From assembly GCA_040756875.1 (NCBI GenBank), contig JBFLYH010000006.1:1-12972 (forward strand): a stretch of DNA of 12,972 bases, read 5' to 3'. The notes under the pieces are model-generated. The model was not told the origin of the DNA. It saw only the letters and a list, made by a program, of their open reading frames with translations, and did not search any database. The stretch comes from a candidate division FCPU426 bacterium (lineage in GTDB: Bacteria; Oederibacteriota; JAAXVQ01; JAUVAV01). A program made the position numbers and the translations under genes. Shown in pieces: positions 1 through 12,972 of this stretch; position 1 is the first letter of the stretch; each line of letters opens with the position of its first letter.

Positions 1-2
1 CG

Positions 3-3000
3 CGGCAGGTGGAAGAAGACCTGGTGAACCCGTACTTTGCGCTGATCCGCAACCGGAAGACGCCGTTGGAGAAGCTGCTGGCGGAGAACCAGAACATATT
101 GGCGTTGGCGCCGAACTTTCCGCAGGTAACAGAATCCGAGGCCATTCTCACCCCGGCCGATATTTCACAGCAGCCCGAAAACGTGCGTGTTTTTCTCGAT
201 CTCCTGCGCTTGGCTTTGCAGGAAACGGCGATAACCCGTTTGTTGAAAGATGGCACGACCGGGCTGGAAGCCCTTCAGGTTTCATCCGCGGAGGAGCTGG
301 CCGGGTACCCCTACCTGAACCAATTGGCCGTGGATTGGGCTCGCGCCGTAGGCCGGGACGGGGCGTACATCATTCCTTTTAAAAACATTTCGGTGGCAGT
401 GGTCATTCAGCCTAAAGGGGCGATGCCGGTCAGGACGGCCCTATTTCCGAGCCTGGAAAGCGAGTCGTTGCCCTTTGAAGTTGAAGTGGTGGGAACCAAA
501 GAAGCGGAAGAAATTCAGGAACAAATCCTGTCCGCAGGCGGCGCGCTGCGCGGGAACGAGGTGCGGACGGCATTGTTGTCCGAACCCCTTTCGCCCATGG
601 CAATCATGACTTCGATCGGCCTGGTTATGCTGGGCGCGCAAGCGACCGGATACGGATTGAACCGAAAACGCCTGCAATATTTGACCGGACTCCGGACGTA
701 TATCAGGGCGCAATGGACCGATCGTGAACGGCTGAAAATCATTGGCGCCGATTTTTTACGTCTGGGACTGGCATTGTTGGCCTTTGTTCTGCCAGTCATC
801 ACTTATCTGGCCGCGGGAATTAAATACCACATATTTGCCATGGACTTCCTAAAAACGCTTCCGGGCCTTGGGGAATTCATTGCCGGAATGCAGATGCTTC
901 TGCAGGGTGAGAGTTCGAATTTTTGGGTCAATGTGCTGTTTCAATATCATTTCACGGATATTATCATCATTCCCTCCACCTTGGCGGCATTTTACCAGTT
1001 GGTCGTTTCCTTTCCGGCTCGCATTCGAACCTGGGCGAATACGCTGTCCGTTCGGGAAAAAACCATGAACGCCCTCTTTGGGACGCTTTCCGTGTTTGGG
1101 GCGTTCTCGTTGGGAATTATGCTGCTTTTGACTGTGTTAACCAATCATCCGATGGTACTCGGGGCGATACTTTCCGGGTACCTGGCCTCCTTCATTCTGC
1201 GGCACATGAAACGGGAGGAGACTGCCGCAGCGCCAAGCAGCGAAGCGGCCACATATCGCGCCGGCGTGCAAAGGGCTTTGCGGGGATTGACAGTCTTCCT
1301 GATGATCGCGTACAGCTTGAACGAGCTTCTTGAAGGCCGGTTAAATCTTTTTAGCGGGACGTCGGATCCCGTGGATCTTTTTTTTATATTTGTTACGGGT
1401 TTGTTATCCTATCAGGTATTCAGGGGCTTGGCTTTTTTCACGCCTTTCGGGCGCGGCCAGGAAACGCTGCCCGCGGTTTTTGCAAGGCAGCAGACGCCTG
1501 ACGGACAAACGCGCATCAGCCTGGCTTATTTGTTGTATCTCCAAGCCTTCCGGCGCCAGTGGACCTCGCGGTTTTCCGGAATGATGAATATCAATATATT
1601 CAAGGACAACAGGCTTTCTGAACGATACGGCGAAGTCGGCCGGCGCTTCGGGTCCGTCTTGATCGAAATAAATAACCAACCCATTTCCGATGAAACCTGG
1701 CAACTGTTACTGGAGAATGAAAGCGTATTGTTGGAAGCCTCGCGACGGTTGGGAACAACCGAATGGGAAGAGATTCCTGAAGGTCAGGAAGGGAATGCCG
1801 CGCTGCGGGACGCGCTACATGAAATCATTAGGAAGGCTGAGCAACAACCGTTGGGCGTGGCTCAAGGGTCCAGTGGAGAGACAGCCGAAATGGCCGGAAT
1901 ATCACGGCGCCCGGTTGCTCCTGAAGTCAGGGCCGGCCCTTGGGGGCTTGGCAATCTGCGCCGAGGAATGCAAACCATATTCAATTTCATGCGCGCTCGT
2001 TTTACGGGGATTCTGCCCGATTCAGTACGCCCGGTCCACCGCGTCGCCCTTGCTTTCATTCATGCCCGGCAAGCGGAAGGCAAAATTCCTATGCAATCGG
2101 AAGTTGCTTTGTGGCTGCAAGCCCGGGGGTTTTCTGCGTCCGAGATAGACGCTTACTTTGCTTACCGGGTGCAAAGCGGATTGAACCAAGCGGGCGTGTC
2201 CGTGCATCCCTTCCGGGCTGCGCAAGGATACCGGGCCGCGGCCATCACCGCAGTCCTGAGCCTGGCGCTGGTGGGCGCCTCGTTTGTTTTTCAGTATGCC
2301 ATTCCGGATCTGACCTTCGCCTTGGAGATCATCGGCATCGCGGGCGTGGCGGCCGGAGGATATTTATCCATTGCGGCCCTGAATTATTGGAAACTTGCAC
2401 GGGCGGTCCGCGACGCCATGCTGGCCAGCCGCCTGGAAGAAATCTGGCAGACTGAACGTCATACACCGCATCCTGATTTTTTAACGCTGCGGGCCGACCG
2501 GAAAGCTTATCGTTTGTGGTTGAACGGCATTCCTTCCCAGCGGTTTCGCGAACTGAAAAGGCAGGCGAAAACGCAGGCGATCGCTTTGTCCGACGGCTGG
2601 GTGGACGCCGATGCCATGCGGATCTTGGAAGGGGAACAGCCGTATTATGCCCAGCAGGTGAGACGGCATGAACGCTATCGGAATGAATTCGCGGCCATGC
2701 TGGCATTGCTCCCGACCTTCAACCTATTGCGGGCCTGGTTGCGGACTTGGGGCCAGGCCAGAAAGCAGGTCACCACCCCGAGCCAGGGGGCGCGTTTGGC
2801 TTTTTCCCTGGTGATGACCGTTTTATCCATGATTACCTTCCTGGCGGCTTTCGGCGTCTGGACCTATTTCCTCGTTTATAACACCGTGCAAAATCTCCGC
2901 CGCGAACGGGATCAGACCGCCTTCCGGCAACCCACGAATGTCCTGGCGCCGGTCCTGGAAAAGACCAGCGACATTATCCCCCTGCTGGGGGCTTATTATC

Positions 3001-6000
3001 CGGTCGGCGCAACCATGCGCATGCAGGGCGACAATTTTATCATCACTGCGGATCCGAACCACCAGCAAACGTTCGGGTCGGTCATTTTAAACAACAACCG
3101 CAGCATCACCGTGGATTTCAACCAGAAGGACGTTTTGGTTGATCTGGACGTGGTCTCAACCACGCATGACTGGTTTTTCATCGTCTACAACGCGGAGTTC
3201 CCGGACGGATACCTGAAATTGCAGCCTGACACCCGCTATACCGGCCAGCTCCGGTTCCGCTTGAGCGACCTGGGGCTGACCGGCGTGCGCGAACTGCGCT
3301 TCGAAGCCGGCATCAGCTCCTACCCGAAGCCGATTAACGCCCAAAAAACCCAGGTGGTCTTCAATGCCAAGAACAGCCGGATCCTGGTGGTGGACCGCCA
3401 GCCGGCGGAGGCCCTGGCTGCCCGCAAGCCGATCACCGTGGCGCCGCATGCCTCGCTGACCGTCGGGGGCATTAAATCCGTGGCTGAAGCGCAGGCGATC
3501 CGCGACCATGCGCAGGAGTGGGCCCGCAAAGAAGGTCCGAAGATCATTCCGCATGCCGTGTGGTGGTACACCATGGATCCCAACTACCGTCCTGCTGACG
3601 AGACCGATCAGTGGGGATGGTTTGCGTTCAACCACCATCCGGACCGCGATCCCAAAAACATTGCTTCCGTGCATCATCCGCTCTTGGGTGATTTCACTTC
3701 GGCGGATCCGGAATACATCCGCTGGCTGATTCGCACTTCCAAGGCCATGGGGTTGAACGGATTCAGCATTGATTACTACGCCGAAAAACGGCCCTATGAA
3801 AAACAGTTACCCACGCTATTCCGGATTGCCGAGCAGGAAGGCAACTTCACGCTTTCCCTCATGTACGAGACGCGTTTGGCCAAAAACGCCGAGGGCAAGC
3901 CGGATCCCGAGTTGATGAAGCAGCACATCCGCCACATTCTCGATACGTACGCCACCAGCCCGGCTTTCCAGCGCCTGGGGGGCGTTCCGGTCGTTTACCT
4001 TTTTGGCATGCTGTCCACGGGGTTTTATCCCTGGGACTACGAGCGGGTGATCCGGGAATTGGAAGCCGAAGGGTATGTGTTCATCCTGATCGGGGATTCC
4101 ACGGTGCACCCGGCCTATTACAAAGTGATGAACGGGCTGCATGAATGGATCAACATGGGGACTTTCCTGCGCAGCCAAAAAGCCACTTATTGGCAATTGC
4201 ATCCCGACCAGTGGGAACAGAACGCGCGGAGCTGGCTCTATAAAGTCATGGCCACCCATCCCAATTTGTTTTCCGTCGCTTCCATATACGGCGAATTCGA
4301 CGACCGGGAGCTGGGCGGCGGGGATTGGGGGCGGGGAACCGTGCGGCGCCTTAAGCCGACCGGCGGCAGTACGGTGGAAGCCGGCAACGTCCTGAAAAGC
4401 ACGATTGATTATGCGGTCAACAACGCGGATAAACTGCTGTGGGCCAAACTGATGACTTGGGACGATTGGAACGAAGGCACGGAAATGGAACCTTCCTTGG
4501 AAAAGGGGTTTTCGAGTTTCTTTGCGGTGATGGAATTTTCCGCGCGCTACCGCGGTTATCAAACCGATCCAGGGGCTGTGTTGGATTTGACCGAAGCCTA
4601 CCTGAAGGCGAAGCACGGCGGCCGGATTCCGGCCGAGGCGCAGGCTGTGCTGGACCAGGCCCGGGCCTATTTGCCCACGGTACGGGCCAATATCCGCAAG
4701 GGGATCCAGGAATATCAAGCCCGGCAAACAAGCCAGACCCAGCCGCAGGCCACCCCCACGCCGCACCGGTTCAGGGCAGTCATCGGTTACGTTGCTTCTG
4801 CGGTGACCGGGACGATCAGCCTGGCTCTCATGGGTTTGGGCGCCGCTACGCTGGGAATGGCAACGCAGGGAGGTTCGCTGTTCATTCTTTGGCCGTTGCT
4901 GGCGCTGGTCGGCGGCGGATACCTGGCCTGGGGTGCGGTGAGTTTCTTCCGGACCGGCCGAGCGGTGGAAGAAGCCATGGGCGGCGTTTTGTTGGAGCGG
5001 TACTACGAGTCCCGCGCCGGTCCCCAGGCGCCGGCTTTTTCGGAATTGACCCGGGATCCGCTCGCGTTTTCCGGGTGGCTGGAAAGCCTGCCGGGCACAG
5101 TGGTGAACGGCATCCGTCAGCAAGCCCGCGACGAAGCCATTGCCTGGTCGGATGGACGCATAAACGAGGCGGCGATGGCCGCTTTAAAGAAAAACGATCC
5201 CCGCGCCGCGGCCCAGGTGCGGTGGCACGAATCATTCCGCCGCGAGCTTCCCGGCCTGCTGGCCATGCTGCCGGGGGTGCGAAGTGTTTTGCGCCGGGAA
5301 CAAGTGGATTCGGAAATTGCGCCGGGAAGCGGGAAGGATTCACGCAATGCGCTTAGGTCCCTATTGAGCTTGAATCCCTGGGAAAGACGGGCTGCCATTC
5401 GGAAAGCCGGCGAAACTAACGACTTGGAGATTGCCCTGGAGATTAAAAAAATGCGCCCCCAAGCCGGGTGGCACGGAGGTATGCTCGACGACTTGTTTTA
5501 TTGGATTACCAGAGAAAAAGCGCATATCACGGGTTCGAAATTGGGCATTACCCGCAAGGGGGGACGAACGAGGAATTTAATGAAGCATCTTCATAATTTA
5601 TGGCCGGAATTGAATCGGCGTTTCCCCGGGCAGATTCTAAAAGTTCGCGATGAAGGCGCCTCTACCGGTGTTGTAAGCAGCGAACTTTTCGGAAAGTTGG
5701 AGGTTTTTACCGAAGGAAAGCTGGATTATACCGCGACTGACCTTGTGACCAAACTGTTCTTCATACGCAACGACAAAGAGGGGATTTTGGCGGTATTTAG
5801 TGACACGACTGACACGAACGATGCTCTGCTGCAAATAAAATATAATGGGCGGATATACTACCGCTCCGCCGCAGACGGGAAGTTTCATTTGCCTGTTCAG
5901 CAACCGGAGTCTCGTGCGGATGAGTTGAAGGCGGTTTTCGAAGAATACCGGGAGACCGGCAAGATCCTGCCGGGCTACAGAATCGAAGAGGTGGGGGCGC

Positions 6001-9000
6001 AGGATCATCAAGTGGAAGAGATGGCGAACGCTGATCCGAGATTCCACATTCAGCAGCATGATATTTTTACGCCTATCCCTGAAGCGCAGCGCGGGCACTT
6101 GACTATTCTGTCAAATGTTTTGGTTCCAAAGTACTATACCCGGGCAGACTCCATACGGGCTTTAAGGCAAGTCGGCAGGAATATGCTGGATAAAGGGTTG
6201 CTATTAGTCGTAAACGAGTTTAACTATCGGGATTTTCATAAAATGTTGCCCACCCGCGACCATTATTACACGGTATTCGAAAAGCGGGGCGAACAACTCG
6301 TTGCTATTGATTGGGTAAACAAGGAAAACAAGCTTTGGGCAGGCGGATTTCGCTTTGAGACGCCTGAGGCTATGATCCGCGTGATCGACCTGCAGGAGCC
6401 GTTTGTAGCAGGGCAAACGGACATGGCCGAAGAAGAACAAGCGGCGGGTGCGATAAGCAGCCAGGAGGAAGCCCATCCCTTCCGGGCCCTGAGCGGTTAT
6501 ACGGCTGCGGTGCTTTCCGGCCTGCTCAGCGCGGCTTTGCTGGGCATTGGTTTTGCCACCGGCAGCATGCTGCCCGCTTGGAACACCTGGGCCGCGCTTT
6601 TACCGGTTGCGGCTTTGTTTGGCGGTGCGTATTTCACCGCCGGCACGGTGACTTTTTACCGCCTCAGCCGGGGCGTGCAGAGGGCGATGAGGGAGGCGGC
6701 TTTACAAAGGCTGTACACTGCACAGGCCGCGCCCGGAAGCCCGACCTTCGCCGAGTTGCGAAATGCTCCCCGCAGTTATCAGGCCTGGATTGACAGCCTG
6801 CCGAAACAGGATCTGGCGGCCATCCGCCGGCAAGCCCTGACTGCGGCCATTGCCTGGTCAGACGGCCGGGTGGATGCCAGAGCCATGGCCATTCTGGACC
6901 GCGACCAGCCCGAGGTGGCCAATCGCATCCGCTTCCATGAAACACTGCGCAATGACGTGGTGGGTTACCTGGCCCTGCTGCCGGGATTTTACCGCTTATT
7001 CGGCTTGCCGCGGTATATGCCCGAAGTCCTTCCCTTGCCGGCGGCGCTGGTCCGCGAGACCCGCGATTTGAGCGAAGGCGACCGCCGGATTCTGCGCACG
7101 GTCTTCCAGCACGGAGCGATTTCCACCCTGGTCACCTTGCCTTTGAGCCGCATCCGCCGCGCAGCGGCCCAAAGCCTGATCCGCAGCCTGGGTCCGGTTT
7201 TTTTGCTGACCTACACCTTTATTGCCCGGCATGTGGTGGGGTTGCCGCGCACTGAAGTCTTCCTTGATATATACCAGTTCGACGCAGCGCGGCGGTATGG
7301 GGACAAAGGCCTCCTGGACATCACCACCATGCATGCGGATTTCGGGACCGGCAAGGCGCCTGTCAATGCCGAACTCTTCTATCGCACCCTCAACCACCGC
7401 TTCCGGCCCGAACAGCAGGCCAAGGTGATCCTGCACATCGAAACCCTCGACCGCTTCATCGACGATTTCGCGGCCCGAGAGGGGCTGGCCGGCCTGGAAC
7501 GCGAGGCAGTGCTGATGCGCATGGCCGAGCGGGCGCACGCCAATCACCTGCTGCTGCTGTTCGAACCCGTGCGCGTGCGCACGGCTAATTCCCAGGTGGA
7601 CCGGTTGCTGGCGGATGTCGAACGCATCCGCGCCTTGCGCCAGGCCTGGAAAGAAGCCCATCCGGGCCAAGCCCTGCCCGCGGCCATCGTATTCGACACC
7701 TGGCATTGGATCATCGACGGCTATCCGGAACTTCAACGGCGATTCCACCGGGTCCGCACCCAGGAAGAGCGCGACGCCATCCGCCTGGAGGTCCTGCACC
7801 GGCTGGAACAGGCCTTCCTTTCCATGGAGGACATGATCGCCTGGGTGCATTTCAGCAACGAGGACCAGCAAGTGCGGTCCTGGCGGTATTGGCTCCTGTA
7901 TCGCAGCCAGTTGTTCGGCGACCGGACGCTGATCCCCAACCTGCAGTGGCTGCGGTTCATCAATGAGCGCCGGCCGGATCTGCTGTACCGCATGACCTTC
8001 GAACTCAGTCCGGTGTATTTCGTGCGTTCGCTTTTCGGGTTCGACCGCTTTATCCGCCGCCTGGCGCGGCGGGCCGGCGACCTGGTCATGATGCTTTCGC
8101 CCGAAGAGGCCGAAAACCAGGCTGATCCAGTGCCCGCGCCCAAGCCGGGAGTGGCGCGCCCGAGCAGCCGGGACCTGCGGCCGGAGACCCTTGCAGACCC
8201 TGCGGACTCTGAATTGGTGCGGCAGCTGGTTTCGCAGGGGTCCATCTCGACCACCATTCTCTATCCTTTGAGCCGCTTCCCGCGGCTGGTCACGGCCGCG
8301 CTGGCGGCGCTGATTCTGCCGTTTTTCCGGACCTACGTCTGGTTTGCCCAGGCGTTTTTCGGCATCACGCGCCTGGAAATTTACGGCGACACCCTGCAGC
8401 TGGACCGGGCGCTGGCTGAGTATGCGCGCGGCCGGCTGCCCATGCGCTCGATCCACACGCAGATGCACCCCTATGCCATGGATTCGATCCGCCGCCTGGT
8501 GCAGCGCCCATGGACGCACCTGCAACCCGGCCGCTTGGTCATCCATTCCTCGGATCTTCAGCGCCTGCTGAAATACATCCAGCAGCACGAAGAATTGGAC
8601 AGCCCGGATCAGGCCATGCAGTGGCTGCTGTCCACGGCGGACCGCAACAACGTGCGCTTGATGATCGAGGCGCACAACTGGTACAACTTCAAGTTCAGGC
8701 TGCCGTACAGCCTCGAAGAGCAAATGGCGTTCGTCCGCTCCTGGCGGGAGCGCTACCAGCGGGACACAGGCCGCGCTCCGCCCATATTCATCCTTTTTGA
8801 TCCCTGGCATTACATCCACGAAGAACACCACGATTTGTACACCGCGTTCGCCCAGGCGCAGACGCCGGACGAAGTCCGCGCCATCCGCGCTCAGGCGTTC
8901 GATGCGGTGGCGGACTTTTTCGAGCAGCATATCGACATGATCGATTGGCTGCACCTCGCCAATACCGCTAATTTGGTTTGGGCTCCGGGCCAGGTCCGGC

Positions 9001-12000
9001 ACGGCAATGCCATGTTCGGAAATGACACGCTCCTGCCGCTGCTCGACATTGTCCGCTATTTGCGCGACCGTCGGCCCGACCTGATGGATAAAACCACCTT
9101 GGAGTTCAATCCGGCCTATTGGGTGCGCAGCCTGTATGGGTTCGAGCGCCAGGTCCGGCTGACCGCGAGACGGCTGGAGGCTGAACGCCGGGGCATGGAC
9201 GCGCGGCCTTGGGTCCGTGCCTTGCGTCTGGCCCTGAGCCCGGACCGGACGCCCGCGGCCCGCGCCTTCATCGGCCGCGTGCTTTCGGTTTTATACGGCT
9301 GGACTAGGGAAACCGTAACGGATGTCGGAACCGTGGGCCAATGGGCAAGGGACTTCCAATCTGAACTTGAACAACAGGGATTTCCCAACCGGGCGCTGGC
9401 CGATATTGATTTCCTCGGCGATTTGCGGACGGACAGAGCCTGGCAGGTGCGGTTCAATGATTTGACGGCGAAGGTTTTTGAGGTGGTCAAGGGCTTCGAC
9501 GGGCGGCAGGCGTTTGTGGCCGGCCTCTACAACCGAGACCGTCAATTGGTCGGGCATGCGCTTTTCTTTGCCGAGGCCGGGCGGGAAGGGAGCGTGCAAT
9601 TCCGTTTCTCCATCCACGAAGCTTTCCGCAGCCGCAACCTGGGCACCCAGGCTCTGCGCATGCTCGCGACCCTGATTTGGCAAGGACAACTGTTCGACCG
9701 GCCGGTGGCCTCCATCGGATACTATACCTTTGCCGACGAAGGCCGGATCATGGTGTACGCCCTGAATTTCGGCGTGATCAGGCGCCTGCTGATGCGCTCG
9801 GGCTTTACGAACCAATTGCGGCTGGATTTGTCCAAATTCGCGTCCCTGGTCGCGCCCGCACCCGGTTTGGTGCGCTCCCGTCAGCTGGTGTTGGAACCCA
9901 GGCCGGAAACGGATTGGGCCAGTGAAATGGTGCTCAACCCGGGAATCATCCAGGACCGCCGCACGGGCAGGCTGCACATGCTGTTCCGCGCCACCGGCCC
10001 ATACGTGCAAAAACAGCTGCCGGGAAAACCCGCCCCCTTCCCGATCTTCCTGGGATACGCTTACAGCGACGACCAAGGACTGACGTGGCATGCGGACTTC
10101 TCGCGGCCGGCCCTGGCGCCCCGGCTCGAATACGCGCCGGAAGGGATTTTGATTGAAAACACGGCGGGCCAGCGCGTTCCCAATCACGCCAACGGTACCA
10201 TCGAGGACCCCCGCCTGTTTTACTTGCAGGGCAAAGCCTATCTGATTGCGGCCTGCCGCATGTTTCCGCCGGGCGCCTACTGGGCGAAAGAAGATCCCAC
10301 GCAGGCTTTGCCGGATTGGACGCAAACGCCCCAGAATCCCTACGGCCGGGCGGCCGCGGGCAACGTGACAGTCAATGTATTATTCGAAGTGGATCTGGAC
10401 GCGCTGGCAGCAGGCAATTATGAACGGGCGTTTGGATATGTCGGACGGCTCACGGACCCGGCTTTGGGAGAAAACCGGGACGTGGTGGTTTTCCCGGAAA
10501 AAATGATGATCAACGGCGAGCCGCAGATCGTGATGCTGCACCGGCCGGAAACGCCGGGCGGGACCCGGCGGCCTTCGATTTTCATCCGCGCGGCCCGGAC
10601 CTGGGAGGAGTTGGCTGTCCCTGAATCCGCGGCGACCCTTCTGGCTGAGCCTCGCTTCCCCTGGGAGCGGGAGCGCATCGGCGCGAGCGCGCCGCCCCTG
10701 CGCATTTCCCCGACTGAATGGCTTCTGAGCTACCACGGCAAGCAGGATGCCGCGGCCGGCTATTCGCAGTCGTTCATGATCCTGGAGGAACAGCCCAACG
10801 GCCTGCCCAGGGTCAAGCACCGCTGCCCGGAACAACTGCTGATCCCCCTGGCGGAATGGGAACAGCCGGGTAAATTCCGCACGCCCGTGCTGTTTGTGAC
10901 CGGCATGGCGCGCGTGGGGAATGAGCTGTTGCTTAGTTACGGCGCGGCGGACGAGAAAGCCGGCGTGGCGCGCTTGGATTACCAGGCCCTGTTGGACGTG
11001 GTGCGCCAATACGACGCGGACGGCAACCGCATGGGGCCAGGGCCCGGCGCTCCGCAAGGCCCGGCGCAGGGGCCGGGACCCGGCGGGGACATGAACGAGC
11101 ATTTGCGGCAGATGAAGGAAGTGCTGCCTGAGGGCGTAAACCGTCCGATCCGTGGCTTGCAGAGCCTGCCGGGGCGGCTGCTGGACTATGGGGTGAGGAC
11201 CGTTTTGTTCGTGACCGACGGACGCGGGATCGGGAACCTGAACCTGAAGCTGCCCATGCGTTCGCTAGCGGCGGTGGTGCTGGCAGGGTTGGCCCTGTTG
11301 CAGACCGTGGTGGCGGTGTTCGCCGGAGTCCGCGCCGACGCGACGGCCGTGGACGATCTCAGCCCGCGGTTTGAGGCGATCAAACGAACACTGGTGCTGC
11401 CGGACCGGATCACGGCGCGGGAATACAACGTGAAGCAGATCCGGTTCCGCCCCCTGTCGGAGCTGGGTGGTTTCTGGCAGCGGTTGTTGCGCGGGCAGTT
11501 GCTGGGTGCGTACCAGGAGAACGGCCAGGCAGCGGAACACGGGGAATGGGCCTCCATTTACGTGCCCAACCGGCTGCTGCTGCGGATGTCAGAGCCTATG
11601 CCTGCGGCGGACGGGACCCTGCGCTCGGCCATGTCCCGGCTGGGATACCGCGTAGAAGCCATGCTGTTCGGGGCGATTGTGGGGTACGAAGCTGAACAGT
11701 ATTACCAAGCCGGCCGGTGGGACGGGGTGGCTGAAACGTTCGGACTGACGCCCTCGCTGATCGATGCGGAGGCAGAAGCACCTGGGGTGGTGAATCTGCA
11801 AAGAGGAGTGCCTGCGTCCGAATGGCACCAGGCCACGCGCCAGAAAGTCGGCGTCACGGCCATGGAGCTGACCGGGTTGGTGGATGATTACCTGCGGGAA
11901 GCTGCGCAAGTGCGAAACCTGGGCGCGGACAAGAGCCTGCAGGCGCTGAAAGAGGCCCTGGGCCGGGAACTGGAGCAAGGCGCGGAGCCGAACTTGGCGA

Positions 12001-12971
12001 CCGTGATGCGGATTGCGTCGGGACTGCAGGGGGTATCGCCGGGCAGCCTGGCCGGGGTCTTGCGGGAGTTGACGCGCGAAGGGCAGGAGTTGAGCGGCGA
12101 GGCGAGGCAATTGGTGGCCAACGGAGTGGTCGGCCGCCTGATCACCGGGGAACAGGTGGCGGCCGGCCGCGCGGGATCGAGGGGAGTGGAGACGGCGGTA
12201 GCAGTGGCCGGGCAGGAGGTTTATGTGCAATCCATGCCGGCGGCAAACCGCGCGCAACTGGCGGCGGTCAGGGAAGCCCTGTCAGGTTTGCGCGGCCAGA
12301 GTGGCGTGGAGGGGCTGATCAGCCGGCTGGAACTGGCGGAGCGCGTGCTGACGGCAATAAGCGGCGTGTCGCCAGGAAGGCTGGGGCTGTTGGACGAGGC
12401 GACGGGCCTGGCGCTGCGCGGAGAAGTGGGACAACAGGCACGCAGCGAGCAGGCGGAATTGTTGATGATCGGCGAGGACCTGTCGCGCAATGTCCACGGC
12501 GTGAAGACCGGCCGGGTAACAACCGTGGAGATGGAGGGGGTGGAGCTGGCGAATCCACAGGTGTTTGAAGTGTCGGCTCCGGTCCAACAGGCGTTGGAGG
12601 CAGCGGACATACTGAAGGCTGAACTGCCTGAAAATGTCGTGGCGCGGGTGTATGGCGGAGAAGTGGAACAGATGATGCCGGCGCCGAAAGCGCGGCTGGG
12701 GCTGATGGCGCGGCTGATGCGTCTGATGCCGTCGCGGCGCATGCAGCAGATGGCAATGAGGCTGGATCCCATGGGTTACTGGCAGAGCGTGGTGGGAGGG
12801 TTGGGCCTGAGCGAGACGGCGTTCGGCGCGCTGCTGCAGCGCGGCGACAGCCCGATCGTGCAGGCGTACCTGAGGTACGCGGCCAGGCCGGAAAGCCGGA
12901 AGGCGGAGCGCGACCTGATGAAAGCCATGCTGCGCGCCTTGAAAGCCGAGGGCGAGAAGGCGCAGACCGCG
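3..12971 (+). CDS. Giant multidomain membrane-associated protein, partial at both ends (at least 4,323 aa)
   Basis: Frame +3 reads RQVEEDLVNPYFALIRNRKTPLEKLL... through to ...LMKAMLRALKAEGEKAQTA with no TAA/TAG/TGA found. The ORF track lists no frame +3 ORF, consistent with the absence of an in-window stop. Several recognisable enzyme motifs fall in this frame. Confidence 0.96.
585..1430 (+). other. Polytopic membrane domain (about 6-7 hydrophobic helices); C-terminal part weakly resembles VanZ-like/DUF2809 membrane proteins
   Basis: Hydrophobic stretches: MAIMTSIGLVMLGA, LGLALLAFVLPVITYLAAGI, IIIIPSTLAAFYQLVVSF, LFGTLSVFGAFSLGIMLLLTVL, MVLGAILSGYLASFIL, GLTVFLMIAYSL, LFFIFVTGLLSYQVF. The segment NELLEG...SGTSDPVDLFFIFVTG recalls the E...GTFDxxD pattern of those families; that family call is tentative. 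Confidence 0.6.
2205..2714 (+). repeat. 170-aa intragenic protein repeat, copy 1 (two-TM hairpin plus helical region with HE motif)
   Basis: HPFRAAQGY...SLALVG...GGY...RAVRDAM...PDFLTL...WLNGIP...RQAKTQAIALSDGWVDADAMRIL...QVRRHERYRNE...LALLP; aligns without gaps to copies 2 and 3. Confidence 0.92.
2790..2882 (+). other. Single transmembrane helix preceding the glycoside hydrolase module
   Basis: ARLAFSLVMTVLSMITFLAAFGVWTYFLVYN, a long uncharged hydrophobic stretch. Confidence 0.75.
2990..3395 (+). other. Beta-rich domain, probable beta-sandwich / carbohydrate-binding-module-like
   Basis: Alternating hydrophobic strands (FIITAD, FGSVIL, ITVDF, VLVDLDVV, WFFIVYN, LRFRL, LRFEAGI, QVVFN) immediately N-terminal to a glycoside hydrolase domain. 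Confidence 0.5.
3540..4560 (+). other. GH99/GH71-like glycoside hydrolase domain (endo-alpha-mannosidase-like TIM barrel)
   Basis: IIPHAVWWY; IASVHHPLLGDFTSADPEYIRWLIRTSKAMGLNGFSIDYY (cf. GH99 YPxLGxYSSxDP...AGID); LSLMYE; YATSPAFQRLGGVPVVYLF; EFDDR; TWDDWNEGTEMEPS at 4455-4496 (cf. GH99 TSFNEWHEGTQIEP). Confidence 0.85.
4764..5273 (+). repeat. 170-aa intragenic protein repeat, copy 2
   Basis: HRFRAVIGY...SLALMG...GGGY...RAVEEAM...PAFSEL...WLESLP...QQARDEAIAWSDGRINEAAMAAL...QVRWHESFRRE...LAMLP. Confidence 0.92.
5520..6330 (+). other. Class I SAM-dependent methyltransferase domain, CheR-like
   Basis: Motif I LKVRDEGASTG (D at 5649), motif II YTATDL, then FHIQQHDIF and LTILSNVLVPKYY...ALRQVGRNMLDKGLLLVVN. 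The order matches the CheR-type pattern GCSTG / ATDI / FxxHNL / CRNVLIYF / LxxGGxL. Confidence 0.7.
6474..6983 (+). repeat. 170-aa intragenic protein repeat, copy 3
   Basis: HPFRALSGY...SAALLG...GGAY...RGVQRAM...PTFAEL...WIDSLP...RQALTAAIAWSDGRVDARAMAIL...RIRFHETLRND...LALLP. Confidence 0.92.
7080..8072 (+). other. Xylose isomerase-like / AP endonuclease 2 family TIM-barrel domain, tandem copy A
   Basis: Strand-end motifs in the expected order: GAIST, TEVF, TTMHAD, VILHIE, LLLFEP, IVFDTWH, IAWVHFSN, MTFELSP (cf. family xxEN, DxxH, HxxD, xxE metal ligands). Confidence 0.7.
8205..9173 (+). other. Xylose isomerase-like / AP endonuclease 2 family TIM-barrel domain, tandem copy B
   Basis: GSIST, LEIY, RSIHTQ, LVIHSS, LMIEAHN, ILFDPWH, IDWLHLAN, RHG, TTLEFNP. 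Colinear with copy A, e.g. RRPDLLYRMTFELSPVYFVRSLFGFDR versus RRPDLMDKTTLEFNPAYWVRSLYGFER. Confidence 0.72.
9420..9815 (+). other. GNAT-family N-acetyltransferase domain
   Basis: AFVAGLYNRDRQLVGHALF strand pair, motif A FSIHEAFRSRNLGTQALRML (R-x-x-N/G-x-G acetyl-CoA loop), and C-terminal RRLLMRSGF. Confidence 0.7.
9870..11015 (+). other. GH130-family glycoside phosphorylase/hydrolase (five-bladed beta-propeller; beta-mannoside-active family)
   Basis: VLEP...WASEMVLNPG, MLFRA, LGYAYSDDQGLTW, IEDPRL (EDPR at 10203-10214), NRDVVVFPEK, MLHRP, WERERIGASAPP, WLLSYHG, WEQPG...VLFVTG, LSYGAADEKAGVA. Confidence 0.92.
11034..11090 (+). other. Gly/Pro-rich low-complexity linker
   Basis: GPGPGAPQGPAQGPGPGGD separating the GH130 domain from the final region. 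Confidence 0.8.
11091..12971 (+). other. Unassigned Ala/Gly/Glu/Leu-rich, probably helical region with one hydrophobic helix (about 11265-11330)
   Basis: SLAAVVLAGLALLQTVVAVFAGV followed by about 550 aa with no recognised enzyme motif; G-rich sense strand. Confidence 0.5.
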
Positions 12972-12972
12972 G

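Follow-up and report, generated by a model that had tools for sequence, protein, structure and literature searches.

A giant open frame with a repeated 170-residue module

The window, by which we mean the whole 12,972-nt stretch of DNA analysed, carries an open frame of 4323 aa (3..12971, + strand, as are all features below) that is open at both ends. Comparison with relatives indicates that this frame is a fragment of a giant protein, its N-terminus short by ~430 aa and its C-terminus by ~100 aa: window aa 3-52 match aa 428-477 of the common N-terminal domain in P0003 at 64% identity, and the C-terminal tails of the relatives P0005 and P0007 extend past the window end. The genome has many ORFs >1500 aa, the longest reaching 12,551 aa.

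Within aa 1-734 of the frame, a Pfam scan found no family, and a Kyte-Doolittle scan located a cluster of hydrophobic TM-like segments (732..1172, aa 244-390). The first module copy follows (2205..2714, aa 735-904) and consists of an HPFRA strand, TM1, a short loop, TM2 and a helical cap with the motifs AIALSDG and HERY...AMLALLP. An extra hydrophobic segment of 31 residues (2787..2879, aa 929-959) starts 25 aa past this copy, and a similar "third helix" is also present behind some modules of relatives. Downstream lie a GH99-like glycoside hydrolase core (3648..4034, aa 1216-1344), the second module copy (4764..5273, aa 1588-1757), a 400-aa cargo without family assignment (5274..6473, aa 1758-2157) and the third module copy (6474..6983, aa 2158-2327).

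The third copy precedes two tandem TIM-barrel-like units (7068..9221, aa ~2356-2693 and ~2700-3073), which were identified by a weak PF01261 match (23.9 bits, under the cut-off of 31.1), by resemblance to aa 5568-5899 (42%) and aa 5307-5910 (28%) of a frame on contig C4 of the same genome, and by a DNA repeat (D4) with a spacing of 1104 nt. A weak GNAT-like stretch (9492..9710; PF00583 E 0.09 and PF13302 E 0.14, both under cut-off) and a GH130 mannoside-phosphorylase-like domain (10476..11006, aa 3492-3668) come next. The frame ends in a conserved C-terminal region of the giant-protein family (11049..12971, aa 3683-4323), with a TM segment at 11256-11336 (aa 3752-3778; Kyte-Doolittle scan); this region is 78% identical to C4 aa 6172-6812 and 39-42% identical to the corresponding regions of P0005 and P0007.

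The three 510-nt copies align without gaps over 170 columns, as the initial annotation had claimed, and its consensus motifs are correct. Copies 2 and 3 are 34% and 37% identical to copy 1, and 44 columns are invariant across all three. At the DNA level the similarity left is one 48-nt seed at 75% (5111-5158 versus 6821-6868), and since its spacing of 1710 nt equals that of the module copies, we conclude that the copies are old. A profile made from these three alone recovered a fourth (G000:C4:2036-2545(-), E 3e-48) within a 6812-aa open frame on contig C4, and found no further copy among 26,522 six-frame ORFs (next best E 0.046), giving a genome total of four. The strict 170-aa length, by contrast, is limited to this genome and its close relatives; across 35 full instances the module spans 118-203 aa. 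The repeat is a genuine protein domain that had not been named before.

Family searches, distribution and neighbouring domains

The module had been described as unrecognised, and our searches bear this out. Against Pfam at E<=1, the four copies gave chance-level TM matches only; among 23 family members, at most three matched any one Pfam family (best E 0.018), and no NCBIfam family was matched by more than one member. The profile search of PDB sequences had a best E of 0.47, a Foldseek search with the predicted structure yielded 0 matches at E<=1e-3, and a wide VIA-align search gave a best Z of 6.8 with 0 chains at Z>=8, in which matches span residues 1-120 and barely sample the cap. Over the residues sampled, no fold match therefore rises above background.

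The module is also rare. It matches 26 of 1,835,955,588 representative proteins at E<=1e-3, nearly all of them long multi-domain proteins or pieces of such. In a survey of the phylum it occurred in 8/99 genomes, confined to two families of one order (5/10 genomes plus the present one in the first family, 2/4 in the second), and was absent from 85/85 genomes of the 21 other families. The same-genus genome G032 has no module, and of at least 11 paralogous giant ORFs in the present genome just 2 carry it; giant proteins of this kind therefore do not in general require it.

Several chains carry multiple copies: 3 in the window frame, 5 in a G027 ORF and up to 11 matches in G022. Together with small-residue motifs (G-G-x-Y) in TM2, this copy number would suit an assembly element, in which the hairpins of several modules, within or between chains, pack against each other within the membrane and so gather the cargos into a single assembly. 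We consider this decidedly improbable, because many proteins or fragments have a single copy.

The cargo labels given from sequence fared unevenly. GH99 (PF16317, 34 bits for the whole protein and 39.8 bits for the segment alone; cut-off 33) and GH130 (PF04041, E 1.5e-14, 54.1 bits; cut-off 26) are supported by Pfam, and the GH130-like domain also matches the NCBIfam beta-1,2-mannobiose phosphorylase at E 3.6e-21, yet far under the equivalog cut-off. The TIM and GNAT labels stay under Pfam cut-offs, and the methyltransferase label for aa 1758-2157 found no confirmation, as this stretch matched neither Pfam nor PDB sequences at E<=1.

Cargo identity and order both vary between relatives, so the fixed set and order of neighbours that would have refuted the initial annotation is not what is seen. 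In the close relative P0002, modules 2 and 3 are conserved (73% and 68% identity), and a HATPase_c domain takes the place of the 400-aa cargo of the window. The G027 ORF has the same cargo set in a permuted order, mod-TIM-mod-264aa-mod-GH99-mod-950aa-mod-GNAT-GH130, in which the TIM match is under cut-off (E 0.00024, 21.3 bits versus 31.1) and the GNAT match at the equivalent position is significant (PF13508, E 1.5e-8). Family-wide, the neighbours include GH99, TIM, GNAT, GH130, HATPase_c, PMI, MT+HD, aldose epimerase, Metallophos, DHDPS/epimerase, HEAT and beta-rich lipoprotein-like units.

Predicted hairpin, membrane topology and conserved polar residues

AlphaFold2, run on copy 2 with a 23-sequence alignment, returned a model with pLDDT 96.7 and pTM 0.89, comprising a strand at residues 2-4, helices at 5-30 and 38-84, a second strand at 125-128, and helices at 146-156 and 161-167. 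In the model the N-terminal HxFxA strand pairs with the AIAWSDG strand of the C-terminal helical cap. The module is accordingly predicted to be a two-TM-helix hairpin with a small cap. Lys or Arg residues occur in the TM1-TM2 loop of 4/35 instances, in the N flank of 29/35, and in the 15 residues past TM2 of 35/35 (mean 2.0); because of this bias, both module ends are probably cytoplasmic (N-in/C-in). Most instances have no other hydrophobic helix near either flank.

Our best reading, held with moderate confidence, is that the module is an autonomous domain that recurs between cargos and serves as a hairpin tether or linker. The two cytoplasmic ends of the hairpin would be clasped by pairing of the H-x-F-x-A strand with the A-I-A-W strand of a ~100-residue helical cap, which terminates in H-E-x-F...G-M-L-A-L-L-P. 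Since the chain would enter and leave on one membrane side, the domain could be inserted between any two soluble domains, and it would pin successive cargos (the GH99-like module, the 400-aa unit and the TIM/TIM/GNAT/GH130 block) to the inner membrane. Anchoring, one of the roles first suggested for the repeat, is the best supported, by the two TM helices and the Lys/Arg bias. The strict length is not a property of the family as a whole.

Topology counts against the tether. By a crude hydropathy count, the number of extra hydrophobic segments is odd in 11/20 inter-module intervals, including the interval between copies 1 and 2 of the window, via aa 929-959. If the hairpin is strictly in-out-in, modules that follow one another in the chain would therefore lie on opposite membrane sides. 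In P0003, P0004 and P0023, moreover, a charged stretch, a helix and then a lipobox-like L-x-G-C stand behind the module (4/35 instances).

Polar residues in and around the cap are strikingly constant among 47 distinct instances. His1 is present in 43/43 aligned instances, the Phe of H-x-F-x-A in 41/43, and His155 and Glu156 in 44/47 each, while the +6 position (residue 161) is Glu, His, Asp or Cys in 46/47 (E19/H16/D9/C2). The three degenerate copies without His-Glu also lack S-D-G and F3, and two of the three lack His1. This joint conservation and joint loss suggest a metal or active site, and the cap residues make up a putative metal-ligand-like set. A passive anchor would not need such conservation, which points to a function of the module's own. 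On the tether reading, His1, His155-Glu156 and the acidic, His or Cys residue at +6 may bind a metal and so lock the cap like a clasp, and may have a further activity.

The same residues can be read as a processing device. The giant chain would then be a polyprotein, and the module would mark or catalyse cleavage at its own boundary, with candidate cut sites just before His1 or after L-L-P-G, setting free enzyme units that stay anchored in the membrane; the H/H-E/[EHDC] set would then serve, in cis, as the site of a minimal metallohydrolase. We regard this as rather unlikely, although several observations fit it. Conservation peaks at the first (H-x-F-x-A) and last (G-M-L-A-x-L-P) residues of the module, the motifs are lost jointly in the degenerate copies, and an invariant Glu beside His, with two further ligand-type positions, is reminiscent of the mononuclear metal sites of enzymes. 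Separation of the units would also make it easier to account for the parity problem and for the internal, lipobox-like signal peptides, although lipobox cleavage would not fully solve the former. The residue preceding His1 is always small, but this may merely reflect linker composition, and database proteins read through the module in long open frames.

Zincin metallopeptidase sites, set in a fold of an active-site helix and a mixed sheet, consist of HExxH plus a third ligand (E/H/D) that varies between clans. The module shares with them an invariant His-Glu pair at a helix end and another ligand-type position, occupied by E, H, D or C depending on the sub-lineage, and differs in its spacing, H-E-x-x-x-x-[EHDC], and in an invariant His from the N-terminal strand. 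The 47 instances have no conserved His at +4 and hence no HExxH motif, and the module matched no peptidase family in Pfam or NCBIfam, which argues against processing; no peptidase was among the listed fold matches, in which the cap is barely sampled. West-Roberts et al. do consider cleavage of giant proteins possible, by C39/S8 peptidase domains (10.1101/2023.11.21.568195). The boldest form of the idea, which we hold to be improbable, makes each copy a membrane-embedded minimal metallohydrolase that would cut the chain at its own boundary via His1, His155-Glu156 and the +6 residue, so that a single giant gene would encode a bacterial polyprotein, from which enzymes and lipoproteins, each with its own anchor, would reach both membrane faces. 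If this is true, the parity paradox of the topology would disappear as well.

Alternatively, the cap site could act in trans at the membrane interface, binding or modifying a membrane-associated ligand such as a lipid-linked sugar or a metal ion in the service of carbohydrate-active cargos. The conserved polar site adjoins the membrane, and the cargo set centres on mannose and glycan metabolism: besides the GH99-like and GH130 domains, it includes PGM/PMM on C4, PMI in P0012, an aldose epimerase in P0021 and a GDP-mannose-dehydratase/epimerase-like cargo in P0020. The TM hairpin region of the GtrB glycosyltransferase gave a weak fold resemblance as well (Z 6.0 over 92 residues), within background. 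However, the module also flanks the non-carbohydrate domains HATPase_c, HD, HEAT and Metallophos, the searches brought up no homologous enzyme family, and Asp130 of S-D-G gives way to Asn or to other residues in a number of instances. We hold a role in trans to be quite unlikely.

Relation to giant proteins and other known systems

Generic two-TM hairpin anchors, such as class II holins (Pfam Phage_holin_3_6), resemble the module in that two TM helices are joined by a short loop and the two ends share one side. The module differs from them in its ~100-aa conserved cap, its N-terminal strand, its H, S-D-G and H-E motifs, and its position inside giant proteins. Sub-threshold matches to the class II holin-like family PF07332 occurred in 3/23 members at E<=1 (best E 0.018); no member reached the cut-off, copy 3 scoring 11.1 bits against a gathering cut-off of 28.4.

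C-terminal sorting signals of sortase, exosortase and archaeosortase systems comprise a short motif, a TM helix and a basic cluster. The module likewise has a motif, H-x-F-x-A-x-x-G, directly before TM1 and basic residues past its hydrophobic part, but its two helices and ~100-aa domain, internal and repeated, are not a single C-terminal TM. In viral polyproteins such as those of Flaviviridae, TM segments alternate with enzymes and set sidedness and processing. By analogy, the giant chain here may be likened to these in that membrane segments alternate with soluble enzymes along one long chain; there is no sequence relation, the host is bacterial, and polyprotein processing is hypothetical here.

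Giant genes in bacteria, with 10,000 to >100,000 codons, have recently become a puzzle. A close parallel to the present proteins is with the giant TM-anchored multi-enzyme proteins of Omnitrophota, for which two preprints, in the parts available, report GNAT, HATPase, methyltransferase and PGM/PMM content and count many TM helices, leaving organisation, insertion and possible cutting open (10.1101/2023.11.21.568195; 10.64898/2026.06.07.730766). As far as those parts describe them, they share with the window very long ORFs and many TM helices between the same enzyme types, glycoside hydrolases included; here, the ORFs are of 4323+ and 6812+ aa, with TM segments throughout and GH99, GH130 and PGM/PMM domains. 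The difference is that those parts treat the TM helices as generic anchors counted by predictors, whereas the present analysis delimits a specific, conserved domain family. In the passages that a term search finds in the two preprints, neither names such a domain, and "hairpin", "linker" and "cleav" have 0 occurrences in the available text of 10.64898/2026.06.07.730766.

As far as these searches extend, the module is the first defined recurrent linker unit in such giant proteins. It offers a confident structural model, a sharp set of motifs that can be mutated and a narrow phylogenetic range, and thus provides a handle for segmenting giant proteins, for testing their sidedness and for testing their polyprotein status. 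If the His/His-Glu/[EHDC] set is a metal or active site, the module would add a small metal domain of a new, membrane-associated kind.

The module and its predicted fold

The three copies of the module in the window (mod1, 2205-2714; mod2, 4764-5273; mod3, 6474-6983) align without gaps over 170 columns, with 34% and 37% identity to the first copy and 44 invariant positions. At the DNA level this similarity has nearly disappeared, leaving one 48-nt seed (75%) whose spacing of 1710 nt equals that of the copies. When a profile made from the three copies was run on the source genome (3.22 Mb, seven contigs), a fourth copy was found on contig C4 (2036-2545, minus strand; E = 3e-48), and nothing beyond these four was detected among 26,522 six-frame ORFs (next best E = 0.046). 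A broader family profile again returned only the four copies from this genome (next best E = 0.39). The strict length stressed by the initial annotation held at 170 aa in the source genome, in the database protein P0002 and in most copies of G027, another genome of the phylum, but lengths across the family range from 118 to 203 aa, and profile positions ~75-115 can be deleted or expanded. This makes the strict length a local property.

The impression that the repeat belongs to no recognised family was borne out by a Pfam search of the four copies, which found nothing real. Searches of 23 module members gave nothing real in Pfam, where at most 3 of the 23 had sub-threshold matches to a two-TM holin family, or in NCBIfam. 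The best match of the module profile to PDB sequences had an E-value of 0.47, and a search of the ESM Atlas yielded no usable match.

An initial AlphaFold2 model from the four local copies alone was mediocre (pLDDT 72), matched only generic helical bundles in Foldseek, and was replaced by one based on 23 diverse instances (pLDDT 96.7, pTM 0.89). In the latter, a strand at module residues 2-4 (the P-F-R of HPFRA) is followed by helix TM1 (residues 5-30), a loop, and helix TM2 (residues 38-84), which runs on into a stalk and is followed by short helices. The cap contains a second strand at residues 125-128 (A-I-A-W) leading into an S-D-G turn, a helix at residues 146-156 that ends with H-E, and a helix at residues 161-167 (G-M-L-A-L-L-P). 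The two strands, assigned by DSSP, are predicted to pair and would thereby clasp both ends of the hairpin into one small domain. Foldseek found no fold match for the 23-sequence model at E ≤ 1e-3. In an all-against-representatives comparison of structures the highest Z was 6.8, over the helical hairpin only, a background-level value for helical models with the cap barely sampled. The hairpins might also be bundled with one another, which would make the module an assembly element, a reading that we regard as quite unlikely.

Conserved positions, orientation and topology

Conservation was counted over 47 distinct module instances. His1 is present in all 43 instances that align at that position and Phe3 in 41 of 43, while Tyr53 is conserved in 45 of the 47, Ser129 in 37, Gly131 in 41, His155 and Glu156 in 44 each, and Gly164 and Pro170 in 46 each. 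Six residues beyond His155, 46 of 47 instances carry a residue of metal-ligand type (Glu 19, His 16, Asp 9, Cys 2). The H-E pair is missing from three copies, namely the third copy of P0003, P0009 and the module instance L016. S-D-G and Phe3 are gone from the same three copies and His1 from two of them, with the helices and G-M-L-A-L-L-P being retained. This co-loss is suggestive of one functional site that either binds metal or is catalytic, although the three events are few and depend on the phylogeny. The module probably has such a metal site, which would lock the clasp.

A site acting in trans at the membrane interface is an alternative that we judge to be improbable. The conserved site is not an HExxH motif. 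Site-2 proteases are characterised by HExxH and LDG motifs, and a site-2-protease-like reading was rejected because the motifs of the module are located outside its TM helices, and both their order (reversed) and their spacing differ.

Membrane orientation was assessed in 35 full instances. Lys or Arg is found in only 4 of these for the TM1-TM2 loop (mean 7.8 aa), compared with 29 for the eight residues N-terminal to TM1 and all 35 for the fifteen residues C-terminal to TM2 (mean 2.0). By the established positive-inside rule, this distribution of Lys and Arg would place both module ends and the cap in the cytoplasm.

Many modules are followed, after ~12-27 aa, by one extra hydrophobic segment (20-32 aa), for example at window aa 929-959, twice each in G027 and P0003, and in P0004, P0023 and the genome G022. 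A crude hydropathy count puts an odd number of such segments in 11 of 20 inter-module intervals. Should these be genuine single-pass export signals, it would be impossible for all consecutive in-out-in hairpins to face one side of the membrane. In 4 of 35 instances the segment ends with a lipobox-like L-x-G-C or S-S-C that precedes beta-rich units; the full series of basic stretch, hydrophobic helix, lipobox-like L-T-G-C or S-S-C and beta-rich units occurs in P0003 (aa 1180-1226 and 2289-2339), P0004 (aa 1067-1118) and P0023 (aa 560-570). These stretches look like internal lipoprotein signal peptides within the giant chain. It is possible that the extra segments are monotopic, that insertion is unconventional or that the chain is cut into units. 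Cutting would be in keeping with the module as a cis-processing element, which we consider a minority reading and unlikely, if less so than action in trans. No scheme for whole-chain topology from hydropathy and charge fitted all intervals, and West-Roberts et al. describe TM-based localisation as unreliable in such giant proteins (10.1101/2023.11.21.568195).

Cargo domains and the giant chain

In the window, mod1 is followed by the extra hydrophobic helix, a GH99-like domain, mod2, an unassigned segment of 400 aa and mod3, after which come two TIM-like units, a weak GNAT, GH130 and the family C-terminal region. The segment after mod2 (aa 1758-2157) had been annotated as a methyltransferase, a label that we dropped since neither Pfam nor PDB sequences gave a match at E ≤ 1. 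On C4 the order is TIM-like, module, C-terminal region. In P0002, mod2, mod3 and the sequence flanking them are preserved (73% and 68% identity), and HATPase_c takes the place of the 400-aa segment of the window. A 9482-aa ORF of G027 (module, TIM, module, 264 aa, module, GH99, module, 950 aa, module, GNAT, GH130) has the same cargo set as the window in permuted order. Other database proteins combine the module with GH99 before and PMI after it (P0012), a following methyltransferase and HD (P0024), a preceding GNAT (P0025), aldose epimerase (P0021) or Metallophos (P0015, copy 2), or a following DHDPS and epimerase (P0020), while P0003, P0004 and P0011 have beta-rich repeated units between modules. 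Across relatives, neither the neighbours nor their order are constant. The idea of the repeat as a scaffold is largely correct.

Two further features of the cargo were observed. The TIM-barrel-like unit of ~368 aa is duplicated in tandem at 7068-9221 (DNA seed spacing 1104 nt), and the hydrophobic helix at the start of each unit may be misread as a TM segment in hydropathy scans. The cargo also centres on mannose and glycans, comprising GH99-like, GH130 mannoside phosphorylase-like, PGM/PMM, phosphomannose isomerase, GDP-mannose-dehydratase/epimerase-like and aldose epimerase domains (window 3648-4034 and 10476-11006, the C4 ORF, P0012, P0020 and P0021).

The window makes up the whole of contig C6 (12,972 nt), and its frame 3..12971 (plus strand), uninterrupted throughout, encodes 4323 aa. 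Dozens of ORFs in this genome exceed 1500 aa, the longest reaching 12,551 aa, and pieces of giant genes make up four small contigs and several contig ends. Window aa 3-52 align with the last part of a ~450-aa N-terminal domain that is common to at least 10 other giant ORFs of the genome and to P0003, P0004 and P0008 (28-52% identity to these three). Such ORFs lie on C1 (375288-412940, 760691-787111, 1055290-1085400, 1533368-1537180), C2 (52442-60280, 60456-97805), C3 (389904-396647, 396737-415210) and C7 (2436-5843). The domain opens with a signal-peptide-like helix that has T/S-W-A at its end, and Pfam searches of P0003 and P0004 assigned it to no family. Among the giant ORFs of the genome, only the C6 (window) and C4 fragments carry the module.

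At the other end, the C-terminal 641 aa of the window ORF (11049-12971) share 78% identity with the end of the C4 ORF of 6812 aa (L005; 2-1924, minus strand), and the point at which each frame meets its contig end is homologous in the two. The first 67 codons of C7 (L008; 3-203) match the extreme C-terminus of P0005 and P0007. These features resemble an assembly break in a near-identical repeat common to two paralogous giant genes. Given the N-terminal alignment, the identity to the C4 end and the C7 tail match, the window protein is a nearly complete member of a paralogous giant-protein family, short of ~430 aa at the N-terminus and ~100 aa at the C-terminus. The C4 giant ORF (L005/L006) also contains two four-domain PGM/PMM enzymes (aa 49-746 and 3805-4502) that lie 3756 aa apart and are flanked by identical TM strings; this pair is a very large, recent internal duplication.

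Distribution and proposed role

Among 1,835,955,588 representative proteins searched with a profile, 26 matched at E ≤ 1e-3, of which 17 reached E ≤ 1e-10, and nearly all are long proteins or fragments of long proteins. Within the phylum, the module occurs in 8 of 99 genomes, counting the source genome, and these belong to two families of one order (five of ten plus the source genome in one, two of four in the other). It was absent from 85 genomes of 21 other families, a soft negative because incomplete assemblies can hide giant genes, and from the 100% complete genome G032 of the same genus. Module content differs sharply between close relatives, from none in G032 to five in one G027 ORF and 11 in G022, the last being matches of a shorter form (138-148 aa).

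Giant proteins of Omnitrophota are described as TM-rich and multi-enzyme with the same cargo types (10.1101/2023.11.21.568195; 10.64898/2026.06.07.730766). In the matched passages of both preprints the module domain is not described, although the supplements might list unnamed recurrent segments, and "hairpin", "linker" and "cleav" have no occurrences in the text of 10.64898/2026.06.07.730766. The giant-gene load and domain repertoire of the source genome are suggestive of Omnitrophota as well.

Taken together, the module is a real, rare, lineage-restricted and unnamed domain; its structural model is confident and its conserved site suggestive. Anchoring is its most likely role, and we lean towards an autonomous hairpin-plus-clasp domain through which one cargo after another of a giant multi-enzyme protein would be tethered to the membrane. 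The mannose- and glycan-centred cargo set suggests a membrane-tethered mannoside salvage line.
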